Shown piece by piece: positions 1 through 64,000 of a stretch of DNA of 64,000 nt. Under the pieces are notes generated by a model that was not told where the DNA came from, did not search any database, and was given only the letters and a program-made list of their open reading frames with translations. Both the position numbers and the translations under genes were made by a program. Positions within the stretch are counted from its first letter, which is position 1; each line of letters opens with the position of its first letter. Source of the stretch: Dehalococcoidia bacterium (GTDB lineage: Bacteria; Chloroflexota; Dehalococcoidia; Lucifugimonadales; UBA3495); contig JASLXV010000032.1 of the NCBI GenBank assembly GCA_030740155.1, forward strand, positions 1 through 64,000, written 5' to 3'.

Positions 1-203
1 CGGCCGCCAACTCGAGCGATCGTCTCCATCATTACGGCCACGTAGGTTCGATACTCCTCGCCGTTCGGGTATGCGGCAGCCGGGGTGTAACGGTTGAGAT
101 TGAGCATCAGGACTGGAACATCGTGGCCGCCGCCGGCCGTCGCTCTGATCGCATCGATGTCGGCTGAATCTCCTGACACCGAATCTATGTGGGTGTTCGT
201 CAT
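1..203 (-). CDS. Partial gene (runs off window start), probable DUF1330-like dimeric alpha/beta-barrel protein
   Basis: Manual translation from ATG at 203: MTNTHIDSVSGDSADIDAIRATAGGGHDVPVLMLNLNRYTPAAAYPNGEEYRTYVAVMMETIARVGG; 'PVLMLNL.RY' and 'Y..Y......VGG' resemble DUF1330-type proteins. Not in the ORF track. Confidence 0.5.
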   Translation of the reverse strand, partial: MTNTHIDSVSGDSADIDAIRATAGGGHDVPVLMLNLNRYTPAAAYPNGEEYRTYVAVMMETIARVGG

Positions 204-309
204 TGGCGCTTACCTAATATAAGAATGAGGGTTGCAAAAACGGGACGCCGGCCCTGGGGGCGGCGCTGGTCGACCGGGCAACCGGGCGAAATCACCGCCG
301 CTCGACCCA

Positions 310-2211
310 TCAAGCGCCGGCGCGGCCGACCCTGAGGCCGGCCATGTCCAGGCGTTGCAGGGTTTCCGGGGTGGGCGCACCGGTGTCCTGGTTCCAGTCG
401 AGGCACTCGTAGTACTCGCGGAACCACTGTTCCAGGTGCGGGCCGGCGGGTATCGTCTTATCCTTCGCGGGACCGGCGTCCAGGCCTCCCAGCATACGGG
501 GGCTGGCGTCGTAGTCGTGCTCCCGCTTATAGCCCAGGTGGAGGGCCATCAGGCGTTGCAGGTTGACCAGGCGTTCCCCGGTCTTCAAGGCCTCCTGGCG
601 CGTGTAGCCCTCCCAGCCGACGGCGGCGGAAAGCGCCTGTATGGCGGCGTCCCAGGTGCCCAGGGCACCTCGCAGCGCAAAATAGCAGACGCCGAGGGTA
701 TCGTCCCAGAGCTTCAGGAGCTGGCCCTGGTAGATGGGCTCCACCATCCCGTCGGGGTTCTTGGGGTCCAGGTACTCGTACCCCATGTCGGGGACGCCGT
801 CTTTCCGGGGCGGGTAGACCAGCCCCAACTCCGTCTGCCAAACCGGCCCGGCCCCGGCGATAAGCATCTGGAAGATGAGGCCGGGGTGCATCCGCAGGTC
901 GTGGTCGTTGAATCCGGTGCCCTTCAGGTGGACCGCCAGGTCTTCGATGCCCAGCTCCCGGCCGCACTCCCGGGGCGACTTGGCGAGGGAGGCGCCGATG
1001 CCTTCCCGGCGGACCGTCTTCTCCAACAGCTCGATGACGGCCTCGTAGTTGCCCCAGGTCAGGTCCAGGCCGTCCACCTCATCGCGGTTGAGCCGCTCGG
1101 TGTTGTAGGCCTCCATCACCATGGCGATGTTGCGAGGTACCTCTCCACCATCCAGCCCCATTCCGTCCACCATGCCGGTGATGGCTAGGGCCACGCCGGG
1201 GTCGTCGATGCCCAGGTTGGGCCCCGTTGCCTGGATGATCTCGCCGCCGTAGCCCGACACCGTGGTCCCGGCCAGAGGGCCGGTGGTTACCACCGTCTCG
1301 TGATGGCAGGACATGTCGCAGTTGAAGCCACCCACCGGGCGGACCCGCCACTTGGGGGAATCCTCCACCCAGCGCCGGCTCCAGTGTAGCTGGTACTCCG
1401 GGTCGGTATAGTTCTTTCCCTGTACCCGGCCGTGTTCTTCGAGGTTCGCGTGGGCTCCGGGCACCACCGAGTGGGCCTGCCGGGTCGTCGGCGGGTGGGG
1501 CGACGCAAATAGCGCCCGGTTCCAGGTCTCATAGGCCTCCATCAGGCGCGCGGGATCGGCGATAGGCGCCCGGCCGGTGCCCCGCACGGCGATGGCTTTG
1601 AGCTTTTTCGAGCCCCAGGCAATGCCGGCCTCGCCCCGGGCCGCGGTGTAGACCCCGTCGGACCGTACCGCGGCCCCGGTGATCAGGTTCTCCCCGCCGG
1701 GACCGATGCAGGCGACGCTGATCTGGAGGGGATCGCCCAACTCCAGCTTGATGCGGCGCGGCGTCTCGAAGGTATCCAGGCCCCAGAAGGGGCCGGCGTC
1801 GCGCAACTCGACCTGATTGTTCTCGATCCAGAGATACACCGGCTTGGGTGAAACGCCCCGGAAGACGATGCCGTCCCAGCCGGCATGCTTGAGCCGGGCG
1901 CCAAAATACCCGTGGGCGTGGCTCAAGCCCACGTGGTAGTCGGGGCACTCCCTCAGGTTGACGAGTACCCAGTGGGTGGCGCTGGGCACCATGGTACCCG
2001 TGAGGGGGCCGGTGAACACGTAGAATGGGCAGTCGGGGTCGACCGGGCGCATCGTCGGCGTGATCTCTTGAGACAGCAAATACAGGCCGACGCCGGTGGC
2101 GCCTCCATAGGCCCGCAGTACCTCCTCCGAGGGCAGAGGAACGGACCTGGTTGTCCCGGTGGTCAGGTCTACCTCCAGGACCTTGTTCTGGAAACCGCCT
2201 TTTATTGCCAT
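310..2211 (-). CDS. Aldehyde:ferredoxin oxidoreductase (AOR) family W/Mo enzyme, atypical active site
   Basis: 633 aa; 'VLEVDLTTG', 'GARLKHAGWDGIVFRG', 'VACIGPGGEN', 'GSKKLKAIAVRG', 'GLDLTWGN', 'DDTLGVC', 'TGAPTPETLQRL' are AOR hallmarks; RBS GGAGG upstream. Confidence 0.9.
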   Translation of the reverse strand: MAIKGGFQNKVLEVDLTTGTTRSVPLPSEEVLRAYGGATGVGLYLLSQEITPTMRPVDPDCPFYVFTGPLTGTMVPSATHWVLVNLRECPDYHVGLSHAHGYFGARLKHAGWDGIVFRGVSPKPVYLWIENNQVELRDAGPFWGLDTFETPRRIKLELGDPLQISVACIGPGGENLITGAAVRSDGVYTAARGEAGIAWGSKKLKAIAVRGTGRAPIADPARLMEAYETWNRALFASPHPPTTRQAHSVVPGAHANLEEHGRVQGKNYTDPEYQLHWSRRWVEDSPKWRVRPVGGFNCDMSCHHETVVTTGPLAGTTVSGYGGEIIQATGPNLGIDDPGVALAITGMVDGMGLDGGEVPRNIAMVMEAYNTERLNRDEVDGLDLTWGNYEAVIELLEKTVRREGIGASLAKSPRECGRELGIEDLAVHLKGTGFNDHDLRMHPGLIFQMLIAGAGPVWQTELGLVYPPRKDGVPDMGYEYLDPKNPDGMVEPIYQGQLLKLWDDTLGVCYFALRGALGTWDAAIQALSAAVGWEGYTRQEALKTGERLVNLQRLMALHLGYKREHDYDASPRMLGGLDAGPAKDKTIPAGPHLEQWFREYYECLDWNQDTGAPTPETLQRLDMAGLRVGRAGA

Positions 2212-2567
2212 GATGGACCTCCCGCGATGGGGTTACTGAAGGGGCCGAGGCGCCCGGCCGCCCGGATACACTTCGTACGCGCTATCCGGACTCGCATCCC
2301 GGTACGAAGCGGGGCGCATCTGCCGCTTGCCGGGGCCGATGCGGTAAAGCCAGGGTCTCCGGCCGGAAACCCTGGTCCACCCGGCAGACGCCGGCCCAGA
2401 CGACGCGGCCTGACGAATTGACTGGACGAATTGGAGTGTAAGGACACGCATCGGGGCTGTCAATGCTTCCAATTTTGCCGGAACCGGCGGGCCCATGTTG
2501 ACGCCCGCCGGAGGAGCCGCCATACTCGTGCGAGCGGAAGATGATGTACAGGCTGAGGAGGTGCACG

Positions 2568-3005
2568 ATGACCGCAGCGGAAGAACGGGCCCTGGAACTA
2601 CGGGCTCAGAAGTATAACTGAGCGGAGTCGGTGCTTCTGGCCGTGAGCCAGAGCGCGGGCCTGGAGGCGGGAGACGCGCCTCGAATCGCCACCGGGTTCG
2701 GGGGTGGCGTGGGTGGAGGAGGCGCCATGTGTGGCGCACTGGTGGGAGCCGTCATGGCGGTGGGCCTCAAGCACGGGCGCACCCGCGGCGACGAGGACAA
2801 CCGGGCCGCGTACGGACGCAGCCAGAAGATACTGCGACGCTTCCAGGAGGAGATGGGCAGCTCCATCTGCCTGGAGCTGACGGGAATGGACCTATCGACC
2901 GCCGAGGGGTCCAAGGCCTTTCGCCAGTCGGACGTCCCGGAGCGGGTCTGCCGGAAGTGCATCCTCACGGCGGCCCGTCTGGCGGAGGAGCAACTCGCGG
3001 CTTAG
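2568..3005 (+). CDS. C-GCAxxG-C-C family redox-active protein, selenoprotein (TGA 2619-2621 read as Sec)
   Basis: RBS GAGGAGG then ATG at 2568: MTAAEERALELRAQKYN-U-AESVLLAV...GFGGGVGGGGAMCGALVGA...SSICLELTG...VCRKC. The TGA sits at the family's first conserved Cys (NC(A)ESV motif) and is in frame with ORF 2631..3005. Confidence 0.85.
2631..2656 (+). promoter_or_regulatory. Putative bacterial SECIS hairpin
   Basis: GTGC-T-TCTGGC-CGTGA-GCCAGA-GCGC: 6-bp upper stem, bulged U, 4-bp lower stem, starting about 10 nt after the UGA. Confidence 0.7.
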
Positions 3006-3269
3006 GGCGCGTCGATCGCCCCGACGCCCCGGGCTCTCCTGCCGTGAAGGTGGGATTGCCTTAAAAGTGCTCAGGACAATGTCACCCCGAGTTGAGCGAG
3101 GGGCCTGGTGTGGTGGGTCCGGGCTGCAACGGAGGACCCCCGCCCCAGATCCCTCGTCGCTTCACTCCTCGGAATGACAGTTTCTAGGCTAGACCCCAAG
3201 CCGGACTCGGCCTCTTCGGGCCGGATCCGCGGATCGGGAGAGCACTTGAAGAATGAAGGAGCGTGGAAC

Positions 3270-4025
3270 ATGGGACGACTAGACGGCAAGGTGGCCATCA
3301 TCACCGGCGCCGGCCGCGGTCAGGGGGCCGCGGAGGTCAGGCTCTTCGTCCGCGAGGGCGCCAAAGTCTGCTTCGGCGACATCACGGATGACGAAGGGAT
3401 GAAGCTGGAGGCGGAGATCAGGGAGATGGGCGGCGAAGCCACCTACATCCACCTGGATGTCACCAGCGAAAAGGAGTGGAAACGGGCGATTCAGCACACC
3501 GAGGCGACCTACGGGAAGCTGGACATCCTGGTGAACAACGCGGGGATCTCCATCGGCACGCGGCCCATTGAGGAGACTTCACTGGCGGATTGGGAGGCCA
3601 TGCAGGGTGTGAACTCGACGGGGGTGTTCCTGGGCACCAAGTACGCCATTCCCGCCCTGCGCCGAAACGGTGGAGGGTCCATCGTGAACATATCCTCCGC
3701 CGCCGGCCTGGTGGGCATCGGCCGCTCCGCCGGCTATACGGCCAGCAAAGGGGCCGTGCGCCTCTTCACCAAGGCCACCGCCATCCAGCATGCCAAGGAA
3801 AACATCCGGTGCAACTCGGTCCACCCCGGCCCCGTCAACACCCCCTTCATCCAGGAGCTGCTGGACAACCCTGACAAGCTCCAAGAAAGGGTGAGCCGCG
3901 TCCCCCTGGGCAAGATAGGGACTCCGGACGACATCGCCTACGGGGTGTTGTACCTCGCTTCCGACGAGGCGTCCTTCGTCACCGGATCGGAGTTGGTGAT
4001 CGACGGCGGCACCACCGCGCAATAG
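3270..4025 (+). CDS. Short-chain dehydrogenase/reductase (3alpha,20beta-HSD / cyclopentanol dehydrogenase-like)
   Basis: TGAGRGQG, NNAG, YTASK, NSVHPG, VIDGG motifs; start ATG 3270 after AAGGAG. Confidence 0.92.
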   Translation: MGRLDGKVAIITGAGRGQGAAEVRLFVREGAKVCFGDITDDEGMKLEAEIREMGGEATYIHLDVTSEKEWKRAIQHTEATYGKLDILVNNAGISIGTRPIEETSLADWEAMQGVNSTGVFLGTKYAIPALRRNGGGSIVNISSAAGLVGIGRSAGYTASKGAVRLFTKATAIQHAKENIRCNSVHPGPVNTPFIQELLDNPDKLQERVSRVPLGKIGTPDDIAYGVLYLASDEASFVTGSELVIDGGTTAQ

Positions 4026-4101
4026 ACGCCCGGTCGGGTATTGCCGATCCGCGCCCGCCGCCCGGCGGCCGGGGTTCAGGATGCGCCGGGCTCGCTCCCG
4101 G

Positions 4102-5049
4102 TCAGGGCAGGAGCCGCGGCCTCCCCGGAAGGGGAACCAGCCTGCCGACGACCACCAGGGGACCCTTGATCGCCGCGGACATCACCAGGTGGCGCAGCAT
4201 GTACCCGCCCGCTAGGCCCGGAATCAGGCCCAACAGGGCTACACCCATTCGCTCTTCCAGCCCCGCGTCTTCCAGAGACTCGAGCAACGTCAGCTCCATG
4301 CTCAGGGGTATCATCAGTCCCAAGACGATGAAGCCGATCCAGAAGTAAACGGACAGGTCTCCCCGGACCAGCGAGTCTACCGAAGCTTTGGCCGCCAGGT
4401 TGGCTCGCACCAGGTACAGGTAGCTGAACACCACGAATGCCTCTATGACCAGCAGCACGATGTCGGCTCTGAGCAGGTGGCTCTCGGCCGCCACCACCTT
4501 GTCCTCCAACACCATGTAGATCGACAGTATGAGGGTGACGCTCATCATGCCGGCGGAAAGGGCGGAGGTCAGGAACAGCAGGGGCAGTGCCGGCGTGCTC
4601 CAGAATGGGATGGCCCGCGCCGCTCCCAGGAGCAGGCCGGTGTAGACCATGGTCATGACGGCCAGCACGCCACCGGCGATGCCGATGCCCCGCAGTACGT
4701 TCTCAGAGGCCTCCGCCCAGACCAGCGCAAGGTGGATCATGCCGACGACGATGAACGCGGTCAGGATGAACACGCCCCGGGAAATCCAGGAGGTACGGGG
4801 GTGGAACGCCGCCCGGGCGAAGCCGAAGGGCCGGCCCAGGTCCAAGACCAGGAAGATCGTGCTGAAGGCCACCAGAGGAGCCCCGATAGTTACCCCGATC
4901 TTCACGATAGGGTCCCACTCGGTGGTGCGGCTGGCGAACTCGGCGGCCACGCCGGTCACGTAAGCCCCGCACGCCCCCCCGGCCAGAAAGAGGTACAGGG
5001 CGATCTGCCATCCCCAGATGGTCTGGCGTTCGCCTATTGGCTGGTCCAT
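4102..5049 (-). CDS. NrfD/PsrC family membrane anchor subunit
   Basis: 'WGWQIALYLFLAG', 'LDLGRP', 'SWISRG', 'YTGLLLG...IPFW'; multiple TM segments; start ATG 5049 after GGAGG. Confidence 0.9.
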   Translation of the reverse strand: MDQPIGERQTIWGWQIALYLFLAGGACGAYVTGVAAEFASRTTEWDPIVKIGVTIGAPLVAFSTIFLVLDLGRPFGFARAAFHPRTSWISRGVFILTAFIVVGMIHLALVWAEASENVLRGIGIAGGVLAVMTMVYTGLLLGAARAIPFWSTPALPLLFLTSALSAGMMSVTLILSIYMVLEDKVVAAESHLLRADIVLLVIEAFVVFSYLYLVRANLAAKASVDSLVRGDLSVYFWIGFIVLGLMIPLSMELTLLESLEDAGLEERMGVALLGLIPGLAGGYMLRHLVMSAAIKGPLVVVGRLVPLPGRPRLLP

Positions 5050-5110
5050 GGTGCGACCTCCCAAGGGCATTATCAGGAGACCTCTTCAAAACTGGGGCCG
5101 GTCCCCTGGG

Positions 5111-5138
5111 GTAGGGGCGCAATATATTGCGCCCCTAC
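5111..5138. repeat. Perfect 28-bp palindrome, GTAG-type REP-like
   Basis: GTAGGGGCGCAATATATTGCGCCCCTAC in the intergenic gap between the Fe-S and anchor subunit genes. Confidence 0.7.
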
Positions 5139-5188
5139 GGTGACATCATCCAGGCGCGGAATCGCCCGACGCCTCTCGTGAACCTGTC

Positions 5189-5821
5189 CTACGGAGGCAG
5201 ATAGAAAACCGAGGGGTTTGTCCCGGCCTCAGGGTTCAGGGCGGCCGCGCCCTTGTCCCGGATCAAGCCGGAGACGGGGCTCGTGTGATCGTCCAGGTCG
5301 CCGAAGATACGGGCCTTGGAGGGGCAGTTGGCCACGCAGGCGGGCTCTTGCCCCTGGTCAACCCGGGCCGAGCAGAAATCGCACTTCTCCACCGTGCCGA
5401 GGGTGTGCCGGGCATACCCCTGCTCTTCGAATGGCGTCTTGTGGGGGGGCGTCTTGCCATTCCCCGGCATACCGTTGGCGAAGTAAGGGATCTCCCGGTC
5501 GTTGAAATACCGGGCCGCGTAGGGACAGGCCAGCATGCAGTATCGGCAGCCGATGCACAGGTCCTTGTCGATCCACACTATGCCGTCGGGCCGCTGCTTG
5601 GTGGCCCCGGTGGGGCAGACGTCCATGCAGGGCGGGTCCTGGCAGTGCATGCACAGGAGGGGAAGGGCCATCCGCTTCACGGCGGGGTACTTCCCCCACT
5701 CCAGCCGCTGGACCCGGGCGAACGTTATCCCGGTGCCGGTCGCGTTTTCCGCGCGGCAGGCGGCCACGCAAGCGTAACAGCCGATGCACCGCTTTAGGTC
5801 TATGACCATCCCGTAATGCAT
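5189..5821 (-). CDS. 4Fe-4S dicluster electron-transfer subunit (DmsB/PsrB/NrfC type)
   Basis: CIGCYACVAAC, CMHCQDPPCMDVCP, CIGCRYCMLACP, KCDFC...PACVANCP. Confidence 0.95.
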   Translation of the reverse strand: MHYGMVIDLKRCIGCYACVAACRAENATGTGITFARVQRLEWGKYPAVKRMALPLLCMHCQDPPCMDVCPTGATKQRPDGIVWIDKDLCIGCRYCMLACPYAARYFNDREIPYFANGMPGNGKTPPHKTPFEEQGYARHTLGTVEKCDFCSARVDQGQEPACVANCPSKARIFGDLDDHTSPVSGLIRDKGAAALNPEAGTNPSVFYLPP

Positions 5822-5844
5822 TGTGGTTCCCTCCCTGGTTTAGC

Positions 5845-5962
5845 AACTATCCCGAAACCTCGAGTGCCGGCTCCAGCGGTCCTTCGACAGGCTCAGGACG
5901 AACGGATAGGGCGTTCCTGCCCCGTTCGTGGTGAGCTTGTCGAAGGACTTTTTGCGATAGTT
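5845..5962 (+). mobile_element. MITE/REP-like element family A, copy 1
   Basis: Imperfect terminal IRs AACTATCCCGAAA / TTTTGCGATAGTT around an internal inverted pair CCTTCGACAGGCTCAGGACGAACGG ... CCGTTCGTGGTGAGCTTGTCGAAGG; related copies at four other loci. Confidence 0.7.
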
Positions 5963-5979
5963 CCTCGCTGCGTGAGCCC

Positions 5980-6282
5980 TCAACCCCCGGCGATGGCGAA
6001 GACCACCGACAGGGACACCCTGGGCTGGTCGGCCCCCATGTCCTTGAGGGGGGTATCGAGGGCCTCTTCAGCCACTATGTGGTCGTTTACCGCCAGGCAA
6101 ATGGTGTCTCCCAAGTGCCGGCCGTCGGCGGAGAAAAGCTGATGCCGGACCCGCTCTCCGAACCGATCGCCCAGGGTCTCCAGCAGGTTGCGCAACGTGG
6201 CGCCCTCGGGCAGCGACACTTCCACGGAAGGCCGGTCGATCAACTCTCTCCGGATGCCGAATAAGCGGATGGTTACGTCCAT
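5980..6282 (-). CDS. MoaD/ThiS family sulfur-carrier protein
   Basis: 100 aa beta-grasp pattern 'VTIRLFGIRRELI...GATLRNLLETL...LAVND', C-terminal IAGG. Confidence 0.85.
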   Translation of the reverse strand: MDVTIRLFGIRRELIDRPSVEVSLPEGATLRNLLETLGDRFGERVRHQLFSADGRHLGDTICLAVNDHIVAEEALDTPLKDMGADQPRVSLSVVFAIAGG

Positions 6283-6380
6283 GCTGTTCTTAGCTGGTGG
6301 CGGTGCATTTGCCTTCCGATTGCTGTGCCCTCTGGTGTGGTTTTTGGGGGGGCCTTCGTCCGCCCCACCCTGTTGTGGCC

Positions 6381-9044
6381 CTAAATCTTCCTGAACTTTC
6401 CGCCGATACCCGGCAGCCAGCGGGTCGGATGTTTTGCGTCCTCTTTCGGGGCCTTCTCAATCTTCACCGCGGCATCGGCGTCCATGGCGGTGACCACCGG
6501 GTCGGTGTGGGCCCAGTCCATGGGCATCAGCGCCTCGAAGAAGGTGCCTTTGCCCGTGGCCACCGGCGTGTATTTGGACCAGTGGCCGCCGTTGTTGGCC
6601 ACGGCTATCACCTCCGGGTGGATTCCCTCCACCACCTTGGCTTCACCCATGGAAGCTCCGGCTTCTTTGGATTTTATCCAGACCTGGTCCCCGGTTTTTA
6701 TGCCCTTGCGCTTGGCCGTCTCGGAGTTGATGGCGACGTAGTTGGTGTAGGGGTCACCGGCCGAGATCTCGTCCAGCCAGGGGTTCTCGAAGGTGTAGGA
6801 GAACTGGTGGTGGGCCACCCGGTGGTAGACAGCCTGGAGGTCGTACTCCTCGTCTTTGGCCAGCAGCGCGCCGCAGGGCTTCCAGTCGGGCAGGGGATCG
6901 TAGTCGCTGGTGTCGATCTCCGTTACGCCCAGCTCGTCCAGGATGGCCTGGATCCCCTCGCCGGTCTTCTTGAACCACTCAAAGTAGATAGGAGCGCGGA
7001 CGTGGCGGAAGGGCTTCCAGTACACTTCCTCTATCTTCTTCTTCCAGGTGACCACCCCGTTCTCCTTGAACCATTCCAGGCCGCGCTCGGGCCCGAAGTA
7101 GCATTTGTAGAGACGGTCCGCGATCTCCTCACAGGTGTAGCTGACATCTCCTTCCAGAGCGTAGGGGGGATTGAGGCCGTAGAAATGGTTCATGAGGTTG
7201 TTGAAGTCGGCGCGGAACCCCACGCGGTCGGCCAACTCCAGCATGACCTCGGAGAAGTAACGGGCCTGGCCCGGAGGCTTCAGGATGGGCTGGCGGATGG
7301 TGTGGGTGAAGTTGCCCCGGCCCGCCGGATGGTGGTGGGTGATGGTATTGGGAAGCGGGTCCAGGCGCTCCAGGTAGCAGGCATCGGGCAGGACAATATC
7401 GGCGAAGTAGGTGGTCTCGTCCAGCCACAGCTTGGACGCCACCGTGAACATCTTCTTCATGAAGTTCGCCGTCACCTCGGGATTGCCCAAGCTGTAGATG
7501 ATGTTGGGCCCGATGACGAAGAGCATCTCCGGCGTGTAGGGGATCTTGAACCCGTCCAGGTTCTGCATGGCCAGCACTGGAATGTGTCCGGACATCCCGG
7601 TGCTCAGCAGGTCCGACAGCGTGACCCGCTCCGGTGGGACCGGGGTCCGGGGTGGATAGGGCGCGGCGGTTCGGAGGCCCGGCGACGTCTGTCCGTTCCA
7701 GACCCCCGGCGCCAGGAGGCCGTCGGGCCCCGCCCAGGGGGCCCAGTTGGGCATACCCGTGTCCGGGTGGCCTTCACACACCGGGTTGGTGCCCAGTATT
7801 CCGCCGGGAACGTCGCAGGCGCCGACCACCTCGCACAGCATCTCGAACCCCAGGCAGGTGAGCCAGGCGTGGTTGTGGGCATGGGAGCCCTTGAAATAGG
7901 TGACGCAGACCGGCCGGTAGGGAAGCTCCCGACCCTCCAGGACGATGGTGCTTCCGATACTGGCTGCCTGAGAGAACTCGATCGCGATCCGGCGGATAGT
8001 GTCCGCCGGCACGCTGGTAATCTCCGCCGCTTTCTCGACGGTCCAGGCCGCCGCCCGCTGCTTCAGCAGGACGAAAGCCGGGCGGCACTCCTTTCCGTGG
8101 GCGGTATAGACGCCCTCCAGGGCCGGGTCGCCGAGAGATGGATCGTCGTAGTGCTTGGCCGTCTGGTCCGCCGCGTCCCACATCAGGGGCTTGCCGCCGT
8201 CGGGGTCCCTCACGTAGTAGCCATCGGAGCCGATCAGGTAGGGAGCGTTGGTGTGGGCCTTCAGGTACCCGGCATCGAAGTGTCCCGTCTCGTTGAGGAT
8301 GACGTTGAGCATGGCCATGACCATGGCCCCGTCGGTGCCGGGACGGATGGGGACCCATTCGTCGGCCTTCTCGGCCACGCCGTTGAGGACCGGATCAACC
8401 ACCACCAGCTTCATCCCCCGGGCGCGGGCGTCGGCCATCTTCTGGGCGTTACTGGTGAAGGCGTAGTAGGAGTGGCCCCCGATGCCGGCGCCGAATACCA
8501 GGAGGTAGTTGCAAAACTCCAGGTCCGGCATGGAGGTGGTTGCGCCGTGCATCGCACCGACCAGAACGTGCTCGGCGTTGCCGCACTGGTGCCCGTTGGA
8601 GCTGAAAGAGTTGGGGGAGCCGAACCCACTCATGAAGAGGTTGATGAACCAGTAGCCGAAGCTGCTGTTCCCCAGCACGGTGGGGGTGCCCACCAGCTTT
8701 CGCGGGTCATCGTCCTTGATCTTCTTCATCTTATCGACGATGGTATCCAGGGCCTCTTCCCAACTGATCTCCACCCAACCCGGGTCTTCGTTGAAGTCTT
8801 TCTTGGGGTTGGTGCGCTTTACGGGGGCGGTGAGGCGGTTGGGGTCGTAGACCATGGTGATTCCGGACATGCCCTTGGCGCAGAGGCGCCCCATGCCGAT
8901 GGCGCTATCCGGGTTGCCTTCGATCTTCACGATCACGCCGTTCTTGCGGTGCACCTTGATGCTGCACTGGTTGAAGCAAACCGCGCAGGCGCTGGGAATC
9001 CAGGCATCATCCTGAGTCTGTTCATCCTTGACCATTTGGATCAT
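6381..9044 (-). CDS. Molybdopterin oxidoreductase catalytic subunit (DMSO reductase family), PadB-like
   Basis: N-terminal CAVCFNQC...LCAKG Fe-S motif, 'IRPGTDGA', 'ETTYFADIVLPD', candidate Cys Mo ligand in 'HQCGNAEH'; no Tat signal. The PadB similarity is from recollection of that motif. Confidence 0.88.
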   Translation of the reverse strand: MIQMVKDEQTQDDAWIPSACAVCFNQCSIKVHRKNGVIVKIEGNPDSAIGMGRLCAKGMSGITMVYDPNRLTAPVKRTNPKKDFNEDPGWVEISWEEALDTIVDKMKKIKDDDPRKLVGTPTVLGNSSFGYWFINLFMSGFGSPNSFSSNGHQCGNAEHVLVGAMHGATTSMPDLEFCNYLLVFGAGIGGHSYYAFTSNAQKMADARARGMKLVVVDPVLNGVAEKADEWVPIRPGTDGAMVMAMLNVILNETGHFDAGYLKAHTNAPYLIGSDGYYVRDPDGGKPLMWDAADQTAKHYDDPSLGDPALEGVYTAHGKECRPAFVLLKQRAAAWTVEKAAEITSVPADTIRRIAIEFSQAASIGSTIVLEGRELPYRPVCVTYFKGSHAHNHAWLTCLGFEMLCEVVGACDVPGGILGTNPVCEGHPDTGMPNWAPWAGPDGLLAPGVWNGQTSPGLRTAAPYPPRTPVPPERVTLSDLLSTGMSGHIPVLAMQNLDGFKIPYTPEMLFVIGPNIIYSLGNPEVTANFMKKMFTVASKLWLDETTYFADIVLPDACYLERLDPLPNTITHHHPAGRGNFTHTIRQPILKPPGQARYFSEVMLELADRVGFRADFNNLMNHFYGLNPPYALEGDVSYTCEEIADRLYKCYFGPERGLEWFKENGVVTWKKKIEEVYWKPFRHVRAPIYFEWFKKTGEGIQAILDELGVTEIDTSDYDPLPDWKPCGALLAKDEEYDLQAVYHRVAHHQFSYTFENPWLDEISAGDPYTNYVAINSETAKRKGIKTGDQVWIKSKEAGASMGEAKVVEGIHPEVIAVANNGGHWSKYTPVATGKGTFFEALMPMDWAHTDPVVTAMDADAAVKIEKAPKEDAKHPTRWLPGIGGKFRKI

Positions 9045-9672
9045 GGGACACCTCCAGACTGGAGAATTGGCCGGCGGGACATCTCCGAAAGGGTGAGGCT
9101 CTTGCCGGGCTCCCGCGATTCCACCGTGCTCGCCGGTGGCTGTGGCGAAGGGTGGCCTGGGACCCGGGGCCTGTTGCAGTTGAGAAGGGCGAGATTCGAT
9201 CTGCCCCTTTTTTCGAGGTATTGCTTCTTTTTAACTCCCGGCTGATTACCGTGAAACCCGGCCGGGAAAACTGGCCCTATTCTCAACGCGGGCAGTTTAA
9301 CAGTGACCGGCCATGGCGTCAATCGACCCGACGCCGACCTGGCTGAAAGGCCTTTCTTGATCCAATCAGGCGGCGGGATTAACGCTGATCTCTTGGAATC
9401 AACTCCTGAATCCGTAAAACAATCCTGCCTGTCGCAAGCCCGGCGCGCGGGAGGGTCCGGGTCAAACCGCGGCCACCCCGGATGGTGAGGCGGCGCGGCA
9501 GGCCGCCGGCGCTACTTTCCTAAAAGGATCCGGTCTTGACATGTGGGGACAGCGAGTCCAACATTGTCGGACGGGTTGTGGCATCCCGTCGGGCCGGGGC
9601 ACCCGTACCACCGGAGCCCGGCCTTGCCCGGATTTAGACGATCGATCCGGGGCGAGAAAGCTTGGGTAAGGA

Positions 9673-11907
9673 GTGATCCTTTTGCAAACGATCTATCAAA
9701 AACCACGAGGGCCGGAAGCCCCCGGCGAGCGCATCGTGACCAGCACCTGCCCTTATTCCTGCGGCGGGCGCTGCGTAGTCAACGCCCACGTCCGCGACGG
9801 GCGGATCGTCAAGATCAGCACCCAGCCGGGCCGCTGGAACCCGGAGCTTCCGCCCCTCTACGCCTGCGTTCGCGGCTTCGCGTCGGAGACCCACGTCAAT
9901 CATCCCGACCGGCTCAAGCACCCCCTGCGCCGCGTGGGCGAGCGCGGGTCGGGAAGGTTCGAGCGCATCTCGTGGGACGATGCCCTGGGCGAGGTTGCCA
10001 GCCAGATGCTTCGGATCCGTGACACCTACGGGCCGGCCTCCATCCTCGATTGCTCGCTTAGCGGTGGCGCGGGACTCCTCCACAGCGCCAGCGCCCTCCG
10101 GCGTTTGCTCAACATGTTCGGCGGGAGCACCGAACTGTGGGGCAACCTATCCCGCGAGGCCGAGGTCTTCGCGGCCCGCCACACCTTTGGCCAGTACGGC
10201 AATGCCCAGGGCAGGCTGGGGCGGCAGCGGGCCGATTACCGGAACTCGAAGCTGATGATTCTGTGGGGCTGGAGCCCCGGCGACGGCAGCTTCGGCACCG
10301 GAACGCTGGAGTACCTGAAATGGGCCAAGAAGCAGGGAGTCCGGATGATATGCGTTGACCCCCGCATGACCCACACCAGCGCCACGGTTGGTGACGAGCA
10401 CATCTTCATCAAGCCGTCCACCGATTCCGCCATGCTCATTGCCATGGCCTACGTCATCTTGACCGCGGAACTTCAGGACCAGGGGTTTCTCGACCGTTAT
10501 GTCCAGGGCTTTGACGAGGAGCACCTTCCGCCGGACGCCCCTCCCGGCTCCTCCTTCCGGTCCTACGTGCTGGGCCTCTCCGACGGCGTACCCAAGACGC
10601 CCCAATGGGCCGAGGCCATCACCGGGGTCCCCGCGGCGAGGATCGCCGATCTCGCCCAGGATTTCGCCACGAACCGGCCGGCGGCACTGCAATGCGGCTA
10701 CGGGCCCGGCCGCACCGCCTTCGGTGAGCAGTTCCATCGGGCGGCCTTCGCCCTGGCGGCCATGACCGGAAACATCGGCATCCCCGGCAGCAACGCGGGG
10801 CTTAGCGGCGGCTCCAAGGGCGCCGGCCTTTCCGGGCTACCCGCGGGCAAGAACCCCATTGGCCCGCCCGTCGCCGCCGCGGAGCTGGCCGACCTGCTGA
10901 ACCAGGGCCGCGCCGGGGGCTACCCGGCCGACGTCAAGATGGTCTACTCAGCGTTCCGTCACCTGCTCAACCAGCTCGGCAACACCGGCAAGATCGGCGA
11001 GGCGCTCAAGAGCAAGGACATCGAGTTCATCGTCATTCACGATCATTTCATGACGCCGATGGCCCGGTACGCCGACATCCTCCTGCCGCCGACGACCTTC
11101 TGGGAGCGCAACGACATCTGCACGTCGTGGGGCGAGATAGCGCCCTACGCTATCTTCATGAACCAGGCCATCGAGCCGATGGGAGAGTGCCGCGACGACC
11201 TGGATATCTTCACCGATCTGGCGGCAAGGCTGGGCCTCTCCGGGTTCAACGACAAGGCCTCCGACATCGATTGGCTGCGCGAGTTCTGCGAGGGCACCGA
11301 GATCGATGACTTCGAGGCGTTCCGCGAGAACGGCGTGGCCCGCTTGCCGGAGCCTGCCGACCCCGTCTCCTTCGCCGCCCAGATCCGGGATCCGGAGAAC
11401 CATCGGTTCTCCACACCCTCGGGCAAGATCGAGGTCTACTCCACGACCCTGGCGGGCCAGCCGGACGTCTACGGTCTCGGCGCTGTCCCCCCGATCCCGA
11501 CCTATATCCCGGTCGATGAACCCGACACGATCCACTCGCTACAGCTTATTTCAGCCAAGTCCAAAGCCCGGGCCCACTCCATCCTCGCCAACCAGCCGGG
11601 ACTTGCCAAAGTCGATCCGCAGAATGTGTGGATGCATCCGGAGGACGCCACGGCGCGGGGTATTCTCGATGGCCAACTGGTGCGGGTGTTCAACCAACGC
11701 GGGGCCACCGTGCTCCCGGTGAAGGTCACCGGCCGCGTCGTCCTCGGCGCCGTCTCCATATTGGAAGGGGCCTGGTACACTCCAGATGAGACGGGCACCG
11801 ATCAGGCGGGCTGCGGGAATGTCCTTACCCTTGACCGCTCCTCCCCATCGGGCTCTCAGACCTACAACACCTGCCTGGTTGAGGTGGAGCCCGTCACGCC
11901 GGTTTGA
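9673..11907 (+). CDS. Molybdopterin oxidoreductase, DmsA/YnfE-like, without Tat signal
   Basis: TCPYSCGGRC...YACVRG, 'HPDRLKHPLRRVGERGSGRFERISWDDAL', candidate Ser ligand 'WGNLSREAE', 'TPSGKIEVYS', 'YNTCLVEV'. Start may be TTG 9682. Confidence 0.9.
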   Translation: MILLQTIYQKPRGPEAPGERIVTSTCPYSCGGRCVVNAHVRDGRIVKISTQPGRWNPELPPLYACVRGFASETHVNHPDRLKHPLRRVGERGSGRFERISWDDALGEVASQMLRIRDTYGPASILDCSLSGGAGLLHSASALRRLLNMFGGSTELWGNLSREAEVFAARHTFGQYGNAQGRLGRQRADYRNSKLMILWGWSPGDGSFGTGTLEYLKWAKKQGVRMICVDPRMTHTSATVGDEHIFIKPSTDSAMLIAMAYVILTAELQDQGFLDRYVQGFDEEHLPPDAPPGSSFRSYVLGLSDGVPKTPQWAEAITGVPAARIADLAQDFATNRPAALQCGYGPGRTAFGEQFHRAAFALAAMTGNIGIPGSNAGLSGGSKGAGLSGLPAGKNPIGPPVAAAELADLLNQGRAGGYPADVKMVYSAFRHLLNQLGNTGKIGEALKSKDIEFIVIHDHFMTPMARYADILLPPTTFWERNDICTSWGEIAPYAIFMNQAIEPMGECRDDLDIFTDLAARLGLSGFNDKASDIDWLREFCEGTEIDDFEAFRENGVARLPEPADPVSFAAQIRDPENHRFSTPSGKIEVYSTTLAGQPDVYGLGAVPPIPTYIPVDEPDTIHSLQLISAKSKARAHSILANQPGLAKVDPQNVWMHPEDATARGILDGQLVRVFNQRGATVLPVKVTGRVVLGAVSILEGAWYTPDETGTDQAGCGNVLTLDRSSPSGSQTYNTCLVEVEPVTPV

Positions 11908-11955
11908 TGCGGGCGGCATTATGCGGGAAATCCCGGCCGATACTGGAGGTTCAGC

Positions 11956-13152
11956 GTGGCAGACCGGCGTGAGATAGAGGGCGAAATCATCATGGGCTGG
12001 GCCGACCGGAAGAGACCCAGCCTCGATGTGAGGAAGGATGCTCAGGGTAGGGTGGTCAGGGTGGCAACGTCGGTCGGAGACCTGCAGGGCCTCATCACGC
12101 CGACCGACCTGCGCTACGTTGTCGTGCAGCTGGACGCCCCCGACCCGGTCCACCCCGACGACTGGTCCCTGTCCATCGGTGGTGAAGTGGAGCGGCCCAT
12201 CGAGTTGAGTCTTGAAGAGCTTCAGAGGTTCCCGGGGGCCACAGTCCGCTGTGTCCATGAATGCTCGGGCAGCGAAGCCGACTTCTTCGACTACCTGAAG
12301 AGCGGCGGAGAGACCTACGGCTGCAACCGGTGCGAGCATGTGGAGGGAAAACCCAACAGGCTGGACCCGGAAGCGCAGCACCAAGGTATCATGAGTGCCG
12401 GCGAGTGGACCGGCGTACCGCTGGCGACGGTGTTGGAGAAGGCGGGGATCAAGCCCGGCGCGGTGAGCGTGCTCGCCCAGGGTTTCGACCGGGGGCTGCC
12501 CGCCGAGTGGGCCATGCACGGGGCCCTGGCGATTCCGGATGAAGAGATCAGCTACGAGAAAAGCCTGCCGTTGAAGAAGGCCCTGGACCGGGACACGATG
12601 CTGGCCTGGGCGCTGAACGGGGAGTACATCAGGCACATCCACGGCGGCCCGGTGCGCCTCGTCACTCCCGGCTGGTCGGGTAACTGGTCGGTCAAGTGGT
12701 TGCAGAAGCTTGAAGTCCTTGACCACCTGCCCAAGTTGTACTATCAGAACCAGTACTTCTACTTGGGCCAAACGCCTGATGACCCCGACAAAAAGATGAT
12801 AACCGCCATGGGGGTGAAGACGTTCATCACCGAGCCCAGGGACGACGACCCGCCGCTCCCTCGCGGCGCCCATGTCATTCGTGGGCTGGCCTGGAGCGGG
12901 GCGGGCCGGATCACCAGGGTGGAGGTGAGCGTGGACGGAGGGGAGACCTGGCAGGACGCCCACCGGGAACTGCCCCACGAGCGGTGGCTATGGCAGCGCT
13001 GGTCCCACCTCTGGCACGCGGAGAGCCCGGGCAAGTATTCCATCATGGCACGGGCCACCGACGAGGCTGGGCGGGTTCAGCCGCAGATAGGGTGGAACGT
13101 GCTGCGCAAGAACTTCGACGGCATAGTGCCGGTGGACGTGGAGATCGAGTAG
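11956..13152 (+). CDS. Sulfite oxidase family molybdoprotein (SoxC/SorA-like)
   Basis: Mo-ligand 'HECSG', 'WTGVPLATVL', 'HGGPVRLVTPGWSGNWSVKWL', C-terminal dimerisation domain 'GLAWSG..RVEVSVDGGETW..ARATD'. Confidence 0.9.
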   Translation: MADRREIEGEIIMGWADRKRPSLDVRKDAQGRVVRVATSVGDLQGLITPTDLRYVVVQLDAPDPVHPDDWSLSIGGEVERPIELSLEELQRFPGATVRCVHECSGSEADFFDYLKSGGETYGCNRCEHVEGKPNRLDPEAQHQGIMSAGEWTGVPLATVLEKAGIKPGAVSVLAQGFDRGLPAEWAMHGALAIPDEEISYEKSLPLKKALDRDTMLAWALNGEYIRHIHGGPVRLVTPGWSGNWSVKWLQKLEVLDHLPKLYYQNQYFYLGQTPDDPDKKMITAMGVKTFITEPRDDDPPLPRGAHVIRGLAWSGAGRITRVEVSVDGGETWQDAHRELPHERWLWQRWSHLWHAESPGKYSIMARATDEAGRVQPQIGWNVLRKNFDGIVPVDVEIE

Positions 13153-13339
13153 CGGGCGGGCGAGTGATGCAAACGCAGCCGGTTAGCTAACTCGAGGTGC
13201 CGGCGTTTTTATGTGTCACCCCGAGCCCAAGCCGGCGCCTCGGCTTCATGACCTGAGATTCCTCAGTTGTCTGCGGCAGTTTCGGAATGACAAAGCGGAT
13301 TGGCCTGGGGAAAAATTGCACACCGGACAGCTGCTAAGG

Positions 13340-13476
13340 AACTATCTCAAAAGGTGGTTCGACAGGCTCACCACGAACAGGGCAGGAGCGACGAACGGGG
13401 TAGGAGCGCCCTATCCGTTCGTCCTGAGCCTGTCGAAGGATCGCTGGAGCCAGCACTCAACGTTTTGGAGATTGCT
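13340..13476 (-). mobile_element. MITE/REP-like element family A, copy 2
   Basis: AACTATCTCAAAA ... TTTTGGAGATTGCT ends; same internal palindromic core as 5845-5962 in opposite orientation. Confidence 0.65.
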
Positions 13477-14323
13477 ACTTAGAGGTGCGCCCCGGGGGTG
13501 GGGGACCGCCGGGACCGCCGGCCGCGTGAATGGTTATCTGAGTTTCTGCCGGGTCCTCGGGAAGGCCTTTCAGGTTGGACAGGAGCCCGCGCACGATGTC
13601 CGCCAGGATTCCGCTGGGAAATGGGGCGAGTGGGACCGGCGTCCGGTCCGCGACTATGGAGACGGCGGCGCCGGCGCCCCCCTTTATAGTTATCTGAACT
13701 TCCTCGGGGTCCCGGGGAAGGCCCTTCAGGGTGGCCAGGAAGCCGCCCACGATTCCCGACATGATCGCGCTGATGAAAGGGATGAGCGGCACCGGGTTGC
13801 CGTCCACGGAGAGGGAGACTGCCGGAGCCGGGGGGCCAGCCTCGAAGACCTGGGCGATTAGCTGGGATACCAGCTTGTCCGCCTCTTCAAAACCGTAGGC
13901 CGGCACCTCCCCGTTGGGTTCACTTTCCTGACTGTCTCCCACCGTGGCTATGACGTTCTCAACGGGAGGCGGCGGCCCGCCGCGCACCACCAGCACCTTG
14001 GGGACGGCGCTATTCTTGAACCCTTCGGCCACCACCAGGTCCACTCCCGAGCCAAGGGTGGAGATAATCGATTCCAACGGCGTGTCCCCGCCGGTCCGGT
14101 CGACCCTGGTGCGCTGGTCCGGTGAGGAGGCGATGACCGTGCTGGCCCCCGCCTCGAACATCCGGTGGGTGTCGCTCTGGGCGCGGTTGATGTCGTGGCC
14201 GTGGGGGCAGTGCTTGATGGCCGCCACCCGGTATCCCTGGGCCGCCAGCGCCGCGATCAATGACTCCGCCACCGTGGTCTTCCCGCTGTTTGAGTTGCCG
14301 ACCACCGCGACTACTGGAGGCAT
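13475..14323 (-). CDS. mobB: Molybdopterin-guanine dinucleotide biosynthesis protein B with duplicated C-terminal domain
   Basis: Start ATG 14323: MPPVVAVVGNSNSGKTT, 'AAIKHCPHG', 'DLVVAEGFK'. Confidence 0.88.
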   Translation of the reverse strand: MPPVVAVVGNSNSGKTTVAESLIAALAAQGYRVAAIKHCPHGHDINRAQSDTHRMFEAGASTVIASSPDQRTRVDRTGGDTPLESIISTLGSGVDLVVAEGFKNSAVPKVLVVRGGPPPPVENVIATVGDSQESEPNGEVPAYGFEEADKLVSQLIAQVFEAGPPAPAVSLSVDGNPVPLIPFISAIMSGIVGGFLATLKGLPRDPEEVQITIKGGAGAAVSIVADRTPVPLAPFPSGILADIVRGLLSNLKGLPEDPAETQITIHAAGGPGGPPPPGRTSK

Positions 14324-14325
14324 GG

Positions 14326-14928
14326 TCAGCCTTCCCTCGACCCGAGCGCGGTCCCCAGTGGCTGGTAGTAGGCCCCGTGGGCGCAGGGCTTGCACAGGGT
14401 TTGCCCCTCTTGCCGCACCTCCCGGCCGTCGTTGATGCCCTCGCCGCAACGGTCGCAGGCCACGCGGCTCACCGGATGGCCCGGAAGGTCGGTGCCGGGG
14501 ACATCCACCCGGACCGGTTCCAGAATGAAAAGTGCCTCTTCCGGCATCACCTTGTAGGCGTAGTCTTGGGCCGCCTTCTTGTCCATGCCGGCCGGGGCGT
14601 AGGCCGCCACGGCGTCGCGGGAGTCGTCCCGGGCCAGCACCCGGACGGCGTTGCCCGTGTCCTGGTTCAGGAAAGTGGCCGCCACCTTGCCATAGTCGAG
14701 GAATTTCAAGGTTCGCTTGCCCAGCTTGCACCCGGTGACGGCCTGGATGGCGTCGGTGGCGCAACGGTCTATCTCCACGTACACGAGGAGCGACTTGGAA
14801 CTGACCGGCTCGTCGATGCCAACCTCCCGGCAGCCAATCATGGCCAGCCGCACCCCCAGGATCTGTCCGGGGCACAGGTGCCCGTGAAGCGCGGCCGATT
14901 CTTCTAGCAGTTCATCGAAGGGGCGCAA
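14326..14928 (-). CDS. FmdE/FwdE-like protein with C-terminal zinc finger
   Basis: TTG start after AGGAG; 'HGHLCPGQILG', 'EIDRCATDAIQAVTGCKLGKR', C-terminal CDRCGE...CKPC. Confidence 0.88.
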   Translation of the reverse strand: MRPFDELLEESAALHGHLCPGQILGVRLAMIGCREVGIDEPVSSKSLLVYVEIDRCATDAIQAVTGCKLGKRTLKFLDYGKVAATFLNQDTGNAVRVLARDDSRDAVAAYAPAGMDKKAAQDYAYKVMPEEALFILEPVRVDVPGTDLPGHPVSRVACDRCGEGINDGREVRQEGQTLCKPCAHGAYYQPLGTALGSREG

Positions 14929-15010
14929 CGGGTCTCTCCTCTTTCGTGCTTGGGGATGGTGCGAAGTGAGGCCTGGGCCTTCGATTCGGGGTAGCCCGGC
15001 TTCTTCGACG

Positions 15011-15019
15011 ATTATATCA
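15011..15019 (-). promoter_or_regulatory. Extended -10 promoter element (TGaTATAAT) for fmdE-like/mobB
   Basis: Perfect TGnTATAAT on minus strand about 80 bp upstream of the TTG start. Confidence 0.55.
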
Positions 15020-15108
15020 TGGCGGTCCGCTCGGAGCCGCCGCGCTGGGGACGTGGCGGCCACCGGCCTGCCGTGAGTACTTCCTTCGGATGATCAGCGT
15101 TTCCGATA

Positions 15109-15385
15109 CCGTTCGTGGTGAGCTTGTCGAACCACCGGCCCCGGCGCCCTTCGACTGGCTCAGGGTGAACGGAATTTCCCCGTTCGTGGTGAGCTTGTCG
15201 AACCACCGCCCTCCGCACCTTTCGACTGGCTCAGGGTGAACGGAATTTCCCCGTTCGTGGTGAGCTTGTTGAACCACAGGCCCCGGCACCTTTCGACTGG
15301 CTCAGGGTGAACGGAATTTCCCCGTTCGTGGTGAGCTTGTCGAACCACCGCCCTCCCCGCCCTTCCACAAGCTCTGGGCGAGCGG
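15109..15385. repeat. Tandem array of ~4 x 71-bp palindromic REP-like units
   Basis: Units start at 15109, 15180, 15251, 15322; each is CCGTTCGTGGTGAGCTTGTCGAACCA-(~15 variable)-TTCGACTGGCTCAGGGTGAACGGAATTTC; last unit degenerate. Confidence 0.9.
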
Positions 15386-15416
15386 ATAATCCAACGGCTG
15401 CTACCGATAATTGGTA

Positions 15417-17327
15417 CTAGCTAACGTCCCCCAGGAACTCTTCCATTCCCAGCCGCTTGAGGGTCTCGGGTGTGGGCAGCCCCGTGTCCACGTTCCAGCC
15501 CAGCAGGCGATAGTACTCGTCGACCATTGCGGGCAGGTAGGGTTCGATGCTCAGCCCCTTGGACGGTCCGGCGGGAGGCGGTTCCAGGTGTTTGGGTGAA
15601 ATGTCGAACTCGTCCGACTTTAGAAATCCCCTCCTGGCATACACCAAGCGCATCAGGTTGGTGATCCGCTCGCCGACGTCGAGGGCCTCTTGCGCGCTGA
15701 AATCCTCCCAGCCGACGGCCTGGGCGAGGCACTTGCTGGTGAGGTTCGTGGACTCTTTGACGCCGCGGACTCCGAACATGCACACGCCCAGGCTGTCGTT
15801 CCACAGCTTGGCGAACTGGGTCTTGCGGACGGGTTCGACCTTGCCCAGCGCCTCCTCGGTGTCGTGGGCCACCCCCGGGGTCTTCTCAGGGTACCCCACT
15901 TCGGGGCGGGGGTTGGCGTCGGCGCCGGTCCCCTGGATAGACGGCCCGGTGCCGGCCACTATCTCGCCGAAGAAGACGCTCCAGAACTGCCGGTGGTCGT
16001 GCATCACCACCCCTTCGCCCTTTATGTCCAGCACCTTGGCGCGCATCTCCTCCTCCAGCCCCTTCTCGCCGCCCAGGGCATCGGGCATGGCCTTCGTGCC
16101 GCCGGCGAGCTTGGCCCCGATGCCCTCCCTCCGGATGGTCCGGTCGATCAGTTCCATGGCCGATTCCCAGTTGCCCCAGGTCAAATCCAGGCCGTCGGTG
16201 TCTTCCAGGGTGAGGATGCCTTCATTGTATGCTTCGTATACCGCGCCCAGGATGGTGCCGAACTGGCCCGACTCCAGCCCCATGGCATCGTAATAGTCGG
16301 TCATGATCACGATGCCGTTGGGGTCGTCGACACCGATGATGGCGGCGGCCCCCTCCATGTTCTCGGCGCCTCCGCAGGGGCTCCCCACGAATCCGGTGTA
16401 GGGCCCGTCGGTTATCTCCACGTCGTAGGCGCAGGAAATCTTGCAGTTGTAGGATGGCTGTGGGGTGATCTTCCAGCGAGCACAGGCGTCGACATACTTT
16501 TGGGCGAACTCCGAGCCCCATTCGGGGTCGGTCATGTTCTTGGCCGCGACCCTCAGGGCCTTGCCCCATGGGTCGCCATAGCTGCGGGTCATGCCCCCGT
16601 CCTGAAGCCAGGGCGCCGAGAGGGCGAGGTTCTCCTCCCATTTGGCCGAGGTTTCCACCAAACCGGCCGGGTCGAACAGGGGTACGGCGCCGGTACCCCG
16701 CACGGCGATGGCCTTGAGGTTCTTGCTCCCCATCACCGCCCCCGGACTCCCCTTCCCGGAGCCGTGGTTCCGGTCCGCCTTTACCATGGCCCCGGGGAGC
16801 TGGGCCTCTCCGGCAGGGCCGATGCAAGCGACGCTGATGTTCTCCTCGTCCCCCAGCTCTAGTTTGAGGCGGCGCTCGGTCTCCCTGGTGCTCAGGCCCC
16901 ACAGGTGGGTGGCGTCCCTGATCTCCACCCGGTCATCGTCGATCCAGAGGTAGGAGGGTTTCTCGGCCCGGCCGGTGAGGATGATGCCTTCATGCCCGGC
17001 GTGCTTTAGGAATGCCCCCCAGAAGCCGTGGCCGTGGCCTACGCCGGCGGAGTAGGGGATAGACAGGTTGAAACAGATGGTGGTCCAATCCGATGAGTTG
17101 ACGGCGGGGGTCCCCGTCAACGGCCCCAGCATGATGATGAGGGGAGCATCCGGGTCGGTGGCCTCGGCCTGCTGGGGAGCGTCGCGCAGCAGATAGTACA
17201 GACCCAGTCCGGTGCCGCCCACATACTTACGGAGGACCTCCTCGCTGGGGAGGGGTTCCTTGACGACGGTCTCCTCCCGGAGATCGATGCGCAGGATGTG
17301 AGGCCGGTACCCTCCACGAATGGGCAT
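15417..17327 (-). CDS. Aldehyde:ferredoxin oxidoreductase (AOR) family W/Mo enzyme, paralog 2
   Basis: 636 aa; 'ILRIDL', 'GAFLKHAG', 'VACIGPAGE', 'GAVMGSKNLKAIAVRG', 'NDSLGVC', 'TGLPTPETLKRLG'; colinear with 310..2211. Confidence 0.9.
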   Translation of the reverse strand: MPIRGGYRPHILRIDLREETVVKEPLPSEEVLRKYVGGTGLGLYYLLRDAPQQAEATDPDAPLIIMLGPLTGTPAVNSSDWTTICFNLSIPYSAGVGHGHGFWGAFLKHAGHEGIILTGRAEKPSYLWIDDDRVEIRDATHLWGLSTRETERRLKLELGDEENISVACIGPAGEAQLPGAMVKADRNHGSGKGSPGAVMGSKNLKAIAVRGTGAVPLFDPAGLVETSAKWEENLALSAPWLQDGGMTRSYGDPWGKALRVAAKNMTDPEWGSEFAQKYVDACARWKITPQPSYNCKISCAYDVEITDGPYTGFVGSPCGGAENMEGAAAIIGVDDPNGIVIMTDYYDAMGLESGQFGTILGAVYEAYNEGILTLEDTDGLDLTWGNWESAMELIDRTIRREGIGAKLAGGTKAMPDALGGEKGLEEEMRAKVLDIKGEGVVMHDHRQFWSVFFGEIVAGTGPSIQGTGADANPRPEVGYPEKTPGVAHDTEEALGKVEPVRKTQFAKLWNDSLGVCMFGVRGVKESTNLTSKCLAQAVGWEDFSAQEALDVGERITNLMRLVYARRGFLKSDEFDISPKHLEPPPAGPSKGLSIEPYLPAMVDEYYRLLGWNVDTGLPTPETLKRLGMEEFLGDVS

Positions 17328-17414
17328 GATGTTCCTCCAAAGGTCTCCCCTCGGCCGGTTATGACAGGGGGATGGTAGCGTTGGAGAGGAGGGTTTGTCT
17401 ACCGGTGGAGTAGC

Positions 17415-17450
17415 TGGGGGAGCTTCTTTTACGTAAAAGAAGCTCCCCCA
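17415..17450. repeat. Perfect 36-bp palindrome
   Basis: TGGGGGAGCTTCTTTTACGTAAAAGAAGCTCCCCCA; a similar-style hairpin lies at 33873-33908. Confidence 0.75.
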
Positions 17451-17587
17451 GGCCCCCTCAAGAAAACGTGGCTCACACAGCCGTTCATCTTGGGACGACC
17501 GCGGGTCCCGTCTATCTGAGGGTCAACGAACAAAATTCTCGAGTCCGGATGTATCCAACGGGCGCTGCCGCCGAACACCTGGCCGGG

Positions 17588-18583
17588 CTATTCCGGGAGC
17601 AATCGGAGCCCTTTCAGAAGACCTCTTATACTCTCACGTTCTTCTGGGGTCGCATCTAGATCCGGCGGCCTCACCCGTGCGCTGGTGAATGTGCCCATCG
17701 CCACGAGAGCCTCTTTTATGAGGGCCGTGGTCCCGCCAGTCCGGCCGGTATGGGCGGCTCGTAAGGGCGCCCCATAGATGTGATTTGCGATGGGGGCCAG
17801 CTTTTCCATATAGAGGTTTCTTGCTTCGGTGTACTTTCCGTCGAGGGAAAGGGATATGAAACGGCTCCAGTTGTGCCGGCCGATCGCCATGATTCCGGCC
17901 TGAGCACCGTCAGAACCGATCATCATTTGCCCAAGCATATCCACGGTATCTACACCGGTGACAAATACTGAGAGTTTGCCTTTGAGGCTATTCCACAATT
18001 GATAGTAGTCGGCACAGGTGTAACAACTGGCCTTCATCGCGACGACTTGGTCGATATCCTCAGCTATTCTAACCAGGGTTTCAGTTGAGTATGCTGACCC
18101 GGTCTCTCCCGCGTATTTGAAAATGGCCATGGGCATATCGACTTCTCGGGCCAGGTCCTTGAAGAACTGATATGGCACGTCGGCCATACCCATCAGCCTT
18201 CGGAACGGCCGGACGTCGAAGGGCGGCATCACCTCGAGGATATCGGCGCCTGCTTCCCGAGCTTCTCGCGCGCTTTGAACCACCTCTTTCAATCTGTGCC
18301 CGATCACGCCGGAGATGATGGGGATTGATGCCGGTATTGTTTGTCTGGCGAGGGTGATGAGTCTCTGGCGCTCTTCCGGCTCCAACGTATAGACTTGCCC
18401 AACCAAAGCATTTACGTAGACTCCGCACAACTGCTCCGCCTTGCTGATTTCCTTCAGGTGATTCACGTATTCCTGCTCATTTATGTCCAGGCTCGCGTCA
18501 TGGGGAACGAGTGCGCTGGCGATATATCCACTCATATTGGGGTCCTTCATTTCGAGACCCTCCTTAAATTCGACGTTTCCCAT
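17588..18583 (-). CDS. Dihydrodipicolinate synthase / N-acetylneuraminate lyase family class I aldolase (not canonical DapA)
   Basis: 'ALVPHD..LDIN', 'IPIISGV', 'AREAGADILEVMPP', Schiff-base Lys in 'VVAMKAS', 'VRPP'; visibly lower GC than flanks. Confidence 0.8.
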   Translation of the reverse strand: MGNVEFKEGLEMKDPNMSGYIASALVPHDASLDINEQEYVNHLKEISKAEQLCGVYVNALVGQVYTLEPEERQRLITLARQTIPASIPIISGVIGHRLKEVVQSAREAREAGADILEVMPPFDVRPFRRLMGMADVPYQFFKDLAREVDMPMAIFKYAGETGSAYSTETLVRIAEDIDQVVAMKASCYTCADYYQLWNSLKGKLSVFVTGVDTVDMLGQMMIGSDGAQAGIMAIGRHNWSRFISLSLDGKYTEARNLYMEKLAPIANHIYGAPLRAAHTGRTGGTTALIKEALVAMGTFTSARVRPPDLDATPEERESIRGLLKGLRLLPE

Positions 18584-19065
18584 TTCAATTCACGATGAGG
18601 CATCTTGACCCTCATTGCTGCTGTAACCAATAATCCGGGATTTCCCATTTCATCAGGTGGCGGAGGCATGGAGCCCCGGCAAAGCCAACCAGCGAGGCCA
18701 GAGGCAGCAGTACCGTACGTGAGCCTGTTATGGATCGGGTCTCTTGCGGGAATGACCTGCCGTCAAGGTTGAGGCCGGTAGTTATCAGAGTCTGACCACC
18801 AATGGTCTTGCCCCATTTCTGCTGCCACAGGCTGTCGTAGCTCAGGGAAAATGTCTGGGTCAATCGTTCAGAGACTTTGTCAGGGCAACCTTATCGTCTC
18901 CAAATCCGGAGCGCAAGCGGTGGCTTCCGTAGGTACCGGAGTGCCCGCTTTATTCCGGCCGGCACCGAGTCCCGATGTAGGAGCTTCCATTCCGGGTCTC
19001 CTCCCCGAGGGCCGGGAGTCGGTTACGGGGGCACCGCCGCGACGGGCTCGAAACCCGGGCTGCCA

Positions 19066-19074
19066 TGCTATAAT
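19066..19074 (+). promoter_or_regulatory. Extended -10 promoter (TGcTATAAT) for selD
   Basis: Perfect TGnTATAAT about 30 bp upstream of ATG 19106. Confidence 0.65.
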
Positions 19075-19105
19075 TTCACTTAATCGAAACGATAAAGGAA
19101 AGGTT

Positions 19106-20152
19106 ATGGTAGCGGAGCCGATCCGGCTGACCAGCTTGGCCCATTGCGCCGGTTGAGCGGCCAAGTTCAGCCACGAGGACCTCGTCGAGGTCCTGAAGCA
19201 TATACCGGTGGTAACCCACCCCGATCTCCTGGTGGGTACCGGGACGGTGGACGACGCAGGAGTCTACCGCCTTGGCGATGACACCGCGTTGGTCCTGACG
19301 GTGGACTTCTTCCCTCCCGTCATCGATGACCCGTACAACTACGGTGCCATCGCCGTCGCCAACTCCCTCAGCGACATATACGCCATGGGAGGCAGGCCTC
19401 TATTGGGCTTGAACATCGTGGGCTTCCCGGTGGAACTCCCCAAGAATATTCTCGGGGAGATACTGAGGGGTGGCTCCGACAAGGCCCAAGAGGCGGGGTG
19501 CCTCATCATCGGCGGCCACACGGTGGACGACCGGGAACCCAAGTACGGTCTGGCCGCCGTGGGGCTGGTTGAGCCCGGGAAAGAGGTCACCGTCGCCGGC
19601 GCCAAGCCCGGGGACCGGCTGGTCCTGACCAAGCCACTGGGCACCGGGATCATCACCACGGCGGGCAAGCAGGAACGGGTGTCGCCGGAGGTGATGGAGC
19701 GGGCGGTGGCCGTGATGAGCAAGTTGAACCGGGCGGCTTCGGAAGCCATGCTCAAGGTGGGGGTGAACGCCTGCACCGACGTCACCGGCTTCGGCCTCAT
19801 CGGCCACCTCAACAACATTATGGAGGCCAGCGGCGCCGGGGCCGAACTCCGGCTGTCGGACATACCGGTGATACCGGGAGCGTGGGAGCTGCTCGAGCAG
19901 GGAATCGTTCCCGGAGGCACCCACCGTAATTTCGAAGGCGCCGGACAACGAGTGCGCTGGCACCAGGACGTGTCCGAGAACACCAGGCTGCTCCTATGTG
20001 ACGCCCAGACCTCCGGTGGCCTTCTCATATCAGTGCCGGAGGACCGGACCGATGCGTTGCTGAAGGAGCTGGAAGCCGCCGGCATCGAAGGCGCACGGGT
20101 CATCGGCGAGCTTCTGCTCGACGGTAAAAAGGGGATTCAGGTGGTGCCCTAA
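19106..20152 (+). CDS. selD: Selenide, water dikinase (selenophosphate synthetase), selenoprotein form (TGA 19154-19156 = Sec)
   Basis: MVAEPIRLTSLAHCAG-U-AAKFS continues in frame into 'DDAGVY', 'TVDFFPP', 'ANSLSDIYAMGG', 'GGHT', 'TDVTGFGL', 'DAQTSGGLL'. Confidence 0.96.
19176..19194 (+). promoter_or_regulatory. Putative SECIS hairpin of selD
   Basis: AGGACCTC-GTC-GAGGTCCT perfect 8-bp stem about 20 nt after the UGA, with possible lower pairing TTC/GAA. Confidence 0.6.
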
Positions 20153-20334
20153 AGGCAAGGGACGCCGAGGGTGGCGCGCCTTGATTCGGTCCCAGTAGCC
20201 TCCGGCGCGGTTTGAGACTCCCGTGAGAAATCCTCCATAGCCCCCCTTTCGTAAAGGGGGGTTGGGGGGGGTCTCCCTCTCCGGCCTATTCCATCCAGGG
20301 CCGACCCAACGCCCTCGAATGGCCGCCGGGGCCG

Positions 20335-22743
20335 TCACGCCAGGGCGCCGGACTGCTCCAAGCCCCTGATCTCTTCCTCCGACATGTTCAGGAGGCCGCC
20401 GATGACGGCCAGGTTGTCCTCTCCCAGGGCGTGGCATCGTTCCACTCTCCCCGGCGTCTCCGACAACCGCACAAAGGTCCCCGGGTATTCGACGGGTCCG
20501 ATTTCCGGGTCATCCACCGACGCGAGAAAGCCCCGCGCCCGCAGGTGAGGGTCCATGAATAGCGACTCACCGTGCTGGACGGCGCCAGCGGGGACCCCCT
20601 CTTTCTGAAGAATGAGCATCACCTGGTGGGGCGTGTAATCCCTGGTCCACTCCCCAATCCGCTCGTCCAGCTCGTCCTGATGCGACAGGCGTTGCTCCAT
20701 GGTCGAGAACATCTCCTCCTGGCACCAGGCCGGGGACCCGAGCACCCGGCAGAGGGCCTGCCACTCACCCTCGTCTCGAGCGGCGATAACACACCAGGCG
20801 TCGCCTCCCTTACAGGGGTAGGCGCCGTGGGGGGCCAGGTACCGGTGACGGTTGCCCATGGGCGGGGGAAGGTAGCCGTTGACGGCGTGGTCCAGGTACA
20901 CGTTTCCCATGGCGAAGGCGGTGGCGTCGACCTGGCTCAGCTCGATGAGCTGTCCCTGGCCGGTGAGGTCTCGGTGGCGGAGGGCCGCCAGCACCGCCAC
21001 GCCGCCGAAGGCCGCGCTGAGGTAATCGGGCGTCCAAACCGGTGGCCCGGCCGGCTCGGGGCTGTCCGGATATGACCAGAGGTGGTACATGCCGGTCATT
21101 CCCATGGCCACCGCCGCCAGGCCGACGTTGTTCCGGTAGGGGCCGGTGGTGCCGAACCCTGGCAGCCGCACCATCAGGATGTCGCGGCGCAAGGTGCGGA
21201 GCTCCTGGTAGCCGAGGCCCCAGTTGTCCATGACCCGGGGGCTAAAATTCTCCAGCACCACGTCGCAGTGGGGAATGAGTTTCTTGATGATCCGCCGGCC
21301 CTCCACCGTGCTCATGTCCACCGCGATGCTCCGCTTGTTGCGGTTCATCTCGTCGAAGGTGACCTTCTGCTGCATGATGATGCGTGGGTCCAGGCCGGGG
21401 CTGATGCGCCCGCGCTGCTGGCGGACCCGGGACTCGACCTTGATAACCTCGGCGCCGTTCTCCGCCAGGAGCCGGGCCAGGTACGGGCCGGCGATGGCCA
21501 GTGTGAAGTCCAGGACCCGAATGCCTTCCAGAGGAGCCGAGGGTGTTCTGGAGCGGCGGGCCGGCCGGCGTCGCGAAGCTGCGGGCCTTGATGACGGCTT
21601 CGGCGCCAGCACCTCTGAGTTGTGCTGCCCCAGCAGAGGCGCGGGTCTGAAGAGTTCCGCCGGGGTGTCGCTCAACCGGAAAGGCGCCCGCATCACCCGG
21701 TGCCGGCCGATGACGGGGTGCTGGACCTCGGCGTCCAGGTCTCGCTCCCGGAAGTGGGGGTCACGGGTAAACTCGTCGGGCCGGTTGATCGGGCCCACGG
21801 TGATGTGGTGGGCTTGACCCTGGAGGAAGAGATCCGCCTTGGACATCTCCTGGGTGAACTCCATGGTGATGGGTTCGATGACATCGAGGTTGGCGATGCG
21901 CAAATGGCGGTTGTCCCACATGGGATCGGTGAACAGTTCCGGGCTGCCCATCCACTCCACGAAGCTCCTCCAGTGGGCGGTGGCGATGACCACCAGGTGG
22001 ATGAACCCGTCGTCGGCTGGGTAGATCCCGTAGGGCATGCCTCCCCCCACGGGGGTGCGGTTGCCGGCCCGTTCCAGGACCGTGGCGTTGGAGCTGTAGT
22101 TGACGAGGATGTGCTGCTGGCCCGCCGACACTTCTTGGCAGGAGACCTCCACCCGTTGTCCCTGGCCCGTGGCCTCCTGGTGACGCAGGGCCAAGAGCGC
22201 GCCGTAGGCTGCGAAGGCGGAGGCCAGGTCGTAGGGTACGTCTTGGACCTCGGCCAGCGGCGGCCGGTCGGGAAAACCGCACAGGGACATGACACCCCCC
22301 ATGGCGGTGCAGACGATGCTGGGAGCCTTGAAGTTCCGGTACGGGCCCGAAAGCCCGAAGCCGGAGATGGACACCATGACCAGGCCCGGGTTCTCCTGGC
22401 TGAGGGTCTCGTAGTCCAGGCCCCAGGCTTCCAGGGTCCCCGGCGCAAAGGTCTCGACCACGGCGTCGGCGTCGCGGGCGAGTAGCCGAAAGGCCTGACG
22501 CCCGTCCTCGGAGTCCAGATCCAGGGCCACGCTCTTCTTGTTGGTGTTGAGGTTGATGAAGGTGAGGCTGGATTCGATGCCGGAACTGTTACTCGCGAAG
22601 GGGCCCACGTGCCGCGACGGGTCGCCCTCCGGCGGCTCGATCTTGATCACCTCGGCGCCCAGGTCGGCCAGCAACCGCCCGCAGAGGTGTCCTTCCCGCT
22701 CCGTCAAGTCCAGGACGCGTAGTCCCTCCAGCGCTCCAGGCAT
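20335..22743 (-). CDS. Family III (CaiB/BaiF) CoA-transferase, two fused domains
   Basis: Two CaiB domains ('GLRVLDLT..ADLGAEVIKIEPP' and 'GIRVLDFT..AENGAEVIKVES'); catalytic Asp likely in C-domain 'WTPDYLS'. Confidence 0.92.
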   Translation of the reverse strand: MPGALEGLRVLDLTEREGHLCGRLLADLGAEVIKIEPPEGDPSRHVGPFASNSSGIESSLTFINLNTNKKSVALDLDSEDGRQAFRLLARDADAVVETFAPGTLEAWGLDYETLSQENPGLVMVSISGFGLSGPYRNFKAPSIVCTAMGGVMSLCGFPDRPPLAEVQDVPYDLASAFAAYGALLALRHQEATGQGQRVEVSCQEVSAGQQHILVNYSSNATVLERAGNRTPVGGGMPYGIYPADDGFIHLVVIATAHWRSFVEWMGSPELFTDPMWDNRHLRIANLDVIEPITMEFTQEMSKADLFLQGQAHHITVGPINRPDEFTRDPHFRERDLDAEVQHPVIGRHRVMRAPFRLSDTPAELFRPAPLLGQHNSEVLAPKPSSRPAASRRRPARRSRTPSAPLEGIRVLDFTLAIAGPYLARLLAENGAEVIKVESRVRQQRGRISPGLDPRIIMQQKVTFDEMNRNKRSIAVDMSTVEGRRIIKKLIPHCDVVLENFSPRVMDNWGLGYQELRTLRRDILMVRLPGFGTTGPYRNNVGLAAVAMGMTGMYHLWSYPDSPEPAGPPVWTPDYLSAAFGGVAVLAALRHRDLTGQGQLIELSQVDATAFAMGNVYLDHAVNGYLPPPMGNRHRYLAPHGAYPCKGGDAWCVIAARDEGEWQALCRVLGSPAWCQEEMFSTMEQRLSHQDELDERIGEWTRDYTPHQVMLILQKEGVPAGAVQHGESLFMDPHLRARGFLASVDDPEIGPVEYPGTFVRLSETPGRVERCHALGEDNLAVIGGLLNMSEEEIRGLEQSGALA

Positions 22744-22853
22744 CTAGCTCTCCTTCCAAGCTATCCGGCTTTGCTGAAATGACGCCCAGGGGCGGATTAT
22801 TGGGGTGGGTCAAGGGGAAAACTCCCCAATGGGCTCCACCGACCCGCCGGTGG

Positions 22854-24047
22854 CTACACCACCCCCTCCTGTTGGAGCCGGGCGTACTCCTCGTCGCCGA
22901 TGTCCAGGTAGCGGGCCAGCACCTCGCGGGTGTGTTCTCCCAACCGGGGCGGCGGGCCCTGCAGGGTCAGCGGCGTTTCTGACATCCGTAGTGGCATGCG
23001 CAGCACGCTCACCGGGCCGGCGGTGGGGTGCTGGAGTGTCTGTTTCATCTGGTTGTGCACCACCTGGGGATGAGAGAAGGCCTCCTTCACCGTGTTGACC
23101 GGCTCGGCGAGTACCTGCTGAGCGTTGAGGAGGGTCACCCATTCGCCGGTAGTCTTGGTGGCGAGGACCCCCTCGAGGATCTCCCGCAACTGCTTCCGGT
23201 TCCTCACCCGGTCCGAGTTGGTGGCATAGTCGGGGTTCCCCGCCAGGTGTTCCAACCCCATCGCCGCGCACAGCCTGGGGAACTCCCGGTCGGTGGTAGC
23301 GCTGATGTTCATATACCCGTCGCTCGTCCGGTAGGCGCCCGAGGTGGAGAGCGAAGGGTGGCTGTCGGGGGCGGTGCGCCCCGGCACGTTGCCGGTGGCA
23401 AAGTAGCCGGCGGCCAGAGCGCCCAGCGGCGCCATGGCCGAGTCCAGCAAGTTGGTGCTCACCTGCTGCCCCATACCCGTCCGGTCCCTGACCCGCAGCG
23501 CCGCCACAATCCCCAGCGCCGCGCTGTACCCGGACAGGATGTCGCCGTAGGAAATCGAGGACTTGATGGGAGGGCCGTCGGGCTGCCCGGTCACGCTCAT
23601 GGCCCCGCCGAGCCCCATGACCATCAGGTCCAAGGCCCCCTTTTCCCCGTAAGGGCCGTCCTCCCCATAGGCGCTGAGCCAGCAGTAAATCAGCTTCGGA
23701 TTGATGGCCTTCAGGGAGTCATAGTCCAGGCCCGCCCGGTAGATCCAGCCACGGAGAAAGTTGTGGACCACCACGTCAACCTTGGCGACCAGGCTTCGCA
23801 TCAGTTCCAAGGCCCGGGGATGCTTCAAGTTGAGCGTAATACCTAGTTTGCCCCGGTTGTTGGCCATGAAGTACACGCTCTCCCCGGCGACGAACGGAGG
23901 ACCGTACTCCCGGGAGATATCCCCTTTGCCCGGTTCCTCAACCTTCACCACCTCGGCCCCCAGGTCGCTGAGCAACATGGTGCACCAGGGGCCGCTCAAC
24001 ACCCTGGTGAAGTCGAGCACGCGGCAGCCGTCCAGCGCTCCAGCCAT
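22854..24047 (-). CDS. Family III CoA-transferase
   Basis: 'RVLDFTRVLSGPWCTMLLSDLGAEVVKVE', 'YGDILSG', 'PPRLGEHT'. Confidence 0.93.
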   Translation of the reverse strand: MAGALDGCRVLDFTRVLSGPWCTMLLSDLGAEVVKVEEPGKGDISREYGPPFVAGESVYFMANNRGKLGITLNLKHPRALELMRSLVAKVDVVVHNFLRGWIYRAGLDYDSLKAINPKLIYCWLSAYGEDGPYGEKGALDLMVMGLGGAMSVTGQPDGPPIKSSISYGDILSGYSAALGIVAALRVRDRTGMGQQVSTNLLDSAMAPLGALAAGYFATGNVPGRTAPDSHPSLSTSGAYRTSDGYMNISATTDREFPRLCAAMGLEHLAGNPDYATNSDRVRNRKQLREILEGVLATKTTGEWVTLLNAQQVLAEPVNTVKEAFSHPQVVHNQMKQTLQHPTAGPVSVLRMPLRMSETPLTLQGPPPRLGEHTREVLARYLDIGDEEYARLQQEGVV

Positions 24048-24420
24048 CGGATCCTCCTCAATTGGCCGCTCACCCAGCGGGGCTTTGGCGTCCGGATGTT
24101 GCGCATTTCAGGGGCAGCCAGGCCCGCAGGCGCCACCAGGGGTAGGAGCGCCTATCGCCCGGTAGGGTGGGACAGGTAAGGCTTCGCCAAGACTCTCGAT
24201 GCAGCCGCCGCAAGCAAAGGAGGGGGGTCATCCTCAAGGCCCGCGCCGCCCTTGGCGAGCGAAGGCGGCTCCATTAACCAGGACCGGGAAGGAGACCGGC
24301 TTCAGGCATGGTCCCTTCGCCATTGCCGCCGCCCCAACGGCGTCCACGCTCTCGGAGCCAGTGGGGCGACGGTGCCGGAACGGGGCCCAGCCGTTGGCCC
24401 CGGGCCGTGTCTTGAGGCCC

Positions 24421-25536
24421 TCACTCCCGCGAAGGCAACACTACCGTGGCGCCTCCCCGGATGGTTCTCTCTTCACGCTGGTCATATCCCCAGAGTTCCA
24501 ACTCCACCAGCGCCTCTCCGCCTTCCTTCCGCTTCCCGCTGACGAGGCCCTTGAGCCAAGTAGTGTCGCCGTTCAGGTTGAAGCGGCGGACCTCCCCCCA
24601 GAAATCCTTGATGAAGCCGTCGTCCCCCATCCAGTTGGTGACCACCTGACATAACCAGGATACCCGCTGGGGGCCAAAGTCGTACGCGCCGGGCACTCCA
24701 ACACGGCGGGCGAAGTCGGGGTCCCAGTGCACCCGCTCGGGCACGTCCGGGATCCCGGCCTCGTTGACGACGAAGGCGTAGGGATGCTTCTTGTAGTAGT
24801 CGATTGCTATCTTGTGGGCGAAGGCGAAGGGGCGGAAGCCCCAGCCGATCTTGAAGGCAATATTATCGGTAACCCGCAGGGGGCCCTTCACCACATGGGG
24901 CAGCTCCTGGCCCTCTTCCACTTCCTCCCAATAACGGGGCTCGGCGCCCCTTACCTCCTCCAAGTCGTAGTCGGCGAAGATCCGGTCGATCTCCGCCGGC
25001 GTGTAGCTGGCCGACTCCAGGTAGGTGTACTTCCCCTTGGACACCGCCGCGTCCCGCTCGGTCCGCATGAGCCACTCCGTAGCCTGGCCGATGGCCTGTC
25101 CCTCCGGGGTGGTAAAGTCGTAAGTAAACTCCTGGAGGATGGCGCGGCCGGCGAACCTGGTCTCCTTGGGAGTGAGGCCGCTGGGCGTTACCGTGCCCCG
25201 GATGCCCGTCCCATCCCGGAGAGGCCCCGCCATCTTGAAGGATGCACCGGACCACATTGCATGGACGCCGGCCAACCCCTGGGGTGCGCCGCGGCCGAAG
25301 CAGGAGAAGAGGAATGTTGGTGGAGCCACCACACTTCCCCGGCGGGTCCCTTTCGCGTAATCCTCGTCGCTGAACAGGGGGTTGGTATCCCCAATGCCCA
25401 AGGAAAAGTGGGCGATGGTGTCGATGCTGGCGTTGCGGTTGAAGGGCTCCTTAACCTGCAGGGGTTTGCCCTCGAACTGGCGCAGGCGGGTCAGCTCCTC
25501 TTCGGTGATCTTGGGAAACTCCGAATGTTCGGCCAC
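24421..25536 (-). CDS. Double hot-dog (MaoC/FAS1-DH-like) acyl dehydratase
   Basis: 'IAHFSLGIGDTNPLFSDEDYA..APPTF', second domain 'YWEEVEEGQELP...VHWDPDFA...VVTNWMGDDG'. Confidence 0.85.
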   Translation of the reverse strand: MAEHSEFPKITEEELTRLRQFEGKPLQVKEPFNRNASIDTIAHFSLGIGDTNPLFSDEDYAKGTRRGSVVAPPTFLFSCFGRGAPQGLAGVHAMWSGASFKMAGPLRDGTGIRGTVTPSGLTPKETRFAGRAILQEFTYDFTTPEGQAIGQATEWLMRTERDAAVSKGKYTYLESASYTPAEIDRIFADYDLEEVRGAEPRYWEEVEEGQELPHVVKGPLRVTDNIAFKIGWGFRPFAFAHKIAIDYYKKHPYAFVVNEAGIPDVPERVHWDPDFARRVGVPGAYDFGPQRVSWLCQVVTNWMGDDGFIKDFWGEVRRFNLNGDTTWLKGLVSGKRKEGGEALVELELWGYDQREERTIRGGATVVLPSRE

Positions 25537-25805
25537 GTAGGCACCTCCGTTGGGGATGGGTTCGCCTCATCGAGTTACTTTATGCCATCAACCCCGGCCA
25601 TCAGGCCTTGGGCGCCGGAGTTGGGCGCCGCCGGGCAGGCAGCCCCATTGTAGGTCCATGTCCCAGTGGGGTCAACACGCGCCTGCGCGGGGGCATCCCG
25701 CTCACAATCGACGACTCCACTCCCGGGCGCCGGGCCGGTTGCGTTGCTGGGAATTTATCCCGGAAACCGCCGCCGGTTCCGAGGAGGCTCGGCGGCTGGT
25801 TGCCG

Positions 25806-25889
25806 GTACTCAGTCAACTCGTTTCTTACACGATGTCATTCCGAGCGAAGCGAGGAATGACATCTGCCAGCATTCGAGCCAACGAGTAC
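25806..25889. mobile_element. MITE/REP-like element family B, short copy
   Basis: Begins GTACTCAGTCAACT (same end as 63105 element), internal TGTCATTCCGAGCGAAGCGAGGAATGACA hairpin, ends GAGTAC overlapping a TAG stop. Confidence 0.6.
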
Positions 25890-26671
25890 TAGCGCATCTT
25901 CCAGACGGGCTGCCGCTTCTCCACGAACGCCCTCACCGCCTCTTTGCGGTCCTCGGTCCGGTCGACGATGGCCCGGAGGGGCTCCGCCAGCTTGACCGAG
26001 GTGTCCAACGGCAGGTCGCGGGTCTGGGTTATGACCCGCTTGATGGTCTGGACGGCTATGGGCGAGCAGCGCTCGACCTCTCCGGCGATCCGGTCCGCCT
26101 CCTGGAAAAGGGCCTCCCGGTCGGGCACCACGCTCTGGATCAGCCCGATGCGGTAAGCCCGCTCGGCGTCGATGTGGATGCCCGTGAGTTGCATGTACAG
26201 GGCCTCACCCACGGGAATGGCCCGCGAGAGGTAGTAGAGGCCAAAGCCGGCCGTCGACCCGGCGTTCCTGGGCTCCGGCAGGGCAAAGGCGGAAGCCTGG
26301 GTGGCGATGCGTATGTCGCACTGGAGGGCCAGCTCCAGCCCGCCGCCCAGACAGTAGCCGTCGATGGCGGCGATGACCGGCTTGAACAGGTTGACATCCC
26401 GGAACGGCCACATCGGCATGGCACGGGCTTCGCCTTTGCTGAGGGCCTGATCTTGTTCCTTCAGGTCGGCCCCGGCGGAGAAGGCCCGTCCGCCCTCGCC
26501 GGTGACGATGGCCACCAGTAGATTGTCGTCGTCCCGGAAATCGATCAAGATATCCCGCAGGGCCGTCCGTAGCTCTCTGTTAATGGCGTTGAGCGCTCGA
26601 GGCCGGCTGAGGGTGATGTAGGCCCTGTGGCCCCGCTTCTCGTATTTCACCGGAGTCTCGTTCGTGGTCAT
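25889..26671 (-). CDS. Enoyl-CoA hydratase/isomerase (crotonase) family protein
   Basis: 'RAFSAGADLKE', 'KPVIAAIDGYCLGGGLELALQCDIRIA', 'FALPE'. Confidence 0.95.
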   Translation of the reverse strand: MTTNETPVKYEKRGHRAYITLSRPRALNAINRELRTALRDILIDFRDDDNLLVAIVTGEGGRAFSAGADLKEQDQALSKGEARAMPMWPFRDVNLFKPVIAAIDGYCLGGGLELALQCDIRIATQASAFALPEPRNAGSTAGFGLYYLSRAIPVGEALYMQLTGIHIDAERAYRIGLIQSVVPDREALFQEADRIAGEVERCSPIAVQTIKRVITQTRDLPLDTSVKLAEPLRAIVDRTEDRKEAVRAFVEKRQPVWKMR

Positions 26672-26880
26672 AGGTCCCTCCTTACAATTTGCCCGGCAAG
26701 CCGGCCCTCATGCCGCGCCTTTCCAGGCGCGAAAGAAGGGCCCTCGCCGCGTCGCCTTCGGCGGAGCGGCCCAGGCCCTTTTCCCAATTTGTTTCGCAGG
26801 AGCACTGGTGCAGCCCGCCGAGCGTATATCAATTCAGTGGCGGCGATAGCAACCGGCATGAGGACGGTTCTCACCGGCCG

Positions 26881-27870
26881 CTAGATTATCCGAACCACCG
26901 CCCCTTGGCTGCGGGCCACCAGCTCGCGGCGCTGGTTCTCGTACTCGATCTCCCTCACCAGGAACCTCAGTGCCCCGCTCCGGCCCGTCTTGTCGTAGAC
27001 TTCCTTCCATTGGCCGTAGGCGGTAATGGTGTCCCCCGGCCGAACCGGCGAGTACCAGTGGAACTCGTCCCAGCCGTTGCCGCCCCCTTTGGCGGTATTG
27101 GGGGCCACGTTGGGTTCAGGTTTCGCGGAGGCCCGCCCGCGGCGGTAGCTGGGGTCGAGGGCCGCCAAGAAGGTGGGCGGAGCTATGACGCCGCCGTGAA
27201 GGCTGTTCTTGGAGTACTCCGGGTCGGTGTACAGCGGGTTGAAGTCCTCGGTGGCCTCGGCGAACATGGTGATCCAGGTGCTGTCGACGTGGGCCGTGTA
27301 GGGCGTCCAAGGCACGCCCATGTGGGCTTCAATCTGGGCCGCCTCCATATACTGCTCTCCAAGGATCGAGCCCACCCGCTGGGCACGCGCCTCGTCGCTG
27401 AGAATCCGCACCAGACTGGGCCGCTCATCCGGGTGCTCCCGGGAAGGTAGAACCACCACCGCGTGGCCGGGCGTGGTTATCCTCTCCTCGGTGCCCACCA
27501 CCTCGGTATCCACCTCAACCAGGTGTTCGCCGTCTTGTTCCAGCTTGTTGACCACCTTGCCGCGGATCATCACCGTGTCGCCGGGCTTGTCGGGGCCCCG
27601 GTAGTAACACTTCATCTCCCGCACGGTGCCGGAGGGTCCCGCCCAATCGGTGAGCAGCTGGGCGGTGAAAGTCGTCTTCACCATACCGTGGGCAATGATG
27701 CCGCCCCACACGTTGTTTTCGTTGGCCCACTCCTGGTCGTAGTGCAGCGGAGAGAAGTCCCTGGAAGCGCCGGCATACCTGACCAGCATGCCGGTGGTAA
27801 TGACCTTGTTCAGGGATGGAAGCTCATCGCCGATGTTCACGTCTTCGTAAAATGGAGAATCCGACATCAC
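26881..27870 (-). CDS. Fused two-domain MaoC-type (R)-hydratase/dehydratase
   Basis: N-domain 'YAGASRDFSPLHYD..IIAHGM', C-domain 'FAEATEDFNPLYTD..IAPPTF..VRPGDTI'. Confidence 0.85.
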   Translation of the reverse strand: MMSDSPFYEDVNIGDELPSLNKVITTGMLVRYAGASRDFSPLHYDQEWANENNVWGGIIAHGMVKTTFTAQLLTDWAGPSGTVREMKCYYRGPDKPGDTVMIRGKVVNKLEQDGEHLVEVDTEVVGTEERITTPGHAVVVLPSREHPDERPSLVRILSDEARAQRVGSILGEQYMEAAQIEAHMGVPWTPYTAHVDSTWITMFAEATEDFNPLYTDPEYSKNSLHGGVIAPPTFLAALDPSYRRGRASAKPEPNVAPNTAKGGGNGWDEFHWYSPVRPGDTITAYGQWKEVYDKTGRSGALRFLVREIEYENQRRELVARSQGAVVRII

Positions 27871-27963
27871 CAGCCCTCCTTGTTGCCAAATTTGCTTGGG
27901 TCCGCTGACCCCGGCACTCGCCGGGGTCAGCCACGTTTGGGCGCCAGACCGGCGCCGGCCCGC

Positions 27964-29718
27964 TTACTTGCGGCTGCCGGCGAAGCTGACTTTCTTCAAT
28001 AGGTCCGAGCGGTCGGTCCAACCGGGGTCGATGGCCAGGGTGTCCAGGGCCATCTGGCCGTTCTCCTGCCGGACGGTGATGACCTTGAGCCACTCGGCAT
28101 CGTTCTGCTCCGGGTACTCTTCCCGGTAGTGGCCGCCGCGGCTCTCGGTGCGCATGGCGATCGCCTTGGCGGACATCTCCGCTACGACCAGCATGTTCAG
28201 CAGGTCCATCGCCTCCATCCGGTCGGCGGGTTCTTTGATGTGGAGTTGGGGGATGGTCTCCTGCCGAATCCGGGCCACGGTTTCCAGCACCCGGTTGCAC
28301 CCGGCCTCGGTCCGCACCGCGTTCAAGTCCTCCCACACCCGCCGCTGCAGCTCCAGTTTGGCGGTGGTGGGCCGGATCTTCCCCTGCAGCGAATCGAGGC
28401 TCCTTATCCGCTCCAACCCCTGGTCCACCACACCGGCGGACAGGGAGCCCGCCGCGCTCTCCCGGGCGAACCGGGCGGCGTCGCGGCCGGCCCTGGTGCC
28501 GAAAACCTGGCCGCAACCCAGCATGTGGCCGCCCATGCGGTCGGCGCCGTGGGGCCCCGATCCCGCCTCGCCGCCACCGGCGTACAGGCCGGGAATGTCG
28601 GTGCGGCCCTGCTCGTCCATGCGCGGTCCCCCGTGGGAGCAATGGCGGGCGACCACTATCTCCATGGGCCATTGGCTGGGGCGGACGCCCCGCTGGGCCA
28701 GGAAGTCCTGGTTGTAGATGCTCCGCTGGGTTATGTCCGGGCCGGTCATGTCCATGAAAACCCCGCCGTAGGGGCCGGTGCGGCCCGCCATCGTCTCCTT
28801 GACCATGGCGATGTCGGCCCACTTGCCGACGTTGGAAGAGGTGAACATCGGCTGGTAGGTCCGGGCCGCGAAGACCTCGTCGACGGTCAGGCCCGGCGGC
28901 AGGTAACTGGCCAGGAACTCCTCACCCAGCCCGTTCTTGAGCTTGGCGCCCTGCTGGAAGAGCCAGACGGAGCTGGGATGGGTTACGGCGGGCAAGGTCG
29001 ACAGGAAGAGCTGTCCGAACTCCATGTTCATCAGGGTAGCCCCCGCCTGGTAGGCCATGGCGTAGCCGTCCCCGGTGACGCAGGGCGGATGGAAGTTGTG
29101 GAGGTACAGCGCCGCGTCGCCGCCGGTGCACAGAATCACCGCACCAGCCTGGATAACCAGGGGATTTCCCTGAAAGTCGACCCCCACCGCCCCAACACAC
29201 CGGCCGCCGTCCATCAGCAGATCGGTGATCGCGGTCTCTTCGCGCACGTCCACCCCGCTCTCGAGGACCAGGGGCCGGAGCGCGGCGACTAACGGCACCC
29301 CGTGCCCTCTCAAGCGGTCGCCGTAGATCTTTACTCCCCACGCCTCCAACTGCTGGCGCTGCTCCATGACATCCTGCATCAGCACTCGGGCAACCTTGGG
29401 GTCGGCCATGCCCAAGCCCACCTGGATGATGACCTGGTAGTCGAGATCCAGGAGTTCCTCCAGGCTTATGGGGCCCCACTCCTTGGGGTCGATCAGCGGA
29501 TAGCCGTTCTCGGGATCGAAGTAGAAGAACGCTCCCTCCTCGGAGAGCCCTACCGCGGTCGCGCCCGCCCCGCGGACCCCTACTGACTCGAAGCGGCCCT
29601 TGACGGCCAAGACGGTCTTGGCGCCGGCCAGCCTGGCTTCCAGCGCCGCTCGGGTCCCGGCCCCGCCGCTTCCGATCACCAGGACATCGGTGACCACTGT
29701 TTCCGGTTTCGTTGCCAT
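27964..29718 (-). CDS. SdhA/FrdA/NadB-family flavoprotein, stand-alone
   Basis: 'DVLVIGSGGAG', 'TGDGYAMAYQAGA', 'HGADRMGG', 'RTESRGGHYREEYP'. Confidence 0.88.
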   Translation of the reverse strand: MATKPETVVTDVLVIGSGGAGTRAALEARLAGAKTVLAVKGRFESVGVRGAGATAVGLSEEGAFFYFDPENGYPLIDPKEWGPISLEELLDLDYQVIIQVGLGMADPKVARVLMQDVMEQRQQLEAWGVKIYGDRLRGHGVPLVAALRPLVLESGVDVREETAITDLLMDGGRCVGAVGVDFQGNPLVIQAGAVILCTGGDAALYLHNFHPPCVTGDGYAMAYQAGATLMNMEFGQLFLSTLPAVTHPSSVWLFQQGAKLKNGLGEEFLASYLPPGLTVDEVFAARTYQPMFTSSNVGKWADIAMVKETMAGRTGPYGGVFMDMTGPDITQRSIYNQDFLAQRGVRPSQWPMEIVVARHCSHGGPRMDEQGRTDIPGLYAGGGEAGSGPHGADRMGGHMLGCGQVFGTRAGRDAARFARESAAGSLSAGVVDQGLERIRSLDSLQGKIRPTTAKLELQRRVWEDLNAVRTEAGCNRVLETVARIRQETIPQLHIKEPADRMEAMDLLNMLVVAEMSAKAIAMRTESRGGHYREEYPEQNDAEWLKVITVRQENGQMALDTLAIDPGWTDRSDLLKKVSFAGSRK

Positions 29719-29862
29719 GTCTTATTTCTCCCTTTCCTCCCGTCGCGTGGCCCAAGAGGTGTGCGTAAGATTTTTCCCAAATGCTCTGGTTTGGCCCCAA
29801 GGGGGCGGGCGCTTCGGCCACCCCCTTGTTACTTCTCTGTTTTGCTGGGGAGTCCGGTTCGC

Positions 29863-31059
29863 CTAGACGACTCCCTTCTCCTTGAGCTGACGAACCCGGT
29901 CTGCGTCGTAACCCATGGCCTCCGCCAGGATTTCTTCGGTGTGCTCGCCGAGGGTGGGAGGCGACGTGACCTCGACCGGCGACCCGGACATCTTGATGGG
30001 GCAGCCGACGGTCAGGAAGGGGCCCCGAGTCGGGTAGTTCGGCTCCACGATCATCTCCCGCTCCCAGAGGTGGGGGTCTTTCACGAGGTCCCCCGTATCG
30101 TTCACCGCGCCGCAGGGTACGCCGGCCCCGGCCAGGACCTGCATCGCCTCTTGCTTGTCGCGCTGCAAGGTCCACGCCTCGGTCATGGCTTCGACTTCCG
30201 CGCGGATCTCCGTCCGCTTATCTTGGCTGTCGTATTTGGGGTCCTTGGCCAGCTCTTCCCTGCCGATGGTCCGGGCGAAAACCTCCCACATGGGCTGGTC
30301 GTGGACGTGAACGAACACGTAGTCGGTCGGCCCCCCTCCCTTGGTTTTAAAGATGCCGCTGGGCACCGCGCCGCGGAACCAGTTGCCGGTGGACGCGGGT
30401 GGCCTCTGCAGTCGCTGGTGGTCCCGGAGGTAGACCCGGCACAGGTTGAGCACCGAGTCCTGCATCGAGACCTCAACCTGCTGGCCCTCACCGGTGGCTT
30501 GACGCTGCACCAGCGCCGCCAGGATGCCCACGACGCAGTGGATGCCCGTTCCCGAATCTCCGATGGCCGCCCCGTTGAGCAGGGGTTGGTCGGGCAATCC
30601 GGTGACGCTCATGGCCCCGGAGACCGCCTGGGCTATTGGCTCGAAGCTCTTGAAGCTGGCGTTGGGGCCATAAGAGCCAAATCCCTTCACCGAGGCGTAG
30701 ATCAGGCGGGGGTTCACCTTCTTCATCGCTTCATAGCCGATCCCTAGACGTTCCGCCGTGCCCGGGCCGAAGTTCTCCATCAGCACATCGGCGGATTTGG
30801 CCAGGGAATGGAAGATCTCCTTGCCCTCGCCGGTCCTCAGGTTCAAGGTGATGCTGCGCTTGTTGGCGTTCAGGACCAGGAAGGTGAGGCTGTCGCTATC
30901 CTCCCGGTCCTTCATGCCGTGCCGGGCCGGGTCGCCCATGCCCGGCTGCTCTATCTTGATGACGTCGGCGCCCAGCCATCCCAGGACCTGGGTGCAAGAC
31001 GGTCCCGCCTGATAGTGGGTGAGGTCCAAGACTCGAATTCCCGTTAACGCTTTTGCCAT
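29863..31059 (-). CDS. Family III CoA-transferase, formyl-CoA transferase-like
   Basis: Start ATG 31059; 'LTHYQAGPSCTQVLGWLGADVIKIE', 'GAAIGDSGTG' with catalytic Asp. Confidence 0.92.
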   Translation of the reverse strand: MAKALTGIRVLDLTHYQAGPSCTQVLGWLGADVIKIEQPGMGDPARHGMKDREDSDSLTFLVLNANKRSITLNLRTGEGKEIFHSLAKSADVLMENFGPGTAERLGIGYEAMKKVNPRLIYASVKGFGSYGPNASFKSFEPIAQAVSGAMSVTGLPDQPLLNGAAIGDSGTGIHCVVGILAALVQRQATGEGQQVEVSMQDSVLNLCRVYLRDHQRLQRPPASTGNWFRGAVPSGIFKTKGGGPTDYVFVHVHDQPMWEVFARTIGREELAKDPKYDSQDKRTEIRAEVEAMTEAWTLQRDKQEAMQVLAGAGVPCGAVNDTGDLVKDPHLWEREMIVEPNYPTRGPFLTVGCPIKMSGSPVEVTSPPTLGEHTEEILAEAMGYDADRVRQLKEKGVV

Positions 31060-31233
31060 GATGGTTCGATACTCCTTTCTCCACCGGGCCTGGAATTTGG
31101 TCTTGGCCGGGCTCTCTCTTTCTCTCTCTCCGGGCGGTGCGCCTGGCATCGCTGGAGACCGAGGGCGACAGGCCAAGGCCAACAGGTGGTCCTTATTCGC
31201 TTACGAGTTCTCCGCCGGGTTGGGCCTCCGGCC

Positions 31234-32391
31234 CTACTCCACCACTTTGCGGTACCCCTTGAGGAGGTTGCGGGCCACGAGCCATCGGTGAACGTCGTTG
31301 GGCCCCTCGAGGATCTGCACCGCCCGGACGTCCCGGTAGAGCCTCTCCAGGGGCAGGTCCTTGGAGTAGCCAGCCGCCCCGAAGATTTGGATGGCCTTAT
31401 CGATGACCCGGGCCGCCATTTCGGGGACGAACACCTTGGCCATGGACAGCTCATACCGCGCGTCCAGCCCGTTGTCGATCTTCCAGGCAATGTCGATCAT
31501 CATCGTTCGCGCGGCGTGGATGTCGATGGCCGAATCCGCCAACTTTGCTTGGACCATCTGGCGGTTGGCCAGGGGCTCGCCGAAGGTGGAGCGCTGGTTG
31601 GCGTAGTCCACGGCCATCGACAGGGCCCGCTCCGCGGGGCCAAGGGTCTCCGAGGCGTTCCGGACGCGTGACCGGGCCAGGTGTACCCCCTGGGCAAACC
31701 CCCAACCCCCTCCCTCCGGCGTCAGGCGGTTGACGGAAGGGAGCACGCAGTCCTCGAAGTGGAACTCGGAGGTTTCGGAGTAGCCCATCATCGGTACGGG
31801 GCGGTCGAGCACGAAGCCGGGGGTGCCCCGGTCCACGATGAAATGGGTCATCCCCTCCCGCCGCTGGGTGCCCTCCATCCTGGCCACGAAAATCATGTAG
31901 TCGCACCGGTAGCCCCACCCGCTCCACAGCTTGGCGCCGTTGATGACGTAGTTGTCCCCATCGCGCCGGGCCGTGGTGGTGATACCGGCCAGGTCTCCCG
32001 CTGCCCCGGGCTCGGATAGCCCCACCGAGATCCTCAGGTCACCGTTCAGAGTGGGGTACAGGTACTTTTCCTTGATGTAATCACTGGCACTGAAGAGCAT
32101 CGCCGGAAAGACGATGGTGTCGAAAATCCGGCCGGTGAGCCAGGTCTTGTGGGTCTCGGTTTCAACCAGGAACATGCCCAGGGTGTCGAGCCCGCCACCT
32201 CCGAACTTCTCGGGCACTCCCAGGTTCCACAGCCCCAGCTCTTTCACCTTTTCCCTTAGGGGCAGCCGAATCTCGTCGGGCAGCTCAAAGTCGTCATGGT
32301 AATCCCGCTCGTAGGGGATGATCTCGGTTTCCACGAACTTGCGGACGGTGGTCTGCACCATCCGCAGTTCTTCGGGTATCTTTAGATCCAT
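31234..32391 (-). CDS. Acyl-CoA dehydrogenase
   Basis: 'LSEPGAAGD', 'NGAKLW', 'RSTFGEPLA', 'AIQIFGAAGY', catalytic 'ILEGP'. Confidence 0.95.
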   Translation of the reverse strand: MDLKIPEELRMVQTTVRKFVETEIIPYERDYHDDFELPDEIRLPLREKVKELGLWNLGVPEKFGGGGLDTLGMFLVETETHKTWLTGRIFDTIVFPAMLFSASDYIKEKYLYPTLNGDLRISVGLSEPGAAGDLAGITTTARRDGDNYVINGAKLWSGWGYRCDYMIFVARMEGTQRREGMTHFIVDRGTPGFVLDRPVPMMGYSETSEFHFEDCVLPSVNRLTPEGGGWGFAQGVHLARSRVRNASETLGPAERALSMAVDYANQRSTFGEPLANRQMVQAKLADSAIDIHAARTMMIDIAWKIDNGLDARYELSMAKVFVPEMAARVIDKAIQIFGAAGYSKDLPLERLYRDVRAVQILEGPNDVHRWLVARNLLKGYRKVVE

Positions 32392-32419
32392 CACTTCCTC
32401 TTCACAAATCTAGTTTCCA

Positions 32420-32540
32420 AGTATCCAAGCCAAGAGCTTGAGTGCCGGCCCCAGCGGTCCTTCGACAGGCTCAGGACGAACGGATAAGGTGCTCCCGCTC
32501 CGTTCGTGGTGAGCTTGTCGAACCACACTTTGGGATAGTT
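32420..32540 (+). mobile_element. MITE/REP-like element family A, copy 3
   Basis: GAGTGCCGGCCCCAGCGGTCCTTCGACAGGCTCAGGACGAACGG...GTTCGTGGTGAGCTTGTCGAACC...TTTGGGATAGTT, between the two ACAD paralogs. Confidence 0.65.
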
Positions 32541-32631
32541 CCCAAGCCGTTATTTGGCACGCTGCAATATGATGTCCCCTAGGGACTCGGCAAAACCAAT
32601 TTCATGAGACCACCGCCCTCCGGAGCGGGGC

Positions 32632-33780
32632 CTACTCCGTTACCTTGCGGTATCCCCTCAGGAGGTTGCGGGCCACGATCCAGCGGTGAATGTCGTTCGG
32701 ACCCTCGATTATCTGTATCGCCCGCACGTCGCGGTACAGCCGCTCCAGGGGCAGGTCTTTGGAGTAACCCGCGGCCCCGAAGATCTGAATGGCCCGGTCG
32801 ATGACTCGGGCCGCCATCTCGGAGACGTAGAACTTGCCCATGGATAGCTCTTGTCTGACGTCCTGGCCGTTGTCGATTTTCCAGGCCAGGTCGACCATCA
32901 TCGTCCGTGAGGCGTGGATCTCCACCATCGATTCCGCCAGCTTGCATTGGACCATCTGGCGGTTGGCCAGGGGCTCGCCGAAGGTGGAGCGTTGGTTGGC
33001 GTAGTCCACGGCCATCTCCAGGGCCCGCTCCGCTGGGCCGATGGACCAGGCAAGGTTCCTGACCCGGGTCCGCGACAGGTGTACCTGAGAGTCTCCCCAT
33101 CCCTTGCCTTCCGAGGTAAGGCGGTTAACGGAGGGCACCACGCAGTCCTCGAAATGGGACTCGGATGTCTCGGAGAACCCCATCATGTAGAGGGGGCGGA
33201 CTACGAAGCCCGGGGTGTTCCGGTCGACGATGAATAGGTTGATTCCCTCCCGCCGCTGGGTGCCCTTCATCCGGGCCTGAACGATCATGTAGTCGCACTT
33301 GTGGCCCCACCCGTTCCACATCTTGGCGCCGTTGAGGACGTAGTTATCCCCATCAAGTTTTGCGTTGGTGGTGATGCCGGCCAGGTCTCCTCCGGCCCCG
33401 GGCTCGGTGAGACCCCAAGCGCCTCGCAGCTCCCCACGAAGGGTGGGATACAGGTACTTTTCCTTGAGATAGCCACTGGCCCCATAGAGCAGAGGATTGG
33501 CCCCGGACTCGAACAGCCTGGTGGAAAGCCAGGTCTTGCGGGTCTCGTTCTCCGCGAGGAGCACGCCCAAAGTGTTGAGGCCGCCACCTCCGAACTCGGT
33601 AGGCGTGCCCAGATTCCACAGCCCCAGTTCCTTCACTTTCTCCCTTAGCGGCAACCTGATCTCGTCGGGGAGCTCGAAATCGTCGTGGTAATCCCGCTCG
33701 TAAGGGATAATCTCGTTCTCCACGAACTTGCGGACGGTGGCCTGCACCATCCATAGTTCTTCAGGTATGGTCAAATCCAT
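32632..33780 (-). CDS. Acyl-CoA dehydrogenase (close paralog of 31234..32391)
   Basis: Start ATG 33780 'MDLTIPEEL'; same motifs, long identical stretches with the neighbour. Confidence 0.95.
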   Translation of the reverse strand: MDLTIPEELWMVQATVRKFVENEIIPYERDYHDDFELPDEIRLPLREKVKELGLWNLGTPTEFGGGGLNTLGVLLAENETRKTWLSTRLFESGANPLLYGASGYLKEKYLYPTLRGELRGAWGLTEPGAGGDLAGITTNAKLDGDNYVLNGAKMWNGWGHKCDYMIVQARMKGTQRREGINLFIVDRNTPGFVVRPLYMMGFSETSESHFEDCVVPSVNRLTSEGKGWGDSQVHLSRTRVRNLAWSIGPAERALEMAVDYANQRSTFGEPLANRQMVQCKLAESMVEIHASRTMMVDLAWKIDNGQDVRQELSMGKFYVSEMAARVIDRAIQIFGAAGYSKDLPLERLYRDVRAIQIIEGPNDIHRWIVARNLLRGYRKVTE

Positions 33781-33941
33781 GATTCCCCGCCTCCCTGCGG
33801 CTTTTTCCGTGAGATCGGCCGACGCCGCGCAAAACCCCGCCACCCGCCGGTTTGGAGCTTCTTGGCAAGGGCCAGGGAAACCCTTTCTCGAAAGGGAGGG
33901 TTTCCCTGACGTCCCGCTGCTAGGGATTGCCCGCCGAGGGC

Positions 33942-35147
33942 CTAGGCCACGGCCTGAGCCTCTTTCATACTGCTTATGTCGCCCGGAACGTAGCCCAGTT
34001 CCTTCAGAATCTCATCGGTTTGCGCGCCGGACTCGGGCGCGGGCGTAAAGTTGGTGAGTCCGGGCGTGTCCGAGAAGCCGATGGGCACGCCTATCTGGCG
34101 TATCTTGCCCAGCACCGGGTCGTCGAGTTCCCCTACCATTCCCCGTTGCACGATCTGGGGGTCATTCAAGGCTTCGTCGATGGTGTAAACCTTGCCGATG
34201 CAGATGTTGTGGTCCTTCAAAAGGTCCCACCATTCGTCCCTGGTCCGGGTCATGAAGATTCTCTCCAGCTCCCGGTGCACCTCGTCCCACTCCTCGGTGG
34301 GGGGAGCGTCCTGATGCTCGGGGGCTTGCTTCCAGGGGAGCAGGTCCTCCCGCTCGATGACGCGGCAGAAGTTCTCCCAGAAGTGGTGCTCGATGCACCC
34401 GATGGTGAACCACTTCCCATCCTTGGTCTCGTAGGCGCTGTAGTAAGGGTAGGAGCCGGCGGTGGCGGGCTCCCCCCGCTTGGGGCCTACACCTTCCAGG
34501 ATGTGGCTGTAGAGGGCACCGGAGCCGCTCATGATGCTGACCACCCCATAGACGTAGGACACATCGAGATGTTGGCCCTTTCCCGTTTGCTGCCGGGCCA
34601 TCAGCGCGGCCAGGACCGCGATGACTCCGTGCAGGGATGCCGACGAGAGGTCGGCGATCAGGTTGAGGGGCTCGACCGGCGGGCCGCCCCGGGTGCCGAG
34701 CATGTCCAGGACACCGGACATGGCCATGTAGTTCAGGTCGTGGCCGGGGAGGTGGCTGTAAGGCCCGGTCTGACCGTAGCCGCTGAGCGAGCAGTAGACG
34801 ATCCGGGGGTTGATGGCTCGGATCGTGTCGTAATCCACGCCCAGCCGCTTGGCGATCCCCGGCCTGTACCCTTCCACCACCACGTCGGCCGTGGCGGCCA
34901 GCTTTTGGAAAACCTCCTGGCTGGCGGCCTGCTTCAGGTCAAGGACGATGCTCTTCTTGTTGCGGTCGAGCCCCTGGCGTCGAATCCTTTGCTCCCGGTC
35001 GGTGCCCCGGGACCCTCGAACGGGGTCGTCGGGCCCATCGATCTTGATCACCTCGGCGCCCATGTCCGCCATCAGCCTGGTACAGAAGGCGCCGGGACCC
35101 ACCCGGGTCAACTCCAGGATTCGTATTCCATTCATTGGTGCAGTCAT
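33942..35147 (-). CDS. Family III CoA-transferase, alpha-methylacyl-CoA racemase-like
   Basis: 'GPGAFCTRLMADMGAEV', 'GHDLNYMAMSG', 'NLIADL'. Confidence 0.9.
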   Translation of the reverse strand: MTAPMNGIRILELTRVGPGAFCTRLMADMGAEVIKIDGPDDPVRGSRGTDREQRIRRQGLDRNKKSIVLDLKQAASQEVFQKLAATADVVVEGYRPGIAKRLGVDYDTIRAINPRIVYCSLSGYGQTGPYSHLPGHDLNYMAMSGVLDMLGTRGGPPVEPLNLIADLSSASLHGVIAVLAALMARQQTGKGQHLDVSYVYGVVSIMSGSGALYSHILEGVGPKRGEPATAGSYPYYSAYETKDGKWFTIGCIEHHFWENFCRVIEREDLLPWKQAPEHQDAPPTEEWDEVHRELERIFMTRTRDEWWDLLKDHNICIGKVYTIDEALNDPQIVQRGMVGELDDPVLGKIRQIGVPIGFSDTPGLTNFTPAPESGAQTDEILKELGYVPGDISSMKEAQAVA

Positions 35148-35234
35148 ATTCCCCTCCTTCAGTATTTCCTTGGTGAAGAGCCCGGGGCCCTTTCGAGAAA
35201 CGACTCCCCTCGCCCCCGGCTTGCGGCTTCCGGG

Positions 35235-36719
35235 TTAGATTATAGCCTCCTGATTTCGGAGGGCGGTCTGTAGGACTTCCACGTCCAGGTCTCTGGGGGT
35301 CGTGCCCTCCTGAGCCGCCAGGGCCGCGGCGGCGCCCGCGGCGTGGCCGGTGGTCATGCACACGGACTGTTGCCGGACGGAAGCCTGAGCTATGTGATCG
35401 GCGGATATGCACCGGCCGGCGGTGAGCAGCCCCTCCACGTCTTTCGGCAGGAGGGCCCGGTATGGAATGTGGAACCAGCCCTTTTCGCCTCCGACCTCAC
35501 GCAGATCGGTGGGCTTTGTTCCGCCGTCCTCGTCGTGGATGTCAACGTAGGCCCCGCAGCGGCCAACGGCGTCCATGAACTCCCGCCCTTCCATCGCGTC
35601 CGCCTCGGTCAGGATGTAATCCCCGGTGATGCGCCGGCTCTCCCGGATTCCGAACATGGGCGCGGAGAGCAGCAGATAGCAGTTCTCGTAGCCGGGAATG
35701 TATTTGCGGTAGAAGGCGACCATCCCCAGAATGAACTTCCTGGAGGCCATGATGGCCTGGGCCAGCTCCTTTCGGTTGGTGGGCATGATGCCGAACGAGG
35801 TGTCCATGTTGTGGGCGGTGATGTAGGGGTCGGCCCGGCCGCCCCGCCAGATGGTGCGGAAGGGCCCCAGTTGAAAGACCGGACCCTTGGCGCCCAGGGC
35901 CACCGGGAAGTCGCCGTTTTCGATGGCCTGGTGATGCACCTTCTTGAACCCCTGGAACATCAGGGGCATGCCGGCCTTCAACCTTTGCTCCAGCACCTCG
36001 GGGGTGCTCTTGCTGGCGGAACTCTCCCGGCGAAGCTCGTCGGGGTTCTCCTTGAAGTAGTTCAGGACGCCCTGGATGTTCACGCCACCCACCAGGAAGT
36101 AGAGACTGGACGCCTGGGGACGGCCATCCGACGCGCGCCCCACCTCGAAGGGCGCCCCGGCCCGGTGGGCCACCGCGCCGTCGCCGGAGCAATCCACCAC
36201 CACCTTGGCCCAGATGACGTTCAGGCCGCCGTTGGTGGAAACCAGCACCCCGGCCACCCGGTTGCCGTCCATCACCACATCGACGAACTGGGCGCTGAAC
36301 CAGATGTCGACCCCGGCGTCGGTCATCATATCTTCCATGACCACCTTGGTCAGCTCATGGTCGAAATTCAGCTTGACGGTGGGATCGTCTTTCTTCCCCC
36401 AGGCGCCTCCCAATCCGATGAGCCGGTTGAGGAACTCCTGGGCCACGCCCCGGACCAGCGGGTCCCCTTCGTAGGATATCTCCTGGTCTTCGGTGGCAAT
36501 GCCCTGGTGGCGGAAGCCGGCGCTTCCCAGGACCATTGCCCCGGTCATGGTGCCGCCCAGGAACGGCAGGCTCTCCACGAGGGTGGTGCGTGCCCCTTTC
36601 CGGGCGGAGGCATAGGCCGCGGCCCATCCGGCGGTCCCGCCGCCGACCACCACCACATCGGTCTCTTCCTCTGATTCAATGGACGCGCTCAAGTGTTGCA
36701 TATTGGTCAGGGCAACCAT
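35235..36719 (-). CDS. FAD-dependent oxidoreductase (FAD_oxidored family)
   Basis: Start ATG 36719 after AGGAGG; 'DVVVVGGGTAG', 'VDCSGDG', 'GIRESRRITG', 'IPYRALLP', 'AGRCIS'. Confidence 0.88.
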   Translation of the reverse strand: MVALTNMQHLSASIESEEETDVVVVGGGTAGWAAAYASARKGARTTLVESLPFLGGTMTGAMVLGSAGFRHQGIATEDQEISYEGDPLVRGVAQEFLNRLIGLGGAWGKKDDPTVKLNFDHELTKVVMEDMMTDAGVDIWFSAQFVDVVMDGNRVAGVLVSTNGGLNVIWAKVVVDCSGDGAVAHRAGAPFEVGRASDGRPQASSLYFLVGGVNIQGVLNYFKENPDELRRESSASKSTPEVLEQRLKAGMPLMFQGFKKVHHQAIENGDFPVALGAKGPVFQLGPFRTIWRGGRADPYITAHNMDTSFGIMPTNRKELAQAIMASRKFILGMVAFYRKYIPGYENCYLLLSAPMFGIRESRRITGDYILTEADAMEGREFMDAVGRCGAYVDIHDEDGGTKPTDLREVGGEKGWFHIPYRALLPKDVEGLLTAGRCISADHIAQASVRQQSVCMTTGHAAGAAAALAAQEGTTPRDLDVEVLQTALRNQEAII

Positions 36720-37005
36720 GGTTTCCTCCTGTGCCCAGCGGTTCTCTCCTTTGAGAGACACCGCGTTCGATGTCTATTAATCTCACCCGCCGCGACCGGC
36801 GACGGGCCACATGCGATACCATTTCGAACCGTTACGTCATTTCGCGACGTGAAAATCAGGCCCGCCCCCGCCCAAGGCCCCGCGAGCCGGCTGGGAAGCT
36901 CCTTTTGGCCCAAAGCAAACGGAGATATGGGAGATTCATCCTCGAGAGCCTTGACTGGGCCGGACCTGCCGAGGGACGGACGGAGTCTTCTGGAAGCGGT
37001 CCCGT

Positions 37006-38223
37006 TCACTCGATGACGCCCTCTTCCACCAGCCGGGCAATTTCCCCGTCGGAGAGGCCCAGGAGTTCGGAATAAACGTAGCCGTTGGCCTTGCCCAGGG
37101 ATGGCGCCGGGCGCCGGAAGCGGGCCGGGGTTTCGCTCAGGAAAGCGGGCGAGGCCTCGTAGGTGAAATCTCTAACCTCGGGGTCCTCCACGTCCCAGAA
37201 GTGCCCCCGGTGGCGTAGCTGGGGTTCAGCCCTCACTTGGGCGCTGTCGAGGGAGATACCGACCGGAACGCCGGCCGCCTGCAGCACGGTGGCGGTCTCC
37301 TCGGCATCTCTTTGCTCGGTCCAATTCTCGATCAGCCGGTCCAGTTCATCGGTGTGCCCGCGCCGATTTGATTCCGTGGAGAACCGCTCTTCACGGGTCC
37401 AGGCCGGGTTGCCCAACACCCGGCAAAATGCCAGCCATTGCTCCTCGTTGAAGACGGTGATGGCGCACCAGCGGTCATCGCCCTGGCAACGGTAGACGCC
37501 GTGGGGAGAGGCTTCGGGGTCGCTGTTCCCCCGGCGGGTCTGAACCCTGCCGTTGGCGCTGTAATCCATTATCGCGGTGCCCAGCAGGTCAATGGCGGCC
37601 TCGAAATCCGAGGCGTCGATGAACTGGCCCTTGCCCGTCCGGTTGCGGTACTCCAGGGCGGCCATGACCGCCGTAACCCAGACCGGGGGCAGGAAGTGGT
37701 CGGTCAGCGCTCCTCCGGGAGACATGGGTTCCCTCTCCGGCCAGCCGGTGACCTTGTAGAGCCCGGTCATCGCGGCCAGGACCGGGCCGTGGCCCCGGAA
37801 GTTCTGGTAGGGCCCGGACTGGCCGGCCAGAGACATTGCTATCATGATAATGTCCGGCTTGACCTTCTTCAACTCATCGTAGCCCAGCCCCAGATTGTCG
37901 ATGGCCCTCACGGTCCAATTCTCCGCGACGATGTCGGCAACCTTCACCAGGCCTTTGGCCAATTCCATCCCTTCCGGGCGTTTCAGGTTCAGCTGGATCC
38001 CCCTCTTGTTCTGGTTGTACCGGTGGAACATCACGGCCTTATCGGCGTCCGGAGGGCCGCCCACCCAGGGTCCGTGCCGGCGCATGACGTCCAAACGGGT
38101 GGATGTCTCCACTTTGATCACTTCGGCCCCGAAGTCGGCGAAGTGATGGGTGGTCAACGGGCCGACTCCTGCTATGGAGAAATCTATGACCCTGATGCCT
38201 TCCAACGCCTGCTTTGGGTTCAT
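37006..38223 (-). CDS. Family III CoA-transferase, catalytic (BbsF-like) subunit, copy 1
   Basis: Start ATG 38223; 'GGALTDH' Asp retained; follows an E-type partner. Confidence 0.9.
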   Translation of the reverse strand: MNPKQALEGIRVIDFSIAGVGPLTTHHFADFGAEVIKVETSTRLDVMRRHGPWVGGPPDADKAVMFHRYNQNKRGIQLNLKRPEGMELAKGLVKVADIVAENWTVRAIDNLGLGYDELKKVKPDIIMIAMSLAGQSGPYQNFRGHGPVLAAMTGLYKVTGWPEREPMSPGGALTDHFLPPVWVTAVMAALEYRNRTGKGQFIDASDFEAAIDLLGTAIMDYSANGRVQTRRGNSDPEASPHGVYRCQGDDRWCAITVFNEEQWLAFCRVLGNPAWTREERFSTESNRRGHTDELDRLIENWTEQRDAEETATVLQAAGVPVGISLDSAQVRAEPQLRHRGHFWDVEDPEVRDFTYEASPAFLSETPARFRRPAPSLGKANGYVYSELLGLSDGEIARLVEEGVIE

Positions 38224-38347
38224 GGGACACCTCTGCTGCGTGATTTGCCGCGAGCATGCCTGCTTAACCCCTGCCGGTGGCCCAGCCCGCCGCCGGTGGC
38301 TGGTGGCCGGTGGTTGGCGCCGCCGCTTTGCCTGAACCACTGAATAT

Positions 38348-38463
38348 CGATCTCAAAAGGTGGTTCGACAAGCTCACCACGAACGGAGCAGGAGCGCGCT
38401 ATCCGTTCGTCCTGAGCCTGTCGAAGGACCGCTGGAGTCGGCACTAAAGGTTTTGTGATAGTC
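38348..38463 (-). mobile_element. MITE/REP-like element family A, copy 4
   Basis: ATCTCAAAA...TTTTGTGATAGTC ends with the family A core. Confidence 0.7.
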
Positions 38464-38473
38464 GCTGAGGCCG

Positions 38474-39733
38474 CTATACGATCCCTTGTTTTCGCAGTTC
38501 CGTCAGCTCAGCTGGGGAGACCTCAAGCTCCCCAACCAGTATCTCCTCGTTGTGCTCGCCGATGAGCGGGGCCCTTCGCCAGATTCGCCAGGGGCTTTCT
38601 TCCATACGGAAGGGGGGACCCTGACAGGGCAGCTCGGTTTCCAACTCCGGGTGCTCCAAGTGGACGAAGTATTCGCGCTCCCGGAGGTGCTGGTCCTGGT
38701 ACACTTGGTCCGGCCCCTTGACCGCGCACACCTGGATGCCCCGGCCCTGGCCCGCCTCCACCAGCCGGTCCCGTTGATGGTTCAAGGCGAATGCCTCGAA
38801 CAGTTCGTACATTCGGGCGCGCTGCGAGTCGGTGAATTCGCCGCCCTCCTCGAATACGTCGTGCCACTCTTCCCCGTACAGCTCCTGCCCCACGCCTTCG
38901 CCAGACATCCACTCGCGCACCTGCCGGCGATCGGGCCAGTAGGTGACGTAGGAGGTGATGTAACCGTCCTGACAGGCGAATAGGCGCCGCTCGTACCGGA
39001 TACCGGGAAGATAGGGCCCCGAAGGGTCCCGTTTTCCCACGACGCCGTGGCTCTTGTAGACGACGGAGGTGGTCTGCGTGGCCGCCATCATGCTCTCCTG
39101 GGCCGACACGTCCACATACTGCCCTTCCCCGGTCTGCTGGCGATGGAAGTGGGCCATCATGGTGCCCACGCAGGCGTAGCTGCCGGTCATCAGCTCCGTC
39201 ACCGGCAGGCTCACTTGGACCGGCGGCAGGTCGGGAGAGCCGGTGCCCTGGAGGAAGCCGCTCATGGCGCTGGCCACCAGATGCCCGCCTTGCCAGGAAG
39301 CCCTGGGCCCCTGGCTCCCGAAGGGCGCGATGGCGGTCCACACCAGGGAGGGGTTCTCCTGCTTGAGGCTTTCATAGCCGATACCGAGGCTGTCCAGATA
39401 GCCGGGCGGGAAACACTCGAGAACGAAGTGGGCCGTTTGGACCAGCCGGCGGAAGAGCCGCCGGCCGGGCTCGGACTCAAGATCGAGGGTTACGCTGCGC
39501 TTGTTCACGTTGTACAGGAGCCAGAACAGGCTGCGCTCCGGGTGGGGCGAGTCATGGTAGAACGGGCCGCGGCGGCGCATGGCATCGCCCCCGGGCGGCT
39601 CGATCTTGATTACGTCGGCGCCCAGGCAACCCAGCATCCGGCCGCTGAAGACGCCCAACTCGTTGGTGAGGTCCAGGACCCGGTAGGGCCCTAGGGCGGT
39701 TTCGTCGCGGTTGACCACGTTCTCCTTTCCCAT
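38474..39733 (-). CDS. Family III CoA-transferase, BbsE-like (probably non-catalytic) subunit, copy 1
   Basis: 'LGPYRVLDLT..GADVIKIEPPGGD..RRRGPF..SLFW'; Asp position reads 'PVTEL'. Confidence 0.88.
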   Translation of the reverse strand: MGKENVVNRDETALGPYRVLDLTNELGVFSGRMLGCLGADVIKIEPPGGDAMRRRGPFYHDSPHPERSLFWLLYNVNKRSVTLDLESEPGRRLFRRLVQTAHFVLECFPPGYLDSLGIGYESLKQENPSLVWTAIAPFGSQGPRASWQGGHLVASAMSGFLQGTGSPDLPPVQVSLPVTELMTGSYACVGTMMAHFHRQQTGEGQYVDVSAQESMMAATQTTSVVYKSHGVVGKRDPSGPYLPGIRYERRLFACQDGYITSYVTYWPDRRQVREWMSGEGVGQELYGEEWHDVFEEGGEFTDSQRARMYELFEAFALNHQRDRLVEAGQGRGIQVCAVKGPDQVYQDQHLREREYFVHLEHPELETELPCQGPPFRMEESPWRIWRRAPLIGEHNEEILVGELEVSPAELTELRKQGIV

Positions 39734-39833
39734 TTGGGGGTCAGTTCCAACTGACCGGAAAATTCACCATCCGCTTTTGGACCGGCTCTGGGCCAGTTGA
39801 AGGTGGGGGTGGTGATCGCCAGGGTAGTATCTT

Positions 39834-41051
39834 TTACTCTACGACGCCCTCTTCCACCAGGCGGGCGAACTCCCCGTCCGACAGGCCCAGAAGCTCCGAG
39901 TAGACGTAGCCGTTGGCCTCGCCCAGGGTTGGCGCCGTGGACCGGTAGCGCGCGGGGGTTTCATCCAAAAGGCAAGGCGGGGACTCGTAGGTGAACCGGC
40001 TCGCCCGAGGATCGTCCAGGCCCCAGAAGTGCCCCCGGTAGGCTAGCTGGGGGTCATCCCACAGCTGAGCGCCGTCGAGGGAGACGCCGGCAGGCACGCC
40101 GGCTTCCTGTAGAACGGTTGCGGCGTCCTCGGCGCTTTTCTCCCGGGTCCAGAGTTCCACCAGAAGGTCCAGCTCATCGGCATGCTCGTGCCGCTGTGCT
40201 TCGGTGGAGAACCGCCCTTCTTGGGTCCAGGGCGGATTGCCCATCACGTGACAGAAGGCCAGCCATTGCTCCTCGTTGAACACCGTGATGGCGCACCAGC
40301 GGTCATCGCCCTGGCAGCGGTACACGCCATGGGGCGCGGCGTCGGGGTCCCGGTTTCCCCGGCGGGTTTGGACGTGGCCGTTGGCGCTGAAGTCAACAAT
40401 CGCGGTACCTAGTAAGTCCAGGGCGGACTCGAAGTCCGACGCGTCGATGAACTGGCCCTTGCCCGTCCGGTCCCGGTACTCCAGGGCGGCCATAACCGCC
40501 GTCACCCACACGGGGGGCAGGTAGTAGTCGGTCAGGGCGCCTCCGGGGGACATGGGCTCCCCATCCGGCCAGCCGGTGAATTCGTAGAGGCCGGTCATGG
40601 CGGCCAAGACCGGCCCGTGTCCCCGGAAGTTCTGGTAAGGCCCGGACTGGCCCGCCAGAGACATCGCGATCATGATGATGTCGGGTTTGACCTTCTTCAA
40701 CTCCGCGTAGCTCAGCCCCAGCTTGTTGATTGCCCTCACGGTCCAGTTCTCCGCCACCACGTCGGCAACACTGACCAGTCTTTTGGCCAGCTCCGCTCCT
40801 TCAGGCCGCTTCAGGTTCAGCTGGATACCCCTCTTGTTCTGGTTGAACCGGTGGAACATCACGGCCTTGTCGACATTCGCCGTGTCCCCCACCCAGGGAC
40901 CGTGCCTGCGCATGACGTCCAGCCGCGTGGAGGACTCCACTTTGATGACCTCGGCCCCGAAGTCGGCGAAATGGTGGGTAGTCAGAGTGCCGACCCCGGC
41001 GATGGAGAAGTCGATGACCCTAACACCTTCCAGCGCTTGCCTCGAGTCCAT
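39834..41051 (-). CDS. Family III CoA-transferase, catalytic (BbsF-like) subunit, copy 2
   Basis: Start ATG 41051; 'GGALTDY'; close paralog of 37006..38223. Confidence 0.9.
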   Translation of the reverse strand: MDSRQALEGVRVIDFSIAGVGTLTTHHFADFGAEVIKVESSTRLDVMRRHGPWVGDTANVDKAVMFHRFNQNKRGIQLNLKRPEGAELAKRLVSVADVVAENWTVRAINKLGLSYAELKKVKPDIIMIAMSLAGQSGPYQNFRGHGPVLAAMTGLYEFTGWPDGEPMSPGGALTDYYLPPVWVTAVMAALEYRDRTGKGQFIDASDFESALDLLGTAIVDFSANGHVQTRRGNRDPDAAPHGVYRCQGDDRWCAITVFNEEQWLAFCHVMGNPPWTQEGRFSTEAQRHEHADELDLLVELWTREKSAEDAATVLQEAGVPAGVSLDGAQLWDDPQLAYRGHFWGLDDPRASRFTYESPPCLLDETPARYRSTAPTLGEANGYVYSELLGLSDGEFARLVEEGVVE

Positions 41052-41168
41052 GGGACACCTCTGCTGCGTGATTTGGCGCGACAATGCCTGCTCAACCCCT
41101 GCCGGTGGCCCGGCCCGCCGCCGGTGGCAGGTGGTTGGCGCCACCAATTGCCCTGAACCACTGAATAT

Positions 41169-41284
41169 CGATCTCAAAAGGTGGTTCGACAAGCTCACCA
41201 CGAACGGAGCAGGAGCGCGCTATCCGTTCGTCCTGAGCCTGTCGAAGGACCGCTGGGGTCGGCACTAAAGTTTCTGTGATAGTC
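41169..41284 (-). mobile_element. MITE/REP-like element family A, copy 5
   Basis: Nearly identical to 38348-38463. Confidence 0.7.
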
Positions 41285-41294
41285 GCTGAGGCCG

Positions 41295-42566
41295 CTATAC
41301 CGCTCCCAACTGTTGTAGCCGGGCCATCTCTTCCGAGGAAAGGCCAAGCTCTTCCAGGTATATCTCCTCGTTGTGCTCGCCGATGAAGGGGGCTCTTTTC
41401 CCGATGTGCCAGGGGCTCTCCCCCATGCGGAAGGGCGGTCCCTGATACGAAAGCTCCGTCCCCAACTCCGGGTGCTCCAGACTGACGAAGTACTCCCGCT
41501 CCTGAAGGTGTAGGTCCGTGGATACCCCCTCCACCCCTTTGAACGGACACACCTGGATGCCCCGTCCCTGGCCCTTCTCCACCAGTTCGTCGCGTTCGTG
41601 ACGCAGGGCGAAGGCCTCGAACAGCTCATACATGTGGGCGCGCTGAACCTCGGTGAACTGGCCGCCCTCTTCGAACGGCTCGTTCCATTCGTCCCCATAT
41701 AGCTCCTGGCCTATGCCCTCGCCGGCCATCCACTCCCGTACCTCCCGGCGATCGGGCCAGTAGGTGACGTAGCAAGTGATGTACCCGTCTTTGCAGGCGA
41801 AAAGCCGCCGCTCGCTCTGGGAGCCGGGAACATAGGGGCCCGAAGGGTCCCGGCGCCCCACCAGGCCGTGGCTCCGGTAGAAGGACGGCGCGTTGATCGC
41901 CGCCCGCAACATGCTCTCCTGGGCTGAGACGTCCACGAACTGCCCTTTCCCAGTGCGCTGGCGATGAAAATGGGCCATGAGGCTGCCCACGCAGGCGTAG
42001 GAGCCGGTCAGAAGCTCGGTCACCGGCAGGCTCACCTGGACCGGGGGCAGGTCGGGGGAGCCGGTACCCTGCAGGAAACCGCTCGTGGCGCTGGTCACCA
42101 GATGCCCGCCCTTCCAGGAAGCCCGGGGCCCCTGGCTGCCGAAGGGCCTGATGGCGGTCCACACCAGGGAAGGGTTCTCCTCCTTGAGGCTCTCATAGCC
42201 GATACCCAGGCCGTCCAGATAGCCCGGCTCGAAACACTCGAGAACGAAGTGGGCCGTCTTGACCAGCCGGCGAAAGAGCTGCTGGCCCGCCGGGGACTCC
42301 AGGTCGATGGTTACGCTACGCTTGTTCACGTTGAAATGGAGCCAGAACAGGCTGCGCTCCGGGCCGGGCGAGTCGTGGTAGAAGGGCCCTCGGCGACGCA
42401 TTGGGTCGCCACCGGGAGGCTCTACCTTTATGACGTCGGCGCCCAGGCAGCCCAGCATCCTGGCGCCGAAGACGCCCAACTCGTTGGTAAGGTCCAGGAC
42501 TCGGTAGGGCCCCAGGGCGGTTTCGTCGCGCTTGACCACGCTCTCCTTCCCCACGGGAGTTTCCAT
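41295..42566 (-). CDS. Family III CoA-transferase, BbsE-like subunit, copy 2
   Basis: Close paralog of 38474..39733. Confidence 0.88.
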   Translation of the reverse strand: METPVGKESVVKRDETALGPYRVLDLTNELGVFGARMLGCLGADVIKVEPPGGDPMRRRGPFYHDSPGPERSLFWLHFNVNKRSVTIDLESPAGQQLFRRLVKTAHFVLECFEPGYLDGLGIGYESLKEENPSLVWTAIRPFGSQGPRASWKGGHLVTSATSGFLQGTGSPDLPPVQVSLPVTELLTGSYACVGSLMAHFHRQRTGKGQFVDVSAQESMLRAAINAPSFYRSHGLVGRRDPSGPYVPGSQSERRLFACKDGYITCYVTYWPDRREVREWMAGEGIGQELYGDEWNEPFEEGGQFTEVQRAHMYELFEAFALRHERDELVEKGQGRGIQVCPFKGVEGVSTDLHLQEREYFVSLEHPELGTELSYQGPPFRMGESPWHIGKRAPFIGEHNEEIYLEELGLSSEEMARLQQLGAV

Positions 42567-42842
42567 CCAAACAGGAGAATCCTTTCAAACAGGGGAGTCC
42601 ATCCAAGTTTTCATAACAAACCCCTATCGCCCTTGAGCCAACCCGGATTTCGCGTCGGGCCTCTTCGAGGGTGACGGGGGGAATTCCCCTTTTCTCCCTG
42701 TACCGATGGGGGACTAAGGGGATTTTGAGCATCCTCACCAAACCGTGACCGGGGCGGCATTGGCTCTCGTCCGGCGTTGCCGCCCCAGCCAGGATCTGGC
42801 AGTACGAATATGTTGCCCGGTGAAAAAGAAGGGGGCCGAACT

Positions 42843-44126
42843 CTATACGACGGCCATCTCCTTGCGGTCGATGCACAGCTCGATGAACTCTTCGAGTTTC
42901 TCGTGCACCTCTTCCTCGTTGTAGAACTCTTCGTCCAGCATCCGCCCTTCCAGAAGGAGGCTGGGGATACCCAGCGCGTCCTCGGCCCGGTCCGCTATTA
43001 CCTGTGCCGAGCCCAGAGCCAAGGGACAACCGGATTGCTGGAAGTGAACGATGCCATCGATCTTGAAGCACTCAACCTGGTCCAGCACGAACTGGGTCCG
43101 GCGCTCGGTGTCGCCGCCCCAGGTGTTCCAGCCCATCCAGCGGGCCTCCTCCTCCAGCGGAGTCAGCTTGCGACCGAACTCCGGCTCGCCCAGACCGGGA
43201 GGGCTGTTCTTGTAGTCGGAAGAGCGGGAGGCGCCGCCGAACTCGAAGATGACCGTGGCAACGCCGCGATCCTCCAGGAACTTGAAGGGGTTGGCGTAGA
43301 AGGGCGCGCTGACCATCCAGTAGAAGCGCAGCCTCTCGTTCTCCAGGGCCCCCTTGCCGGAATCGGCCTTCACCTTCATCTCTTGGGCCAGCATCTGTGA
43401 ATACTCCACCGACCGCTCGCGGTCGGAGTGGTGGAACCGGGGCATGCGGATGACGTCCCGGCCGCTGATGGGGCAGGGGACGGTCGTCCGCAGCATGTAG
43501 GCCTCTTTCTGGTGGGCCATGAACTTCGCTTCCCACTCCTGGGCCTCGACCAGCTTGTCCATGTCGAACTTGACCCCGGGGACCTTAGCCTCGGCGAACT
43601 CGATAAGCTCCTCGAGTTGCTTCGCCATGTATTTCACGGTGTCTTCGTTGTAGTCGATTGGAATGTCAATCATGAAGTGGGGCGCCTTGTAGTGCCGGGC
43701 CACGGCGAGAACGGACAACTGGTGGGGGCTGCAGGAGAAGTTGCCGGTGGTGCAGAAGACCGGCTCCGGCAGGTCACCGTCAAACACCATGCCCATGCCC
43801 CCGATGATCCGGTCGCAGAGGCTGTCGTGGAGGCCCAAGGCCTTGGAGGTTTCGAAGTGCTTGGGGAACTCCGGCACCTCGCGGTCGGCGTCGGCGGCCA
43901 TACCTATGGTGTGGAAACCCATCGCGGTAAGGATCCGCTCGGCGCCAAGCCCGTCCAATACGGCGAAGGGCTTCCCCGCCTTCCAGGCGGCCAACTCATC
44001 CTTCCGATGGTGAATCCACATCTCGTAAAGCAGTTTGTTGCTGGCCAGCAGATTAGGATCCGGGTTCGCCTCGATCTTCTTGACCCGCCGCTCGTACTTG
44101 GCTATTTCCCTCTCGAAAAAGTTCAT
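42843..44126 (-). CDS. 2-hydroxyacyl-CoA dehydratase / benzoyl-CoA reductase subunit (HgdA/BcrB/BzdO-like)
   Basis: 'GLHDSLC', 'FSCSPH', 'FMIDIP', 'IDGIVHFQQSGC', 'LGIPSLLLEGRMLD...KLEEFIE'. Confidence 0.88.
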   Translation of the reverse strand: MNFFEREIAKYERRVKKIEANPDPNLLASNKLLYEMWIHHRKDELAAWKAGKPFAVLDGLGAERILTAMGFHTIGMAADADREVPEFPKHFETSKALGLHDSLCDRIIGGMGMVFDGDLPEPVFCTTGNFSCSPHQLSVLAVARHYKAPHFMIDIPIDYNEDTVKYMAKQLEELIEFAEAKVPGVKFDMDKLVEAQEWEAKFMAHQKEAYMLRTTVPCPISGRDVIRMPRFHHSDRERSVEYSQMLAQEMKVKADSGKGALENERLRFYWMVSAPFYANPFKFLEDRGVATVIFEFGGASRSSDYKNSPPGLGEPEFGRKLTPLEEEARWMGWNTWGGDTERRTQFVLDQVECFKIDGIVHFQQSGCPLALGSAQVIADRAEDALGIPSLLLEGRMLDEEFYNEEEVHEKLEEFIELCIDRKEMAVV

Positions 44127-44233
44127 CGGTTGCCCTCCCTTACAATTTAGTTGTTATGGGCCCGAAAATGGCTCTCCCAGCCCGCCCCGCCACGTCGCGC
44201 GCGCAGGCATTGGGCTGGTTGGACAGGGGCCAG

Positions 44234-45382
44234 CTAGGCATGGACCTTGAGCACCTCCAGGAATGCGCCGACCCTGGTGCGAAGCTGCCCCATGTTGGTC
44301 AACGCGTAGTCCCGCAGGATTGTCACCACCGGGATACCCGCCTGTTTCATCCGGGCCTCAAAGTAGACCACTCCATACAGGCGAGGCTGGCAATACATCT
44401 GGGGAAATTCAAGGACGCCGTCGATCCGCCAGTCGCGGGCCCAGCTTACCACCTGGTCCAACTGTTTTTCCCAGAAGTCGGCCCGGGCATTGGGCACGTC
44501 GGTCAGGTAGTGGCGGGCCAAGGCTTCCAGGGGCGGCAGGTTGGGGTCCACCTGGCCCCAGCAGGAGCCGGTACCGGTGTCCATGTCGTCCATCGCCACC
44601 ACACAGCCGGCGCTCTCGATCATCTCCATGTAGCCGGGGTGGTCCAGGTGGTCCGATGAGACCATTAGCCGCGGACGCATGCTCACGAAGGTGGCCTCTC
44701 GCTCCTTCAGGTAGGGCATCAACGCCTTCAGCTCCCGGTTGAGATCGTCGGGGGGCAGGCCGAAGGCCGCGGTGGTGATGGACAGGTACTCGGCGCCCGA
44801 TAGAGGGGGCACGTCCCGCTTGCGCAGCTCGTATAGCTCCTGGAAGAGCCTGCGGTTCTCGTTGTAGAGCCCAATCGCGTCCCCCAGGGTCTGTTCCGTT
44901 ATTTCCACTTTGAAGTGGTCTTCGATGGCCTTCCGCAGGTCCTGGAGTTCTTCCGTGAAGAAGTTGACGCTGGTGTCGATGTCTTTATGCGGGACGTGGA
45001 GGTATCGCAAGAACGGGACCTGCTTCTTGTGCTCTATCACCCCGTGCAAGCGGCGCATGTCATCGTCCTTGAAGGAGATGACGGCGCCCGCCAGGAAGTC
45101 CAGGTCTCCCGAGAACATGGACTCCAGCACGTGGGTACAGAACCCGCAGGCATTTTGAGGTCGGTACACGTCGGCCCTGGGGACGGCGGCGCGCCACGTG
45201 CCGCTGATGCGCCAGGATTGCAGGCCCCCAGCCCAAAAGAGTTCGTTAGCCATGAAGTGACAAACCGAGCCCACAATCTGCCGGCCCTGCTTTTTCAGCT
45301 CTCTCCCCCGGGCGATCCTTTCCTCTTCGCCGTTGGCCGCCAGCAGTTGCTGAAGCCTGGCCTCCATTTCAGTGTTTTGCAA
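44234..45382 (-). CDS. 2-hydroxyacyl-CoA dehydratase / benzoyl-CoA reductase subunit (HgdB/BcrC/BzdN-like)
   Basis: 'NACGFC', 'RPRLMV', 'IDGVLEFPQMYCQP', C-terminal 'GQLRTRVGAFLE'. Confidence 0.88.
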   Translation of the reverse strand: MQNTEMEARLQQLLAANGEEERIARGRELKKQGRQIVGSVCHFMANELFWAGGLQSWRISGTWRAAVPRADVYRPQNACGFCTHVLESMFSGDLDFLAGAVISFKDDDMRRLHGVIEHKKQVPFLRYLHVPHKDIDTSVNFFTEELQDLRKAIEDHFKVEITEQTLGDAIGLYNENRRLFQELYELRKRDVPPLSGAEYLSITTAAFGLPPDDLNRELKALMPYLKEREATFVSMRPRLMVSSDHLDHPGYMEMIESAGCVVAMDDMDTGTGSCWGQVDPNLPPLEALARHYLTDVPNARADFWEKQLDQVVSWARDWRIDGVLEFPQMYCQPRLYGVVYFEARMKQAGIPVVTILRDYALTNMGQLRTRVGAFLEVLKVHA

Positions 45383-45519
45383 AGTGGCACCCCTTTCTCT
45401 AGCTGAGTGCGCTACATCCTCCCGGCTCCGTGCTGGGCCCGAACCCTGGGCCCTCCCATCCCCGGAGTGGTAGAGTGGTGCAGGCGCTACCTACCCAATC
45501 CGTGGTTCGCCCGGGGTCT

Positions 45520-46365
45520 TCAGACCGGCTCTGCTCCCGCGGCCCCCATGCTTATCCCGACCGGCGCCGCCCCGACCACCGCGCCGGTCAAGGCCAGGTC
45601 TTTGGCGAAGACGGCAGCCCCAACGGCTCCGACGATTTGAGGCTCGAACGCCAACTGGGCCTTGACGCCCAGCACGGTTTCCACCCTCGATACGATGCCG
45701 ATGTTCTTAGCTACCCCGCCGCTGATGGCGAACTCTTCCTCTATTCCCCCGTTGCGGGCCAGCAGGCTCTTGATCCGCCGCACCAGGGCGTCGAAGGCCC
45801 CGGCAAGGATGGCCGAGCTTTCCACGCCCCGGCGGACCAGGCCCCACGCTTCCTGCTCGGCAAATACGGTGCAGTAGGCGCTGATCTTCACCGGTTCCGA
45901 GGTGGCGGTCAACGAGGTCGGCCCGATTTCCTCCAGAGGCATCTCCAACGCCCTGGCGACGCGCTCCAGGTATCTCCCGGTCCCCGCGGCGCACTTATCG
46001 TTCATGACAAATTTCAGGACTTGGCCCTTGTCATCACAGCTGATAGCCTTGCAGTCCTGGCCGCCCATGTCCAGAATGGTCCTCACCTCCGGGCGAAACC
46101 ACCAGGTGCCCTTGGCATGACAGGAAATCTCGGTCACGCTGGCCGAGGAGAAATCGACGTTCTCCCTACCGTAGCCGGTAGCCACGATGCTTTTCAGGTC
46201 ATTCATGTCGAGTGAGGCCGAGGCTCGGGCCTTGGCCAGGGCGTCCCGAGCGGCCTTCACGCTGTCGGGCCCGGTGGGAATGACCGCCCAAGAGACGATC
46301 TCTCCTTCGTTGAGTATCGCCGCCTTGGCGGTCAAACTGCCTACGTCGATTCCAGCAAACAACAT
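45520..46365 (-). CDS. ATP-dependent activase (HgdC/BcrA/BzdQ-like)
   Basis: Start ATG 46365: GIDVGSLTAK, ATGYGR, TEISCHAKG, DMGGQDCK, MNDKCAAGTG, CTVFAE. Confidence 0.92.
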   Translation of the reverse strand: MLFAGIDVGSLTAKAAILNEGEIVSWAVIPTGPDSVKAARDALAKARASASLDMNDLKSIVATGYGRENVDFSSASVTEISCHAKGTWWFRPEVRTILDMGGQDCKAISCDDKGQVLKFVMNDKCAAGTGRYLERVARALEMPLEEIGPTSLTATSEPVKISAYCTVFAEQEAWGLVRRGVESSAILAGAFDALVRRIKSLLARNGGIEEEFAISGGVAKNIGIVSRVETVLGVKAQLAFEPQIVGAVGAAVFAKDLALTGAVVGAAPVGISMGAAGAEPV

Positions 46366-46367
46366 AT

Positions 46368-47162
46368 CTAACTCCCCTCTGACGAAGCCCGAACTGAAGC
46401 CTGGGCGGTCACCGCGGCCCCGACGGCGCCCACGATTTCCGGGACTTCGGTGGTAAGCACGGAGAACCCGACCGTCTCCTCCAAAAACTTCTTGATGCCC
46501 TTGTTCTTGGCCACCCCGCCAACTATCACCACATCCTGCTCCATTCCGGCTTTCAACACCAGCGGGTAGAGCCGTTTGGCCATGCCGATCAGGACCCCCG
46601 CGACGATGTTCTCCTGCTTCTCGCGTTGGACGTGGATCAGGGAGATGATCTCGGACTCGGCGAAGACGGTGCAGACGTGGGCCACCTCTACCGGCGCCTC
46701 CGCGCTCAGCGCCAACTCCCCCATCTCCGCGATGTCGACGCCCAGGATGTCGCACACCACTTCCAGATACAGGCCGCTCCCCGAGGCGCACTTCTCATTC
46801 TTGGCCTGCTTCCGGACCCGGCTATCCACGCACCCGACCGCCAGGGCCTTTTGGGCGCCAATGTCCAGCACGGTTTTCGCCGAGGGAACGAAGTGCGGTA
46901 TGCCCCTGGCCAGAGCGGAGGGCTCGGGCACTTTCAGCCACCCCCCATTCACCTGCTCTCTGCCTATGCCGGTCACGCCGACGTGCTCTAGCTGATCCAA
47001 GGAGACACCGGCCTTCTGAGCCGCCTCGTTCAGCATCGATGCCGCCACGGTGGAGGCGGCATGCCTGCCCTGGTGCCCGATGGCATGGGCAATAACCCGG
47101 CCATCGTCCAGGATTATGGCTTTGGTCGTTTCCGCTCCAACATCAATTCCTGCGACTGCCAT
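46368..47162 (-). CDS. ATP-dependent activase, degenerate partner (BcrD/BzdP-like)
   Basis: Start ATG 47162: GIDVGAETTK, TGIGR, DIGAQ, NEKCASGSG, CTVFAESE. Confidence 0.9.
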   Translation of the reverse strand: MAVAGIDVGAETTKAIILDDGRVIAHAIGHQGRHAASTVAASMLNEAAQKAGVSLDQLEHVGVTGIGREQVNGGWLKVPEPSALARGIPHFVPSAKTVLDIGAQKALAVGCVDSRVRKQAKNEKCASGSGLYLEVVCDILGVDIAEMGELALSAEAPVEVAHVCTVFAESEIISLIHVQREKQENIVAGVLIGMAKRLYPLVLKAGMEQDVVIVGGVAKNKGIKKFLEETVGFSVLTTEVPEIVGAVGAAVTAQASVRASSEGS

Positions 47163-47483
47163 AGGCCCACCTCTCCGCGTTGATTTGGGTACCATAATAC
47201 TTCGCGTGGGCGAATATTACAAATGCGAATACACATCGCTGCCGGCCGACCTTACCCAGTCTCACGACCGGGGGCGAATATTCCAACCAAGGCGACGAAC
47301 GCAGTATAAAGCCACAGTCAAATGCGCGCAAGACGTGCGAAACATCGAAAAGTGATAGGCAGCTACGCGCAAGGGCCTTATCCCTGGCTTATTAGTACGG
47401 TTTTCGTAAGCGCCCCGCCCGGGTCAGGCAATCCTGGCGGGAGGTGCGGGCAATATCGTCGGGCGGGCCGGGGTTAAGTTCCC

Positions 47484-48386
47484 TCACGGGTATATGGCCG
47501 AGCCCACCCGGTCCGTTTCCGCCCGGAACAGATGGCCGTGAACGCTGGTGACGTAAAGGGTGGTCATGCCGGGGCCGCCGAAGCAGCAGTTGGTGGGTTG
47601 CAGGCACGGTACCGGGTGGGTTTCCAGGACCCGGCCGGCCGGAGAGAAGACGTAGATCATGGGACCGGGGCCGGATCGATCCCAGCCGGCAGTGGCGATG
47701 ATATTGCCCTCCGCGTCCAGGCACATGCCGTCGATGCCCCGCTGCACCCCGGCCGAGTCCTTGCCAAAGGAATGCAGCACCAGGTAGGGGCCCAGAGTGC
47801 CGTCGTCGTTTATCGGGTAGGCCCGCAGCTCCCGGTCGATGTCAGCCCGTTCTGAGTTGCTCTCGGCCACGTACAGGGTGCGCTGGTCGCCGGACACGAG
47901 GATGCCGTTGGGCATGGTGGTGTCGAAGGTGACCCGGGTGACCAAGTAGCTGCCATCGGCCTGGGGGTCGGCCCGGAGCACCGAGCGGTGGTTCAGCACT
48001 TCGCGCTCGCTGGGGTCGATATTGACCGCGTTCCAGGGATTGGTGAACCAGATCCTTCCCCGCCGGTCAAAGGCCAGATCGTTGGGGGTGTTCAGTTTCT
48101 CGCCGTTCAGCCGGTCGGCCACTGTGGCGGTGGTCCCGTCGGGGTCGAACCGTACGATGGCGCGCCCTCCGGAGCAGCACCCGAACAATCGCCCCTGGGA
48201 ATCGTAGGCCAGCCCGTTGGTATGGTTGGTCTCGCCCCGCGACTGGGTGATCTCCCCGGTGTTAGGGTTGAGGCGCATGATGCGGTTGGCCGGAATGTGG
48301 GTAAAGTAGATGGCCTCCCCGTCCCAGACTGGGCCCTCGGTTATTCCGCCAAATGGTCTGTGGAGCAATTGGAACTGCCAGCTCAT
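47484..48386 (-). CDS. SMP-30/gluconolactonase/LRE family protein
   Basis: 'TEGPVWDG', 'TNGL', 'NTPNDL', 'PNGI', 'DGMCLDAEGN', 'PTNCCFGG'. Confidence 0.92.
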   Translation of the reverse strand: MSWQFQLLHRPFGGITEGPVWDGEAIYFTHIPANRIMRLNPNTGEITQSRGETNHTNGLAYDSQGRLFGCCSGGRAIVRFDPDGTTATVADRLNGEKLNTPNDLAFDRRGRIWFTNPWNAVNIDPSEREVLNHRSVLRADPQADGSYLVTRVTFDTTMPNGILVSGDQRTLYVAESNSERADIDRELRAYPINDDGTLGPYLVLHSFGKDSAGVQRGIDGMCLDAEGNIIATAGWDRSGPGPMIYVFSPAGRVLETHPVPCLQPTNCCFGGPGMTTLYVTSVHGHLFRAETDRVGSAIYP

Positions 48387-48493
48387 CGCGACGTCCTCCC
48401 GGCAAGATTGTTATTGTGCCCGGCCGGTGGCATCCGGAAGACCGGCCAGGGCAACGGGCCGCTCCGGCCCGGTTATTCCACCGCCATGGTGCG

Positions 48494-48502
48494 TGTTATA
48501 AT
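48494..48502 (+). promoter_or_regulatory. Extended -10 promoter (TGtTATAAT) upstream of lepB
   Basis: Perfect TGnTATAAT in the divergent intergenic region. Confidence 0.55.
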
Positions 48503-48639
48503 TCAACTGGGATGATCTTAACGTGATTTCATGTACCCGCGGGTACACCTGGGTTGCCGCCCAAGGCCACCCGGTGAAGCCAGATCCGAAGCTTGGCTAA
48601 ACCGGTTTCGCCAAACATTTACGCCAAGAAAACATTCCA

Positions 48640-49248
48640 ATGACACGCCTCATCAAAGAGATTGTGGAAGCCGCCATTCTGGCCCTTCTGGTGTTCATGG
48701 TGATCCAGAGCACCGTAAGAAACTTCAGGGTCGACGGTTCCAGCATGCACCCGACCCTGGAGGGGGGCCAGTATCTGCTGGTCAATAAGCTGGTCTATTT
48801 CCAGGTTGACCGGGAGCGCCTGTCCCGGATCATCCCCTTCTGGAAGGTGGACCGGCCCGACGGACGCTTCGCCATTCATCCACCCAAGCGGGGAGAAGTG
48901 ATCGTGTTCCATTTTCCCCAAAACCCCGCAAAAGATTTCGTCAAACGGGTAATCGCCCTTCCCGGTGAAGAGGTGTCGCTCCGGGAGGGCACAGTATACA
49001 TCAATGGAGAACCTCTGGAAGAGACGTGGCAGCCCGCCAAGGACAGATCAACGATGCCACCGGTACGGATCGCGGAAAAGGAGTACTACGTGCTGGGGGA
49101 TAACCGGAGGGCGAGCAACGATTCCCGCTCCTGGGGGGCGGTGCCGGAGGAAAACGTGGTGGGCAAAGTCTGGCTCGTCTATTGGCCCACCTCCGCAACC
49201 CAATGGCTGAACAGCACCGCTTCCGCCGTGGGTGGTCTGTTCCGGTAG
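48640..49248 (+). CDS. lepB: Signal peptidase I
   Basis: TM anchor, 'GSSMHPTL' (Ser), 'FVKRVIALPG' (Lys), 'GDNRRASNDSR'. Confidence 0.95.
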   Translation: MTRLIKEIVEAAILALLVFMVIQSTVRNFRVDGSSMHPTLEGGQYLLVNKLVYFQVDRERLSRIIPFWKVDRPDGRFAIHPPKRGEVIVFHFPQNPAKDFVKRVIALPGEEVSLREGTVYINGEPLEETWQPAKDRSTMPPVRIAEKEYYVLGDNRRASNDSRSWGAVPEENVVGKVWLVYWPTSATQWLNSTASAVGGLFR

Positions 49249-49455
49249 GCCCGCCCGGAGCGGGCGCCGCCGCAACTGACCGGCAAAATGCCACGCTCCG
49301 GGGCCTGTTGGGAGTCGCTTCCAGGTTTCCGGTGGACAGCCCCACCGGCCACCGACTATAATTACCTGCGGCGCCACATGGGATTCTAGACCCGAGGAAC
49401 GGCAGGCCCCGAATGGGTGCCGCCCTGGGTCCGGTTCTAAATGCCGCGCCGTGCT

Positions 49456-49543
49456 GGAGAGGTGCCGGAGCGGCCGAACGGGCGCGACTGGAAATCGCGT
49501 AGGGGTTAACCGCCTCTCGCGGGTTCGAATCCCGCCCTCTCCG
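49456..49543 (+). tRNA. tRNA-Ser (GGA)
   Basis: Acceptor GGAGAGG/CCTCTCC, anticodon arm CGCGA-CT-GGA-AA-TCGCG, long variable arm, GGTTCGAATCC T-loop, G discriminator; full CCA not encoded; TATAAT at 49357. Confidence 0.95.
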
Positions 49544-49757
49544 CCGTACCGCCTTTAACGTCTCATCCGGATTTCGAGCCCATAACCGCCCCCGGTCCCC
49601 CCGGATCCACGTCTTTGCGAAACCATCTCTAACCGTGGCTCGCCGCCGCCACCGCGTCGTGTAGTGGAATTCCAGGTCCCTTCTTCTTTCGAAAGCCTCA
49701 AGACGGCTTTGCCGGACCGGAAATCGAGGTTGCTGCCGGAAGGGAAGTCGCTCCGGG

Positions 49758-50759
49758 TCAGAGCCCCTTGGCCGGGTACAGCTCCGGATTCGCGCAGTGC
49801 TCCAGCCGCTCCCCCTTGAGCCCGGCGACCAGGTTGCGGGCGGCCACCAGGCACATCTCGCGTCGGGAGGCGATGGACGCACTCCCGATGTGAGGGGTGA
49901 TGATGATGTTGTCCAGGGTCAGCAGCGGGTCGTCGGGGGAAATCGGTTCCGGGTCGGTGACGTCCAGGGCCGCGGCCCGAATCCACCGCTCGCTGAGGGC
50001 GGTGTAGAGGGCTTTCGAGTCTACCACCGGGCCCCGGGCCATGTTGATGAGGATGGCGGTGGGCTTCATCATGCGTATTTCCCGCTCACTGATGAAATGC
50101 CGGGTTTCCGGCGTCAGCGGCACGTGCAACGAGATGAAGTCGGCCGTGCTCAGGACCGTGGGCGGATCGGCAAACACCAGGCCGTACCGCTCCTCTAGGT
50201 CTGGCTTGCGGGTGCGGGAGTAGTAGACCACCTTCATATCGAAGCCCCGGGCCCGTTTCGCCATTTCCAGGCCGATCTGGCCCAGGCCCACGATCCCCAG
50301 GGTGGAGTCGTGGACCTCGGCGCCCAACCAGTACATTGGATGAAACTGCATTTCCCAGCGGCCGGCCCGCACCCACCGGTCGGACTCGCCGATGCGGCGC
50401 GCGGCCGACAGCAGCAGCGCGAACCCAACGTCCGCCGTGGCCTTGGACAGGACCCCCGGGGTGTAGCCCACCAGGATGCGGTGCCGCGACGCCTCGACCA
50501 CGTCGATGTTGTCCAGTCCCACGGCCAGTTGGCTGATGACCTTGAGCTGGGGGGCCTGGTCCATCAATGAAGCGTCCACCCGGTCCATGATGTTGGTCAG
50601 CACTCCATCCACTTTCGATACCCGTTCGGCGAGGTCTTGCGGGCTGGGTGGAGACTCGCCGGGCCACACGTCCAACTGGGCCTCCCCGGCGATCAGCTCC
50701 AGGGCTTCCGGAAAGATCTGGCGAGTGACGAACGCCCGGAGATTGGGCATGGTGGCCAC
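49758..50759 (-). CDS. D-2-hydroxyacid dehydrogenase (glyoxylate/hydroxypyruvate reductase-like)
   Basis: 'AVGLDNID', 'GIVGLGQIG', 'INMARG', 'LDVTDPEP', 'PHIGSAS'. Confidence 0.93.
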   Translation of the reverse strand: MATMPNLRAFVTRQIFPEALELIAGEAQLDVWPGESPPSPQDLAERVSKVDGVLTNIMDRVDASLMDQAPQLKVISQLAVGLDNIDVVEASRHRILVGYTPGVLSKATADVGFALLLSAARRIGESDRWVRAGRWEMQFHPMYWLGAEVHDSTLGIVGLGQIGLEMAKRARGFDMKVVYYSRTRKPDLEERYGLVFADPPTVLSTADFISLHVPLTPETRHFISEREIRMMKPTAILINMARGPVVDSKALYTALSERWIRAAALDVTDPEPISPDDPLLTLDNIIITPHIGSASIASRREMCLVAARNLVAGLKGERLEHCANPELYPAKGL

Positions 50760-51178
50760 CTTTCTCCTGGTGGTGGGATTCTCGATAGCAGCGGTTGGCG
50801 GCAGGTTTCGCCGACGCGGCGGGTGTTGGCAGGTGCCGCCATGCTACCGGATGGCAGTAGGTTTCGCAATTGTAGCTGATGGCAGCGGGTTTCGCCAACG
50901 TGGCGGCCGACGCTTTGGCCGACGTTTCGCTTTTGCAGCCGCCCGCCCGCCCGCCGTTTTCCAGTTGTGGGCATGATGATATACTTGGTGGCCGGTCCAA
51001 AAAGCGGCGGTTGCCCTTCTCTCCCACTCTTCAGTCGGTAATTCCGGGGGCGAGATGCGGGCGGACGGGGCCTCTTCGAGGGCGCTGATATCATAACCCC
51101 GGCGCTTGGCAGAGGGGAGCAGCCACCGCAATCTCCGCGGTGGGTGGCCGGAGCTAACCCTATTCTCTGGAGGACGGG

Positions 51179-52138
51179 ATGACCCTGTTTTTGAGCGAAA
51201 AAGAGGTGGTTCAACTGCTGCCCATGGGGGAGTGTATCCAGGCGCTCGACGAAGCCTTCGCCCACGCCGGAGCCGGCCAGACGGAGCTGAGGCCCCGCTC
51301 CCGCATTCGTATGCCCAACGGCTTCTTCCACTTCATGGCGGCGGCGGACGCCGGCCACCGGGTCTTCGGCTACAAGGCCTATCCCTCCTTCTCTGGGCCC
51401 AAGGGCAGCAAGAATATCGTTAACCTTTTCGACTTCGACACCGGCGAGCTGCTGGCCTGTATGGAAGGTGGGCGGCTGGGCCAGATTCGCACCGGGGCCG
51501 CCTCCGGCCTGGCTACCCAGTACATGGCCCGAGAGGGAGCCGCCAGCGTGGGCGTCATCGGCTCCGGCTTTCAGGCCCGTACTCAGCTGGAGGCGGTGTG
51601 CGCGGTCCGGACCATCCGCCAGGCGCGGGTCTTCAGCCGGCGCCAGGAGCGGCGGGAAGAGTTCGCGACCAAGATGAGCCAACAGTTGGGGCTAGAGGTG
51701 GTGGCGGTGGATAGCGCGGCGGCCTGCGTCGACGGCGTCGAGATCGTCGTGGCCGTCACCTCGGCCCGAGAACCGGTGTTGGAAGGCGAGTGGCTGGCTC
51801 CGGGCGCCCACGTCAACGCCGCCGGCGGCAACCACTGGATGCGCCGGGAAGTCGATGAGGCCGTGGTGACCCGGTCCGGGATAATCGTGGTGGACGACCT
51901 GGAACAGGCCAAGGCGGAGTGCGGCGACCTGATCTGGCCGGAGGCCAGGGGGAGACTCCGCTGGGACCAGGCCCACGAGCTTCAGGACGTGGTCGCGGGC
52001 CGGGTGCCGGGCCGGCCTTCCGAAGATGCCATTACCCTGTTCGAGTCCCAGGGAGTGGCCCTGGAGGACATAGCGGCGGCCCAGTTGGTCTACCGCAAGG
52101 CTAAAGAACAGGGCATCGGCCAGGAGTTGCCTTTCTAG
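51179..52138 (+). CDS. Ornithine cyclodeaminase / mu-crystallin family protein
   Basis: 'RTGAASGLA', 'IGSGFQA', 'GAHVNA', 'FESQGVALED'. Confidence 0.92.
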   Translation: MTLFLSEKEVVQLLPMGECIQALDEAFAHAGAGQTELRPRSRIRMPNGFFHFMAAADAGHRVFGYKAYPSFSGPKGSKNIVNLFDFDTGELLACMEGGRLGQIRTGAASGLATQYMAREGAASVGVIGSGFQARTQLEAVCAVRTIRQARVFSRRQERREEFATKMSQQLGLEVVAVDSAAACVDGVEIVVAVTSAREPVLEGEWLAPGAHVNAAGGNHWMRREVDEAVVTRSGIIVVDDLEQAKAECGDLIWPEARGRLRWDQAHELQDVVAGRVPGRPSEDAITLFESQGVALEDIAAAQLVYRKAKEQGIGQELPF

Positions 52139-52257
52139 GCGCGGCAAGCAACCGGGAGCGCAGGGTCAGTTCCCCCTCCCGAATTCACCCAATCAGACAT
52201 AATCAAGCGGCCCCGCGAACTTGGCCCCACTTTGGACGACAACGTTCCCCGGCCTGC

Positions 52258-53646
52258 CTACAGACCCAGCTTGCCGGGATTCATGATGTTGGCCGGGTCC
52301 AGGGTCTGCTTCAACGCCTTCAGGACATCGTGCCCCACGCCCATCTCCCGCGCCAGCAGGTGGTTGAGCTTCACCCCGACCCCGTGGCAGTACTCCATCA
52401 CGCCGCCCATGTCTTGAGCCAGGGACAAGACATGCTCCACCACCCGGGCCAGGTTGTCACGGAAGCCGCCGCCGGCGCCGGGTTCGGCCACCAGCAGCAT
52501 GGAAAACAGCTCCGGACGGCTCCAGATGGAGTACTCGGTGACCCTCACGCCGCTGCCGGCCATGATCTCGCCGCATCGCCTCCGGTATTCCAGCACCTTG
52601 GAGATGGGTAAGCTCAGGTGCAGGTAATCGAAGGCGTGCTGGCCCATCCGGTCCCAGCGGACCTGGCGCGGCAATCCCAGGGCGGTGCTCTTGTAGGTCA
52701 GCCCTGACTGGTGGCGGTCCTTCCAGTAGGCCAGCGTCGGCCCCGAGCCGGTGGCCCGGCCCTCGAAACCCAGGCAGACCTGCATCGACCGCTGCTCCTG
52801 GGCCGCTACTCCCTCCCGGAAGCCCTCGAAGAGAAGGAATAGTTGAATGCCATCGTCCTCCTCGGTCAGGTCGAACAGGGCCGGGCGAATCCCCAGGGCC
52901 AGCAGCTCGGCGGCGGCGGCGAACCCCTGGTCGAAGCTATCGAAAGAGGCGGAGACGAAGGCCTGGGCTTCCGGAACCCGGTAGACTTGGACCGTGGCCT
53001 TGGTGATGATGCCGAAGACGCCCTCGGCGCCGATAAACAGGTGGTTCAGGTTGGGGCCCGAGGAGTACTTGGGCACCGGCCGGGTGGCCATGACCCGGCC
53101 GTCGGGCAGCACCACCTCCAGCGCCACGACCTGTTGCCCCATTGGACCGTGGGCCGCCGCGCGGTAGCCCACCCCGTTGGTCGAGATGGCCCCGCCGACG
53201 GTGGCGATGGGAAGGCTGTACGGGTCGTGGCCGGGCATGAGGCCGCGTTCCGCCAGCTTCTCCTCCAGGTCTTGCAGCACCAGGCCCGCTTCGACCTCGG
53301 CGGTCAGGTCGGTGGGATTGATCGAGAGAACCCGGTTCATCCTTCCCAGGTCGACGATGATGCCGCCCCGCACCGGGATGGTGCCGCCCATGACACCGGT
53401 GCCACCCCCGTAGGGGACCAGCGGCGTCTGCTGCCGGACGGCCAGGGCCACGATCTCCGATACCTCTTTGGTCGAGTTGGGCCGGACCACGGCGTCGGCC
53501 AGCCGGTCGAAGGCCCCCTCGGCGCCAAAGGCCCGGAAGGGGGTCAAGGCGTCGGCGGAATACCGGTCGAGGTCGTAGGGGCCGGTCAGCAGGTTGGCCT
53601 GCCCGACGATATCGGCGAGGGATTGGGTGGTTAAGCTATCCAGCAC
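52258..53646 (-). CDS. FAD-binding oxidoreductase (GlcD/alkyl-DHAP-synthase-like, VAO family)
   Basis: 'PYGGGTG', 'ATVGGAISTNG', 'FIGAEGVFGIIT', 'HGVG', 'LDPANIMNPGK'. Confidence 0.9.
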   Translation of the reverse strand: MLDSLTTQSLADIVGQANLLTGPYDLDRYSADALTPFRAFGAEGAFDRLADAVVRPNSTKEVSEIVALAVRQQTPLVPYGGGTGVMGGTIPVRGGIIVDLGRMNRVLSINPTDLTAEVEAGLVLQDLEEKLAERGLMPGHDPYSLPIATVGGAISTNGVGYRAAAHGPMGQQVVALEVVLPDGRVMATRPVPKYSSGPNLNHLFIGAEGVFGIITKATVQVYRVPEAQAFVSASFDSFDQGFAAAAELLALGIRPALFDLTEEDDGIQLFLLFEGFREGVAAQEQRSMQVCLGFEGRATGSGPTLAYWKDRHQSGLTYKSTALGLPRQVRWDRMGQHAFDYLHLSLPISKVLEYRRRCGEIMAGSGVRVTEYSIWSRPELFSMLLVAEPGAGGGFRDNLARVVEHVLSLAQDMGGVMEYCHGVGVKLNHLLAREMGVGHDVLKALKQTLDPANIMNPGKLGL

Positions 53647-53715
53647 GGGCTTCCCGGTTGCTCTTGAGCGGGCTGCTTATTGATCCTGGGTCTAAAACGA
53701 AGGGCCGGAACCTTG

Positions 53716-55086
53716 TTACTGGGGCCGGAACTGCCACTGGGCCCCCTCGGGGGTGTCCTCCACCGTCACTCCGTGGCGGTCCAGGCCTTCCCGAATCTGG
53801 TCGGCCAGGGCGTATTGCTTGGCCTTCCGCAGCTCGGCGCGGGTGTCCAGCAGAAGCTGGATGAAGGGCTCGGCCACCGGACGGTCTCCGTCTTCCGGGG
53901 CCAGGTCTTTGAAGGTCAGCCCCAAGAGGCCGCCCAGGTTGCGGAGGCAGTCCTGAGCGGCGGTGACGTCCTTCACGGCGCAGTAGCGGTTGATCTCCCG
54001 GGACAGGTCGAAGAGTGCGGCCACGGCCCGCGGCGTGTTCAGGTCGTCGTCCATCGCCTCGAAGAACCGCTGTTGAAAGGAGCTTGGGTCCAGGGGTTCG
54101 GCGCCCCCGCTGGGTCTGTCGAGGGCTTCTCGGAGGCGTCCCATGCCCCGTTGGGTGGCGGCACAGTCATCGTCGCTGTAGGATAGCCGGCTGCGGTAGT
54201 GGGAGCCGAGGAAGTAGAGGCGAATGGAATCGGGGTCGAAGCGATCCAGGGCTTCCTCCACCGATACCAGGTTGCCCAGGCTCTTGCTCATCTTGTCCCG
54301 GCCCAGTTGGAGCAGCCCGTTGTGGACCCAGTGGCGGGAGAAGGGCTCCCGGCCGGTGAAAGCTTCGCTCTGGGCGATCTCGTTCTCATGGTGGGGAAAG
54401 ATCAGGTCCGCGCCGCCGCCGTGGATGTCCAGCTCTTCGCCCAGATAAGTCAGCGACATGCTGGTGCACTCGATGTGCCAGCCGGGGCGTCCCAGACCCC
54501 AGGGGCTGTCCCACGCCGGCTCTCCCGGCTTGGCCCCCTTCCACAGCACGAAATCCATGGGGTTTTCTTTCTGCCGGTCCACTTCCACCCTGGCGCCGGC
54601 CATCATGCCGTCCAGGGTGCGGTGGCTCAGCTTGCCGTAGCCCTCGCCTCGGGCGACCCGAAAGTAGACGTCGCTCCCGGATTGGTAGGCGTAGTCCTTG
54701 TCCACCAGGCCCTCGATGGTGGCGATGATGGGCGTGATCTCCTGGGTGGCCCGAGGATAGACATGGGCGCGCTGAATGTTGAGGGCGTCCATGGTGTGGT
54801 AGAACTCGTCGATGTACTGGTCGGCCAGTTCCTCAACGCCCATGCCCCGTTCCTGGGCCCTCTGGATTATCTTGTCGTCCACGTCGGTGAAGTTCTGAAC
54901 GTGGCGCACCGAGTATCCCAGGTACTCCAGGTACCGGCGCAGCACGTCGAAGACAACGTAGCTGAGGGCGTGGCCCACGTGGGTGGACGAGTAGGGAGTA
55001 ACACCGCAGACGTACATCTTGACGTTCTTTCCGTCCGCGGGGGTGAATTCTTGGGCGGTACCGGCCAGGGTGTTGTAAAGCCTCAT
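53716..55086 (-). CDS. cysS: Cysteine--tRNA ligase
   Basis: Start ATG 55086 'MRLYNTL'; 'YVCGVT..HVGH', 'GRPGWHIEC', 'HHENE', 'KMSKS'. Confidence 0.97.
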   Translation of the reverse strand: MRLYNTLAGTAQEFTPADGKNVKMYVCGVTPYSSTHVGHALSYVVFDVLRRYLEYLGYSVRHVQNFTDVDDKIIQRAQERGMGVEELADQYIDEFYHTMDALNIQRAHVYPRATQEITPIIATIEGLVDKDYAYQSGSDVYFRVARGEGYGKLSHRTLDGMMAGARVEVDRQKENPMDFVLWKGAKPGEPAWDSPWGLGRPGWHIECTSMSLTYLGEELDIHGGGADLIFPHHENEIAQSEAFTGREPFSRHWVHNGLLQLGRDKMSKSLGNLVSVEEALDRFDPDSIRLYFLGSHYRSRLSYSDDDCAATQRGMGRLREALDRPSGGAEPLDPSSFQQRFFEAMDDDLNTPRAVAALFDLSREINRYCAVKDVTAAQDCLRNLGGLLGLTFKDLAPEDGDRPVAEPFIQLLLDTRAELRKAKQYALADQIREGLDRHGVTVEDTPEGAQWQFRPQ

Positions 55087-55583
55087 AGCTCCGTTACTAG
55101 TGATGCTACCGCGCAAGCGGCGATGCCCTCTTCTCTGCCGATGAACCCCAGGTAATCGGTGGTGGTGGCCTTGATGCCGACGCGTGCCGGGGGTATCGAG
55201 AGGGCCGTGCCCGCCTGGTCTCGCATGGTCTGAACAAAGGTTCCAAGCCTGGGTTTTTGCGCCAGTATTGTAGCATCGACGTTGGATATGCGCCAACCAT
55301 CGGCCCGGACCATCTCCGCCACCGTGGACAGGAGGAGCAAGCTGGAAATGTCCTTGTACCGGGGGTCGGTGGACGGGAACTGGGAGCCCTTGTCCCTCAG
55401 GCCGGCGGCCCCCAGCAAGGCGTCCATCATGGCGTGCACCAGAACATCGCCGTCGCTGTGGCCGGCCAGTCCCAGGTGGTGGGGGATGTGGACCCCGCCC
55501 AGCACCAACCGGCGGCCGGACACCAGGGGGTGGGAGTCGAAGCCGATGCCCACCCGGAAGTCGAACGGTGTTCTTTCAGGCAT
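55083..55583 (-). CDS. ispF: 2-C-methyl-D-erythritol 2,4-cyclodiphosphate synthase
   Basis: 'RVGIGFDSH', 'GHSDGDV', 'IKATT', 'GREEGIA'. Confidence 0.96.
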   Translation of the reverse strand: MPERTPFDFRVGIGFDSHPLVSGRRLVLGGVHIPHHLGLAGHSDGDVLVHAMMDALLGAAGLRDKGSQFPSTDPRYKDISSLLLLSTVAEMVRADGWRISNVDATILAQKPRLGTFVQTMRDQAGTALSIPPARVGIKATTTDYLGFIGREEGIAACAVASLVTEL

Positions 55584-55640
55584 GTCGTGAGGCCCGGTGT
55601 GTCATGTCCGGGGTGTCATGTATTGAACGAATCGCAGATA

Positions 55641-55894
55641 TTCTCGTGTCAAGTTTCTCATTGGGCCTTTATTCATGTCATTCTGAGGCCAGGTGGAACT
55701 GGGGCGAGGAATCTCAGGCCGAGATTGTGAACCGGGCTCGGGCTCGCGCCGGCGGGAGGTCGCGTATCTGTAGCCCGTACCGGACAGGACCTGAGGCCCC
55801 TTGCTCTGCTCGGTGTGACGTGGAAGAGGCCGGCGCCGGCGGCCCCTCGCCTCGCTGGGGGTGACATCCTGTAACGATCAAGTTGACTGAGCAC
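55641..55894. mobile_element. Degenerate MITE/REP-like element family B between ispD and ispF
   Basis: Right end AAGTTGACTGAGCAC (reverse complement GTGCTCAGTCAACTT, matching the family B end); internal GTCATTCTGAG...GAGGAATCTC and ...GGGGTGACA motifs; left end uncertain. Confidence 0.5.
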
Positions 55895-55977
55895 AAGCCT
55901 GGGGTGACGTTCAAGCAAATTGCACCTGAGACCCTTCGCTCTACACGGGGTGGCATTCAAGAAGCTTGCCCATCGGG

Positions 55978-56718
55978 TTAGATAGGGACGCCGGCCCGAG
56001 TTTGCAGGAACGTTGCGGCTATGGCCAAGTCTTCAGGGGTGGTCACTTTCAGGTTCTCGTAGGAGCCGCGAAACATCCTTACCGGGTGGCCCATGCTTTC
56101 CACCAGGGCCGCGTCGTCGGTCACCGTTTGGGCGCAGTTCTGGTGGGCTTCCAACAGCAGGTCATAGCGGAAAACCTGGGGGGTTTGAGCGGCCCAGAGG
56201 CGCGCCCTCGATGGGGTATCCGTCACCAAGCGCCGGGGTGACACCACCTTGATGGTGTCCTTGACCGGCACCCCGGCCGCCGAGGCCCCGGACTTTCGGG
56301 CCGCTTTCAGGCCCCGGCGCAGCATCGGCCGGTCCAGGCAGGGCCGGGCCCCGTCGTGGATGATGACCCAGTCGCAGGGGTTGAGGAACTCCAGGCCGCA
56401 CCGAACCGAGTCCTGGCGGCGGGGCCCGCCGGCGCAGACCCGGGAAACCTTGCGGTAGGCGCGCTCCCGCACCAGGCTGCTCCCTTGCTCCAGGGAACCT
56501 TGGTCCAGCACCAGGACTATCTCCGTCACCGGAGGGAAAGCCTCGAGGACATCCAGGGCGTAGGCAATCAGGGGCGCTCCCAGGACCGGGGCGAAGATCT
56601 TGTCGACACCGCCCATGCGGCTGCTGCTGCCGGCGGCCACCACCACCACTCCCATGGTATCGCCCTTCTCAAGGCCGGGGGGCTGTTCGTGAAACGCGGC
56701 CACGGACGGCTCAGCCAC
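55978..56718 (-). CDS. ispD: 2-C-methyl-D-erythritol 4-phosphate cytidylyltransferase
   Basis: 'AAGSSSRMG..K', 'RQDSV', 'HDGARP', 'QTPQ', 'TDD', 'NLKVTTPED'. Confidence 0.96.
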   Translation of the reverse strand: MAEPSVAAFHEQPPGLEKGDTMGVVVVAAGSSSRMGGVDKIFAPVLGAPLIAYALDVLEAFPPVTEIVLVLDQGSLEQGSSLVRERAYRKVSRVCAGGPRRQDSVRCGLEFLNPCDWVIIHDGARPCLDRPMLRRGLKAARKSGASAAGVPVKDTIKVVSPRRLVTDTPSRARLWAAQTPQVFRYDLLLEAHQNCAQTVTDDAALVESMGHPVRMFRGSYENLKVTTPEDLAIAATFLQTRAGVPI

Positions 56719-57760
56719 CCTTGGGCTGGGCGAAGATGATCCGCCCGGCGGCGGTCTGGAGCACCCGGGTCACCATCACGTCATGGTAGGCGTTGAGGTA
56801 GCGCCGGCCCCCTTCGACCACCACCATCGTCCCGTCGTCCAGATACGCTACTCCTTGGCCCACCTCTTTCCCTTCCTGGACGATGTTGACCCGCATCTCC
56901 TCGCCGGGCAGGACGATGGACTTGAGGGCGTTGGCCAGCTCGTTGACGTTCAACACCTGCACGCCCTGAAGCTCGGCCACGCGGTTGAGGTTGTAATCGG
57001 TGGTCAGGATGGGGGACTTCATCGTCCGGGCCAGTTGGACCAGCCGTGAGTCCACCTCGTCGCCGCCGCTGACCCCCACGTCCAGCACCTCCATGGGAAT
57101 GGTGTTGTCCTTGCGCAGGCGGCCCAAGACCTCGAGGCCCCGGCGGCCCCGGTTGCGCCGGAGGGGGTCACTGGAGTCGGCGATGTGGCGCAGTTCGTCC
57201 AAAATGAACCGGGGCACCACCAGGATGCCCTCCAGGAACCCGGTGATGCTCAGGTCGGCGATACGCCCGTCGATGATGGCGCTGGTATCGACCAGGATAC
57301 TCCCGTTACGGGATAGCCGGCCGGTCGTGTTGGTGGACTCCAGGGCGGGGAATATGGCTTGCAAATCCCGTCTACGGGCCACCCCGAGCCACAGGCCGCA
57401 TAGCCCCAGGATGAGGCTGACGATGACGGGCACGCCCCAGCCTTTCCAGCCATCCAGGCTGTACAGGGGGATGGATACCAGGGAAGCCACCACCAGACCC
57501 ACCAGCAATCCGACGGTGCCGGCGATCAGCGAGGACCCCGGAATGGAATCGAGGTAATCGGCGACCTTGCGCCAGGGTTTAATGGTCAGGTAGGGCGCCA
57601 GAAAGGCCCCTATGGGCAAGCCGGTGAGGGTTAGCGCCAACCCCCAGGGTAAGAACCGCTCTTCATCGTAGGATAATTCCGAAATAAATGCGCCAAGTCT
57701 CCAGCCAAGAACCCCGAATCCTCCGGCGCCCAGCGCTCTGAGCGTCAAAAGGGCAACCAC
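56711..57760 (-). CDS. PIN/TRAM domain membrane protein (YacL-like)
   Basis: N-terminal TM helices, 'DTSAIIDGRI', 'TTDYNLN', 'GVAYLDDGTMVVVE', 'QTAAGRIIFA'; usual position upstream of ispD. Confidence 0.93.
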   Translation of the reverse strand: MVALLTLRALGAGGFGVLGWRLGAFISELSYDEERFLPWGLALTLTGLPIGAFLAPYLTIKPWRKVADYLDSIPGSSLIAGTVGLLVGLVVASLVSIPLYSLDGWKGWGVPVIVSLILGLCGLWLGVARRRDLQAIFPALESTNTTGRLSRNGSILVDTSAIIDGRIADLSITGFLEGILVVPRFILDELRHIADSSDPLRRNRGRRGLEVLGRLRKDNTIPMEVLDVGVSGGDEVDSRLVQLARTMKSPILTTDYNLNRVAELQGVQVLNVNELANALKSIVLPGEEMRVNIVQEGKEVGQGVAYLDDGTMVVVEGGRRYLNAYHDVMVTRVLQTAAGRIIFAQPKGG

Positions 57761-58148
57761 GGGTCCTCACCTCCTTTCCAGCGGCCGTTTCGCGGAAAAA
57801 CGGCACCGGCCGTCGGGCGGGACATTCGCCCCCCTCGGGTGGATTAAGGCCCCTACCCGGGCCGTCCCCCAATTGGGCCGCGACGGAGCGGGGACACCCC
57901 CCGCCGGCCGGGTCCGGATTCTACCCTCCCACCGGCGGTTACGGGCACGAATTTGCCTTGCCGATGGGGCTACCCCACCACTCTGAGCATAACATAATCG
58001 GCAAAATTCCGGAAGATTGGGCCACGCCGGCGGAACCCGGCCGGATCCACCCCGTCTCTACCTTGTGACCGGCGGGGACCAGGTAGTGGATGGCCGGTTC
58101 CAAACCGCCCGGATTGGCGATAGCCGGGGCCGGCGGCCGGTTGGTCTG

Positions 58149-59363
58149 CTATCCCGGCACTTCGTCGTATTCGTCCCGGTCCCCGATGACCTGCTCCTCT
58201 TTGAACCGGGCCAGGTCCTCTTGGGAGTATCCCAGCAGGCCGCAGATCAGCTCCTCGTTGTGCTCGCCGACCCTGGGGGTCGAGCCGACGACGGCCGGCG
58301 TGCGGCTGAAGTGCCAGAAATCTCCGGACACGGCGATCTCGCCGGCCAGGAAGTCGGGCACGTCCACCATCGCCCGCCGCTCCCAAGGGTGGGGGTCTGC
58401 CTCCGCCAGGGGAATCGTGTTCACCGGCGCCGCCACCACGTCGTGCTTGGTGAAGTGAGCGATGGCCTCATCCATGGTCATGGTGGCCAGCAGGTCTTTG
58501 AGCGCCGCGTTCACGATGTCCCGGTTGGCGGCCCGCTCGGGGCGGGTGATGAACCGGGGGTCTTCCAGCCACTCGGGCTTGCCCAGGGCGTTGCAGACCC
58601 GGTGCCAGTGGTGCTGGTCGCCGGCCGAGAGGAGCACCCATCCCTCTTTGCAGGGGTAGATCCCGGTGGGCGGCGCGCCCGAGTCTCCCCGGGACGGCGG
58701 TTTCCGGTTCCCGTGGTAGGCGCTGACCGGAATCTCCGTGAGGCTGTAGCCGGTATCGGCCAGGCAGACGTCTATCGACTGTCCCTCCCCGGATACCTCT
58801 CTCTCGTGGAGGGCGGCCAGGGTTCCGATGGCGGAGTGGAGGGCGGTGATACGGTCGATGATGGGCACGCCGGTGCGGATGGGCGGCATGCCTTCTTCCC
58901 CGGTCACCATGGTGATTCCAGACATCGTCTGGCCGATGGGGTCGTAGCCGATCTTATCCCGGTAGGGGCCGAACTGGCCGTAGGCCGAGACGTTTACCAT
59001 GATGATCCTGCGGTTCAGCTCTTTGAGGACATCGTAGCTGAATCCCATCTTTTCGATGGTGCCGGGCCGGAAATTCTGTACAACTACGTCGGAGACCTTG
59101 ACCAGTCCGCGCAGGATCTCCTTGCCCTGCTCCTTTCGCAGGTCGATGCTCAGGCTCTTCTTGCCCGAGTTGTACTGGACCCAGTAGGAACTCTGCTTTT
59201 TTACCCAAGGGCCGTGGTAGCGAGTCTCCTCGCCCCCAAGGCGTTCCACCTTGATGACCTCGGCCCCCATCCGGGCCAGCACTTGGGCGCACCGGGGCCC
59301 GGCCTGGTGACGGCCCAGGTCCAGAACTCGGACGTTTTCCAATGGATGATTGAGGCTTGCCAT
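58149..59363 (-). CDS. Family III CoA-transferase
   Basis: 'RVLDLGRHQAGPRCAQVLARMGAEVIKVE', 'PIIDRIT'. Confidence 0.92.
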   Translation of the reverse strand: MASLNHPLENVRVLDLGRHQAGPRCAQVLARMGAEVIKVERLGGEETRYHGPWVKKQSSYWVQYNSGKKSLSIDLRKEQGKEILRGLVKVSDVVVQNFRPGTIEKMGFSYDVLKELNRRIIMVNVSAYGQFGPYRDKIGYDPIGQTMSGITMVTGEEGMPPIRTGVPIIDRITALHSAIGTLAALHEREVSGEGQSIDVCLADTGYSLTEIPVSAYHGNRKPPSRGDSGAPPTGIYPCKEGWVLLSAGDQHHWHRVCNALGKPEWLEDPRFITRPERAANRDIVNAALKDLLATMTMDEAIAHFTKHDVVAAPVNTIPLAEADPHPWERRAMVDVPDFLAGEIAVSGDFWHFSRTPAVVGSTPRVGEHNEELICGLLGYSQEDLARFKEEQVIGDRDEYDEVPG

Positions 59364-59590
59364 AGCTGTCGAACCCCCCTTTTGCGGTCTCAGGCCATTT
59401 TACGACCGAGACGGCCAAAGAGCAAGGCGAGGCGAGATGCACCCGGAGATTGACGAATGGCCGCACGCCGGCCGGGCTGCCGGAAGAGTCGGTACTATCG
59501 CAATTCGAAACGGAAATTTGAAACCGCGATTTGAAACCGGTCGATGCGGGAGGCCCTAATTCAGGCGTCATACCTACCGGGTAACGGTTA

Positions 59591-59983
59591 CTAAGCCTCC
59601 GGCCTCTGTATCAGCTCCACGCTGACCTGGTCCGGAGCCACGATGAAAGCGACTTGGGAGCCCGAGGGCATGGTCCAGGGATCGCAGTTGAACTGGACGC
59701 CGTTGGCCCTCAGGCGGGCGGCAACCGCCGCCATGTCATCCACCTCGAAGCCGAAGTGGTCCAGACCGTAGCGGGGCTCGGTGGAACCCGGGACCGGGTT
59801 TTCACCCTCGGCTCTTCCCGAGATGGTCATCAACGGCCGGCCGTCCAGCTCCAGCTGAATCGACTTGGTGGTTGACAGGGGCCTCACCGAGGTGATCACC
59901 GCACCGAAATTGTCGCAGTAGAACTGGGCCGCCCCGTCCGGGTCCTCGCTTCGAAAATGCAGGTGGTTGCAGACAATTTTCAA
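59591..59983 (-). CDS. VOC/glyoxalase family protein
   Basis: 'NHLHFRSED..AAQFY', 'GLDHFGFEVDD', 'APDQVSVELIQ'. Confidence 0.88.
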   Translation of the reverse strand: MKIVCNHLHFRSEDPDGAAQFYCDNFGAVITSVRPLSTTKSIQLELDGRPLMTISGRAEGENPVPGSTEPRYGLDHFGFEVDDMAAVAARLRANGVQFNCDPWTMPSGSQVAFIVAPDQVSVELIQRPEA

Positions 59984-60015
59984 GGCACTTCACCTCAGCT
60001 ACGGAAAGATCGGCG

Positions 60016-60906
60016 CTACCGGGAAGTGGCTACTTGAGGGGTGATCACCAACACCGGGACACCGGAAGAGCGGATGATGGAGTCCGCCACGCTGCCGATT
60101 AGCAGCCGTCCCAGACCGGACCGTCCGTGGGAGCAGATGGCCACCAGGTTGTTCTGGGTATTCTTGACGTGGTCGATGATCGCCAGTGCCGGCGAGCCAC
60201 GCTCCACGGTGCAGGTCACGCTCAGGCCCTGCTCGCTGACGCTCTCGGCGATGCCGTTGAGGTACTGGGCCGCATCCTCCTCCAACTCCTGCTCAACGGG
60301 GGTGGTGTCCACCGGGCCGCCTTCCACGGCGTAGTAGGCCATGGTTCCCACCGAGACCACCCGCAGCAGCCGCAGTTCCAGGGCCAACTGTTGGGCGAGG
60401 TCTTGGGCGTATGACAGGGCCGCTTCCGCCACCGTCGAGCCGTCCAGGGGGACCGTAATGGTCTCCAAGCCGTAGCTGGGCTGGGAGCCGGCCTCCACGG
60501 CTTTGGGACTTAACGCCAGGACGGGAACGGTGGAAGAACGGACCACCCCGTCGGTCACGCTGCCCAGCAGACCGCGCCGTATGCCCGAGTGACCCCGGGT
60601 GCCCATGGCGATCAGGTCGTACCCGCCGCTCTGGCCCAGGGAGATGATTTGCTCCACCGGTTGGCCGGCCACCACCAGGACATCCGCCGCGACTCCGTCG
60701 GCGTCCAGGTGTTGGGCCTGCCGCCGGGCCTGGGCCTCCGCCTCGGCCCGCACCGCAGTTTCGGATTGGCGGGCGCGCGTTCCCGGCGCCACCACCGTAA
60801 ACAGCGTCACGCTGGCGCCCAAGCGCTTGGCGAAATTGCCCACGTAAGGCAACACGGAGTCTGCCACCTCGGAGCCATCAAGGGGGACCAGGATCTTCTT
60901 GTACAT
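60016..60906 (-). CDS. Universal stress protein (tandem USP domains)
   Basis: Two 'I.VPLDGS..A' domains with 'MGTRGHSG...GSV' and 'SHGRSG...GSV'. Confidence 0.93.
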   Translation of the reverse strand: MYKKILVPLDGSEVADSVLPYVGNFAKRLGASVTLFTVVAPGTRARQSETAVRAEAEAQARRQAQHLDADGVAADVLVVAGQPVEQIISLGQSGGYDLIAMGTRGHSGIRRGLLGSVTDGVVRSSTVPVLALSPKAVEAGSQPSYGLETITVPLDGSTVAEAALSYAQDLAQQLALELRLLRVVSVGTMAYYAVEGGPVDTTPVEQELEEDAAQYLNGIAESVSEQGLSVTCTVERGSPALAIIDHVKNTQNNLVAICSHGRSGLGRLLIGSVADSIIRSSGVPVLVITPQVATSR

Positions 60907-61022
60907 CTGAGCGAAATCCCTCCAGCATCAGTAAGCGGTCAGCTATCTGAGATCAGCCGCGGGCCGTCAATCCGAGGGCCCTGCCTGACCGCGCGGGTAT
61001 ATCCAAACCGGCCGGGCCGGTC

Positions 61023-61886
61023 TCAGCTCAGGAAATCCTCCGACCAACGGCTGTAGTCCGCCCGGCGGGTGACCCGGTCCATCAACTCTGCCGAAGCCAG
61101 TTGGGGGCCCAGGTCGGCGGGCGGCACCCCGTCGCGCAACGCCTTCAACGTATCGTGGACCGCCTTCACCGCAGCCTGGAAGGGCAGGTGTCCCTGCAAC
61201 GCCACGCGCACTCCGTTGGCCCCCAGGAACCGGAGGTCGGCCAGCTCGCCGCCGGCGCCCCCCAAGAGCAGGGGCACCTTGACCTCGGCGCGTACCGCCT
61301 TGACCTCCTCGCCGGTCCGGGCGCCGGCCAGGAATACGGCGTCAACCCCGGCCGCCTCGTAGGCCTTGGCCCGTTTAATCGTCTCGGCGACCCCCAGTGG
61401 CCGCAGGGCGCCGGTGCGGCCGGCGATCACCAGGTCCGGGTCTTGCCGTGCCGCCAGGGCGGCCTTCATCTTCCCGACGCCCTCTTCCAACGAGAGAAAC
61501 TGCTCCTGCCCGGCGGCGCCGAACGTTCGAGGCAGCACCGTATCCTCGATGGTCAGGGCCGAGACCCCGGCGCTTTCCAGCTCTTCCACGGTGCGCATGA
61601 CGCTGAGGGCGTTGCCGTAGCCGTGGTCGGCATCCACCAGGAGGCTCAGGTCACCGGCCCGGCAGATACGGTGGATCTGCTCGGCGAACTCGGTCAGCGT
61701 CAACACCACCAGGTCGGGCGCCCCCAGCACCGTGCCCGAGGCGATGGAGCCGGCGAACATCCCGATTTCGAATCCCAAGTCCTCGGCGATCCGGGCCGAG
61801 ATGGGGTCGAACACCGATGCGGGATGAACACACCGGTCACCGGCCAGGATGGACCGGAAGCGCTGGCGCCGTTGGGTCAAGTTCAT
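61023..61886 (-). CDS. Isocitrate lyase/PEP mutase superfamily, oxaloacetate decarboxylase-like
   Basis: Start ATG 61886; 'SVFDPISARIA', 'VDADHGYGNAL', 'TIEDT.LP' lacking the KKCGH loop. Confidence 0.85.
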   Translation of the reverse strand: MNLTQRRQRFRSILAGDRCVHPASVFDPISARIAEDLGFEIGMFAGSIASGTVLGAPDLVVLTLTEFAEQIHRICRAGDLSLLVDADHGYGNALSVMRTVEELESAGVSALTIEDTVLPRTFGAAGQEQFLSLEEGVGKMKAALAARQDPDLVIAGRTGALRPLGVAETIKRAKAYEAAGVDAVFLAGARTGEEVKAVRAEVKVPLLLGGAGGELADLRFLGANGVRVALQGHLPFQAAVKAVHDTLKALRDGVPPADLGPQLASAELMDRVTRRADYSRWSEDFLS

Positions 61887-62306
61887 GGGTCTCCTTTCAC
61901 GTCCCCGACCGAGGTTGCATTGCGCCGCTGGAGCCGCCAATCAGGCTAAGGTGACCCGCAGCTAGTGAGTTGTAACTGGTGACTATCATTGGTGACTATC
62001 AAACCGAGGTCCGAGCCCATTTTATCACAGTGGAGAAAGGGAGATTCCCCGGCGGAGGGCTAACGGGAACCTTCCTAAAAACCGGATGGAACCGATTCCG
62101 CCCGGCCCGGCGCCCGATTCAACGAGCCGGTCGCGAACCGGACGCACCGGCAAAGACTGGCCGGCAGCCACCGGGCCGCTGCCGCACTACCGGGATCAGA
62201 ATCCCGGCTAACCCCGCCGGCCGGGCACTCGGTTGCCTGCCGGTGCGGAAAGAGATAAGCTGGGGGCTGCCAACGGGCAAGAACCGTCACGGGAAGGGGT
62301 CAATAT

Positions 62307-62645
62307 ATGGGCGTCTACCGGTTATACACCGGCGGGGATGGCCAGTCGCATATCGAGGAGCTGGAACCGGTATCCCACCCGGGGCTGACTACCCCCCAGG
62401 CCGTCGCCAGCATCGTCTTCAGGGAGTGGCCGGCCCGCCACTTCATCGACTGGCATCCGGCGCCGCGGCGCCAGTGGGTGATAACCCTGTCCGGCCATAT
62501 CGAGATCGGGCTGGGCGACGGGAGCGTCGGCAGCTACGGCCCGGGGGACGCTCGCCTGGTGGAGGACACCACCGGGCAGGGCCACACCACCCGGGTCGTC
62601 GGGAGCCTGCCCAGCACCATGGCGGTCATCCCCCTAGCTGACTGA
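62307..62645 (+). CDS. Small cupin-like protein
   Basis: 'YTGGDGQSHIE', 'WHPAPRRQ', 'EDTTGQGH'. Confidence 0.75.
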   Translation: MGVYRLYTGGDGQSHIEELEPVSHPGLTTPQAVASIVFREWPARHFIDWHPAPRRQWVITLSGHIEIGLGDGSVGSYGPGDARLVEDTTGQGHTTRVVGSLPSTMAVIPLAD

Positions 62646-62767
62646 GGACCCCGGCACCACCAAAGAGGACCCACCTTAATCCACGGCGCCGGCGGACTCG
62701 CCGCTTGCCCCCGGCTTGGGGACCGGTGGGGAGCCGGGGCCACCGATCAGGTTTAGGAGGCTGAAGG

Positions 62768-63106
62768 ATGCATATTGTCCGCGTTTTTGCCGGAGCCGAC
62801 GGCGAGTCCCATTTCGAAGACCTGACCCCCGACCAGCTCGAGGGGATAGTGAACCGGGTTGGTGAGGGAGAGATAATCCTCAACCGCCGCCCCTCGCCGT
62901 CCGTTCACGATTACCATAACGCTCCCCGGCGCCAGTATGTGGTGAACCTGGCCGGCGTTTCGGAGTACGAGACCGCCGACGGCACCGTGCGGCGCCTGAT
63001 GCCCGGAGACGTGCTGGTCGCCGAAGACCTGACGGGCCACGGCCACATCGCCCGCAACCTCGGGGATGAGCAGCGGCTCTCCCTGGCCGTTCCGCTGGCC
63101 GACTAG
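62768..63106 (+). CDS. Small cupin-like protein (paralog of 62307..62645)
   Basis: 'FAGADGESHFE', 'YHNAPRRQ', 'EDLTGHGH'; RBS AGGAGG; both end 'PLAD'. Confidence 0.78.
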   Translation: MHIVRVFAGADGESHFEDLTPDQLEGIVNRVGEGEIILNRRPSPSVHDYHNAPRRQYVVNLAGVSEYETADGTVRRLMPGDVLVAEDLTGHGHIARNLGDEQRLSLAVPLAD

Positions 63107-63245
63107 TACTCAGTCAACTTGGTTTTGGCAGGATGTCATTCTGAGGAGTTCTTCCGCGGAAGGACGACGAAGAATCTCATTGTTACGCTGAGATTCTTCG
63201 CTTCGCTCAGAATGACAATTCGCAGATTTAAGCTGACTGAGTACT
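63105..63245. mobile_element. MITE/REP-like element family B, full copy
   Basis: 16-bp terminal IR AGTACTCAGTCAACTT / AAGCTGACTGAGTACT (15/16 match) enclosing TGTCATTCTGAG..GAAGAATCTCA / TGAGATTCTTC..CTCAGAATGACA. Confidence 0.75.
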
Positions 63246-63339
63246 GGGTTTCCCCAGGTGATCCCTCGGATCCGGAAATCCGGTGGTCCCCCGGAGCGGC
63301 TCCGCCCGAGTAGCTCGTGCCGGAAAACCGAGTCACTAT

Positions 63340-63522
63340 AGCTGAAGCTGGGAACTACCCCAACAGAGACGAACCAGGCTAACGCCGATATAAGAGGGCG
63401 AGTACGAGTCTCGTGGACCCGCAGATGGCTTGATGGCCGGTTCGTCATCCCGGTGAAGAGCCTGCCCCGGCCCCGATGCAATCGGGGATGGTCGCGGGGA
63501 GTGATTGCAGCCCAGTTTCGCT
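63340..63522. ncRNA. Candidate ~183-nt structured RNA (6S-like) or a further palindromic element
   Basis: Nested stems 63340-63352/63511-63522 and 63368-63379/63436-63446 around an internal bubble and terminal hairpin. Confidence 0.3.
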
Positions 63523-63600
63523 GATGTAAAGCTTTTCACCAAACAGTACACTGGAGGTGGGCCGCCCGGCCTTGGCGGTGATCTGGGGCGGCGAAATTCT

Positions 63601-64000
63601 TCAGCGAGGGCCGCCCAGCAGGGAGTGGAGGTGGAGCAGGCCCTGCTGGCGCCGGGCGGTGGTCACGACGCCGCTCCAGGCCGGGTCCACCAATTGGCCG
63701 GCCATTTCTCGCGTCAGCTCGTTCTCCTGCAGATTCCCGAACCGTTGATAGAGAGCCAGGCAGTCCCGGCCGGAGGGCCCTCCCTCGGGACGGCCCCCCA
63801 GGGCGTGGAGAAAAGGCAGGACCACGTTCACCGCCAGGTCCCGGGCTCGTGCCTGGCCGACCCACGCGTTCTCCCCACCGGGAGTTCCCGCGACCTCCAG
63901 GGACAGGGTCAACTCCTTGGGGCTGCCGGCGCCGGCCACCCGGCCCACACCGGCCGCCAGCCCTTCCTCGATGAAGCGGTCCAGCAGGCGCGCCGCCCCG
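63601..64000 (-). CDS. C-terminal part of DUF2851 family protein (start beyond window)
   Basis: 'VGQARARDLAVNVVLP', 'EN.LTREM', terminal 'ARRQQGLLHL'. Confidence 0.7.
   Translation of the reverse strand, partial: GAARLLDRFIEEGLAAGVGRVAGAGSPKELTLSLEVAGTPGGENAWVGQARARDLAVNVVLPFLHALGGRPEGGPSGRDCLALYQRFGNLQENELTREMAGQLVDPAWSGVVTTARRQQGLLHLHSLLGGPR

Follow-up and report, generated by a model that had tools for sequence, protein, structure and literature searches.

An in-frame UGA lies at codon 18 of an intact 145-codon gene of the C-GCAxxG-C-C family in a marine Dehalococcoidia genome, and comparison of the gene with its homologues makes it very likely that this codon is read as selenocysteine. 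We are confident, if short of certain, of the reading as a whole. It holds that the selenocysteine (Sec) gene is intact and that its all-helical product likely carries a metal or Fe-S centre through Sec18, Cys55, Cys101 and Cys128. Coordinates refer to the window, that is, the whole 64,000-nucleotide stretch of DNA that was analysed. Its features are collected in Table 1.

Table 1 Features of the window around the Sec gene and of the selD match
Feature	Position	Strand	Remarks
C-GCAxxG-C-C family gene	2568..3005	+	145 aa with Sec18, Cys55, Cys101, Cys128; scored with the TIGR01909 and PF09719 profiles
In-frame TGA, putative Sec codon	2619..2621	+	First conserved Cys column of the family
Shine-Dalgarno AGGAGG	2556..2561	+	6 nt before ATG 2568; common to same-genus genome G001
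SECIS-like hairpin	2631..2656	+	Bulged U2636; stem 2637-2641/2647-2651; loop CGUGA 2642-2646
Sigma-70-like promoter match facing the Sec gene	2498..2526	+	Consensus match only; -35 and -10 words kept in G001
Sigma-70-like promoter match facing the AOR gene	2435..2463	-	Consensus match only
Aldehyde:ferredoxin oxidoreductase (AOR)-family gene	310..2211	-	633 aa; divergent; AFOR_N and AFOR_C found on the G001 orthologue
selD match	19124..20044	+	Same window; C-A-G-U motif; in-frame TGA at 19154; hairpin

The frame runs from its ATG through 17 codons to the TGA, in the context Y-N-(TGA)-A-E-S-V. It then stays open through CGALVG (Cys55), Cys101, Cys128 and Cys131 to the TAG at 3003-3005. The strong ribosome binding site and start, the TGA at the family motif and the open frame beyond it are all as described in the first-pass annotation, a short note made from the DNA alone. 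Aligned across the TGA, the protein covers nearly the whole of both family models and passes both curated cut-offs, with 89.9 bits for TIGR01909 (cut-off 47.4; model positions 1-118 of 120) and 100.4 bits for PF09719 (cut-off 27; positions 1-117 of 118, spanning the TGA). All four Cys columns of the family are present as U18, C55 in CGALVG, C101 and C128, and they are invariant in 38 aligned sequences in which Sec was entered as Cys. Cys131, found in 5 of 81 TGA genes, is not a family residue, and no CxxC or UxxC motif is conserved in the family. Gene calling with table 11 starts at GTG 2631 and returns 2631-3005, a protein of 124 aa, which is the shortening that had been foreseen for standard callers.

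Homologues were compared in a pool of loci (L025-L157) giving 136 matches and, without duplicates, 118 distinct genes. The codon at the first Cys column is TGA in 81 of these genes, TGC or TGT in 33, TCA in three and TAT in one; because loci were chosen by likeness or for a TGA flag, the pool is biased toward TGA genes and 81 of 118 is not a frequency. TAA and TAG do not occur at this column in any of the 118. The alternation of TGA and TGC that was to be looked for in the orthologues is found at one and the same column. All 81 TGA genes retain Cys55 and Cys101, which shows selection on the reading frame beyond the TGA. Cys128 is kept in 75 of the 81, the remaining six rows ending before it. 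The same-column TGA is seen in three public contigs (99% identical) and in the orthologue of G001, a genome of the same genus (88% identical). This genome keeps both family genes of the genome studied here, and comparison with it shows that the codons upstream of the TGA and the ribosome binding site are conserved.

A survey of the class found a family match in 105 of 401 genomes. Among the survey matches listed, outside which there are 33 more, at least 14 carry one TGA, in at least 12 genomes including this one. tRNA-Sec was found in 13 of 13 other TGA-carrying genomes tested and selA in 12 of them, the exception being only 71% complete. For 29 genomes picked for their Cys copies the figures are 18 for tRNA-Sec and 17 for selA. 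Among the genomes tested, which are kin and not independent, every TGA copy occurs alongside tRNA-Sec. The genome under study (completeness 93.7%, contamination 7.65%) contains selA, selB and selD, each scoring above its curated cut-off, and a tRNA-Sec whose anticodon is TCA. selD lies in the window itself, where an 8-bp hairpin with a GUC loop accompanies its in-frame TGA. The first-pass annotation had made its reading depend on three points, and all of them turned out in its favour: selA, selB and tRNA-Sec are in the genome, together with selD; the TGA is not specific to one assembly; and homologues have Cys at this column.

The hairpin behind the TGA was compared between genes. Its conserved part is the 5-bp stem with its loop, located 16 nt downstream of the TGA and having G as the second nucleotide of the loop. 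Neither the lower stem nor the bulged U2636 is conserved in the consensus fold; both are particular to this gene. As a single sequence, the hairpin folds no better than shuffles (z -1.29), and by our own hairpin criterion a similar hairpin follows 317 of the 1595 TGA triplets of the window. Support for the hairpin as a SECIS element is thus comparative, drawn from many genes and not from a single fold. The stem keeps all five of its pairs in 74 of 75 Sec-clade genes versus 2 of 33 Cys genes, a contrast inflated by the kinship among the former and by the greater divergence of the Cys controls. The same holds for our scripted criterion, which is distinct from bSECISearch and takes its distance and loop limits from the bSECIS model: it was passed by 71 of the 75 main Sec-clade genes, by five of six genes of the type found on contig C62 and by 7 of 33 Cys genes. 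At this distance from the TGA, the six C62-type genes carry a hairpin unrelated to that of the main clade. The third positions of three codons inside the hairpin are 100, 97 and 97% fixed, compared with 38-95% at 33 other such sites, and the Cys/Ser variation in LAV(C/S)Q maps to the hairpin loop. Two compensatory changes occur in one Sec-clade gene; five genes show one-sided G-U wobble changes and one further gene has U-G at the stem base. Of the SECIS-like geometry first described, the upper stem and loop therefore hold across genes, and the bulged U and lower stem belong to this gene only. SelB would, almost certainly, bind the hairpin and bring Sec-tRNA to the UGA.

Other members of the family show how the first Cys column varies. 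The second family gene of this genome, on contig C62 (13117-12623, minus strand; L026/L157), has its TGA at 13057, in the same column. It is about 38% identical over the matched stretch, has a different hairpin and counts a DUF362 gene and an AOR-family gene among its neighbours. Two loci, L068 (2450-3940) and L073 (2989-4472), contain tandem triplets in which copy 1 has TGA and copies 2 and 3 have TCA (Ser). The Ser copies retain the core of the hairpin and all three remaining Cys. Since such Ser-bearing tandem paralogues persist in two loci, loss of the first ligand appears to be tolerated in some copies. Another locus, L055 (G280:C14:31920-32285), is a Cys copy among the closest relatives in a quick tree, and its hairpin sequence is kept. 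Its genome has selA, and the copy is possibly a Sec-to-Cys reversion.

An AlphaFold model, computed with Cys for Sec from a 95-row alignment, is all helical (pLDDT 96.9) and has Sec18 opening helix 18-29. Among PDB structures it matches split-Soret cytochrome c (1h21) best, with a probability of 0.98 and a TMq of 0.58 but a weak E of 0.16, 12% identity and an rmsd of 7.2. A profile search also found 1h21, the match covering the CGAxxG motif with E 0.003; with a second profile the entry reached only E 0.54. The labile centre of split-Soret cytochrome c was reportedly described by Abreu et al. 2003 as possibly a [2Fe-2S] centre on cysteines. The title of the 1h21 entry names a novel iron centre. 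By inspection, the 145-aa protein lacks a CxxCH haem-binding motif (it has C-R-K-C-I instead) and a signal-like N-terminus; as there is no signal peptide, it is predicted to be cytoplasmic. A cytoplasmic Fe-S or metal-binding protein is the most likely product, because of the four invariant Cys, the missing CxxCH and the missing export signal.

We give about even chances to a labile Fe-S or metal centre bound by Sec18, Cys55, Cys101 and Cys128. As part of the same reading, at the same odds, the protein would act as a small electron carrier or a cluster-handling helper for the oxidoreductases of a lineage. Such a helper would serve whichever oxidoreductases the lineage has and not specifically the divergent AOR. 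A bolder version, which we put forward only tentatively, has Sec18 as a direct ligand of a labile Fe-S centre in a haem-free fold resembling split-Soret cytochrome. The family would consist of Sec-ligated Fe-S carriers, serving many AOR-family enzymes in this genus. Both family copies of this genome adjoin AOR-family enzymes.

The main rival to a metal-centre mechanism accepts Sec insertion and makes the protein a metal-free thiol/selenol oxidoreductase, in which the nucleophile Sec18 and one of the Cys would pair as a selenenyl-sulfide. A passage of PMC9312934 assigns a presumed redox role to the majority of catalogued prokaryotic selenoproteins, and the Pfam label of the family is 'putative redox-active'. 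The position of Sec at the start of a helix in the model would also suit a nucleophile. However, the family has neither a conserved CxxC/UxxC, Cys131 being so rarely present, nor a thioredoxin fold. Four invariant Cys at wide spacing are more in keeping with a metal site, and the closest fold is one linked to an iron centre. We therefore regard a metal-free enzyme as possible but on balance unlikely.

The first-pass annotation also had the Sec protein working with the divergently transcribed AOR-family enzyme, and this proposal finds no support beyond the genus. A gap of 356 bp separates the two genes. The promoter-like sites in it stand back to back, an arrangement for which 0.1 is expected and which is largely kept in G001, and these matches suggest that each gene has its own promoter. 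A short direct repeat (2410-2434), partly kept in G001, is found just downstream of the AOR-facing site and is possibly a regulator site. Among TGA loci of at least 4 kb (n=38), an AOR gene is nearby in all four of this genus and in none of the 34 elsewhere. Neighbours outside the genus include gatCA, an aminotransferase, OYE-type flavoenzymes with ETF, and assorted others. A dedicated partner of the divergent enzyme, either an electron acceptor or a maturation factor, would account for the divergent arrangement being common to G001. It would also fit the position of the C62 paralogue, 3.3 kb from an AOR-family gene in a genome of which just 2.5% lies no more than 3.5 kb from such a gene. In a passage of PMC5640608, a family member of Clostridium ljungdahlii shares a set of four genes with a molybdopterin aldehyde oxidoreductase. 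Against such a partnership, in addition to the 34 loci devoid of AOR, the closest paralogue of the enzyme (83% identical, contig C60) has no family gene on its contig, and the 3.6-Mb genome has 12 AOR-family ORFs. Moreover, the AOR and Sec genes face apart, with separate promoter-like sites. We consider a dedicated partnership improbable, and prefer the general helper role described above.

Two AOR-family ORFs are present in the window (310-2211 and 15417-17327), and a related pair is found on contig C60. One run on the minus strand (4102-9044) encodes a molybdopterin oxidoreductase, a MoaD-like protein, a 4Fe-4S protein and an NrfD-type membrane subunit. The molybdopterin oxidoreductase run is below all NCBIfam cut-offs, the nearest being thiosulfate reductase PhsA.

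The family and its Sec position are known already, and the gene is a well-supported added member of a catalogued family. In NCBIfam, TIGR01909 bears the name 'C-GCAxxG-C-C family (seleno)protein'. Passages of two reviews (PMC13188914, PMC9312934) list the family among selenoproteins, the former (2026) dividing it into form 1 and form 2. A 'putative redox protein' was reported as a new selenoprotein family in 2007, as stated in an excerpt of PMC1976440. The supposition that Sec members might already be annotated was borne out, Sec at the same Cys column being catalogued in the portion of PMC12013277 consulted. Two Dehalococcoidia genomes rank in the top ten of BSepDB for selenoprotein gene richness, according to a passage of PMC13326102. 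The family is not named for Dehalococcoidia in the literature passages searched. It was absent from the main text of PMC2398784 and PMC5029168 in a term search, and a full-text literature search by family name returned no biochemical study of it in the passages retrieved.

In databases, a cluster of near-identical proteins has 35 members, of which the 15 listed are all 50-124 aa long; one is named Dehalococcoidia bacterium. The closest database homologues likewise lack the N-terminal part including Sec. Fourteen DNA runs contain at least 96% of the sampled words. All are marine or seawater metagenomes, and one is possibly the window's own source. These short entries are what would be expected if the TGA were a true stop (by pseudogene formation or sequencing error) or if translation really started at GTG 2631, but shortening at UGA is usual gene-caller behaviour, and such a reading is very improbable given a TGA kept across a wide clade and never replaced by TAA or TAG, conserved upstream codons and ribosome binding site, a conserved hairpin behind it, and TGA copies solely in tRNA-Sec genomes among those tested. 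With UGA read as selenocysteine, the result is mainly an annotation fix, since the public records consulted for the gene lack at least its first 21 residues, Sec among them. It also adds a clean and strongly conserved set of SECIS elements from Dehalococcoidia-like genes. The question of Fe-S binding is family-wide and not particular to this locus; for it, a single-domain protein of 145 residues that has natural Cys forms among its near relatives would be handy.

The nearest structural relative, split-Soret cytochrome c of Desulfovibrio desulfuricans (1h21; NF047622), shares GG...CGAxxG and, weakly, the last Cys. It is a dimeric, di-haem protein of 247 aa, whereas the protein described here has 145 aa and no CxxCH. 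Its NF047622 score is 14.5 bits against a cut-off of 400, and it has neither the c-type haem motif nor the export signal of that group. A homologous domain is found in the HUGP/GUXX-star fusion selenoprotein (NF045501; E 3e-17, 62.7 bits against a cut-off of 325) and in the DVU_1555 family (NF045669; E 2.5e-11, 43.5 bits against 103). NF045501 is a fusion of 236 positions with two Sec; in contrast, the present gene encodes a single domain with one TGA and no fused second domain. Within the C-GCAxxG-C-C family itself, whose two curated cut-offs the gene passes, two representatives catalogued in PMC12013277 (part of supplementary file 3) carry U in place of the first of the four Cys when compared by eye. 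Their motifs there are Y-T-U-A-E-A and G-G-U-G-A-G, the former matching Y-N-U-A-E-S of the present protein. The representative WP_012158890.1 is longer and has an N-terminal extension that is missing here. The short cytoplasmic form resembles the 'putative redox protein', and it comes from a marine Dehalococcoidia lineage for which the NCBI records consulted are shortened to 124 aa.
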